DNA of 64,000 bases from Eledone cirrhosa. Lineage: Eukaryota. The notes below the pieces were generated by a model. The model made no database searches and was not told the DNA's origin. It saw nothing but the letters and a program-made list of their open reading frames with translations. Of this stretch, positions 1 through 64,000 are shown one piece after another (position 1 is the first letter of the stretch; each line of letters starts with the position of its first letter). The stretch lies in the NCBI GenBank assembly GCA_964016885.1, contig OZ024740.1, positions 63,550,001 through 63,614,000 of the forward strand. The letters run 5' to 3'. Both the position numbers and the translations under genes were made by a program.

Positions 1-394
1 TACGTGAATATATATTTAATATAAATATTAAAAAAAATATATTGTATTTACATAAATATACATACATGCAAATAGACGCGCATGGACAGAACTAAATGGA
101 AGAGCTTATGTACACTGACAAAGTTTAAACACAGATTTCTAAGTTTCTTTATTCAATAAGAAGACTATTTGTTGATATTTATTTGACAATCAATTTGAAC
201 AATGCTAGTGAGAGGGATAATGCTAGTGAGAGGGATGGAAGTAAATTCTTTGATGAAGTGACGTTTTTACTGGGCTACAGTCTGTTTTCTTAAAGAGTTG
301 AGCGTGTATATATTGTGGATGCAATGGTGGAAATAAGAAAAAAAATAATAAGTAAGTATTACATCTTTTATTTCATATCTATCTATCTATCTAC

Positions 395-452
<58 letters not shown>

Positions 453-459
453 CTCTCTG

Positions 460-526
<67 letters not shown>

Positions 527-621
527 ATATTCATACATACATACACACCCACTCTCTCTTACACGCACATACACACACACTCACACACTCACACACACAC
601 ACATATATATATATATTTATG

Positions 622-711
<90 letters not shown>

Positions 712-840
712 AATATATATATATATATATATATACATATATATACATATATTTATAAATATATATATATATATACTGTGTTAATAAAAGTCTACTTGTT
801 CATTTCACCTATACGTACATTCATATACAACAATATATCC

Positions 841-1505
<665 letters not shown>

Positions 1506-1507
1506 TA

Positions 1508-1558
<51 letters not shown>

Positions 1559-1583
1559 ATATACATATATATATACATATATT

Positions 1584-1615
<32 letters not shown>

Positions 1616-1682
1616 GTGTGTGTTAATAAAAGTCTACCTGTTCATTTCACCTATACGTAGATTCATATACAACAATATATAC

Positions 1683-1793
<111 letters not shown>

Positions 1794-2065
1794 AATATAT
1801 GTATATATATATAGAGGTTTACATATACATAAACTAGACAGAGCTATATATATATATGTTTTTTGGCAACCATTCACGGTGTGGCTCAATGACGAATTAA
1901 TTAATTAAATAATTAACAATCAGAGCAATATATAAGAAAGTAAGTCCTTAGAATCATTTGATAAAATATATACAGTATATATACAGTATATATACAGAAG
2001 AAATAATGTATATATTTTATCTAATGTATCAATGTATCAATTGTATATATATATATATATATATA

Positions 2066-2282
2066 TGACAGTCGATTGACTTTCGTCAAATCGGACCGAG
2101 GAAACAATGTTTCCATTGGTCTTTCCAATTGCTAATACTATCTATCGGTCGCAACTCCAGGTAGAAGGAGCAACGTTAAATAAAGTGTCTTGCCCAAGGA
2201 CATAACGCATCGCCTGGTCCAGGAATCGAACTCACAACTTGACGATTGAGAGTTCAATTCTCTTAGCCACGCACCTTCACAT
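2066..2282 (-). mobile_element. tRNA-derived SINE; second copy at 10271-10488
   Basis: Minus strand has a tRNA-like head (TGGCT...GAGTTCGATTCC B box) followed by GTCCTTGRGCAAGACACTTT. Closely similar to 10271-10488. Confidence 0.75.
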
Positions 2283-2293
2283 ATATATATATT

Positions 2294-2359
<66 letters not shown>

Positions 2360-2516
2360 CGTGTGTAGGTGTGTGGGGGGGGGGGGGGGGCGATGTGTGT
2401 AACATAACATATGCTTGCCTGTTTTATAACTAGATAGCTATATAGATAGAGAAATAGAAGGAAAGATTGTAATGTTTCTTGCTTTGTATTATCTGCCTTT
2501 TACACACGCACACACA

Positions 2517-2569
<53 letters not shown>

Positions 2570-2995
2570 GCACACACATACACACATACACACACACACA
2601 TGCACACATATACATGCTCACAGCCGAATGTACACACGTACCTATGTATGTAAGTATGTATTTATGTATATCTCTTTCTCTTAATTTCGAGTATATTTTT
2701 TTGACCGGCCACCTTCCTGGTGGCAAGGTTGTAAAAGAAAAGAAATTGTCATCCCTTGAATCGCAAGAATGTTTTGCAAATGTATATATGTATGTAGGTA
2801 TGAATGTATGTATATATGTAGGTAGACTGTATGTAAGTATGTGTATATGTATGTATATTTGTACGTATGTATGTATGTATATATGTACGTATGCATGTAT
2901 GTAAGTATGTATGTATGTACGTATGTATGTATATATGTAGGTTGGTAGAATGTATGTATGTATGTACGTATGTATGTAAGTATGTATGTAAGTAT

Positions 2996-3205
2996 GTTTC
3001 TAGGAGAAGGCATCTCAGGAAACTGGGTTAACTCCGATATAAAACCTGCGGCTCAGTAGTTACCGATGATGTTGATCTTTTCTTCTTTTCGGGTTATAGC
3101 TACTGTCGCTCAGAGAGTGGGATTGGCTCAGTGCACAGTCTTTCCTCACTTTAAAAATATTCGTCACGCACAGGCATTGCACGAGTGCATTAATAATTAT
3201 TAATA
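2996..3205 (+). mobile_element. 5' part of an RTE-related short element, or the RTE 5' UTR
   Basis: Aligns with 59580-59790 and 60870-61000. Contains an RTE-UTR-like TAGGAGAAGG...ATAAAACC motif. Confidence 0.65.
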
Positions 3206-3243
3206 GTGTACTACTATTATTATTATTATTATTACTATTATTA

Positions 3244-3275
<32 letters not shown>

Positions 3276-3357
3276 CCAATTCAATGATGTTCCAGAACAA
3301 TGTAACAGAGATAATTGGCAATTTAGGTTCTGGAACAAAAAAGATCATTGGCAATAA

Positions 3358-6300
3358 GGGCAGGGGCCCAAGTTATCACAGCCTGGGCCCGCTCGTCATC
3401 GTGCCATTGTAATAGAGCCAAACAAGGCATTTAGTCTTGGCTGCTGGAACGTACGGACGCTGCTTGACAGGGATTCCTTGGAGCGTCCTGAACGAAGGAC
3501 CGCTCTTGTTGCAAAGGAGCTTCGACGTTACGATCTTGACATCGTGGCTTTATCTGAGACGAGGTTAGCTGGGGATGGTCATCTTACGGAATTTTGCGGA
3601 GAATATACATTCTTCTGGAAAGGAAGAGATGAAGGAACCAGAAGAGAGGCTGGGGTAGGATTTGCTGTTAAGACTGTACTTGTGAATAAATTAGAAGAAT
3701 TCCCAGTAGGGATTAGTGAGCGTCTTATGTCCATGAGAGTTCCGCTGGACAAAGGAAGATATGCTACCCTGGTGAGTGTGTATGCTCCAACTATGAATTC
3801 TGTCGATGAAGAAAAACTGTCCTTTTACCATGCCTTGAAAGGTGTTCTAAGAAATATCCCTCAGGCAGACAAAGTCATCGTGCTTGGTGACTTTAATGAT
3901 AGAGTGGGTAGGGATTTTAACACATGGAATGTAATCGGAAGGCATGGGGTGGGAAAGTGTAACAGCAATGGTATGCTCCTGCTGCAGATGTGTGAGGAGC
4001 TGGATCTGTGTGTTACCAACACCATGTTCCAACAAAAGAACAAATTCAAGACCACATGGATGCATCCTGCATCTAAGGAATGGCATCTTTTGGACTACGT
4101 CCTAGTCAGGATGCGTGACAGACAGGATGTGCAGTGTGTTCGTGTTCTTCGTGGAGCTGAGTGCTGGACGGACCACCGCCTGGTACGCGCAAAAGTGAAA
4201 CTAATCACCAAACGTAAAATCCGGGCTCCTGGTGTTACCCTGCCCAAAAGATTGAATGCTGCTCGTTTTAAGGATAAAAATGTGAAGAGGACATTGGAAG
4301 AAGAGATGCAGGCTGCAGATCTTGGTGAGGATTGGCCGACCCTTAAAAAGTCGGTTTATGATGTAGGCAGGCGTGTTCTGGGATTGGTGCAGAGAAAACA
4401 TCAGGACTGGTTTAATGAGAATGATGTACATATAGAAGACTTGTTGGCTGATAAGAGGCGTGCTCTGTCACGCAACTTGACGGCAAAACCACAGGAGAGG
4501 AATACGTTGCATGAGGAGCTCAGGGATGTAAAATCACGTGTTAGGCGGAGTCTTTCTCAGATGAAGGATCAGTGGTGGAGTGAGAAGGCTGGTGAGATAC
4601 AAACTGCGTCTGATTCCAATAACACAAAGCTGTTGTACAGTCTCTTGCGTGAGGTTTATGGAACGTCTTCTTCTCTGGTGACACCGCTTCGCAGCAAGGA
4701 AGGCAAAGAACTTCTTCGTGACTCACAGGGAATTCTACGAAGGTGGCGAGAGCACTTTGATGATCTTTTGAATCAGCCGTCTGTCGTCAGTGAAGATTTC
4801 CTCAATCTCATTCCAGAAAGTCCTGTGAAAGTAGCTCTCGCAGAACCTCCGACACCTGTGGAGGTTGCAGTGGCTATTTCGAAGCTGAACAGTGGAAGAT
4901 CTCCAGGTATGGATGGCATACATGCTGAGCTCCTACAATATGGTGGTGAGAGACTCCTGCAACATCTGCACTCTTTGTTTGGAAGGATATGGGCTAATGA
5001 AACCGTACCTGAGGACTGGAGAGATGCAGTAATGGTGGTCTTGTACAAGGGAAAGGGTAACAGGAATGATTGTGGGAACTACAGAGGTATATCATTGCTT
5101 TCTGTCGTAGGGAAAGTTTTATGTAGGGTGCTTCTGGACCGTCTGCTGACACACATTGCAGATTGTGTTCTTCCTGAAAGTCAATCTGGTTTTCGTGCTG
5201 GACGCGGCACTACTGATATGATCTTCTCAGCTAGACAGCTCCAGGAGAAGTGCATTGAACAAGGCTTGGATCTGTATCAGGTTTTTGTCGATCTGACAAA
5301 GGCTTTCGATACTGTCAACAGAGAGGCATTATGGAAGGTTCTCCAGAAACTTGGTTGCCCTGATAAGTTCCTTGCTTTAGTTAGGTCTTTCCATGACGAC
5401 ATAAAGGCTTGGGTTAATGTCGGAGGTAACATGTCGGAGCCTATCTCAGTAAAAAATGGAGTGAAATAGGGGGATATTCCAGCACCGACCCTGTTTGCCA
5501 TATACTTTGCAATGGTTTTCTGTATTGCATTCAGGAATTGCGAGCTTGGTGTTTACATCCGATATCGAACCTCAGGCAGCATATTTAACATCAGGCGCTT
5601 TGCTGCGAAGACAAAAGTATTTACATCAATCATAAGAGACCTCTTGTATGCAGATGATTGCGATCTTGTAGCGCACACAGAGAGTGAAATGCAGCACATT
5701 TTGAATGCATTTTCTGACGCTTGCACTGCCCTGGGTTTGACTGTCAGTCTCAAGAAAACCGTCGTCATGCACCAACCTGCCCCTAGTAAGCAGTACACTG
5801 AACCAAACATCTATGTGTATGGCAAACGACATGGAGTGGTTGATAAGTTTGTCTACCTGGGAAGCACTGTCAATCGATACGGCAACCTTGACGGTGAAAT
5901 CTCACTTAGGATTAGGAAAGCAAGTGATGCTTTCGGAAAGCTAGAAAGGCGACTCTGGGGTCGGCGAGACATATGCAGGAGGACAAAGGTAAAGGTGTAC
6001 AGGGCATGTGTGCTCTCTTGTCTTCTTTATGCCTGCGAGACCTTGGTCACATATCGACACCACCTTAAGCAATTGGAGCGCTTCCATCAGATGTGTCTCA
6101 GACGGATCCATGGCGTTCACTGGAGGGACCACATCAGTGATGTCGAGATTTTGGAAAGCTCTATGTGTGACAGTATAGAAGCTCTTGTGCTTAAGCAACG
6201 ACTCCGTTGGAGTGGTCACCTTGCCAGGATGAAGGATTCTAGAATACCAAAACAACTCTTTTATGGAGAGTTGGTTAAAGGAAAACGACCGCCACATAAA

Positions 6301-6828
6301 CCAAAAAAGAGGTATAAGGAATCCTTGAAAGCCTCTCTGAAAGACGCTAACATCTCTGCTGATACATGGGAAAATATTGCTGCTGATCGTAATAAATGGA
6401 GAAAGACTGTATATGAGGGAAAAGTTGCCTTTGAGGCATCTCGAATCGCACACGAGAAAGTAAAGCGGGATGTGAGGAAGGGCATTGCTGTTGCACTTCC
6501 AGACGGCGAGGGTCCTCCTATGGTGCTGACATGCAGCGTCTGTGCGAGACTCTGCCTAAGCAAAGCTGGACTCGAAAGTCATCTTCGCAGTCATAAAGTA
6601 AGACCAGTGGTTGACTACCAGGCTGCTGTTGGAGATGCTACTCATCATGCTTGCCAAACATGTGATAGAGAATGTAAATCAGCAGGAGGGCTCAAGCGAC
6701 ATGCAAAAGTACACGAACTCCAACCACAGCCGACTATTCCCAGTGAATGTTTTGGTTGCCGACTCTGTGCAAAACATTTTAGATCATTGGCTGGGCTAAA
6801 AAGCCACATTCGATCGCAGCACTGTTAG
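3358..6828 (+). pseudogene. Near full-length RTE-clade LINE ORF: APE endonuclease, reverse transcriptase and three C-terminal C2H2 zinc fingers; one premature TAG at 5467-5469
   Basis: APE motifs: WNVRTL, ALSETR, YAPT, GDFN, LDYVL, TDH. RT motifs: NYRGISLL, FVDLTKAFD, GVK*GD, LYADD, FVYLGS. ORFs 3478-5469 and 5512-6828 share a frame, which is open from 3358. Confidence 0.95.
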
Positions 6829-6834
6829 TTGTTA

Positions 6835-6904
<70 letters not shown>

Positions 6905-7078
6905 GCTTATGTGCGTGCGTGTGTGTGTATATATATATATGAATATGTATATTATTATTGTTGTTGTCGTTATTATTATTATTGCTATTATTATTATTAT
7001 TATTATTAGTTATTAATGCATGTGTGTGTGTGTGTATATGTGTGTGTGTATATGTATGTGTGTATGTATATATGTATG

Positions 7079-7143
<65 letters not shown>

Positions 7144-7158
7144 CTTTTTTTATTTATT

Positions 7159-7203
<45 letters not shown>

Positions 7204-7262
7204 TTATTTTATTTTATTTTATTTTATTTTTTATTTTTTTTATTTTTTATTTATTTTTTTTA

Positions 7263-7341
7263 TTCTCGTGCAATGGCCATACTCGATAACGAGGGGGCAG
7301 CCATCATGTAATTATGTATGTATGTACGTATGTATGTATAT
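7263..7341 (+). mobile_element. RTE-family 3' tail: CTCG-ATAA-CGAG hairpin, GCAGCCATC, (ATGT)n
   Basis: The same tail occurs at 59800-59855, 60335-60430, 60770-60870 and 61015-61070, and in diverged form at 36410-36470 after an RTE ORF remnant. Confidence 0.65.
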
Positions 7342-8790
7342 CAGTGAAACAGTTAGACCATTGATGACAATGTTGCTAGATTGGGTTGTTGTTTTTCCCC
7401 GCTTTACAGTCATGTATGAGCATTTATCTTGGCCAAACTCCATTCCTATATCCTTTGAGAACGTTGTAACCAGGTCAAGATTTTTCTTCATCCCATCCAT
7501 GTTCTTGGCATGGGGTTTAATGACAAGATGGGTTTAATGACAAGATGAACAATATCACAGAGAGACTGTCCCCCTGAAATATACCCCTGCAATATTTTAT
7601 TTTATCAGTGAAAATAGAGTCCTCCCTCTCTGTCTTTAACCTTAGGATAGTAGCCCAAGAAGAAGACAGCTTCTCTATGGCTCTGACAATAATGTCTGGG
7701 ACTTTAGCAAGTTGGAGGGCCTCTATCATCCAAGAGTGGGGAACAGAATCGAAAGCTTTCTTGTAGACCAGCCAGACTGTAGTCATATTCCTCCTAAGTT
7801 GTCGCACCTCCGACATCGCAGTTTTGTTGATTAGTTGTTCAGCACATCCCCAGACCTTTTTCTTTCCAGCTGCTTGTTCATCTGTGATTATGTTATAATT
7901 TTCACAGTGATCTTGGAGGAATAGGTTGAGGCAGGATGTATACATCTTATACATCAGGTTCTGGCATGCAATGGGTCGGCTTTTTTTTGCCGAGTGGGTG
8001 TATTTGTTCTTGGGGACCAGTAACGTTTGTACTAATGTCAACCATTCTGGTATAAGTGTATCTCCCTTAAGAACTTGTTGGTAGAGGTCAGTAAGATACC
8101 TCCGATAGAATATTAGTTTTTTGTACCAGTAGTCGACAATCATGTCTCTTCCTGCTGTTTTCTTATCTTGGAGTTTTCCTATCACAGTCTCAAGGATACC
8201 CTCACTTATTTCGTATGTTTTTGTTGTAGTGTAGGAGCAATAGTTCTTTCGGATTTCTCTCAGCCACACTGCATCTTTGTTGAAATTCTTCTTTTCACCC
8301 CATATTTTTCTCCAAAAGGAATCTATGTCTTTCTGGGATGGGGCCTCAGTGACACTTATTATTTTGCCCTTCATATCTCTATAGACTGATGTTTGGTTTC
8401 GTCTGAATCTTTTATTAAGCATTTTTCTCTCATCTACCTTCTTCAGGCATCGGCGTTTTTCACTAACAGCTCTCAATTCTTGTTTGGGAGTGATCAGCTT
8501 ATATTGGAGAGTTCTGGTTCTACTGTTACGAAACATCGTCTCTATTTTATTTTTCACTCTTTGTTGGTGAGGAGTGAGGTTTTTTTGTGTTTGTTTGCAT
8601 GTAAGGAGCATTATCACATGTCCTATGTTTTTTCGTAGGTCAGCACTCTTTTTTTCTATTTTAGTTATATATGATGGTATTTTTGGTGGCGTTTTGTTCT
8701 TGTTAATATCTCTGCAATCACCAAGATAATGCTTCACTGACATTGCTAAGGCATATAAACAGGCGTTGATTTGCCAAAATGTTGGGGTTT
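7342..8790 (-). mobile_element. R4/Dong-clade non-LTR retrotransposon, RT fragment
   Basis: RPIACQNLMYK, EQAAGKK..GCAEQL, YKKAFDSVPHSW, GIFQGDSLS..LF, FSKDIGMEFGQDKC. The YxDD segment is missing. Flanked by (ATGT)n. Confidence 0.85.
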
Positions 8791-9137
8791 ATATGTATGT
8801 ATGTATGTACGTATGTACGTATGTATGTATATATGTATGTATATATGTATTATGTATGTATGTATGTAAGTATGTATGTATATATGTATGTATCTAATTC
8901 AGGTTTTATACACGGTATTATTTAAACATATCTGGTCAAATAAATAATGTTTGTATGAACAATACAGTGGTCATCCATGCATATAAATGCCATTCGTTTT
9001 ATAAATACTGTTCACCTGTGGTATATTATATCAAAAGTCATTAACCTATTGTGTAATGAGTGTATGTATATATGCCCGTCTCGCGGTGTTTAATCGTCTC
9101 TCACTTCCGAATCAAAAAGGAAGGAAGTTTGTACGAA

Positions 9138-9218
<81 letters not shown>

Positions 9219-9316
9219 TAAAATAACAGATTAAAGTTTAAGCAAAGAATCGCTGCTTTCTCTTTGGATTTTAGCCTTCAAATTTATTATTATTACTATA
9301 TATATATATATATATA

Positions 9317-10214
9317 CGAAGTGGGTCAGAAAAGTTCCTGGACTGATGTCACAAAAGATTTATTTCAAACCCAAACTTCACATTAAGAGTTTTCTCCTTC
9401 AAAGTAATCTCTCTGGAGTCTGATGCAATTTTCCATCCTTTTCTGCCACGCTTGCATGCACTCCTGGAAGGATTCTTCCGGGATCCTCCGCAGTCCCGTC
9501 GTCATGGCCTTTTTGATGTCGTCCACGTCTTCATAACGGGTCCCCTCCGGGTCGTACTCGAACATCCATGATTCATCACCGGTGATGACTGTCCCTAGCA
9601 AGTCTGGTTCGGTTTCAAGACGCTCGAGGATGTCCTGGCACGCTTGCATGCGTCGACTCTTCTGTCATCGTTCAGCAGTTTTGGCACCATCTTCGCGTAG
9701 ACTTTCCGCATGTCCTAATCTTCAGTGAGAATCTTCCAGACGCTGTCCCAATTCATGCCCAGCTCATTTGCCATCAGTCGAACAGTCAGCCGGCGATCGC
9801 TACGTACCATCTGCCTGACGAGCTCAACGTTGACCTCAGTCCTGGTTGTTGAGGGCCTTTCGCTCCTGGGGTCATCTTCCACGTCCTCGCGTCTTTCTTT
9901 AAACCTCTTGCACCACTCAAAAACACGTGAGCGTGACATCGTCTCATCTCCATACACTTGCTACAGCGGAGTTTTCCCCAACCGTACAAGAAACTTCAAG
10001 TTTGTTCGTTGCTCTGTGCTCATTGCTTGACGACCTGAAACAGAGAATATGTTTATAAAATTATGAAGAAAAAAGTTTGATCGCTGCAGAGAGCTAAGAT
10101 TACAATTACATACTCCAGGGGGGTTACTTTGAAGGATAAAACTCTTAGTGTGAAGCTTGGGTTTGAAATAAATCTTTTGTGACATCAGTCCTGGAACTTT
10201 TCTGACAGACCTCG
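9317..10214 (-). mobile_element. Internally deleted mariner transposon with ~100 bp TIRs and TA target duplication
   Basis: TA|CGAAGTGGGTCAGAAAAGTTCC ... GGAACTTTTCTGACAGACCTCG|TA. Transposase pieces: MSTEQRTNLKFLVRLGKT, VFEWCKRFKE..EDVEDDPRS, VITGDESWMFEYDPE. Confidence 0.92.
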
Positions 10215-10270
10215 TATATATATATCTATCTATCTATATATATATATATGCATATATCTATATAAAAAGG

Positions 10271-10488
10271 ATCGATCGACTTTCGTCAAATCGGACCGAG
10301 GAAACAATATTTTCATCGGTCTTTCCAGTTGCTAGTACTATCTATCGGTCGCAACTCCAGTTAGAAGGAGCAACGAGAAATAAAGTGTCTTGCTCAAGGA
10401 CATAACGTATCGCCCGGCTCAGGAATCGAACTCACAACCTCAAGATTGTGAATCCAATTCTCTAACCACTCAGCCACACGCCTTCACA
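10271..10488 (-). mobile_element. tRNA-derived SINE, same family as 2066-2282
   Basis: Minus strand: TGGCTGAGTGG A box, GAGTTCGATTCC B box, then GTCCTTGAGCAAGACACTTT. Confidence 0.75.
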
Positions 10489-10529
10489 TATAATATATGC
10501 ATATATATATATATATATATAAATATATT

Positions 10530-12005
<1,476 letters not shown>

Positions 12006-12021
12006 TAGACTAGGGGAGGGG

Positions 12022-12471
12022 GTGGTGGGGGTACTAAGGCTAGTGTCGAGGGAGGGCCTCGACATCCATCTGGCCCACTCGGGCCCCTCCCTGCGAAGAT
12101 GCCTCTCCAGGAAACCCGGGAAATCTACTGACACATGCTCCCTCAGAGACTGCCCGATACACCATGCGAACTGTTGCCTACGCACAAACGTCGTGTATAA
12201 GATAGAATGTGACAGGTGCAACCAATACTACATAGGTAGCACAATCCGACCTTTGCACATCCGGATCAAGGAACACACTAAAACCAGGGCCTCGTCTTTC
12301 CGGAAACACATAGACAAATGCGGAAATAAAGACGGAAGGCCCATTGTCACAATTCTAGCGACTGAAAGAAACGTCGGCACGTTACGTATCAAGGAAGCGC
12401 TTTTTATCAAACGCCTGCAACCGCAAATAAACAACCGATCAGAGAGAAGCGAAATGAGATGGCTGGTTTAA
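12022..12471 (+). pseudogene. Penelope-like element C-terminal GIY-YIG endonuclease (5'-truncated)
   Basis: CSLRDCPIH..CC, NVVYKIECDRCNQYYIGSTIRPLHIRIKEH, LRIKEALFIKRLQPQIN. Confidence 0.88.
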
Positions 12472-12866
12472 GCTAACAAACGATGCAGCAACACACGCAC
12501 ACGCACACACACAAACGAGACAACTACACACACACATGCACACACACACAGTAGCATTCCACCATACGAACATACTACACTGCCAATACAGAGGAACAAG
12601 GCAACAACACACGCACACACACACACTCAAGCGAGACAACAACACACGCACACACACACACACAGTAACATTTAACAAACAGGCAGAGAATGGACTGACA
12701 GCTAGCGCCACCCCACTCCCTCATTCGGCCGCTGACTTCTGCCCGACCGACCCCATTTCACGCGGACGCGCGCTCTGCCGAATACCTTAGATATTCAAAA
12801 CAACAAACAGCGGAGGACGCGTTTCGCACCTGTCCGACAGACAACCTTTCCCCCACCCCGGAAAAA

Positions 12867-12904
12867 CCCCCAGTTGATGGATGTGAATCCGAAATATATA
12901 GGGA
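12867..12904 (+). ncRNA. Degenerate minimal hammerhead downstream of the GIY-YIG ORF
   Basis: CCC-CAGTTGA-T-GGAT(gtga)ATCC-GAAA-TATA-TA-GGG. The core differs from CTGATGA at two positions. Confidence 0.45.
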
Positions 12905-13155
12905 CTATTAAATCTCTCCCAAGGTAACTCTCTCTCGTGTTGTTATTTTAATTTTATCCTTTATACTCTTTCCTTCATTCTTCTACACATCTCATACACA
13001 CCACGCATCTCAACGTACACCCACTTACATCTCTCTCTCCACCACCGGATCTTGTTACCCGGAGATTTACCCATTTGCATTGTCGAGGCTTCCAAGATAT
13101 TTACTTATTATTCCACAATGCTTCAAGCAAACTTCAATACTCTCATATATATATA

Positions 13156-13240
<85 letters not shown>

Positions 13241-13414
13241 TAAACGGAATAGAAAATGCTGACAAATTGTTCACAGTTGAAAAATGGTTTAATTAGGAAT
13301 AAAAGAGTATTAGTGATTGTATGGGTTAATATTCAGTTGTGGTTTTAAGTTTTTAAGTTTTTACCGGTTGCGCATTTCTAAATGCTTTTCAAAAATAATT
13401 TTGAGATAGAGTGT

Positions 13415-13450
13415 CCGTGCTGTTTGCTCTGATCAGAGCAAACAGCACGG
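13415..13450. repeat. Perfect 36 bp palindrome
   Basis: CCGTGCTGTTTGCTCTGA|TCAGAGCAAACAGCACGG. Confidence 0.95.
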
Positions 13451-13819
13451 TATTACTTCTACTACCACTATGACCACGATCACTAACAACAACAACAACA
13501 ACAACAACAATAATAATAATAATAATAAAAGTGATGTTGATGGTGATGATTAATAGAAAATGCTATTTTCATCATTTCAAAAAGCAAAACAATTGATACG
13601 TTGGATATGACTATTGGTCGTTAGCATGCTCAACCAGCCGTGACGCTTAAACCAATCAGCTGTAGTAATTCAGTGAAACTACACACTGATTGGTCGAAAT
13701 ACAGTTTACAGGGCTTTGTATTCTGGAGCCACTTTTCTCTGTATAAAATGTATAAAAGGTAGGAAATTTACCCATCTCATTACAGTTGAAAATTGCAAAC
13801 TCGACTGTCACCACATATC

Positions 13820-13860
13820 ATGAACCTGAAGATTACGAAAGCATGAAAGTACTTGTTCAT
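13820..13860 (+). ncRNA. Minimal type I hammerhead with a decayed stem II
   Basis: ATGAAC-CTGAAGA-TTAC(gaaa)GCAT-GAAA-GTAC-TT-GTTCAT. Stem I is 6 bp and perfect; stem III is palindromic. Confidence 0.65.
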
Positions 13861-14037
13861 TTAACACTTAGAATTTAATATTCTATCATACTATTTCATT
13901 ATAATACCATATTATATATATTTTAAAGGATTGTAAATAAAGTGAGTAAATCAGACAAAGTTGGAATTCCTCTTATTAATATAATCTTCTATACACAATC
14001 ATACACACCCGTGTATATTTACCTATCTATCTATCTA

Positions 14038-14084
<47 letters not shown>

Positions 14085-14210
14085 ATATATTTGTGTGTGT
14101 GTGCGTGTGTATGTGTGTTTTTTTCCTTCTTTAAATATATTGTTTCTTCTTTACTTAACATTCAGTTCCTTATTTAAATGTAACCACTTTTCGTTCGTCT
14201 TCGGAAAAAC

Positions 14211-14291
<81 letters not shown>

Positions 14292-14325
14292 ACACTCTCT
14301 CTCTCTCTCACTCTCTCTCTCTCTC

Positions 14326-14368
<43 letters not shown>

Positions 14369-14411
14369 CAAGATATTAATAAATGAAGACATTCACATAA
14401 TCAAAATATAT

Positions 14412-14476
14412 TTATTATTATATATATTTCGAAGGTACTGTGTTGTTTTTTCAATACGTCCTCGTCAGATAAAATA
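14412..14476 (-). ncRNA. Type I hammerhead in the PLE pseudo-LTR
   Basis: TTAT-CTGACGA-GGACGTATTG...CAGTACCTTC-GAAA-TATATA-TA-ATAA. Confidence 0.7.
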
Positions 14477-15692
14477 CATGAATTGATGTATGACATACCT
14501 CAACTGTCTTGATGGTTCAATTCCATATTGGCAGTGATTTATTACAAGAAATCTCACCATTTATATACGACAAATAATAACATGATAAACTTAAATATAA
14601 TGAAGAAGAGGATGGGGAGCGAGATATAAATATGAGGGGGTGAGTATGAGAAAATGTAAGAAGAAATAAATAAACACATACGTACATAAATATTTAAATG
14701 CGTAAATATACATATTAGGGAAGAAAAAAAGAGAGAGAGAAAGATAGAAAAAGAAAGAAGAGAGAAGAAAAAAGAGAAGAGAGAAGAAGGAGAGAGAGAG
14801 ATAGAAAAGAGAAGAAAGACGTAACTGCAAAAAGGAAAGAAAGAAATAAGGAAGAAAGAGACATGATGCGTGACCGTTGTTTTCAAATATTAAGTCAAAT
14901 AGAAGCGACCAATTAAATACGATGAAATTTTTTTAATATCTTTTGTATTTGGTTATGTTTAAGCTAATTATACTAATATATTATATCAAAATTAAACAAT
15001 ATAAAAATATTTTCTATAATAATCAGAAGCATAGTTTAATTAATATATTTATTAAATATTTTGTTACAAAATTAAAAAACATTTTTATCTATAAAGCAAG
15101 TTTAAATACATATTAAATATGTATAAGGATATTTACTACAACTTATGCGCATATCACCATCAGTATAGGCATTTTATATAATGTAAAAAATTATTATCTG
15201 AATTATTCTATTTTCATTATAAAAACAGTTCAATTCATTGGTTCTCATTTACTTACAGGATTAATAAGTAGTTATATTTACTCTTAAAAGTATTATTATT
15301 TCGATTTTACTTCTGTAATTACATCTTAATATATTTTAAATCATGTTAAATATACATTATTAATCCATTTCGATAGATCGAAATTATTTACGAAGAATGT
15401 AAACAAAGGAAGATAACTCCTTCAATTTATGTGATCATTTATGTTATCTAAGTTCTTTGAAAGCCAAAAGATATTTCAAACCGCAAATTCAGAAATTTCT
15501 AGTTATACAATGACCATTCTAAATCCGAACTTAGGATACTGAGTCACATCATGAGATTAATTTACTATATAAACAATATACAATTTTTAAGGTAAGGCAA
15601 AACAATATATATACAATAATAATAATAATATTTCAAGAATTATTAATAATAGTCAATATTTTTTTCTTCTTAGTCTTAGTCAGTATTTTTTT

Positions 15693-16133
15693 CTAAATTT
15701 GTATAATGCTTGAAATGTCTTTCCAGGCGTATGTAGTTCCAAATAATTCATTTTTCTTATTAATTAAATTACCATAATTGGTAATTATTAATAGAGTTTC
15801 TAAATTGCAAAGATTGCAGTGTGGTGAAATGGAAGCGTTCCGATAAGAATCAGAATTCTTAAGTTTACTCCAAGAAATTGAGTATTTAATATTTTTCTCT
15901 TTTAAAGACCATATTAATTGTGATAATGAAGTAGAACATTTTTTATCTGGATTTGAGAAAGAATGTTTGTGATTGGAAAACCAAAACTTAAAGTTCGATG
16001 AAGTGGCACCTATGTAGTTATAAGTATTATTATTATTTGTCTTAATGGTACATTTATATACTAAATTCCTATCAAGGCAATTATTTTGTAAAGGGCATTC
16101 AGATTTCCTTCTACAGTTACAGTTCAATTCCAT
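15693..16133 (-). pseudogene. PLE GIY-YIG endonuclease domain
   Basis: CNCRRKSECPLQNNCL, LVYKCTI..YNYIGAT..FK.WFSNHKHSF, CNLCNLE..LI..LINKKNE. Confidence 0.88.
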
Positions 16134-16528
16134 GTTATTTCTATAACCTAAACTATTCGTATTATCATTATTATTTTTCGGTGTTCCTCTCTTCTATCTC
16201 TCTCTCCTTCTCGCTTCCCTTTTTTCTTCTCTCTTCTTTCTTCTCTTCTATCTTTTTCTCTCTTTCTCTCTCTTTTTCTTCCCTAACATGTATATTTATG
16301 CATTTAAATATTTATGTATGTATGTGTTTATTTATTTCTGCTTGCATTTTCTCATACTCACCCCCTCCTTATACTTATATCTCGCTCCACATCCTCTTCT
16401 TCATTATATTTAAGTTTATCATGTTATTATTTATGGTATATAAATGTTGAGATTTACTGTAATAAATCACTGCCAATACTGGAATTGAACCATCAAGACA
16501 GTTGAGGTATGTCATACATCAATTAATG

Positions 16529-16593
16529 TATTTTATCTGACTAGGACGTACTGAAAAAACAGCACAGTACCTTCGAAATATATATAATAATAA
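16529..16593 (+). ncRNA. Hammerhead copy in the inverted arm (core mutated to CTGACTA)
   Basis: Inverted copy of 14412-14476; stem II GTACTG/CAGTAC. Confidence 0.6.
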
Positions 16594-16758
16594 ATATATT
16601 TTGATTATGTGAATATCTTCATTTATTAATATTTTGAATAATATTAATAACTCCAAAAAAACTTCCTTGCAGAGTGCTTTTAATCTATTGTAAAACTATA
16701 TTCATTGAGTAATCAATGAACCATATTAATCTTTGGTTATACCGAATTCACAGACTAT

Positions 16759-17072
16759 ATCCCTTCTTCCTCCCGTTAGACCTGTACGGAATTCCTTCCT
16801 TGCTCACATTCCAACCAGGTTTGATGGTCTTTATTCTCTCTCGTTCAAGATTTCACCGAATTTAAATTCATAGAAATTTGGGACTTGACTCCTTCTTCCT
16901 CACTTTTCGTTGCTTCACCATTTTTGTTTGTTTACACTCGTGTCCCCTTTATTTACGTGTCTCAACGACTTTTTTTAGCCGTTGCTCGCACCAACCGGAG
17001 GTATATGGTCTTTAAAGCGATTAAATACCAATGATGGTTGGAAGATCACTGATGAAGGACCTACTTTATTCA
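16759..17072 (+). mobile_element. Fragment of the ~524 bp ORF-less unit also at 43008-43752
   Basis: Aligns with the reverse complement of 43008-43330. Ends CTGATGAAGGACCTACTTTATTCA(TA)n. Confidence 0.7.
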
Positions 17073-17351
17073 TATATATATATATACATATAGACATATC
17101 CAGGAATGAGACCTTAACGGTTCAAAGTTTTACCTTTGAATATTATATATATATGCAATATCTATGTGGGACCTCTATATAAACACCTTATTCACATATC
17201 ATTCGTATTGTCATTAATTATGTCTGAGAATTACCGGTTCTTCATTTATATATATATATATATATTGTTATACAAGTAGCACACCAAAAAAAAACACACA
17301 CACACACACATTGTCAAAACTTTAGTCATCTTCTTCTTCTTCTTCTTCTTG

Positions 17352-17533
17352 GGGGTGGGGGGACGTGAGAGGGTGTGTGGGTATGTGGGTGGGTGTGGGT
17401 GTGTGGGTGGGTGTGGGTGTGTGGGTGGGTGTGGGTATGTGGGTGGGTGTGGGTGTGTGGGTGGATGTGGGTGTGTGGGTGGGTGTGGGTATGTGGGTGG
17501 GTGTGTGTGTGTGGGGGGGGGGGGGGGGGGGGC
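17352..17533. repeat. G/T-rich 18 bp minisatellite plus poly-G
   Basis: About 8 copies of GTGTGGGTRTGTGGGTGG. Confidence 0.9.
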
Positions 17534-17534
17534 A

Positions 17535-17690
17535 GAGTCTTCAAACACTTGTTCCAGCGGCTCCTGTCAGAAGCAACCGTCTCCAACTGATCCGACTGGA
17601 CCTCCAAGCGAAGCCAGCCAAACTCATGGATGTTATCCAATCACCTTTCTCGTGTACTACCCCTAGGTCGCCTACCGGTTGATTTTTGCC
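17535..17690 (-). mobile_element. RTE-type LINE 3' ORF remnant
   Basis: GRPRGS..LDNI...LETVASDRSRW resembles an RTE C-terminus. Confidence 0.5.
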
Positions 17691-17764
17691 TGTAAAATCT
17701 ACCTAATTTTAGTTATATATATATATGTTATATATATATATATGTTTTCTATTTGATTTTGGTT

Positions 17765-18390
17765 GGAGTTAGTTTAGGTTTGTTGCCTTTGTGATTTGTC
17801 TAAACATTGCGTCTTTTAAGATGCAATGTTTAGACGCAATGTTTAGACAAATGACAAAGTTGAATAGAAAATCACAAAGTTGAATAGAAAACATGAATGG
17901 AACAGCAACATCACAACCCACAATTAAGGACAAAATGAAAACACACACGCACATAGAACAAACAACCAACCAGTAACATGTAAATAAACAAATAAATAAA
18001 CAAATATAAACACACACAGACACCCGGATGTAACACATGCGCAAACTAAGCACACAACACATGCGCAAACTAAGCACACAACACACACAAAAACAAGATG
18101 GCGTAGGACAGAACAAAGGAGAGGAACAAAAACAAAGAAAAGAATCCCAGTCACTGAAAAGGTCACAGAATGTGTGACGAAAGAACCTTGACAATATATA
18201 AATAATCATCTGGTTGTGGAACCAACCAACCAACCGGAAATTAATAAATTCCCAAATTTATAAATTTATTATAATAAATTGAAGTGAAAGTAACTGGTGC
18301 GTGTGCTTCTTATTGGCAACATGACTCTCCCAAGGTATAAGAATATCGGTTTCAACACACGTTTTCAGATAAAGAATCTTGCTAAACAAA
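17765..18390 (+). mobile_element. Diverged PLE 3' end (family of 19402-20268 and 23995-24900) with a short inverted 5' piece
   Basis: Shares TTGAATAGAAAA..GAATGGAA and ATGACTCTCCC.AAG.TATAA. Degenerate hammerhead at 18150-18192 (GTCA-CTGAAAA-G-GTCACA..TGTGAC-GAAA..TGAC). 17783-17814 is inverted relative to 17833-17860. Confidence 0.65.
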
Positions 18391-18504
18391 TTGAGAAACG
18401 AAATATATATATATACATATACATATATATATATACATACATATATATATATAAACATATATATATATACATATATATACATACATATATATACATATAT
18501 ATAC

Positions 18505-18580
<76 letters not shown>

Positions 18581-18582
<2 letters not shown>

Positions 18583-18903
18583 TCATCATCATCATTTCAT
18601 TTTACGTCCGCTTTTCCCTGCTTGCAAGGGTGGGACGGGAACTGATTCTGGCTTGATTTCTACAGCTGGATGCCCTTCCTAACACCAACCTCATTTACAG
18701 TGAGTTCTGGGTGCTTTTTTGCTGTGGCACCTCCACAACCACTTTACAGTGGAATGATAGGGACCTCAGTCCCAATCATCTCATTTCTACAGCTGAGTAA
18801 ACTGGAGCAATGTGAAATAAAGTGTCTTGCTCAAGGAAACAACACATCATCCGGTCTGAGAATTGAACTCACAACCTTTCGATTCTCAGACCGGATGATG
18901 TGT
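18581..18903 (-). mobile_element. SINE remnants: tRNA head plus an RTE-type tail ending in (ATG)n
   Basis: Minus strand: GAGTTCAATTC, CCTTGAGCAAGACACTTT, GGTTGGTGTTAGGAAGGGCATCCAGCTGTAG, AAAAGCGGACG..(ATG)n. Confidence 0.6.
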
Positions 18904-18925
18904 ACATATATATATATATACATAC

Positions 18926-18956
<31 letters not shown>

Positions 18957-18957
18957 G

Positions 18958-19008
<51 letters not shown>

Positions 19009-19069
19009 CATACATATATATATATAAACATATATATATACATATATATATACATACATATATATATAC

Positions 19070-19127
<58 letters not shown>

Positions 19128-19183
19128 ATATATATATATACATATATATACATATATATATATACATACATATATATATAAAC

Positions 19184-19214
<31 letters not shown>

Positions 19215-19215
19215 C

Positions 19216-19266
<51 letters not shown>

Positions 19267-19403
19267 TATATACATACATATATATATACATATATATAAA
19301 TACATACATATATATATACATATATATAAATACATACATATATATATACACATATATAAACATATATATATATATTTATACATATATACATACATATATA
19401 TAT
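18904..19403. repeat. Compound (TA/TACA)n microsatellite; similar arrays at 18400-18580 and 20270-21253
   Basis: Read directly from the sequence. Confidence 0.95.
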
Positions 19404-20268
19404 AAACTGTAAAACTAGAAACGTAGTCTATAGCATAAGATGTACAGAGGGTACCTGCAGAAACATGACAACAACATACATAGGTGAGACAGCTCGTAGC
19501 ATAGGTGAAAGGATAGACCAACACTGGGGGAACTAAAAGAACGAAAAAACGGGTCAGTACTATACGAACATGCCAGACAACAACATGACGGTAACATAGA
19601 CAACATAGAAATTAGAATAATATCTAAACCTAGAAATGACCCAGCAGATAGGCAAATCAGAGAGGCCAGTGAAATAGAAATTAGAAGACCAAGACTAAAC
19701 AGAAAGAATGAATGGAATAACGACAACACCCAAACAAACAACACTGACCTAAGAGAAGTATAAATAAGTAAATAAAATAAAATAAAATAAATAAATAAAT
19801 AAATAAATACATACACAAGCACAATAACAACAAACACATAAACACACATTAGTCACCCAATCACGAACACACATCACACATCAAACAAAACACTATACAC
19901 ACACGCAAACGCATGCGCAAAGAAGACAAAATAAAATAAACAAACAAGCAAATAAATAAATAAATATATAGACAGACTGAATAAAAATGGCGTAGCCATA
20001 CAATCCAACAGGAGGAAACAATAGAAACACTGACGATGTTGCAGATGTGCAACGAAAGATTTATGATAAACTATATATATATGTTTGTGTCTATATTGTA
20101 TCTGTATTATTTTTGACCGTCGGTTAGTCAATGGCAACATTGAGGACCGAGTATATTATATTATATTAGATTACCGATATAAAAGACACAGAAGCGAAAA
20201 GCGAAAACCAGTTCTGTTATTAATTCTGAAAATATTACACAAATATGACCCTCCCCAAGTATAACAAC
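19402..20268 (+). mobile_element. 5'-truncated PLE: GIY-YIG remnant plus hammerhead tail, in (TA)n
   Basis: [52 protein letters not shown]. Hammerhead at 20022-20073: CTGACGA-T-GTTGCA(gatg)TGCAAC-GAAA. Confidence 0.85.
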
Positions 20269-20660
20269 ATATATATATATACATATATATAAATACATAT
20301 ATATAAATACATATATATATATATACATATATATAAATACATATATATATATACATATATATAAATACATATATATATACATATATATAAATACATATAT
20401 ATATATACATATATATAAATACATATATATACACACATATATATATACATATATATTTACATATATATAAATACATATATATACATATATATAAATACAT
20501 ATATATATATACATATATATAAATACATATATATACACACATATATATATACATATATATTTACATATATATAAATACATATATATACATATATATAAAT
20601 ACATATATATATACATATATATATATACACACATATATATATATATACATATATATATAT

Positions 20661-20697
<37 letters not shown>

Positions 20698-20766
20698 TAT
20701 ACATACACATATATATACATATACATATAAATATATATATTCATATATATATACATACATTTAGAT

Positions 20767-20837
<71 letters not shown>

Positions 20838-20866
20838 TACATATATATATATATACATATATATAG

Positions 20867-20931
<65 letters not shown>

Positions 20932-20990
20932 TATAGATACATATATATATATACATATAGATAGATACACATATATATATATAAAGATAC

Positions 20991-21041
<51 letters not shown>

Positions 21042-21074
21042 GATACATATATATATATATATACATATATATAG

Positions 21075-21129
<55 letters not shown>

Positions 21130-21204
21130 TATAGATACATATATATATATACATATAGATAGATACACATATATATATATATAAAGATACATATATATAT
21201 ATAT

Positions 21205-21254
<50 letters not shown>

Positions 21255-21358
21255 GCGATATCTATGTGGGACCTCTATATAAACGCCTTATTCACATATC
21301 ATCCGCATTGTCATTAATTATGTCTGAGAATTACCGGTTCTTCATTTATATATATATA

Positions 21359-21970
21359 CTAGCAGATTTACCCGGCGTTGCTCGGGGTTTGAAATTATGC
21401 TAAGAATATACAGCTAGGAAGTAAAAGAAGAACATTATTTGTCCCCAACCTGTCAAAATAAGCAGAAGTCTTCAATAAATAATTGTTTCTACTTTTGGCA
21501 CAAGGCCAGCAATTACCCAGTGTATTACTGGTACTTTATTTTATCGACCCCGTAAGGATGAAAGGCAAAGTTAACCTCGGCGGGATTTGAACTCAGAATG
21601 GCAAGGGCCGTAACTCTATGCGTCAAAGCATGGCGTCCGACCCTCTACCGATACTGCCAATCCACCGCCAAGTCTTCAATAAATAATGCAAACAAATATA
21701 TTTGGTGAAAAGGTTATCTCCCTTTTTTATAAGGATTGTCAATAAATTTTGTTATCTCCCTTACATCAATTTTTCTACCGATAATTTTGATATCGATTTT
21801 TTATTGCTCAACGTGGGTCGATTTGAAAAATGTTTGTGATGTGACAATCTTAGCGACCTGTGCAACGTGCACAGAAAGTTTGGTCAAATTAAGTTGGTAA
21901 TTGTCAAAGCCTTATGCATGCCAAGTTGTACACAGACACACACACATCCTCGCTTTTATATATATAAAGA
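21359..21970 (-). mobile_element. Non-autonomous Helitron with a nested SINE
   Basis: Minus strand 5' A|TC..TATATATAAAAG; 3' hairpin CCCGAGCAACGCCGGG then CTAG|T. An empty paralogous site lies at 17150-17290. A related fragment lies at 22481-22603. Confidence 0.88.
21481..21669 (-). mobile_element. Nin/Deu-domain SINE with ~18 bp TSD
   Basis: TTTGCCTTTCATCCTTACGGGGTCGATAAAATAAAGTACCAG core. AAGTCTTCAATAAATAAT at 21466 and 21670. Confidence 0.9.
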
Positions 21971-22972
21971 TATTGTTATATAAAGTAGCACACCAGAAAA
22001 ATAAATTGTTATAATTGAACTGTTTGTTATAATTACGTTTCGTTTGACTGAAACTAATATTCGCACATACGTATGTATGTATGAACCCATAACTTCTGAC
22101 GAGTCTTAGGGGTGCTGTAGTGTCATGCAGCGTTTCTTGGGCACGTGTTTTCTTAAACATGGCGGAATCCATGTTTGAACAGAGCTTATTTCTCCCAACG
22201 AGAGAGAAAGAAGTGGAGGAAGACATAACCCTAGTTCTGGAGTGATATTTTTTATCGATCTCAAAAGAATGAAAGGCAAAGTTCATCTCGGCGGGATTTG
22301 AACTGAGGCCGTAGAGAGCGGGAACGGATCCTGCAAAGCATTCTATCCAGCGTTCTAGCGATACTACCAATTCGCCGCCGCCATTCACTCATATACAAGT
22401 ATGTTAATATCCTGGCAGTTTAAATTCGATTATAGTTAAAAGAATAACGTTTTTATGCACAAATTATTGAAAAACACAGCATTTTGATATCGATTTTTTA
22501 TTGCTCAACGTGGGTCGATTTGAAAAATGTTTATGATGATACATTCTTAGCGACCTGTGGAAATGCACAGAAAATTTGGTCAAATTCAGTTGGTAATTCT
22601 GTCAGGTTCAAATTACATCGTGTTTACAAATTATTGTTTATGTACATTCACTTTTTCTCAGATGGCTTGTATTTTTCTGTATAATCTTTCAATTGCTGAT
22701 TTAAGGTGAATACAGTCTCGGTGTATGATATTGACAGAAAACCAATACTCTTTGAAATGAAAAAAAAAAAAAAAGAAACTATAAACTATAAATGTTAAAG
22801 GGATAAATATTAGTATACCTGTGATGTTGAAATTTATCTTGAAATTGTGACGATTGTCTCAGTTGATTGATGTTTTTGAACCTGCGAGATTCTTCGCGCA
22901 TTGGCGTTACCTTTTGTCCACTTCGTTTGTCTACCAGCATATCAGGAAAAAATTATACATTTTCTATATATT

Positions 22973-23039
22973 TTGTCTGAGGAGAACATGTTCTACTTTA
23001 TGTTATACATAAAACTTTGCATCTTCGAAATATATACAA
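22973..23039 (+). ncRNA. Type I hammerhead (slightly degenerate)
   Basis: TTGT-CTGAGGA-GAACATG...CATCTTC-GAAA-TATAT-ACAA. Confidence 0.6.
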
Positions 23040-23057
23040 TGAAATAAAACATTTTAT

Positions 23058-23104
23058 TGCTGACAATCGTTTCTTCCAAACTTTCGTTTGGAATCATCGG
23101 AGCA
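23058..23104 (-). ncRNA. Type I hammerhead, CCGAUGA core variant
   Basis: TGCT-CCGATGA-TTCCAAAC(gaaa)GTTTGGAA-GAAA-CGATTG-TC-AGCA. Perfect 8 bp stem II with a GNRA loop; GUC site. Confidence 0.75.
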
Positions 23105-23994
23105 CTAGCAAAGTTCAGACATATAATTAACCTCCTATTCCACAGAACAATCGTAAAGATACATAGATGTTAGTGTTGTCATTAACAGTGTCATATTTAA
23201 AGAGGGAAGATGATGTGGTCAGTATCAGTGGATGCGACAAAGATTATAAAAGAATAATACAACAATTATAGAGGAATTAAAGAAGAAAGTTACTCGCAAA
23301 ACGAGGACATTAGCAGTACATATGCAAGCGTATAGAAAGAGTGCAGATGTGTTAGGCATGTACAGAATAACCAGGTAAGAAACAGGCAATGGTACTAAGC
23401 ATATATATCACAGTATGGCAAAGGTATCACATAATACAATACAGGTATAAAAGCATATTAAGCAGACAGAGATGCTTGTGTATGAAAAGCAGTTTCTATG
23501 AAGTTTATGGTGGATGTAGTGTGATAATTGTTCCGGTAATGTTCAGATGTGCATGTGTTGTGAGTATTAATATTAAGGTCTTCCTTTCCATTACATTGGT
23601 TAAATTTTAGTAAATGTTTATCAGTAGTTACAACTATGGATTGTATATTGGTCCTATTACAATCTTATCAAGGGTTCGAGTTGTTCTAGAATGATCTGTC
23701 TAACGGTTTGATTTCAGGAAGTGAATTAGAGATCTATTATTAAGGGGAGCTAATGTGAAAGGAGAGGTAATTGGCGATTAATTTGTATATAAGAGAAAAA
23801 AATGTATAGTTGTTTACAGCTCCAATTAGTTAAATGTGTTAATATATAATATATTATGTTATAGATGAATCCTTTTATATAATGCTATTTATTTTTAAAT
23901 TTATATATTTAATTTTAAATACAATCTTTTTTCTTATAATACATTAAAGGTTTCATTTTATTAAATGAATAAAATATTAGTAAGCTATTACAAA

Positions 23995-24900
23995 TAAGAA
24001 ATGTGTTATATGTAAAATGAACCCCCCATATAAATTGTAAAACTAGAAATGCAGTCTATAGCTTAAGATGTACAGAGGGTACTTTCAGAAACATGTCAAC
24101 GGCATACATAGGCGAGACAGCTCGAAGCATAGGAGAAAGAATAGACCAACCCCGGATGGAACTAAAGGGAACAAAAAACGGTTCAGTACTATATGAACAC
24201 ACCAGACAAAGACATGACGGTAATATAGACAATATAGAAATTAAAATAATATCTAAGCATAGAAATGATTCTACAGGTAGGAAAATCAGAGAAGCAACTG
24301 AGATAGAACTAAGATGAGCGAAGTTGAACAGAAAGAACGAGTAGAATAACAACAACAACCATACCCAAACAAACAATACTGACTTAAGGGAAATATAAAT
24401 AAATAAATAAATATATATATATACACAAGTACAACAACAACAAACATATAAACACACACTAGTGAACAAAGATAGAATACAAAAACAAAATCACATACAC
24501 TCAAACGCGAACACACACACCAAACATTATACACACACGCAAACGCATGCGCAGAGACAGAGACAGAGACAAGAAGAAATAAATAAATTAATAAAAGTAA
24601 AAATTGCGTAGACATTACAATACAATACAATGGGAGAAAACATAATAGTACCACTGATGATGTTGCAGATGTGCGACGAAATAACTTTGATAGACTATAT
24701 ATATATTTATACCTGTATTTTTAACCGCTGGTCAATCAATAATAAACATTGACAGCCAAATAAATTAACTATGGAGATATAAAGGATACAGAAGTGAAAA
24801 CCAATCAAACAGTGTGTTCTGTTATTATTTCTGGCAATATTATAACAATATGACTCTCCCCAAGTATAACAATATTTGTTTCGACACACGATTTCATATC
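23995..24900 (+). mobile_element. 5'-truncated PLE: GIY-YIG remnant plus hammerhead tail
   Basis: [37 protein letters not shown]. Hammerhead at 24646-24697: CTGATGA-T-GTTGCA(gatg)TGCGAC-GAAA. Paralogue of 19402-20268. Confidence 0.85.
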
Positions 24901-25094
24901 AAAAATAATTTGAAGATAATTATAAAGAATTAATATCTAGTAACATATATATACATACAGATGCATATCAATGCTAGCAAATATATAGGTTTTGTCTTAG
25001 TAACTTTGTGGTTCAATGCATGGGGTTGCAGAACAATAATATGAGAGACGTAAAATAAGAAAATTATAAAATTAACTTACTTACTAAAATATCA

Positions 25095-25174
25095 CTTCCA
25101 ACTAATTAATTTCTGAAATGGAATAAATATATTTTCCGAAGAAAACATAGAGAATCATTTCGTCGTCAGGGAAG
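25095..25174 (-). ncRNA. Type I hammerhead (array copy 1)
   Basis: Reverse complement of 25716-25795 with one change in stem III. Confidence 0.8.
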
Positions 25175-25715
25175 ACTATTCTCATCTAAGTATCCAGGCA
25201 AAGCGTGGACTCTGGAAACTTATTCAAAAATAATTCAGTGGATAGAAAATAGCAAAGCGTGGACTGAATTCCTAGCCATTGAGAAAATCACTGCCTCTGC
25301 GTCGGTGGCAAATTCAAAAAGAATCAATCACGTGACATCGAGGTCAATCAGTGGAAAGTGGTTTGCTAATAAGACAGCGGCCTGCTTGCTACCATAGCAG
25401 CAGTCTTGGCCAATATTGCTCGACAAATAATTTGGAGATAATTATAAAGAATTAATATCTAGTAACATATATATACATACAGATGCATATCAATGCTAGC
25501 AAATATATAGGTTTTGTCTTAGTAACTTTGTGGTTCAATGCATGGGGTTGCAGAACAATAATATGAGAGACGTAAAATTTGCCACTGACGCAGAGGCAGT
25601 GATTTTCTCAATGGCTAGGAATTCAGTCCACGCTTTGCTATTTTCTATCCACTGAATTATTTTTGAATAAGTTTCCAGAGTCCACGCTTTGCCTGGATAC
25701 TTAGATGAGAATAGT

Positions 25716-25795
25716 CTTCCCTGACGACGAAATGATTCTCTATGTTTTCTTCGGAAAATATATTTATTCCATTTCAGAAACTAATTAGTTGGAAG
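25716..25795 (+). ncRNA. Type I hammerhead (array copy 2)
   Basis: CTTCC-CTGACGA-CGAAATG..TATGTTTTC(TTCG)GAAAATATA..CATTTCA-GAAA-CTAATTAG-TT-GGAAG. Confidence 0.82.
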
Positions 25796-26238
25796 TGATA
25801 TTTTAGTAAGTAAGTTAATTTTATAATTTTCTTATTTTACGTCTCTCATATTATTTTTCTGCAACCCCATTCATTGAACCACAAAGTTACTAAGACAAAA
25901 CCTATATATTTGCTAGCATTGATATGCATCTGTATGTATATATATGTTACTAGATATTAATTCTTTATAATTATCTCCAAATTATTTGTCGAGCAATATT
26001 GGCCAAGACTGCTGCTATGGTAGCAGGCAGGCCGCTGTCTTATTAGCAAACCACTTTCCACTGATTGACCTCGATGTCACGTGATTGATTCTTTTTGAAT
26101 TTGCCACCGACGCAGAGGCAGTGATTTTTCTCAATGGCTAGGAATTCAGTCCACGCTTTGCTATTTTCTATCCACTGAATTATTTTTGAATAAGTTTCCA
26201 GAGTCCACGCTTTGCCTGGATACTTAGATGAGAATAGT

Positions 26239-26318
26239 CTTCCCTGACGACGAAATGATTCTCTATGTTTTCTTCGGAAAATATATTTATTCCATTTCAG
26301 AAATTAATTAGTTGGAAG
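26239..26318 (+). ncRNA. Type I hammerhead (array copy 3)
   Basis: Tandem copy 523 bp downstream of copy 2. Confidence 0.8.
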
Positions 26319-26364
26319 TGATATTTTAGTAAGTAAGTTAATTTTATAATTTTCTTATTTTACG

Positions 26365-26501
<137 letters not shown>

Positions 26502-26622
26502 CACTCTATATAATTTTTGCTCTACATTGCTGAATACAATAAATGTAATCTGAGTTTTTTTTTAAATGAGGCTTGTTTGCATAATTGCAAACGAATCGAG
26601 TGTTATTATTAATATTCGAAAA

Positions 26623-26812
26623 GGGCGGTGGATTGGCAGTATCGGTAGAGAGTCGAATGCCATGCTTTCCAGCATAGTTACGTCCCTTTACGGTCTGAGT
26701 TCAAATCCCGCCGAGGTTCACTTTGCCTTTCATCCTTACGTTGTCGATAAAATAAAGTACCAGTAATGTACTGGGTAATTGCTGGCCTTGTGCCAAAAGT
26801 TAGAAACAATTA
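26623..26812 (+). mobile_element. Nin/Deu-domain SINE with TSD
   Basis: Full ~190 bp copy. TTATTAATAYTCGAAAA on both sides. Confidence 0.9.
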
Positions 26813-26834
26813 TTAATACTCGAAAAACTCAGAT

Positions 26835-26884
<50 letters not shown>

Positions 26885-27659
26885 GTATTTTCTTTGAGTA
26901 TATTTCCGCAATTTGTGTTTGCCATAATCCCTTTATTGTAGAAATATTATGTAATATGTACCTGATGATGCCACCGTCATTCTACGTAACCTGGCCATTG
27001 AAATATATATACTGTTTTTGCAACAATAAAACTTTAAGGGAACTTCACCAGTCCGGCCTCCTGTCGTTTTATTCAAAATAATAATTAACTCTGTTCCCGT
27101 GCCACCAACAAGATTCAGCAAAAAAATGAGAAAAAAAATGGATGAGCTGCGTAACGTCGATCGCTTTTCCTATTATTATATCACGGTTAACTATACGGAA
27201 TGACGAGTCCTATCCAGTGGTGAACCAACAAACTTCAGTGTGTATATATACATATGTGTGTGGGTGTATGTATATATATATATATATATAGGTGTGTGTG
27301 TGTGTTAAAGATATGACTATGTTCGAGTTTGATAATTTTCATTAAGGATTTTTCATATTTTCATATTTGTTTTTTATGTGTAGTTCGGAACAATAGCTTT
27401 CATAAATCTAATTAGTTCATTGGTGCTTCAAAACCTTCCCGGCCACCTCTTCAGAATCAAATGATGGTAATAATGGTGTATTGTTTGCACAAAGGGTAAT
27501 AGAAATACTGTTATAACTAATATTATCATCAATGCCAGTATTTGTTCCAGCCTAATTGCTCAGACGTTTTTTTTTTTGTCATCCTCGCATCAAAAATGGA
27601 GTGAACAAGTGGAAACCTATAACCAGCAACTATTCTGTTGGACACCTGTAATCAGCGAT

Positions 27660-27948
27660 ATGTGGAGGCGCGAGGTTAGAATATTCTGCTCATAATCCTA
27701 AGTCCCCCAGTTCGATTTCCGACGGCGTGTTGTTTCCTTGAACAAGTACTTTATTTCATGTTTCAATCCATTTAACTGGAAAAAATAAGTTGCAAGTGTA
27801 ATTCGAAGGTCCAGTCTTGTCGGACAGTGTATCATGTATAATCTCCCAGAGAACTACACTAAGGATACACGTGTCTGTGGAATTCTCAGTCAGTAGCACG
27901 TTAATTTCCTGAGCAGACTGTTTCGTTGTTCGAATAACCTGGGAACTG
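27660..27948 (+). mobile_element. Old tRNA-derived SINE; related tail at ~38290-38455
   Basis: AGTTCGATTTCC B box and TTCCTTGAACAAGTACTTT. 3' part resembles 38290-38455. Confidence 0.5.
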
Positions 27949-30464
27949 AAGAGATCCCTTGATCTTCATACAGGAAACACTATTTCTTTAGATTATGCAG
28001 ATGCATGTTTATTCGAAATATTGGGTAATAAACAGAAAAGTATTGCATAATATTTTATTTCACACAGCTGAAGCTGGTCTGGTTAAAAGATCCATGTTTT
28101 GTTACAAATTATTTAATACTGCGTTCTCCTTAGTTTGTGGGGAAATCATTGCATCTAGAAAGTTCTATGATGTACACAACTAAGAAACGCTTTGTTGAAT
28201 GTTTTCTTAGTTTCCAGTGTTAAAATCAAAGCCTTTATATTGAGGATGTGTGATCGCCAACAAAGATCCTACATGGTTTATTATTTATAGCGAACTTGCG
28301 GACTCAAGTTGCGTATTGTTCATGTTTATGCTGGAAGTAACGTATGATATTGCTTTCTAGAAATAAGACCGTTAAATGCCTCAACCCGTAAAGAAAACAG
28401 TCAGGAAATTCCATAAAGCAACCGCTGACCTGCACTCAAAATCTCCGCCAAACCAAATCCCCACCTATATTAAACCAAGACAGACGTAATAAATGCTTTT
28501 GTCCAAGACAGATGTTATAAATGTTTTTGTCCATCGATAGTCGATACAAACCATGACTTTAGCTATTTGTTTGGGTTTTGTGTATCCCTAGATGACACGT
28601 AAGTAGCCGTTGCATGTGAAGCACGCGTGTTCTCTGGAAAACCAGCTGCGAGGTCTTTGTGGAGCTTGTGTTTGGATTCCGCTGCATGGGAGCATATAAT
28701 AACTGTATTTGTGCTGTAGGAGACCAGATTGAATGCATACTTGTTATTATATTATATCAGCTATTGATTATAGTTACTGGGGCGAATCTATAATATAGAG
28801 CTATAAAATACTAATCACATGTCAGTTATCGAGAAATATTTTCTTGTTCAAATATTCACGTTATGTTTCTATCTGCTTCACAACGAAATCCTACATAATG
28901 CATACATTTCTGTTTCTCTTTGAAAGAAGACGTGCACGTCAAGTAGATTCTGTTTGTGGAATTACCGAAATATGCAAACCATTATACAGTGTCAGTTTCA
29001 AGTAATTTCTAATTCATGATCAATTTGTAGCCTTGTAAAAGCAAGTTAAAATAAATATAAAATGACATGCATAGATGCATATACAGAGAAGCTAAAATGG
29101 TAGCCTCAACGTGATAGCTTGATCTGCTAGTAAAAACAACCAAATTTCCTATCTACTTTAATGATACCTGTGTTAGTGTCAGCATATATACCTTATGTCT
29201 GTAAAAATGTAAAAAGACAGACGGTCATATCTGGAACACCCGATCATAAGTCTACTTAATCAGAGATAACCTGAAGCTAAACAAGTATATACATATTGTT
29301 TGCTTTATTTATTCAATAGCTTAGTCAAAGGAGAGAAAAAGGAGCGCCCTTCACCCTTTCCGGCTCCTCAGAAACTGGTGAAAAAGAGAGTAATTTATTC
29401 TTAAATAGGAGACGTGACCCGAATATTTGCATCATAGTTTGTCTAGCTAAAATACCGAAGGGCCAAAGTGGTCGTATTTGGCTGAGTGATGGATGGAGTC
29501 TACAAACCAAGTACAGGAAAGGTCCCTTCGACGGATTTCTGCAGAGGTCCGTCTACTAAATTTCAGTCACGAAGCTTTAGTCGACTCTAAGCTATGATCA
29601 AATACACATGTCCTATATGCAACTTCGGATAGCAGCTGGACTATCAGCTAAAAGCTTTTTAAATTAATACATATTTGTTTTCAAACATATTTTCTTCTTT
29701 CTCGCTACTTTTCTACTATCTTAAGAACATATGACTCCACTAGTTGAGACAGTTAACATCTGTTACTAGCAATGTCTTCTTGGTAAAGCGGAATTAAAAT
29801 AAATGATTTCATCCCCCGGCGTTCAAGATAATGTTATTGGAAGACATGAGAGGAATACACAAATTTTATTTCCAGAAATGTAGCATATGACTCACAGACC
29901 CAGGCTTTTGCAACGCATTAAAGCTATATCTTCTTTACTTTCTTCTTTAGTTCTGTTTGCTAACTATGGAGCATTAAGTGACACTGGATCTCCATTCCGA
30001 GCAGGGTTGCAAGCTTTGCAACGAGCCTGCTCCTTTCTCACCACAAACCAAAACCTTACCTAGAAATTCGAGGTCAAGGGGTAGGTGTCTGTAACTCTAG
30101 ACCAAGACATATTTCATGTACGTTCAGACAGAGCCAATTGAGGCTATGATTTCCCTCAATTTTCAATGGAACATACCTAGTATTGAAAAAGCACTTTTTT
30201 CAATCGTTTCAATCACTTTGAAATAAGGTTTAGTTTTTTTAATGCTGGATAACGGTACGTCCAGTATTAGAATAAAGTTTCTTAAAATCACTTTATTGTC
30301 TTTGGAGGTGGGTGCATAGTCAATTGTATTGTCCAGACTGGACGAAAGATATAGACTATTGTGGTGGAATTTGAATGCAGGTTGTAATAAAGCGCAACTA
30401 AATACCACAAGATAATTTTCTGATGCTCTAACAATTCTACTAATTCAATCATTCTCCCTTATAA

Positions 30465-31862
30465 ATAATTGTTTCTACTTTAGGCACAAGGCCAGCAATT
30501 ACCCAGTGCATTACTGGTACTTTATTTTATCGACCCCGTAAGGATGAAAGGCAAAGTCAACCTCGGCGGGATTTGAACTCAGATCGTAAAGGGACGTAAC
30601 TATGCTGGAAAGCATGGCGTCCGACCCTCTACCGATACTGCCAATCCACCGATTTCTAGTATAGGCACAAAGCCAGTAATTTTTGGGGGAGTGGAAAGTA
30701 GATTAAATCGACCCCAGTACGTTACTGGTGCTTTATTTTATCGACCCCGTAAGGATAAAAGGCAAAGTTAACCTCTGCAGGATTTTAACTCTGACCGTAA
30801 AGGGCTGTAACTCTATGCTGCAAAGCATTGTCTCCGATTCTCTACCGATACTGCCAATCCACCGCCCTATCCTCCCTTATAAATAATGATATTTAATTTC
30901 GGCACAAGGTCAGCAATTTGTAGCACGGGGAAAGTATTTGAGTGGTAATTTATTTTATTGATCCCAGGAGACTGAAAGACAAAGTTGATTTCGATGGGAT
31001 TCGAAGAGCCGGAACAAATATTGTAATGGTATTTTACCCAACACATTAACGATTCTAATAATTCATAACTCTCTCCCCTCTCTCCTCCTTTCTCTCTCTC
31101 TCTCGTTCGCTCTCTCTCTTATAAATGATTTCTAATTTAGACAGAAAGCCATCAATTTCTGGGGAGGGTGAAATCGATTATATCGACTCCAGTACTCGAT
31201 TGGTTCTTTATTTTATCGACTTCGAAAAGATAAAAAACAAAGTTGACTTCGGCAAGATTTGAACTCAGTGCACAGAAACCCAGAGCGAACGCCGCAAATT
31301 ATTTTATTCCAAGTTTTAATGACTCGACCAATACGCTGCATGTTCTCCTCTATAAATAGTGGTCTCCAATTCTAGCAAAAGATCAACAGTTTGAAGGGTG
31401 GTGAAAATCGATGATTATATCGACTTCGGTACTTTCTGTTATCGACTCCGGGAGAATGAATGGCAATGTTGACCTCGGTTGAGTTCGAATTCAGAACGTA
31501 AAGAGCCGGAACAACTCGTACTACGTAGTATATAATAATTATTTCTACCATTGACACAAGTCCAGTAATTTGGGGCAAGGGCAACGTTGATTAAAGCATT
31601 TTGCCCGACACTCCATCGATACTGACAATCCAATGCTTTTATATACTGTATAATAATTGTTGCTACTTATGGCACAAAGTCAGAAATTTGAAGGGAAGGG
31701 GAAAGTCGTTTAAATCAGCTCCAGTGCATTATTGGTACTTTATTTTATAGACCTCTAAGAATGAAAAACAAAACTAGTCTCAGTTGGATTTGAACCCAGA
31801 ATGTAAAAGGTCGTAACTAAATAAGACAAAACATTTTGCCCAGTGCTCTAACAATTCTGGCA
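30465..31862 (-). mobile_element. Cluster of about 7 co-oriented Nin/Deu-domain SINEs of different ages
   Basis: TACTTTATTTTATCGAC..AAAGTYAACCTC core recurs near 30520, 30735, 30955, 31210, 31435 and 31740, plus a deleted copy near 31540-31630. Confidence 0.85.
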
Positions 31863-32112
31863 ATAACAAAATAACAATGATATATGAACATTTTGAAATA
31901 AATTCAATAATATATGATCTGTAAAATGTTTCTTATGCTAAAAACAATGTCCCTTTATACATTTCTAGTGGGAATTCCAGTATTGGCAGCGATATTCAGG
32001 GTTATTGAATGATCGTTCCATAAGTAGGCGTAGAAGCAAGATACTAACAAGAAGTGTCGGCATCTCACAGAGAAATCAACAGTATAGGAGATATAAATTC
32101 AATTCAGGAAGC

Positions 32113-32167
32113 TGTTGTTACAGTTGCTTCTGTTATTGTTGGTTTATTTGTTTGTTGTTGTTGTAGG

Positions 32168-32201
<34 letters not shown>

Positions 32202-32290
32202 AATGGTGGTGGTGGCGGCGGCGGAGGTGGTGATGTTGCTGCTTGTGGTGGTGCTGGAAATAATGGTGGAGGTTGTGATGGTGGAGTGTT
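32113..32290. repeat. Trinucleotide low-complexity tract (GTT/GAT/GGT/GGC)
   Basis: Read directly from the sequence. Confidence 0.9.
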
Positions 32291-33662
32291 GTCATACATA
32301 AGATCTAATCGATTACACCTATAATGTAAAGCATTCCAGTTGTAATGAAAATCATCATTTTTGTAGATATAGTACATTTAGTACTACATTTCTATTCTTT
32401 TATAAGACGATGGCATGTGTATACGTTAGAACTGAGGACAATTATAGCATGCAGACCGCTAGATCTGCTACGAATTGCCTGCAATGCATAGTTCCTGATT
32501 TAATAAATACGAAATGGTTACAGTTAGAATGTTCTTGATGGCAAGTTTTCCAAACCAGGGTCGTCTAAGCAGCAAGTAAACTTTCTATAGACACAGCAAC
32601 ATTGTATGTAACTATCGAGCTATTAAAGATGTACATTAACTGAGTGTGGGAGAGGTAAAATATGTTTAATGTGAGACCTATAAGCAGTCTAGTTGGTTGA
32701 AGCACCATCTATCGACTTCGTACATTTTGCAAAGTCTCTAATGTCAACCTGTCTAGAAAGGTAATCAATTTCTAAGCCATATAACTAAGAAAAGTAATAG
32801 TCAGTCTTCTATTGACAGTATTTATGTATTTCACATTCGGTATCTCTAAACATATTTATTTTCTATTCCCTTGGTTAAAACAATAACTTTAACAGTAAGC
32901 CTATTGAATTCTCTATCCACGCTAAATTTTCATTAGAGATGACTAACTGAAGTAATTACAGGTTAAACCTTTTCATTATCATATTTCTGTAAAATTATAT
33001 TACCTTTGTTGTTGTTTTTTTAGACCTAAGGTGGCGAATAGGCAGAGCTGTTGGGACGTCGGATTTAAAATGCCTCGGTATTTGTTCCGGGTAACTGAGC
33101 TTTGAGTTCAAATCCCGCCAAGATCAACTTTGTCTTTGATCCTTTAGAAGTTGATAAATAGAGTACATTACCGTACGCTACGACAGCGTCCATATGACTC
33201 TATTAAGTGCTAAGGGCTATTTTTTTATAGTTTTTAACAATTTTTTTAAAAATAACCAAGTATTTTGGAGATATCTTAGTAAAATAACTTCGTTATTACT
33301 AAACTAGTGATTGGAACAAAAAAATATATTCTTGCATAGAATTATGCTGAGTAGTTTTATCTTAAATATGAATATATGAAAAGGGAAGGTTTTATATTAG
33401 AACTAGAGTATCATGTATTAATATATGTGCCCTTTTCTAATTAATATCTTTATTTGCCTTTATCGATCACGTACTTATAACAAGTTATTCCACTTTCGTT
33501 CTACAATTGTTGATTTAATATCTGTTTTCATGTCATATTTCAGGGAATTTCTCAACAACGCATGATATATTTTCTTTATTACTTAAAATGAGTAATTTGC
33601 TACTAAAAAGATATAACTATCTTCCTGGGATTTGATATCTCAAGTAGTGTATGTATGTATAT

Positions 33663-35193
33663 GTTCTTCTGGTTTTATAATTTCACAAAGTTTTACCAAT
33701 AGAGAGAGAGTCGGTTTCTAACATAGACACAAGACTCTCTCATTGGAATTTACACAACATCAACTAGGTAGATATGTATGTATGTCTGCATGCATGCCTG
33801 CATGCATGCCTCCATGCATGCATGTGTAGATATGGATGTTATTGTATGTGTGGATGTGTATGTTTTGAGTTGTATGTGTGCATGTGTATATGCTTTGTAT
33901 CTGTACATGTGTATATGCAGTTATTAGATGCAAAATTTTTGGAATGTTTTACATACTTTTACTGTTCCATTAATGGATTGTACTTGTAATTTCCTAACTA
34001 GTTGTGTTCTTTCTGTTCCTGTGAAGCCTAGCTTCTCAAGATTTGTATTGAGGCAGTTACTAACATACCCCAGTGCCCCAATAATCACAGGCATAAATCT
34101 GAAGGTATAGTCAGGGTGGAGTATCTGCAGATTTCTCATCAGTTCTGCATAAATATTCTTCTTTTCACTAATCTTTGATATTATATTGGCATCTGCTGAG
34201 CAGCTAATTTCCACTACTATGCATGTTTTCTTCTCCCTGTCCCATATCATAATATCTGGTCTGTTATGCCTGCATTTTATTGGGGTTTTTACTGGAACAT
34301 TCCACCAGTACTCTTTCATATTATGTACATGGATGTCTTCCACATTGCTGTAGCTTTTAATGTGTTTATCATCGGGGCTATCTTTTTACGAACTGCATTG
34401 TACAGTGTTTTGGCCACTACATCATGCCTCATAGGTAGATAGTACCGTGATGACATCTTTGGGCAGCTGCTGATGACATGGGTGATATCCTCGATGTTAG
34501 TTCTGCAGAGTCTGCACTTGTTATCACATCTAGGTGTTTTGCCTGCATCCCTATCTCTTTTGTGAATCAGGTATTTCGTGCTAATCTCCTGTTCTTGGAT
34601 TGCAAAAGCGTATCCTTCAATGTGGGAGCCAATATAGCGGTTGTTGGTCCAAGATAGACTACTTTCCTTATCTATATTACTCTCACTCTGGAGCTTCCTG
34701 GCAACATATCCATGCATGATTTTTTGCTGATAGGCATGCAGTTTTTCATCCATCGATTCACTGCGATACTGCTGAGCGACATCCTTGGGTGTGAGTTTTT
34801 GATTATCACACAGGGAATATCTCTCAAGGAGTTCCTTCCCAACTCTCATGATCTTATCTGTTTCATGCAGATAGACTTGCTCGAGAAGCGGGCTCCTTCG
34901 CTTCGAGGTTCGTACATGTTGTCGGAGAGATATGATGCGACATTCAAATGTTGTCTAGACTGATGTTAGGCCTCTGCCTCCCTGCCTACGTTTCAAGTAA
35001 AGGCGGTCTATGTCACTGTTGATGTGGAAGTTTCCGGTGTTGTTCAGTATTTTTCGAGTTCCAACATCAACTGCTCGGATTTCATCTATCGTCCAATTAC
35101 GTATTCCAAACGTTGGTGTTAGGACAGGCACAGCAAACACATTGTGAGCCACTGTTTTGTTTTGCGCAGAGTTCCGATGACCAGATCTTTCTT
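33663..35193 (-). mobile_element. R4/Dong-clade retrotransposon 3' part: thumb, CCHC finger, restriction-like endonuclease and 3' UTR
   Basis: RLYLKRRQGGRGL, CRLC..EDITHVISSC, MRHDVVAK, RHNRPDIMIWD..VEISC, VIIGALG. Flanked by (ATGT)n. Confidence 0.9.
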
Positions 35194-35829
35194 GTATATA
35201 TGTATGTATGTATGTATGTATTTATGTATGTTTATGCATGTATGTGTATGTATATCTATGTATGTATGAATGTGTGTATGTGTATGTATGTGTCTATGTG
35301 TATGTATGTGTCAATGTGTATGTATGTATCTATGTGTATCTATGTGTATGTACGCATGTATGTATGTATGTATATATGTATCTATGTATCTATGTATGTA
35401 TGTGTCTTTGTGTGTATGTATGTGTAGGTGTGTATGTGTAGCAGTGAATTTATATGTATGTGTGTATGTATATGTTTCTGGATGTTTGTGTAAACGTGCA
35501 TTTATGTATGTGTTTATGCATGTATGTATGTATGTATGTATGTATGTATGTATGTATGTATGTATGTATGTATGTATGATTGTGTATGCATATATGTGTA
35601 TTTATGAATGTGTGCATGTGTATGTATGTGTCTATGTGTATGTATGTATGTAACTTGGGTTACATACGGAAATATATAAAAATCTTAAGCATTTTTACCA
35701 ACAGTGTCTTCACCGAATACTCGGCATCCATTTGCAATTTCATGTAAGTGATGTTGAAGTGCCGGAATAAAGTCATTTTGAAAGTATTGAATCTATCATA
35801 ATTCAACGCAGATTCTGCTGGAACCGCCA

Positions 35830-36470
35830 TGTTGTAAGAATGCCAGATCATCTTATTCTTAGCAGTGTCTGTACGGGGAATTGATCAAAGGCAAACGGCC
35901 AAGATTTACACCAATACACAAGTATAAAGACTGCATCAAAAGAGCCTTGATAAAGTAAAAGATTTCAGAGATAACTGGGAAGACATTGCCTTAGATCGAT
36001 CATCTTGGAGGAAAACAATGTTTAATGGAAAATAGGAATTTGAAAAATCTCATATGGAGCATGAAACTCTGAAAAGAGTTCTGTGTAAGGGTCTGCATGA
36101 CATTACAATACCTAGATTTTCGGATGTTCAATATGACTGTGTGCAATTAGTGTGGACAGGTTTGCCTTGGAGCAGCAATGTACAAAATGTTCTTGTCGAT
36201 TATGGACTCTGGCATTTCTTCCTGTCTAGAATGTGGAACACAATATGCCTCGATTGGCAAATTCTGACATTATTTGAACGTTCACCAAAACAAAACGGAC
36301 CGAAAGTGAGAGTAACATTTATCACATCAGCACATGCAGAAAGAAATATAAGTTCTTAGCAGGTATAAATCGCCATGTTCTTGCTACTCAGGTATGACAA
36401 AAGGATCTAGAAATGGTAATTCTCAAAATCGAGATTCATCCATTATATATGTATGTATGCATGTATGTAT
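35830..36470 (+). mobile_element. Decayed RTE LINE 3' end with tail
   Basis: LYGELIKGKRP..YKDCIK..WEDIALDRSSWRK is homologous to 6255-6470. Tail CTC..GAG..CCATT(ATGT)n. Confidence 0.7.
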
Positions 36471-36474
36471 GCAT

Positions 36475-37321
36475 GTTCTTCTGGTTTTATAATTTCACAA
36501 ATTTTTTCCCAATAGAGAGAGAATCGGTTTCTAACATAGACACAAGACTCTCTCATTGGAATTTACACAACATCAACTAGGTAGATTATGTATGCATGCA
36601 TGCATGTGTAGATATGGATGTTATTGTATGTGTGGACGTGTATATTCTGAGTTATATGTGTGCATGTGTATATGCTTTGTATCTGTACATGTGTATATGC
36701 ATGTGTATATTCCATTAATGGATTGTACTTGTAATTTCCTAACTAGTTGTGTTCTTTCTGTTCCTGTGAAGCCTAGCTTCTCAAGATTTGTATTGAGGCA
36801 GTTACTAACATACCCCAGTGCCCCAATAATCACAGGCATAAATCTGAAGGTGTAATCAGGGTGGAGTATCTGCAGATTTCTTATCAGTTCTGCATAAATA
36901 TTCTCCTTTTCGCTAATCTTTGATATTATATTGGCATCTGCTGAGCAGCTAATTTCCCCTACTGTGTATGCTTTCTTCTCCCTGTCCCATATCATAATAT
37001 CTGGTCTGTTATGCCTGCATTTTATTGAGGTTTTTACTGGAACATTCCACCAGTACTCTTTCATATTATGTACATGGATGTCTTCCACATTGCTGTAGCT
37101 TTTAATGTGTTTATTATCGGGGCTATCTTTTTTACGGATTGCATTGTACAGTGTTTTGGCCACTACATCATGCCTCATAGGTAGATAGTACCGCGATGAT
37201 ATCTTTGGACAGCTGCTGATGAAATGGGTGATATCTTCGATGTTAGTTCTGCAGAGTCTGCACTTGTTATCACATCTAGGTGTTTTGCCTGCATCCCTAT
37301 CTCTTTTGTGAATCAGGTATT
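36475..37321 (-). mobile_element. R4/Dong-clade 3' fragment (second copy)
   Basis: Highly similar to 33663-34575. Confidence 0.9.
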
Positions 37322-37416
37322 GGAACTTCCAATTTGACTCGTGTTCGTATTGCTTATTGCCATTGGGACGGCTGTTCCTACGAATATGATTAGGAAGTTG
37401 TATGAATTAGTATTAA

Positions 37417-37871
37417 TTAGTGGAACCCGTGGAAATTCCACGAACGGAAAAATTAAGAGAAGCTATTAAATTAAGAGGAGCTATTAAAGACGCTCATCTA
37501 GTTGAATATTATCTCTTCTCTCCCGTTGTCTTAGTCTACCTTGCTCTAAAATGATATACCTCTGTTCTTCATTCATTTTCTCACGTCTCTGTAGACATAC
37601 ATACACACACAATTCATTACAATTGTGTATGTGTATTTGCATATGTATACATATATATGTATGAGTATATAAATATAAACGTGCAAACACATACACTCAC
37701 ACAAAACACACACACACATACACTCACACAAACGCACTCATACACTCACACAAGTGTAGCTAATCTTGGCACGATCATTGCTATAGCGTTTCACCAGCCC
37801 CTTCCTTCTTCAATCATTACACAGATGTGTGTGTATTTAAAAATTATTTTGTATAATGTGTCTATTTTTGA

Positions 37872-37960
<89 letters not shown>

Positions 37961-38074
37961 TTTGCATTTCTGTTGTCTGTATCTGTTTATGTATTTACGT
38001 GTAGATGTGTGTGTAGTAACTAAAGCGTAACGTACGTTACGAATGGACGAAACACAAGCAGAATTATATTAAGA
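37417..38074 (-). mobile_element. Probable decayed non-autonomous Helitron
   Basis: Minus strand 5' ATCTTAATATAAT; 3' hairpin CGTGGAATTTCCACG then CTAA (CTAG-like). Filled with microsatellites. Confidence 0.5.
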
Positions 38075-38711
38075 TGTTTTAAGCCTGTCTTTTGTATGTC
38101 CACATATGTATATGTAACATATACAATGCAGGCATGACCAAATGGTTAAGAATTTAACCTTCATAATCAAGAGGTCACGGGGTCGATCTTACTCCTGGAT
38201 ATCTTGGACAAATATCTTTATGATAGCTTTGGGTTGTCTTAAGCTTTGAGAATGAAACTGTGTAGAAGCCTGTTGAATGGATTGAATCTGTAATTCAAAG
38301 GTTCAACTTTGACACTTATTGCTTCACGCTGATTCTACCTGAGAATTACGGTAAGTGTACACTTTTCTGTGGTATAGTCAACTACTTACGCATTAATTCA
38401 CGAGTCGAGCGTGCAATTGATCAAAATATTGAATGTTCATCGTCGAAGACGACGATGGCTTCATCCTCATCGCCATAATCATGTAAAGTAGTTCTGATTT
38501 ACAAGCTAAAATGCAATACGCATACGAACATACAAATCTATTTACCGTCGGAAAAGGAGTATTTATGTCGACATATGTAACCTAACTTGATATCAGTCAA
38601 GAAACGTCATATATAGTTTCTAAATCTGAATAGTATTTTTCAATTGTTTTTCTTTTAGCTTTTCCTACAAATGGTAACGTATAGTAATCTTCTTAAATTG
38701 TATATATATAT

Positions 38712-38769
<58 letters not shown>

Positions 38770-38860
38770 GTATACATATACGTATACATATATATATATT
38801 TGTGTGTGTTCTCTCTCGCTCTCTCTCCCTCTCTCTCTAAACCCTCCCCCCCCTCTCTCC

Positions 38861-38893
<33 letters not shown>

Positions 38894-39337
38894 AACTGAC
38901 AAATGGAGGCCCTTAATAACATGCTGCAAAATTGTATCCTTCATCTTGTTTTTTTTTTATTTATTTCAATGTATCTGAAAGAATTAGACGTATTTACATC
39001 TACGAAACTACAGATAATCATAAATACGTTAAACTGTTATATAAATAGGGTGGTGTTTCTGTTAGTATATATAATAGCTGGTGGCATAACACTTGGTGGT
39101 GAAGTGGCAAAGTCGATAGAACGCTGAATTGAATGCTTTGCAATATTTTTTCCGGTCCATTGCACTCAGAGTTCAAATCCCGTTACGGTCAACTTCGACT
39201 TTCAGCCTTTGAGATAAAATTAAGAAGCAGTTAAATAACATTACATATTGTTTATAATTCTTTACAGAATGAAAATATAAATAAATATAATTAATATACA
39301 AAGCATATAAAGAAATTTACAGTAGAATAACATAACA

Positions 39338-40055
39338 AGCGAGAAACAGACTGTCTGTCGATCACTCTCAGCTGTTATTTGCCGAGATTAAGTAAGTGAC
39401 ATAGTCACTACTTTAAAACTCAAAGCGTATAGTCTTCTAAATGTTTTTAATTAAACATACAGTATATTGCCAAATATACAATACATACATTCATATATAT
39501 ATATTAGGATTGGTGCTCTGAAATAGAGATGTATACATGAATGTATGTATAGTATATTTGGCAATATACCGTATGTTTAATTAAAAACATTTAGAAGACC
39601 ATACGCTATCGGTTTTAAAGTAGTGACTATGTCACTTACTTCTTTTCGGCGAAAGAAGGGGGAGAAATTAACAGTCTGTTTCACGCTGGTTGGCGATCAT
39701 CAGAGCCACGCACCCCCTGCTTCCGCCGTAAATTATAGCAGCTGGATTCTTATAGAATCTTATAGGAGCTGATTATACAGAGCGATTGCCGGTCCAGCAA
39801 AAATTAGGTATTAGGATTGGTGCTCTGAAATAGCGATGTATACATGAATGTATGTATAGCATATTTGGCAATATACCGTATGTTTAATTAAAAATCCTAA
39901 TACCTAATTTTCGCCAACCAGCGTGAAATAGACTGTTAGCTTCTCTCCCTTCTTTCGCCATAGTCACTACTTTAAAACCGATAGCGTATGGTCTTCTAAA
40001 TGTTTTTAATTAAACATACGGTATATTGCCAAATATACTATACATATATTCATAT
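39338..40055. mobile_element. Retrozyme-like ~307 bp hammerhead unit: tandem (-) copies plus inverted (+) partial copies
   Basis: Period 307 (39507 vs 39814). 39894-40055 and 39338-39495 are inverted copies. Confidence 0.8.
39666..39707 (-). ncRNA. Minimal type I hammerhead
   Basis: GGCT-CTGATGA-TCGC(caacca)GCGT-GAAA-CAGACTG-TT-AATT. The sister copy at 39911-39941 has AGCT, which restores stem I. Confidence 0.72.
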
Positions 40056-40267
40056 ATATATATATATATATGTTCTAGCACGTGGTTTGAATTCTTTTCA
40101 GAATTCATTGACCTGCGCATGTATTGTTTTTTGGCGGCAATCTCCTTCCTCCTTTTTTGAGACAGTGTGAGATTTTCTTTAGAACCTAGCAGCTACCTCA
40201 AGCACTGATGGTGATTATCGCTAGATATTGATGTTGATTTGATTATCAATATTAATATTATTGGGCA

Positions 40268-40385
40268 CCCACTGAAGAATTATAAGAGCCCACTTGAATA
40301 AATATCTGTTGGTCTTATACAAGCTTCTACATAAATTGGTATAATTTCACCCAACTTGTAGAAATCTTATAATGAAACGTCTGGG
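40268..40385 (+). ncRNA. Type I hammerhead with extended stem II, inside a ~490 bp insert (40072-40557) between (TA)n tracts
   Basis: CCCA-CTGAAGA-ATTATAAGA-[~77 nt including a TTCTACA/TGTAGAA hairpin]-TCTTATAAT-GAAA-CG-TC-TGGG. Confidence 0.85.
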
Positions 40386-40554
40386 AAGGGATATATTGAT
40401 ATATCTCATATGAAATGATACAACCAATTTTCCACACAATACAATTAGTTAGCACCCCGAACGTTTAATTAGGAATATACACAGTTATTTCCTAATGTTT
40501 CTTGAGTGAGTTGGGATTTGGCCGGGGTATCGCTATTAGCTTTCTGCGATTATG

Positions 40555-40605
<51 letters not shown>

Positions 40606-40610
<5 letters not shown>

Positions 40611-42802
40611 GACGATTTGTTATGCCTTCAATACGTTTATTGAGTAGTGACGCGCGTTTCGCTATTGATCAGCTCAAGGTTCGATCTGTATCGATCTAGC
40701 CCGACTCTGGAATCAAAAGCTCGTCGGACTTTTGTTGTGGTAATGACAAAATGAACCTCTTAGGGCTTTGAAATAGTATATAACGATTCACATTCATTTA
40801 TGGTGGTCATTTTAAGTTCGTTTGGATTGGTGGTTTTGCTAGAAGGAATGTTTGGGTATGTGTGATAGGTGAAGGGGGGGATTATAATGAGATGATGAGA
40901 GAGAGGTGATGATGGGAAGCAATGCTTGGTGTGAGTTGCGAAGGTGTTGTGTTTTGGCTGTTTCGTAGACATTATGGCGTTTATGTAGTGAAGTGAAGAT
41001 GGTAGGTGAGATTGTAGAGATAAGCGATGGGAGATGAAAGGATGCGAAGACGTACCAAAGGGAGGTGGGGTTTGTGTTGGTCAGATGTTTGGTAGAGAGA
41101 AAACATAATAAAAATAAATTAAAAATAAGTTAAAAATAAGAATACAATGAGAAATAAGGGAGGATGAAAGTACGGGGGGCGGGGGCGTCTTATGTTTTCG
41201 GTGGTGTGGCTAGTATGTAAAATATATATATTAAGAGGGTTTGTGGGATCTACAATTTATAGGATTAAGAACAACTGTGGCCAGGGAGTGAAAGACATTT
41301 TATAAATAAATAGATGAATAAATAAAAGAATTAGTTGCTACACTAACTATATGGACTAACTAACATTAAATACACGTATACACACAGAGACGCATATACA
41401 AATATACACAGTTACAGACATACACGCTCGCGTATTTACGTACACACGTCTATACATATTTATATACATATACACACATATATACGTACTTATAGGCATA
41501 GACACATACATACACACACGTAGGCATGCTATTGGATACACATAAATACGTGTGGATCAGTGTACCCACTGACATACACACAAGTATATAAGTACTAGTA
41601 CATACGCCTAGAGAAAGATCCTACAGGAATATATGGTCACCGTACAAAAATGTGGGTAAATAACTATAAGAAGGATGCAAATGTTTAACAAAGGATGATA
41701 TGGTTAATAAAATGAGAAATGTTAATAGTAACAACATAATAATTGTTTCTACTTTTGGCACAAGGCCAGCAATTACCCAGTACATTACTGGTACTTTATT
41801 TTATCGACCCGGTAAGTATGAAAGGCAAAGTTAACCTCGACGGGATTTGAACTCAGACCGTAATGGAACGTAATTATGATGGAAGGGATGGCGTCCCTCT
41901 ACCGATACTGCCAATAATAGTGGTAATAATAACGATGATAAATTTGTTGATACAAATGATAATAATTGTTTCTACTTTTGGCACAAGGCCAGCAATTACC
42001 CAGTACATTACTGGTACTTTATTTTATCGACCCCGTAAGGATGAAAGGCAAAGTTAACCTCGGCAGGATTCGAACTCAGACTGCAAAGGGACGTAACTCT
42101 ATGCTGCAAAGCATGGCGTCCGACCCTCTACCGATACTGCCAATCCTAACGATGATAAAGTTGTTGATACAAATGATAATAATGATAATAATTGTGGTAA
42201 TTAATAGAATGCAGGTGATGTATGTGAGTGGCTGATGTGTGACGTGCGTTTTCAGGTGGGTGAAATAAAGGGTGATATGTTTAATAATGTGGGACATGAT
42301 AAACAATATAATAGTAACAAGAATAACAATGGTAATAAATGTAACAACGACGGTGATAAAGTTGATGAAACATGATAATAATTGTGGTAATTAAGAGGAT
42401 GCCATGTATATAATTTGTGAAGTGTGTGTTCAGGTGGTTAAATTGGGGTTTGTCCGTAGTGTATGTCCGAATACCAGAGCGAAGAATGTATATTTCTTTT
42501 GCGTGTCGGCAGTTTACGAAAAATTCCGATTTTAAATTGATAGCCGATTTTAATTTAATGATGTTTGCCGATTCCGCCAGGCCCAACCTGCAGTGGCTTC
42601 TTCCGATGGAATGTTGGGCCATGCATCTCCCTATGGACCATTTGATCTGGTGTTTCAGGTTTCTATCCTTGAGGTCCCAGATCAGGTCGGCCAGTCTCGT
42701 TTGGGAGTGTTTAGATCTGTGGTTACATACATTACCGATATCCTGTATCAATGAAAACATTGATAAATTTCGAGAAGCCGATTCGTCACAGTGCTGATGC
42801 AA
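40606..42802 (-). mobile_element. 5'-truncated PLE (GIY-YIG end, long 3' region, hammerhead), interrupted by two SINEs at 41736-42146
   Basis: TRLADLIWDLK..IKWSI..CRLGLAE..I..INLKSEFFVNCRH at ~42480-42720. Linking it to the hammerhead at 40646-40730 is inferred from strand and order. Confidence 0.65.
40646..40730 (-). ncRNA. Type I hammerhead, CCGACGA core variant
   Basis: AGT-CCGACGA-GCTTTTGATT...GATCAATAGC-GAAA-CGCGCG-TC-ACT, then AATAAA. Confidence 0.72.
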
Positions 42803-42950
42803 AGTATTTGAAATCGACTTTCACCATAAAAGTCCATCAGATTAACGATTCTAGATATGCTCACCTACTTATCTACGGAACACGTGTCAGTTACGTAATA
42901 AATATTAATTCTTCAACTGCGAAATTAGCGTATTCATTATTCATGCGATT

Positions 42951-43849
<899 letters not shown>

Positions 43850-44470
43850 CACAGAGATGGATGGTTGGATGGATACTTGCATAGTGTTATATTTATTGTC
43901 TGAAGATAGATAAATGCGTAGGTAGGTAGTTCCAGTTAACTGCTCGTATGATTACCGACCATCTTGTCAACACTGTTGTGAAAGATATAGATAGGGAAGA
44001 AGATATGAAATTACTATTTCCCAAACAAATCCGGCACGAATTGATTAATATCTGACACATGGATCAACACGTGACTATGTTGATTGACAATTACCCAAGA
44101 TGCCATGTTGTGGGATCGAACCTGGGATCTGATGATAACAAAACGAACTTCTAAACCATTTGGTAATGTTGTGTCACTAGTCCATGTCGATATAAATGAT
44201 TGCTTAAAGCATTTGCAGGCGGGGCCCTAACATGACCGCTGTCCAATAACTGAAACCTGTAAAAGAATACAAGTGTATATGAAATTTAATTAAATTCAAT
44301 GAACTTTCTAGAACATGTAAATTTACTTTAACGCGTGATCTATTAACACAAGTACGGGTGGCCTAATGGTTAAGGTGTTGAGTTCAGGATTGTAAGATTC
44401 TAGATTTGATTTCCTTGGGCAAAATATTTCATTTCACGTTTTTCTAGTCAACTCAACTGAAACTGAATAC

Positions 44471-44516
<46 letters not shown>

Positions 44517-44585
44517 TGGGAGTTAAATAGCGTCTCATCCAGAGCGTATTCTTGTGCTCCTAATTATTCAACGTTATATGAAACC

Positions 44586-44768
44586 GGTGGATTGGCAGTA
44601 TCGGTAGAGAGTCGGACGCCATGCTTTCCAGCATAGTTACGTCCCTTTACGATCTGAGTTCAAATCCCGCCGAGGTTGACTTTGCCTTTCATCCTTACGG
44701 GGTCGATAAAATAAAGTACCAGTAATGCACTGGGTAATTGCTGGCCTTGTGCCTAAAGTAAAAACAGT
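44586..44768 (+). mobile_element. Nin/Deu-domain SINE with TSD
   Basis: GTTATATGAAACCGG at 44573 and 44767. Confidence 0.9.
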
Positions 44769-46368
44769 TATATGAAACCGGGACAAGCTCCTGCCAGATG
44801 AGTCTCTAGACTCGAGAAAGACCATAATTTAACTCTTAGAATAATATTATAATTGCCGTGGAATGCAGCGCTAAATGTGTGCTCTAATCATCACCAATTG
44901 ATAGGTTATCAAATAAATTCAACCCATGAAATAGATTTAGAATTACCGTAATTATATTCCTCTACCAAATCATATATTGTGCTCGGTGATGCACTAAAAT
45001 ATTCATAAAACAGAAGTGTCATAGATATCACACACGAGTGGTGAAATAAATTGATTTTCTGCTCAACGTTTATCGAAAGCGCATTTATCAAGCTCTTGGA
45101 ATTACCAAATATAGACTGGCAATCCGGAAATTTTTCGCTCGAATTGCACCGTGCTTCTTTTGCAATGAAAATCAACTTTACATTGTTAACTATATTTCTG
45201 TTTAGAATTGAAAGGGAGCAAGACCAGTGCTTTATATTGAGATTCCAAGAGTTGTTGACACTAGTTCAGTGATAGAGTACATTATTACTACAATTATTTC
45301 GAATGAATTCGTTTTTATCTGCTGTCGGAAAGTGTTATGTCAACACCTACTTGTTTTCTGAACATTGGACATCAATATCATGTGTATATCAGAATGATTC
45401 TGGAAAAAATAAATAGACGGAAGAAACTAGCTGTGAAATATTGGTAATCTTCAAATGCCATATGTCATATTTGATGTACTTATTTACTTTTTTTTATTTT
45501 GCTTTTACCTATTCGCATTGTCAAGGCGACAGAGTGGTTGAAATGTTGAAAGAATAGAGCGTAGATTTAAGTAAATGCATTATAGTACATTTTTCTATAT
45601 TCTGAATTCAAATTCCACTGAGGTTGTCTGACCCTTTTGTCTTTTTTTCCTTTAGGTAGGGAACCCAGGCTGCTAATATCCAGCATATCATATTTTCAAA
45701 GACAGTAGCGTGTGATTTGAGGTAGATTAAGTTAATGTATATAGCAGGTCAGCTATCACATAGTGGCTCTGTACAGTGTGCAGTGTGACAGTCAACGCAT
45801 GTTTCACTCTCTTCGCTGCTTACTTTGTTCATAAATTCTTTTAAGTTCTGATTAAACGGAAGCCATGCTAAGGATTACTGAAAAGGTGAGCGATGATACT
45901 CAAAATGGAGAAGGAGGTTGTTGCTTGCGATTGTTTCCAGATCACCTTTGGGGTACCCATGTTAGAAAATTGAGTGTTAGAAAATTTGGCATCAGTGGAA
46001 GGGAGTATACTTTTACGTATCTATGTCAATTTCTGTAACACATGGGAAAGTTCAGAAAGGTGTGAACTAGATTTGTGGACGATTGCACCAATTAATATAC
46101 TTTCATATACTTTCAGTAACACTTTATGTTTTCATATGCACTTCATTTAAAACAAATTACACGCATGCATAGAAGTACACTCACATACACACACACGTGC
46201 GTTACAAATTAATATCTACCATTCTGTTTTTATGTGAAATTATTTACTATAACATTAAATGTGTTGTCTTCTACCGGAGAACTAATGCAATATAATTATG
46301 TTCGAGACATTTTAAACAGTATAATGAACTACACATAAATACGCAAAACAAAGCTGCTGGCTTAACCA

Positions 46369-46513
<145 letters not shown>

Positions 46514-46722
46514 CCCATTCTCAAACTAAAAACGTTTTGCTTTTAATTCAAAATGTAAAATGCTGTCAATACTTTTTAATCAATGTTTCCTTTATAAAAT
46601 TACTACACAGAATTCCTTCGGCATTGGGAATATATTTATGGGGTTATTTATTATATATATGCTTATATTTAAGATCTACACAAGCACACTTCGATATATC
46701 GTGCTTTTCACACACAGACACA

Positions 46723-46762
<40 letters not shown>

Positions 46763-46971
46763 TATATATATATATATATATATTGGAATTTATATACCAG
46801 TTTATGTATATACTTGTGTTATAAGGTGTTTCCTAATTGGTAGCTGGGCTGTGATTGTGTCGCTCAAATCAGCAAAATCTTGGTGTATTGAAGGAAAAGT
46901 ACTTCACGTTATATGTATTCTATCAATTTTTGTATCGCATGGTTAGTACAGGACGGAGTTACATACATTAA

Positions 46972-47160
46972 TAATTGTTTCTACTTTTTGGCACAAGGCC
47001 AGCAATTATCCCAGTGGATTACTGGTACTTTATTTTATTGACCACGTAAGGATGAAAAGCAAAGTTAACCTCGGCAGGATTTGAACTCAGATCGTAAAGG
47101 CCCGTAACTCTATGCTGCAAAGCATGGCGCCCGACTTTCTACCGATACTGCCAAACCACC
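46972..47160 (-). mobile_element. Nin/Deu-domain SINE
   Basis: Full-length match to the family. Confidence 0.88.
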
Positions 47161-47810
47161 AATACGAAGGCTAGATTTTTAGCCTGCATTACCCATGCGA
47201 TACAAAATCAAAATTGATAGACTACACATGACGTTGAGTACTTTTTACTTATTACACTATTCTTTGTTGATTGGAACGACACAATCACAGCCCCAGCAAC
47301 CAATTACGAAACTAGAGCTCCTTCAATAGTTGAGCTCTTAATGTTGAAATGGAGATGTGGTGACTTTTACTCTTTATGCAAACTATGGGACACTCCTACA
47401 CAAGTAGTATGACATTAACCTGACAGAAATTCCTACAAGCGAACGAATTCAGTGATATATCAATGTATTATGAGGACATAGGCAACTTTAGACAAGAAGG
47501 GGTTATGAAACAAAAGTATCCTCCTAGATTAAATAAAAGTCCTAATTTCGAAACTAACTAATCAACGAGGCTTTCCCATGAATAAAATGGGCCGAAACAA
47601 CCCATGGAATAGATTTCCTCTCATAACATCAAATTGATGGGACACAGTCAAGCTTATCACTGTGATTAACAGAATCAACATGATGTGCATTTAAGTACTT
47701 TACTATAACCTATTTATTGTTTATATATTGAAATAGTGACTACCATATACTCATAACATTCATTATACATCCAGTATTTGCTCCACCACCTCTGAATTAT
47801 AACATATATA

Positions 47811-47890
47811 CAGGGTGTCCCCATAAAATGTATATACCCTTTCATTAGAATGCTGTTAAAGTGAGTATACATTTTTTGGGTCACTCTACA
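47811..47890. mobile_element. Tiny Tc1/mariner-type MITE
   Basis: TA|CAGGGTGTCCCCATAAAATGTATA ... TATACATTTTTTGGGTCACTCT; imperfect TIRs. Confidence 0.5.
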
Positions 47891-47894
47891 TATG

Positions 47895-50742
47895 CTGAAT
47901 GAGTCGTTAGAACGTCGGATAGAATGCTTTATGGTATTCGTTTTGGCTTTCTGCTCTAATGAGTTCAAATCCCACCGAAGTCAACTTTGTCTTTCATCCT
48001 TTCGAGGTCGATAAAAGAGTACCAGTCTAGTACTGGGGTGGATTCTTCCTCTACATCTCTTTATTATTTGCTCTCTCTCACTTTCTATCTTTCTCTGGAA
48101 GAAATCTGCTGTAGTCAGGCCTGGAGTGAGATGGGCTCTGCCAGGCTTAAGATGCCCAAGAAATGCCGTATGTCAATACGGCGCCCCTACCACTCTATCA
48201 GGAGTTATGGGACCATACCATATATGCTGCATATCTTCAAGATACTATCCAAATACAGTTTAACATATAGCTTTTATAACTATATCGTAGTTTCTACTAA
48301 TTTCTATCAATTTTGATCAATTCACTTTATTGGTTCAGTTATAGGAATAGGGCGGTGGATTGGCAGTATCGGTAGAGGGTCTGACGCCATGCTTTGATCT
48401 GAGTTCAAATCCCGCTGAGGTTAACTTTCCCTTTCACCCTAACGGGGTCGATAAAATAAAGTACCAGTAATGCACTGGGATAATTGCTGGCTTTGTGCCA
48501 AAAGTAGAAACAATTATTATATAGGAATTTCCTTATTATACCCTTAAGTAACTTATTTTATTTTATTTTTATTTTTATTCTTTTTACTCGTCTATTCATT
48601 TATCTATTTAGGTATTTGTGTATTGATGTTAGTATAAGTATACGTATCGCACGATTACTGCAATAACGTGGGCAGCAGTATTGGTAGAGCGTCAACAACA
48701 TGCAGTGCAGCATAGAGTTACGGTTCAAATGCCGTTCTCAGTTCAAATCCCGCCGAGATTAGCTTTGCCTTTCATCCTTACGGGGTCGATAAAATAAAGT
48801 ACCGGTAATGCACTGGGTCGATTTAATCGACTTCCCCTTTACCCAAATTACTGGCCTTGGGCCTATAGTAGAAACCATTATTATTATTATGGTGGATTGG
48901 CAGTATCGGTAGAGGGTCGGACGCCATGCTTTCCAGCATAGAGTTACGGCCTTTTATGATCTGAGTTCAAATCCCGCCGAGGTTAACTTTGCCTTTCATC
49001 CTTACGAGGTCGATAAAATAAAGTACCAGTAATGCACTGGAATAATTGCTGGCCTTGTGCCTAAAGTAGAAACAATTATTATGAATTTGTTATCTCAATC
49101 ATTAATGTTATTTAACCGGAAAAATTGTCCAAATGGATATCAAGCCGCTACCTGCTGCCTCAAATACTCAGGACGTACAGGAGGATCATTGCTGCTCCTC
49201 GTAGGCATGCCTTTTGAAGTATACCAAAAAAGGGGGCTGGGCTGATGCTCTTTAATGAGATTTGGAACCTAGTGTTCCTATGACGATGGGGACGATCTTG
49301 ATCTCATAACAGTCCCAAATCCTTTACAGTTCTCACTTTAGATCCTGATACCGGCTAATTTTCTCCTCCTTTTCTTGCACTCGTGTGCCTTTAGGCTGGA
49401 AGGTTGCAAGAAGAGAGGGGCACCTTCCTATAGTGCTCTTGGAGATTAGGGTTGTTTAGTATTTGTAGGGTTCCTAAGTTACACCTGGGTGGTCCTCCTC
49501 CCTATTGGGGATTTTTTATTGTTTTTAATTTCTTGCGTATTGTTATCTGTTTTATTTGTTTTCACGTGTTCAATTTTTTTTGTAAATCCCTACTGTTTTT
49601 TTTTTTTTTGTATTGCCATCTCTATTTTGGCCCTAGTAAACAATAAAGAAATTATTATTCTATTATTATTTACGTTACGTCCCTTTACGATCTGAGTTCA
49701 AATCCCGCCAAGGTTAACTTTGCCTTTCATCCTTACGAGGTCGATAAAATAAAGTACCAGTAATGTACTGCGTAATTGCTGGCCTTGTGCCGAAAGTAGA
49801 AACAATTATTTACACCTTATATTTCTCCCACCTTTTTGTATGTCCTTTCATACTGGATATCAATCTATGTATGCAGTGGCACAGGTTGTTAGCATGTCAT
49901 TGTGTGTGAACGTGTGCACACAGGCCTACACTTGTATAATTATGTGTATGTCATTTCATCTGCATGTCAATGTATGCATGCAGACACTTGTGTTGTTTGC
50001 TCAATTTTAGATGTCGAAAGGCATATATACATGTATTTGTTTTCTATACATGTGAACTCCCATCTATGTGCCCCTTGATAGACATATAGAAGTATGACTG
50101 TCGGGGTGTATATCTGGGAGTATATATACAAGTAATTATGGGAGCGTGTGAAGGTGTCGTATAGCCCTTGACTTCTATGGCACCTATCGTTATCTATGGT
50201 ACGTTGCATCCCGGGGACCTATGGATTATTCAAGCACTTTTCTGCCATATTTCATATTGAATTCACTTAGATACAAGATATATATATTTTCCTCCACTTC
50301 CATTTCGAGCGTTTAGAATACCCTGAATTTATTAAACATGTACTATAGAAGCTCCCGTGAATCACTTTAAAAATCATATATACCTATTGTCTATAAGTGT
50401 TCGTGTGTACGTGCATGTACCCATGCACGAGGGCGTGTGGGTGTGGGTGTATCGCTCGCGAGCAAGTATTTATTCCCTCTATTTTATTATTGTATTGTTG
50501 ATTGTCATTGAGTTTTATATTTTATATTTCATATTCTATTTTATTTTATTAGGGTGGTGGATTGGCAGTATCGGTAGAGGGTCGCATGCCATGTTTTGCA
50601 GCATAGCGTTACGCCCCATTACGGTCTGAGTTCAAATCCCGTCGAGATTAACTTTACCTTTCATCCTTACGGGATATAATAAAGTACCAGTAATGTACTG
50701 GGATAAGTGCTGGCTTTGTGCCAAAAATAGAAACAATTATTA
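47895..50742 (+). mobile_element. Six co-oriented Nin/Deu-domain SINEs (47895-48040, 48350-48518, 48665-48880, 48890-49080, 49670-49810, 50551-50742)
   Basis: GAGTTCAAATCCC..CTTTCATCCT core in each copy. Confidence 0.85.
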
Positions 50743-50749
50743 TTTATTA

Positions 50750-51667
50750 CTAGCAGTAAAGCCCGGCGTTGCTCCGGGTCGCTCAGTAGCTGTGTTAAAG
50801 TTACAATGTTAAGTTTCTTTCTTGGCTTAAAAACTGTAGTGTCTACTGTGCAGACTTGCATGTGGTGTTTTTGATTAATATTCCCTCAACCAACAATATG
50901 CCTTATGAAGTTAAGAAAACATAACGATAACCCGAATGTTATAACAAAAGAGGATGCTGGGGATAGAAACTGCACTGGTTATTTATTAACAAAGATCGAA
51001 AATGTAAACACTGCAACGCAGAGAAAAACATTAGCGTAACCAAATTATCAGTTATGTCTGTCTGCACGCCTATATCACCTCTCTGCACGACTGTCTGTCT
51101 GCACGCCTATATCACCTCTCTGCACGACTGTCTGTCTGCACGCCTATATCACCTCTCTGCACGACTGTCTGTCTGCACGCCTATATCACCTCTCTGCACG
51201 ACTGTCTGTCTGCACGACTGTCTGTCTGCACGCCTAACGACGAAATATTTGCTTGTTTTACGTAGTCTTTAAATAGACTTGTTTTCAAGTAAAAATATTG
51301 TTTTAAAATGCTTTTAAATGGAAATGAAGCAAAACGGAAGCTTAGTGTTCGAACTGATGAATTTTGCAGGTCAATATTTTGCTGGCTCGACAACTGTTAA
51401 AGCCAGCGTAATTTTTTACGTAAGACGCTCAATGTAAACAGAACAAAGGGAAATAACTGATAACTTACGCTCAAAAATCGATACATTATATTCGATTTCG
51501 TCACATAGGGTGGGGCAATTTGAAATTTTTTTTTTCCGATGTCTTCGCTAGGGCTCAATGTACAAGTCTAGCAATTTCGGTGCAATTCCGTGAGAGATTC
51601 TAAGAGGAGATGTGTGCCAAAAATCGATAGACAGACAGACAACCACAGTTTTATATATATAGATAGA
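50750..51667 (-). mobile_element. Non-autonomous Helitron carrying a 37 bp minisatellite
   Basis: Minus strand 5' ATCTATATATATAAAAC..(TGTC)n; 3' CCCGGAGCAACGCCGGG..CTGCTAG|T. Confidence 0.85.
51055..51236. repeat. 37 bp minisatellite, 4 full copies plus partials
   Basis: TGTCTGTCTGCACGCCTATATCACCTCTCTGCACGAC. Confidence 0.95.
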
Positions 51668-52136
51668 TTATATAAGGACGGTGGATTGGCAGTATCGCCT
51701 TGTGCCTAAATCAGAAACCGTTATTTATTATTGTATATTTTGTATTATTCTATATCTAATTATTGTCTCCCAAATTCTATGTCCATATCTTACATTTTAT
51801 ATTGTCAACCTAAATTGTCAAATGGAACTTGATCAATGTTCTGTTTGACTGCCTGGTACCGCAAAACTCAAACCCATACAGCAGTCTAGCTGACGCTCCT
51901 CAAAAGATAAGAATATGTATGGACACAACTTTGTTAGCTTCACAGCCACATCAAACATTAAACGCAAGTCTGTTCTATATCAATACATTACAATGCAATG
52001 CTTTACAAATGGATTGAACGCCGTGTCATGGATTGCGTCATGGTATTATGGCGTTACCATTGCACCGCAGAAATGTGTATTATGGCTAATTACTTAATAA
52101 AAGAAGTTATGAAATATAACCTTTATTTTATTATTA

Positions 52137-52169
<33 letters not shown>

Positions 52170-52328
52170 TGGTTTCTACAGGACGGGAACTGTTTCCTTC
52201 GAATGAAGCCATTCTAGTCCTGTAGAAGCCATTTCTATAATAAACATTTATACTCCGCTATGTATTGAGTACCTTATTTACTATGGTTACCCCCGATTGA
52301 ACCCGGGATACACACACACACACACACG

Positions 52329-52394
<66 letters not shown>

Positions 52395-53158
52395 CTCACA
52401 CACACACACATATATATGAATGCATACCTGTATAAATACATATTTGCTTTTCCAATGTTTGAATATATGTGATAATATTGCACGTGTGTGTTTGTGTCTA
52501 TATGTGTGTGTGTGGTTTAAAGGCATTAAACTTGAAAATAAACTAGGGATTAAACCTTAATCAACTCTGTTTATTCAATATCCTATGATTCACTATACAT
52601 ATGCATAAAAAGAGAATGTTTTACTCGTTATACATATGCATAAAAAGAGAATGTTTTACTCGTTTAAATTATCTATACTTACGCACGAAAATTTCAATTA
52701 GTGTAATACAATCAATTATTGGCAGTATTAATATTGTCATAAACATATACATAACTTTATAAGGAAAAAAGTATTTTAGTTTTAATATTTCATATTCTGT
52801 TTTAATATTTCATATTTCGGTCTTATTAAGATAAATTCGTTGTTCTGATAGAAAAATAACAATCTTTATATTCAGAGATGCCATCGAGAATTATAGTGCT
52901 TGGTAAGCTGAAATGAGCTTTTCCAGACATATCTGTTGAAGTTGGATACGCAGTTGCACCAACTTACCATGCCATGAAAGTGGTAGGTATACCGGCTGCT
53001 CTCAAACAGCCACCCAAAGGATATATTTAGCTTTTTTCGAGCATTATGATATGGAGATATATATCAAAAGTCACTTAGACCGATCGTAGGCTTTTCAGCA
53101 TGACGACATAAAGTACATAGTAGGAATAATCGAGGAATGCATTAAAGGTAAGAAAACC

Positions 53159-53215
53159 CGGATAATGCATTACCCAGCACAATCTCTGGATTTAAATCCA
53201 ATTGTAAATTTAGAG
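53159..53215 (+). mobile_element. Tc1 transposase relic
   Basis: YPAQSLDLNPIVNL resembles the Tc1 WPxQSPDLNPIENL motif. Confidence 0.5.
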
Positions 53216-53761
53216 AAACAGTTTAACACGAGTGCTCTACAAAGGAGATCCAGGTGACCAATGCTCTAAGGATTCTGCTAGTTCAATTGTGTAAGCCCGA
53301 AGAAAAAGAAAAATCCAGAAAGTTGCATTTCTCATTAGGAATAACTAGAGAAGAGACAGGTATTTTAAATCTGTATTGAAAGAGCGAATATTTGACTAGC
53401 TTTTTTCAGAACAGAGGTTGTTATAGTAGCGATAAAAGGTATAAAGAGAGCCAGGTGTTGTTACGTATCTTCTAAGACGACCCTAACTGAGCAAACCTAT
53501 TATCAAAGACATTCCTCTCGTGACCATCTTGTCTTTTACCTAAGTACGGTACACCAAAAACCATACTATTCAGTGTGCCCCTTTTCTAAGACAGCAGGGG
53601 AAGATTTGGAGAGTTTCTGGCTGCTACTTCAAGCAGAATGAGTGGCCGCACAGAGGATTCCTCAATAGCCGGTAAGCTAATGATTGTAGCCGGTTGTTGA
53701 GAGAATTAACTATATACAAAACTTAATTATTGGCTTATGCTACAAATCAACAATATTATGA

Positions 53762-53937
53762 ATTGGCAGTATCGGTAGAGGGTTGGACGCCATGCTTTCT
53801 AGCATAGTTACGTCCCTTTACAGTCTGAGTTCAAATCCCGCCGAGGTTAACTTTGCCTTTCATCCTTACGATAAAATAAAGTAGCAGTAATTTACTGGGT
53901 AATTGCTGGCCTTGTGCCTAAAGTAGAAACAATTATT
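53762..53937 (+). mobile_element. Nin/Deu-domain SINE
   Basis: Match to the family. Confidence 0.88.
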
Positions 53938-54195
53938 AGAAAAGAAGCACTATTAAAATATGACAGGAAAGTAGGATTATAATTGGTTCGTCATTAAAAC
54001 ATGAAATATGAAAATCGATCAAATACTAAAGTGAATCACATACTTATCTGCCTCATATTTAATTTATGTATTACACACAGTAAAACAGAAATACGTACTA
54101 TTTCATATTCTTAATTATTTTGATATTGCTGACGTATTATCAAATCAAGCGGCAAGCTGCAGACAGATTTATGCGGTGACGTATATATATATATG

Positions 54196-54242
<47 letters not shown>

Positions 54243-54250
<8 letters not shown>

Positions 54251-54545
54251 AGATCAAAAGATGGTTAAAGGAGTTCCATATATTTTATTATGCGCATTTC
54301 AAAAACAAACATCATCAAGCAATAATATTTGTGTTTTCATCAGATAAAACAGGAGAACATGATATGAAGGCTAAAAAACACTTGTTGATAGTGCAGTTTT
54401 GAAATGCGCATAATAAAATATATGGAACTCCTTTAACCATCTTTTGATCTTATATTATGCATACTCCAGTCCCACAAACTGTAGAGTGCTTCTTATCCGA
54501 TATCTGCATTGCTTTATTGTACTACAATAAAACTCACCTCCTACA
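54243..54545. mobile_element. Small PLE-type fold-back insertion in (TA)n
   Basis: 54243-54304 is the reverse complement of 54397-54458. Confidence 0.75.
54283..54349 (-). ncRNA. Type I hammerhead ribozyme
   Basis: TTTTAT-CTGATGA-AAACACAAATATTATT(gctt)GATGATGTTTGTTTTT-GAAA-TGCGCA-TA-ATAAAA. Confidence 0.82.
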
Positions 54546-54563
54546 TATATATATATATATATA

Positions 54564-54594
<31 letters not shown>

Positions 54595-54691
54595 CTCTTT
54601 TACTCTTTTACCTGTTTCAGCCATCCGGCTGAGGCCATGCTGGGGCACCGCCCTTGTATATATATATATATATATATACATATACATGTAT

Positions 54692-54722
<31 letters not shown>

Positions 54723-54724
54723 CA

Positions 54725-54837
<113 letters not shown>

Positions 54838-54869
54838 CATATATATATACATACATATATATATATATA

Positions 54870-54946
<77 letters not shown>

Positions 54947-56103
54947 CGTGCGTATATATATATATGATGTGTGTACATGTATTATTAAAGGTTTCTAATA
55001 CCTGAAATGCTGAAATGATAGATTATGTGTCCGGCGTTCTCGTCATAGCTACCAAAAATCAGATTATCTCCGCTTTCTGTATACTTCCTTTTAATTTTAG
55101 GTTAATTGAAATGTTTGGATTCTCTCCAATGCTTTTTTTTCAAAGTAATTCGCATTAACGTTAATGAATTTTTCATCATTATTGTTATAATTTCAACTGC
55201 TAAAATTATCAGCAGCACACCACATCAAGTACAGTCCCCTATACTTTAATATTTACTTAAATGCAACTCTGCTTTCGGACTTTCATTATCCATAGTTTGT
55301 TCTTTATTATGAAGAATTCCATATTTATTTTACCCGGTAAAAATCCGCCCCAAACATCATACACCTTCTTTTGTTCTTGTTTAGCCTCAGAAACAAGACT
55401 AAACGTATTGTAAGATATTCTAAGTTACCGTATCTCAATGTGCATACCCTAACCTCAGAGGAAAATTATCTATGCTAGACAGTAAACTGATCTCCTGTAT
55501 TTGATCTCTCAATGAAGTGTATAAAGTAAATATAGTTAAAGTAGTATATAAACAAAATATCATTAAAAATTAGATAACAAGACCTTATTTTTATGCTTTT
55601 TATTGTTTTTTAAATTTGTTTAATTTGTTTTTTATTGTTTTTTTTTTATTTTTGGTAGTCGAAATTGGGGTGCAATCCACTAGGGTGAAGCAACTTCGGC
55701 GGGAAATACGGTCTATATGACGTTTATTAAACCTGTCGAATCCAATTGAATTAGTGATGTTCTCCAGAAAGAAAGGTAATACAGATAGTTCAAACAGTGG
55801 AATTATTATCATGCCACGAAGGAGAAGAAACATCTAACGTCTTTTTTAGAGAGATTACGGGATATTGGGGGAGTTCTTGTCCTTCTTGGGTAAGAGAGAA
55901 AAATGAAGGCCTCATAATTAGGCTGCAAAACTGCGGAGTTTGGCTCTCTACTGTTCCTGCTGAGAAAATGTTTATGCAAGTTCATAAAATCGTTGCTTAA
56001 CTCAAAATTCTGTAACGTAAACCCGGGTGGACCAGATGACAGTAAATTATAGATAATATTCTCCAGTATCTTCACATATATATATGTGTGTGTGTATTTA
56101 TTA

Positions 56104-56143
<40 letters not shown>

Positions 56144-56494
56144 TGCAGGCTATAATACTTGTCATAAAACATTAAAATAATTTTAAACGTAATCTATGAC
56201 TATAAAAGTCTTGTCTTCGTGTAATGTCTTAGTTATTTAACTCTTGATCACCATAATCAAAGATACTATTTAAGGGTATTTCGATTACATTTTTCAACGT
56301 GTCCTTTTCTCAAGACAATAGACGTTATTTGAGAATGTGGTTATTATACGTATTTAGTAGATCGAGTAACTACGTAAACGCTCTCTCTTTACATGCATAT
56401 GTGTGTTATGACTAGTATTTTTACTTTGGGAATATAATCTCTCTCTCTCTCTCCCCTCTCTTCCTCTTCAGCCCAACTTTCTATATGTCAATAT

Positions 56495-56905
56495 GTAGAG
56501 CCAGCAGGACTCGACCGCGGAGACGGCAAGCACCTCGACGGAATTACACTCTTCCCATTCGAAGGAGGTAGATCCCTAATCTGGGACACCACATGTTGCG
56601 ACATGTTCTCCGCCTTCAACTTAGTCGCTCTGGCCACAAACTCTGGTATTGCAGCCCAAAATGCAGAGGGAAGGAAGACAAACAAATACCGGGGGTTGTC
56701 TGGCCATTTCCTTTTCGCACCGGTAACCATTGAGACCTCAGGCGTCCTCGGACCCTGTACTGTCGAGCTCCTCCGTAAGATCGGAACGTCAACAGCCCGT
56801 CTGAAAAAGGAGCTCCGCGCCGCGAGGTGGCGTGGCTGTTGCAATAGATGTCTCTAGCCATTGTCTTCGGAAATGTTTTTGCGGTCTTGCCGTCGGGGCG
56901 TAGCC
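56495..56905 (+). pseudogene. CRE-like non-LTR retrotransposon restriction-like endonuclease remnant
   Basis: EPAGLDRGDGKHLDGITLFPF..G..LIWDTT, AAQNAEGRKTNKY, FAPVTIETSGVLG, SLAIVFGN. Confidence 0.75.
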
Positions 56906-57164
56906 CCAACACCGACGCGCACAAGGCCCAGAGCCGATCACCTTTCCTCGCCCATTGTTCTGTGACCCAAGAGCCCTTGCCCTTCCCTTCATTTTCCATT
57001 TTTAAATATAGTGTTGATATTTGAAATAGATTTGTTTATGATTTTTAAAACTTTTTTTTATTAATAAAACGTGTTTTTTTTTTAAATTATACAGATCTCT
57101 GCTGTACGAATAAAATACCCGTTAATACAGTCGTCTTACTTACTGACTGTAACAATAACTTACA

Positions 57165-57502
57165 TAATTGTTTCTACTTTTTGGCACAAGGCCAGCAATT
57201 ATCCCAGTGTATTACTGGTACTTTATTTTATCGACCCCGTAAAGATGAAAGGCAAAGTTAACCTCGGCGGGATTTGAACTCAGAATGGCAAGGGCCGTAA
57301 CTCTCTGCGTCAAATCATAATTGTTTCTACTTTTGGCACAAGGCCATCAATTATCCCAGTGCATTACTGGTACTTTATTTTATCGACCTCGTAAGGATGA
57401 AAGGCAAAGTCAACCTCGGCGGGATTTGAACTCAGATCGTAAAGGGACGTAACTATGCTGGAAAGCATGGTGTCTGACCCTCTACCGATACTGCCAATCC
57501 AC
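57165..57502 (-). mobile_element. Two adjacent Nin/Deu-domain SINEs
   Basis: 57165-57312 (5'-truncated) and 57317-57502; CAAATCATAAT flanks the second. Confidence 0.88.
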
Positions 57503-57781
57503 AAATCATAATGAGTGACCACTTAGACTTGATTTCATGTTATCTAGATAAAGTCAGTGCAAGCAACATTAATGGGGAAGTTCGAGTACCATTTTGAAAT
57601 CTTATGAAACGCTCCTTGATTACAATGTTAACCTTATTTACAGTTTAGTGACTGGTATTTTCTGTTAAGCTGACTGCTTGCTGCACTTGATAGAAAAGTG
57701 TCTAACATAGATGGACAGACAAGTTATAAATTATAGATTTGACTGTTAGATGTTTTCTGAAGCATATATCTCTTGCCAACA

Positions 57782-57854
<73 letters not shown>

Positions 57855-58231
57855 CTCTTTTACTCTCTTTCTCCCTCTCTCTTTCTCTCCCTCTCTTCAC
57901 TCTCACTCTCTCTCTCTCTTTCTCTTCTCTCAATCTCTCTCTCTCTCTGTCTCTATCTCTCTTTCACTCTCACTCTCTTTCTCTATCATTCCTTCACTCT
58001 CGGTCTTTCCCTCTTGACCAATATTTCTTATAATCTTAAAATACAAGCCATAAAACCATACAATTTGTTGCATTGTATTATTTTTCTTGTCTTAAAACCA
58101 ACAAAATGAACATAGAAAACTCTTTAGTGTTTTTTGAAATTACAATGATTATTGGAATTTTTCACCGCAGGCAACCTTTACAGATCAATAAAACGAACTA
58201 AAATTTTCAAATGCTGAAATCGCGCTTATAC

Positions 58232-58309
<78 letters not shown>

Positions 58310-58321
58310 CACACACATACA

Positions 58322-58360
<39 letters not shown>

Positions 58361-58410
58361 AATACACACACATATATATATATATACACACACACACACA
58401 TGCGCGCACG

Positions 58411-58476
<66 letters not shown>

Positions 58477-59334
58477 TATACATTTATATATATATATATG
58501 TTTGTGTGTGTGTGTGTGTGTGTGCGTGCGTGTGTGTATATATATATATATAATTGTTTCTTCTTTTGGCACAAAGCCAGCAATTACACAGTGCATTACT
58601 GGTACTTTATTTATATATATATATAATGAATTCCATTTCACTATTCATAGTTGTGATCTTTTTCTCTAATTTCTTGTCCGTTATGTTTTATGTTAACAAA
58701 TACAGGTGATTATCAGTATAAAAGAGTTCTACGTTTTATAGGAAGCTGTAAACGATTCCACTTGAAAACATAAATATTTCAAGTTCTCACGATAAATTCT
58801 CCGAATTCTGATAATAATTGTTTCCGATTGTAACTATTATATTCAATATTCAGTCGTAAATCAGTACTCTGATATCAGTCCTAAACACCAGTTACGGTTC
58901 ATTAATGACATAGAGGAGAATAAAATAAAATAAAGCAAAATAAAACAATGTTTGTATCTTCAGACATAAACTCAGAAATGCAAGCTAAAGATTTTTCTCC
59001 CTTTTTGTATTTCGTTGCTTGGCGTATTTCTTAAAAAATCTATTATTTTCTGAAATGAGTTTTCGCCAACACATAACGTATGTATACGCACCCTTGTGTG
59101 TATGTTTGTATCTGTATTTGCATGTGTGAATGTATGCAACTAAGACTGTCGATTGCTCTAACCTATAATAAGAAAACTAACCTCGAACCCAAGTCAGACA
59201 TAAGCCAGATATAAGCCAAAATACTATACTCGCTCCCAGACACCCTAACATATTTCTTAACAACATCCTCATATCCCGTTAAACCAACCACCGATTCGCA
59301 CCAATCATGTATGAATGTATGTATGTATGTACGC

Positions 59335-59855
59335 ATGTCGGGTCACTCTTGAGTGTTACTGGTAACAATTAACCCAGTTTCAATCTGTCGCATGGTGGGG
59401 TCGTCGACGACTAAATCGGCAACCCCACCAAGTTTACTTGGTGAGGAGGGTGAATTTGGACACCCTGCAGGACAAAAAACAAAACCTGACAAAGGGTGGA
59501 AGAAATAATCGGGCTGGATACCTGATCACGCGGTTAAACCACTGGGAGTGAAGGACTCCTAGCCTTTGTCAGGGCATTCTTCTGGGAGAAGCCAACTCAG
59601 GAAACTGGGATAACTCCGGCATAAAACCTGCGGCTCAGTAGTTACCGATATGTTGATCTTTTCTTCTTTTCGGATTATAGCTACTGTCGCTCAAAGAGTG
59701 GGATTGGCTCAGTGCACAGTCTTTTTACACTATAAAAATAATCTTCACGCAAAGGCATTACACGGTAGCATTAATTGATAATTATTAAAATTCTTAAATC
59801 GTGCAATGGCCATACTTGATAACGAAGAGGCAGTCATCATCATGTATGTATGTAT
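59335..59855 (+). mobile_element. RTE-related non-autonomous short element; further pieces at 60476-60806 and 60870-61056
   Basis: RTE-UTR-like 5' part joined directly to the RTE-type tail and (ATGT)n. No ORF. Confidence 0.7.
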
Positions 59856-60218
59856 GTTCTTCTGCTTTTATAATTTCACAAATATTTACCAATAGAGAGA
59901 GAGTCGGTTTCTAACATAGACACAAGACTCTCTTATTGGAATTTACACAACATCAACTAGGTAGATATGTATGCATGTATGCATGCATGCATGTGTAGAT
60001 ATGGATGTTATTGTATGTGTGGATGTGGATGTTTTGAGTTGTATGTGTGCATGTGTATATGCTTTATATCTGTATAAGTGTATATACAGTTATTAGATGC
60101 AAAATTTTTGGAATGTTTTACATATTTTTACTGTGTTCTCTCTGTGCCTGTGAAGCTTAGCTTCTCAAAATGTGTATTGAGGCAGTTAATAACATATCCC
60201 AGTGCCCCAATAATCACA
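59856..60218 (-). mobile_element. R4/Dong-clade 3' end fragment
   Basis: Matches 33663-34090. Confidence 0.88.
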
Positions 60219-61680
60219 AAGTAATGGAAAGTCCTGGAGGAGCCTACAGTTGCCATATATGTGCCAGAGGGTGCAAGTCTTTGGCTGATTTAAAGAGCCT
60301 TATTCGTGCCTCACATTTCTGAGCATTTTATCAGGTGATGGCAATACTCGAACACGAGTTTGTAGTCATCATGTATGTATGTATGTATGTATGTATGTAT
60401 GTATGTATGTATGTATGTATGTATGTATGTACGTATGTATGTATGTTGTTTTTTGTTGTTGTTTTTGTTGAACGAGGGACCCCTAGTCTTCATCAAGACA
60501 TATCTCTAGGAGAAGGTCACTCTGATATAAAACCTGCGACTTCGTTAGCATCCAATGATGTAGACCAGTTCTTCTTTTTGGGCAAATGCATTCGATGTTC
60601 AGAGAATGGGATTGGATCCGTGCAGTGCCTTTCCTCACTTAAAAAAGCTTTAAGCACAGGCATCGCTTGATATGTGACATTCTTTTGCGATGCCTGGCAT
60701 TGCTGGCCATAGGCAAGTCCCTAGCAGAACTAAAAAGCCACGTCTGTGATACTCATGCTTAAGTATCAAGCGATGGCATTACTCGAAACCGAGTTGCTGC
60801 CATCATGTATGTATGTATGTATGTATGTATGTATGTATGTATGTATGTATGTATGTATGTATGTATGTATGTTGATATTTTCTTCTTTTCGGGTTATAGC
60901 TACTGTCACTCAGAGAGTGGGATTCGCTCAGTGCACAGTCTTTCCTCACTTAAAAAAATCTTCACGCACAGGCGTTGCACGATAGAATTAATTAATAATT
61001 ATTAATAATGGTATATCGTACACTGGCCATACTCGATAACGAGGAGCAGCCATCATGTATGTATGTATGTATTTTGCATGTGCACACACAAACACACACA
61101 GACACACACACAAATTAGGCATACATACATTTCATGATTCTGTTGAAAGGGCACCTACAGAGTATACTGAAATTGATTTCTGTCATCTTTTCTTTGTAGG
61201 TATGAAGCCCAACTGTGTTCCCAGAAAGTATTATACCTATCTACAACAGGTTAACTAACGAACATAGCGCTTTAGCGCCCTGTTCAGCAGCACCAGGATA
61301 TACCTACATTAGATTTGACTTCACTACTGAAGAGTAGGTAATATGGCTCTTATCCATTTAGTTGTTTTCCCTCTACGTCAACATTTATACTTTCCTAAAT
61401 TATGAACAAATCAAGCAGAGGATTAATTAAAAAAACACTATCAAGTCTGAAGTAAAGGAGCATTACTCAAAACGTTTCCTACGTAATTACCCTAATTTGT
61501 GGATAGATATTTCAGAATTAGGCTGTTAAAGTTCTGTTAGAAGGTTTAAAAATCAAGAGATCAGGCGAAAACACGATATAGTAATAAAGTATAAGAGGAA
61601 AAATATTTATGTGTTGGTATTGAGGATGATCAGCTTGAAAGTTGGTAGGAGGAGAGGCTAGTGAGAGGATACAACAATGC

Positions 61681-61895
61681 AATAATTGTTTCTGATTTAG
61701 GCACAAGGCCAACAATTTTGGGGTGAGGGAAAAGTCGATTAAATCGACCCCAGTGCGTTACTGGTACTTTATTTTATCGACCTCGCAAGGATAAAAGGCA
61801 AAGCTAACCATGCTGGGATTTGAACTTAGAAGGTAAAGAGCCGTAACTCTATTCCGTAAAGCATATTGTCAGACGCTCTACTGATACTGCCAATC
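61681..61895 (-). mobile_element. Nin/Deu-domain SINE (longer subtype)
   Basis: Includes the extra GGGGTCGATTTAATCGAC segment. Confidence 0.85.
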
Positions 61896-62430
61896 TGAAC
61901 ATTTGGCTGTGTGTATTGGGAAATTGTGTCTTTATTGCGGATCATTAGTCGTATCTGTCTAAAATTCTTCTGTGAGGTCAGAACACTCTTCCTGTACTCT
62001 GATGTAGGATAAATTTATTGTACATTCTGAAATCTGAAACTTTTTAACCCTTAACCTCCTGTACCACATTCTTGAAAAGTATTATAACTGCTTTACATTA
62101 CGATTGAAAGTACCATCACTGCATTACATTACGAATGAAAGTATTTATTCTTATGTTGCCACTTTTCACAAGGAACTGTACGCTAGCAAAGACTACAAAC
62201 TTTTGAATCAACACTCCTGCTTTTAAAACTAACGCAAAGATCAGAATGAACTCACCACCATAATATATTCTTCTTCATAGCCTTTAGTTGACGCATAGGA
62301 TTATTCGTCGTCGTCATCGTAGGAGGAGGAAGAAGAGGGAGAATAGGGGGAGATGGAAGAGGCGTGAAAGAAAGAAAAGAGGAGTATATAGTTTAAAGTC
62401 TTTGGATATGTGGTGGAACACGTTCATAGA

Positions 62431-62618
62431 TAATTGTTTCTACTTTAGGCACAAGGCCAGCAATTACCCAGTGCATTACTGGTACTTTATTTTAACGACC
62501 CCGTAAGGATGAAAGGCAAAGTCAACCTCGGCGGGATTTGAACTCAGATCGTAAAGGGACGTAACTATGCTGGAAAGCATGGCGTCCGACCCTCTACCGA
62601 TACTGCCAATCCACCGCC
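62431..62618 (-). mobile_element. Young Nin/Deu-domain SINE with ~18 bp TSD
   Basis: AACACGTTCATAGATAAT at 62417 and 62619. Confidence 0.92.
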
Positions 62619-63933
62619 AACACGTTCATAGATAATACTCTAAAATCCTTTTTAGCAAAAGCACTATAATACATATTTTTAGACAAACCAGTCGGAATGT
62701 TTTCCAAACACTTCAAACAAAATCTGAGATTTTACCATGAACTTTATATTCACTTATGCCGAGATTTGGATGAACATCCCGCCATACTCAATTCGCCTCC
62801 AGTTATTGATGTAACATTGCCAACTGTTTCACAGTCATCTAAACAGAACAGCATTTAAAGAACAATTTACGTTGATAAATATTTTTTCTTCCCGGTGATT
62901 ATGGTAATTAACATTAGAACATTAGACATTAGAAAAGAATCTTTTTGAAATCTTTTGAATAAAAGAACTCAAATAAAGTAAAATTGAATTACTTTCCTGA
63001 GATAATACGCCAATTTCAAATATTTCAATGAATGCCGAGTGAAATAATTGGTTACAATAAAAATTCAATATGTAGATTCCATAAAATATAACAAAACAAA
63101 ATTGATAATAATAATACAAATTCTTCGATTTTTGCAATGAATAACATTTATTGAATTTGCTTACTCTGCTGTTCTGTTCGCTGACAATAAAACACATGAA
63201 CGAGATGTATCATAAATTATAAAAGATATATTTTTTAAATTCTATTTCGCCATTAAAAATTAGTCGCTAAATCTTACTTTTCTCCTACTTCTGAAAATAT
63301 AATTAAAATTTAGAAATATCGGGTTCAAAGTATTTTGATTACTTGCTGAAATTTCTACTGTTTGTAACAATGAAAATAATGTAGTCGGGAGAAGAACTAG
63401 TCTAATCAGAATAAATAGAATAAGCGTACCTTTGTTCGAGTTCATATGCACTTACGGACGATTTCAATCACATCGTTTAAAAATAATTCCAGAAGACAAT
63501 GATATTGGGTTCCCCAATGTGTTGGATATCGACCCTCAGAGGTTGAAGGGACTACTCAGAGTGTCGATTGAACTTATACAAGTTTGTGAATAATATGCCT
63601 TTTTTCTATATATTAAGTTTACTGTTTTTACTTATTCCACGAAGAGGTCAATGGTATAAAAATTTGGAGATCACTGGGCTTCCAGGGTTTGGGGATTGAG
63701 CTTAAATCCACTGCATACATATTGTGTATTTCGGAAATATATTTGATATTGCATAGCGTACTAAATAATACATCTTTGGAAAATGTGTTCGTAGTGATAG
63801 AATAGCATTCTAACCATTTAAAAACTGTTTTACTCGTGTAGGTAATATCATAAAGTTGGAACTAAAACTACAGGGTATATAGAAACCATTTATCATACCA
63901 TCAGGTAAGTTATTTTTTAAATATTTTTATGTG

Positions 63934-64000
<67 letters not shown>

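Follow-up and report, generated by a model that had tools for sequence, protein, structure and literature searches.

A probable junction of the 3' ends of two unrelated repeat families, each carrying a hammerhead-shaped motif, in Eledone cirrhosa

We analyzed a stretch of 64,000 nucleotides from Eledone cirrhosa (contig OZ024740.1, positions 63,550,001 to 63,614,000 of the forward strand), referred to here as the window; all coordinates count from its first base. This eukaryote DNA is rich in AT and in repeats; it contains long (TA)n runs, several retroelement fragments, and a short repeat present in about 20 copies, which we take to be a cephalopod SINE from its appearance. Within it, two hammerhead-shaped motifs on opposite strands face each other across a few bases, and the following features surround them.

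22802-23048, plus strand: left repeat, the 5'-truncated 3' end of a multicopy family, likely a Penelope-like pLTR; the usual tail is absent
22969-23046, plus strand: hammerhead-shaped motif, type I, with stem I, core, stem II, GAAA, and palindromic loop
23043-23048, plus strand: left-family AATAAA, which shares bases with the 3' strand of the plus-motif stem I
23046-23048, no strand: junction of the two families, a 3-base AAA microhomology, placed from aligned reads and contigs
23053-23058, minus strand: AATAAA of the right family, beginning on the final base of the minus-motif stem I
23058-23104, minus strand: hammerhead-shaped motif, type I, with a 4-bp stem I, a CCGATGA core, and an 8-bp stem II
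23046-23840, minus strand: right repeat, about 800 bases of a second multicopy family, with its 3' end at the junction; the usual tail is absent
24027-24875, plus strand: neighboring third repeat, with a GIY-YIG-like frame at 24027-24341 and its own hammerhead-like motif at 24654

The outer limits of both repeats are approximate: many relatives of the left repeat diverge left of 22915, and the stretches 22720-22785 and 23838-23920 are masked as repeats. The initial annotation had described two unrelated hammerheads converging 18 bp apart, each followed by AATAAA on its own strand, with no (TA)n between them. Most of this description held. The two AATAAA motifs were seen at 23043-23048 on the plus strand and at 23058-23053 on the minus strand, so that both strands carry the signal within 16 bases, and the sequence between the motifs contains no (TA)n. 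A local alignment of the two motifs scored 16, a value equalled by 228 of 300 shuffles, and the motifs are thus unrelated. The spacing needs qualification: positions 23040-23057 do make 18 nt, but with its best stem I the plus motif spans 22969-23046, and the folded motifs lie only 11 nt apart. Their predicted cut sites are separated by 23 nt.

The hammerhead consensus reads C3 U4 G5 A6 N7 G8 A9, G12 A13 A14 A15, and U16 H17 (PMC3088659). The core of the plus motif, CTGAGGA, starts at 22977 (22977-22983). In the best register, an 8-bp stem I pairs 22969-22976 with 23039-23046; stem II has three pairs, of which G10.1-C11.1 is the first, then a C-C mismatch, three more pairs, and an inner hairpin; and GAAA at 23027-23030 is followed by a palindromic TATATA loop. 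The same register places a C at U16.1 (position 23037), and the core therefore departs from consensus. In public runs X1 and X7 (see below), the left family has T at this position (5,727 of 5,744 depth in X1 and 293 of 301 reads in X7). Because the family reads T there, the C is a private change in this copy at a base that the consensus requires, and this copy of the hammerhead is likely dead; effects of changes at 15.1 and 16.1 are covered in PMC3088659. A 9-bp hairpin could also form over 23037-23059 in a plus-strand transcript, where it would compete with stem I. Within the window, the plus motif resembles the hammerheads at 14468 and 16537 (score of 36, reached by none of 300 shuffles), with which it shares an identical stem II plan in which the pairs themselves have changed.

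The core of the minus motif, CCGATGA at 23100-23094, also deviates from consensus, carrying U4C at 23099. Its stem II is a perfect 8-bp hairpin with a GAAA loop, closed by a U-A pair and without the G10.1-C11.1 pair. The loop after the GAAA of the core, CGATTG, is nearly palindromic (one wobble). There are 4 pairs in stem I and the triplet has UC at its end, with the predicted cut between 23062 and 23061. The region 23050-23115 gave a z of -2.95. Among the 40 of 204 variant rows listed, each of which reaches about 70 in 100 in some run, none lies between 23038 and 23104 in the right family, and rows appear at 23105, 23112, and 23116. From this stretch free of listed variants, U4C together with U10.1-A11.1 may be a common trait of the right family. 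Viroids provide a natural example of U4C, which has low in vitro activity (PMC3088659), and a U4C core shared across the family, if real, would be a natural variant worth assaying. In run X5, from a second organism, one contig related to the right repeat parted from it within stem II, with a loose end before 23093. A pattern scan for the minus motif gave no match in viral contigs, none in prokaryote genomes, and two in metagenome contigs; both of the latter were outside any hammerhead context and were discarded as chance.

Whether the two motifs deserve the name of hammerhead has a mixed answer. Each has three stems around the core in type I order, and each has a small palindromic helix III near the 3' end (TATATA and CGATTG), as in Penelope-like elements. 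A relaxed descriptor found 5 matches in the window, both motifs included, compared with an average of 0.175 per shuffle (40 block-wise dinucleotide shuffles); it had been relaxed after the motifs were seen, to permit one core defect. A stricter descriptor recovered the minus motif and missed the plus motif. Searches with Rfam gave no match at gathering score over the whole window, all hammerhead-like motifs in it included, and the four matches obtained over 22600-23400 at E values up to 10 came from other families than the hammerhead. The claim of two hammerheads thus stands as far as the type I shape and an excess over shuffled sequence go, but both cores are off consensus and Rfam matches neither. 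An alignment of six other motifs from the window, made for an RNA model, was of no help, as the cores fell out of register. In five of the eight repeat-linked hammerhead-like ends of the window, AATAAA lies 7 to 12 nt after GAAA; these eight are nine listed ends minus that at 43181, which has G at position 3 and no stem I.

Further evidence on what the locus is comes from public reads and contigs. Four of nine public runs were aligned to 22720-23920 at 80% likeness, X5 yielding only 2 records; organism A, a source of these reads and contigs, may differ from the species of the window. X7 is a RAD-seq run, so its read counts are not copy counts, and depth in general is not copy number. Among the 19 of 351 loose ends listed, right-family records running leftward past 23046 continued into one shared tail: 30 contigs in X1 (agreement of 0.82), 3 contigs in X4 (0.96), and 368 reads in X7 (0.84), the last compared with an average depth of about 528 over 23048-23088. 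In that same list, left-family records running rightward past 23048 entered a different shared tail, seen in 1 contig of X4 and in 256 reads of X7 (agreement of 0.82), against 301 reads covering 23037. Relatives of the left repeat had loose ends before 22915 in X1 and X4 and behind 23048 in X4 and X7. Elsewhere, then, each family has its hammerhead, AATAAA, and a distinct tail of 30 or more bases, whereas at this locus both tails are absent and the families overlap by AAA (23046-23048). Since the aligned records mostly keep their tails, ends with a tail predominate in both families, and stopping at the junction is not usual for either. No record bridging the junction was present among the 18 of 1,684 pieces listed; bridging or tail-less copies may exist as a minority beyond these 18 pieces and the 19 of 351 loose ends.

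Depth in X1 rose toward the junction from both sides, from 29 (22802-22842) to 12,143 (23007-23047) across the left repeat and, unevenly, from 220 (23827-23867) to 70,660 (23048-23088) across the right repeat. Such a rise from both sides is expected of 5'-truncated copies on opposite strands. The initial annotation had proposed, as one of two readings, a single element with ribozymes in both polarities, and had named beforehand the separate occurrence of the halves as the result that would speak against it. The halves do occur apart in the public runs, each with its own continuation, and the single-element reading fails. We conclude with high confidence that two unrelated repeat families, each with many copies, meet here by their 3' ends, and that the site is not one element.

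Both families are likely Penelope-like retroelements. The type of hammerhead and the neighboring elements point to this membership, less strongly for the right family, which would be of Penelope type by its hammerhead form, tail, and truncation pattern alone. The depth gradients and shared tails show copies that are numerous, dispersed, and 5'-truncated and that end in a short 3' tail, and Penelope-like elements have been described with a tail of 30-40 bp and inverted ends (Craig et al. 2021, bioRxiv 2021.04.23.441226). We found no pLTR repeats, direct or inverted, around either half in 21400-26500 or in 22700-24050, both halves being solo fragments, and protein searches gave no homology to reverse transcriptase (RT) or endonuclease in either half, the left piece being only about 250 bases long. 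A minus-strand stretch, 23540-23800, had looked by eye like a decayed endonuclease end and was rejected: it had no Pfam match and no match among 1.84 billion representatives, and against a profile of six fragments from the window it scored about 0 bits, a value equalled by 2 of 50 shuffles with 12 frames tried. The plus-strand frame at 23250-23570 gave nothing in Pfam or in a protein search. A 34-nt direct repeat (22985/23841; 71%) and a 17-nt inverted repeat (22947/23799) are likely chance in AT-rich DNA.

For the left family, the in-window relative is informative. The hammerheads at 14468 (minus strand) and 16537 (plus strand) are the outward-pointing ends of an inverted-repeat element at 14363-16640; they are nearly identical, with a score of 275 between them, and belong to one family. 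The ORF of this element has Atlas look-alikes at 0.95-0.96, and in one cluster of these 11 in 100 members carry GIY-YIG; the ORF at 15720-16160 had no relatives by word search and no Pfam match. A CxCX5C linker is present at 15693-16193 in this relative of the plus motif and in neither of the two pieces at the junction. The Hydra clade of endonuclease-bearing Penelope-like elements bears hammerheads, targets (TA)n, and occurs in molluscs and cnidarians (Craig et al. 2021, bioRxiv 2021.04.23.441226); its marks include a CxCX5C linker and a DKT motif, and the linker was seen in the 15693-16193 relative alone. The element at 14363-16640 thus appears Hydra-clade-like, and through it, membership in that clade is a lead for the left family only.

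The window holds further elements. The third repeat, at 24027-24875, is 74% identical to 19400-20270 and unrelated to either motif of the junction, and the minus motif showed no similarity to it when considered as an inverted pLTR of the 24027 element. The GIY-YIG label of its frame (24027-24341) comes from a YIG motif and weak tblastn matches within the window, with no Pfam match. Its hammerhead-like motif at 24654 forms, with those at 20030 and 18154 (all on the plus strand), a third group marked by an extra base before stem II; 24654 and 20030 are related and lie downstream of GIY-YIG-like frames, and 18154 is more distant. The best-preserved hammerhead of the window (core at 54343, minus strand) has a consensus core, an 8-bp stem I, and a TGCGCA loop. 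It sits at 54238-54463, next to (TA)n, in a unit of 226 bases whose inverted arms are 67 nt long, and this unit looks like a minimal noncoding derivative. A GIY-YIG ORF at 11926-12471 (plus strand) matches Pfam PF01541 with an E value of 0.0001; a GAAA-palindrome stretch lies near 12890 in its 3' region, where scans found no hammerhead core. At 3358-6828 (plus strand) is a nearly intact LINE-type ORF with endonuclease and RT domains and C-terminal C2H2 zinc fingers, interrupted by a single in-frame stop (5467-5469). The region 24903-26374 is occupied by nested duplications, direct and inverted, of 150 to 540 bases at 99% identity that end in (TA)n; they are either a recent complex insertion or an assembly feature. 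A 119-base direct repeat (21784-21902 and 22481-22598; 92% identity) follows a SINE-like repeat in both of its copies. A non-LTR retrozyme, which has tandem units with complete type I hammerheads (bioRxiv 10.64898/2026.07.22.740005), was also considered for the locus and rejected, with no tandem copy nearby.

Two opposite-strand hammerhead shapes this close together do recall viroid-like RNAs, in which paired ribozymes, one per strand, are a hallmark (PMC10162972), and the locus could in principle be a circular RNA of this kind, self-cleaving in both polarities and copied into the genome. We consider this very improbable. Besides the distinct tail that each half carries elsewhere, the locus has no terminal direct repeat and no tandem unit; all four circular folds fell inside the shuffle range (z of -1.34 to +1.25), with no rod-like fold; the cores are both defective, with stem III of the weak type; and viral contigs gave no match to the minus-strand pattern. 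It is also scarcely credible that the host keeps the junction for cleavage and polyadenylation of convergent transcripts, as a signal read in both directions. The paired AATAAA motifs and the hairpin possible at 23037-23059 would suit such a role, but AATAAA comes with the repeats, as the five of eight repeat-linked ends indicate, and is partly stem I, and the plus core is decayed. Nor is there much reason to suspect an assembly error uniting two repeat families, an explanation to which we assign a very small probability. No read or contig bridges the junction among the 18 of 1,684 pieces listed, as such an error would have it, but both halves carry private substitutions, as in an old single locus, and 3 bases of overlap would not suffice for an assembler to join them.

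How the junction arose is a closer question. The initial annotation had offered, as its other reading, a tail-to-tail insertion of two Penelope ends; the meeting of two families is supported, but for the step that joined them we lean toward a deletion rather than an insertion. In the model that we narrowly favor, two Penelope-like families would have inserted facing each other in one AT-rich spot, and a later microhomology-mediated deletion, guided by AAA, would have removed both tails, together with any (TA)n target that lay between the families. A single deletion would explain the loss of both tails, the absence of (TA)n, and the failure to find a displaced tail: the missing tails were found neither at the far ends nor elsewhere in the window. 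For comparison, AATAAA is separated from (TA)n by 52 and 44 nt at two other ends in the window (14468 and 54343). Published Penelope copies include some with microhomology deletions, and a case of one family lying inside another in opposite orientation is also on record (PMC3846280). A 3-base overlap in AT-rich DNA is nevertheless weak evidence, and it fits microhomology-primed insertion equally well; tail-less ends arise naturally in Penelope elements (Craig et al. 2021, bioRxiv 2021.04.23.441226; PMC11167929).

The close rival, somewhat less probable in our judgment, is that one element inserted directly, in opposite orientation, at the AT-rich 3' end of its partner. Here a nick by the endonuclease immediately downstream of AATAAA would supply a free end that, through the 3-base overlap, primes reverse transcription inside the incoming RNA, yielding a tail-less end. 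In purified form, a Penelope-like protein was shown to nick AT-rich DNA, including its own pLTR, and to begin reverse transcription at internal sites bounding the tail (PMC11167929), and Penelope-like elements show a tendency to land within or beside existing copies (PMC6765202). At the locus, each end lies no more than 7 nt from AATAAA, and the AAA overlap would suit priming. Such an insertion should, however, leave the tail of the target at the far end of the incoming copy, where we found no match at up to 3 mismatches; the best local scores for the tail at the far ends were equalled by 5 to 31 in 100 of all 6,396 tiles. Moreover, most aligned records keep the tail at the junction positions (among the 19 of 351 loose ends listed), and no target-site duplication was seen at 22700-24050. 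We regard as improbable, although worth stating, a bolder form in which the endonuclease of one family homes to the boundary between hammerhead and tail in an unrelated pLTR and primes through the 3-base overlap, so that junctions of this kind recur genome-wide, with the U4C and U10.1-A11.1 core conserved and working in the right family. Recurring boundary junctions, if real, would show in genomes the cutting at pLTR tails so far seen only in vitro, and would extend it across families.

The favored reading, two converging ends joined by a deletion, places the locus among known arrangements with some differences. pLTR hammerheads are abundant in animal genomes, and published cases include dual hammerheads on opposite strands, separated by about 100-700 bp (Cervera and De la Pena 2014, PMC4209133). 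Like the hammerheads of that report, both motifs here are type I, with a long helix II, a short helix I, a small palindromic helix III, and many diverged copies. Unlike them, neither motif has the extra base between positions 9 and 10.1, and the minus motif has U4C and lacks G10.1-C11.1; the two motifs at the junction come from unrelated families, converge, and lie only 11 nt apart. Inverted-pLTR Penelope insertions (PMC3846280), of which 14363-16640 is an example in the window, likewise present two opposite-strand hammerheads; there the ends are nearly identical, of one family, and point outwards, whereas at the junction they are unrelated and face inwards. Like viroid-like circular RNAs (PMC10162972), the locus has one ribozyme shape per strand, but it has no circular unit or rod fold, its halves occur apart as genomic DNA repeats, and its cores are defective. 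In the literature covered, mostly open-access articles without their supplements, we found no account of ends from two families converging at so short a distance.

On this evidence the junction is everyday transposon debris, two families' ends converging with no viroid-like element, and no joint function is predicted for the two motifs together. In its likeliest reading it is of little consequence, one among many piles of retroelement ends. It does carry a caution, in that screens for opposite-strand ribozyme pairs will catch such junctions in animal genomes.
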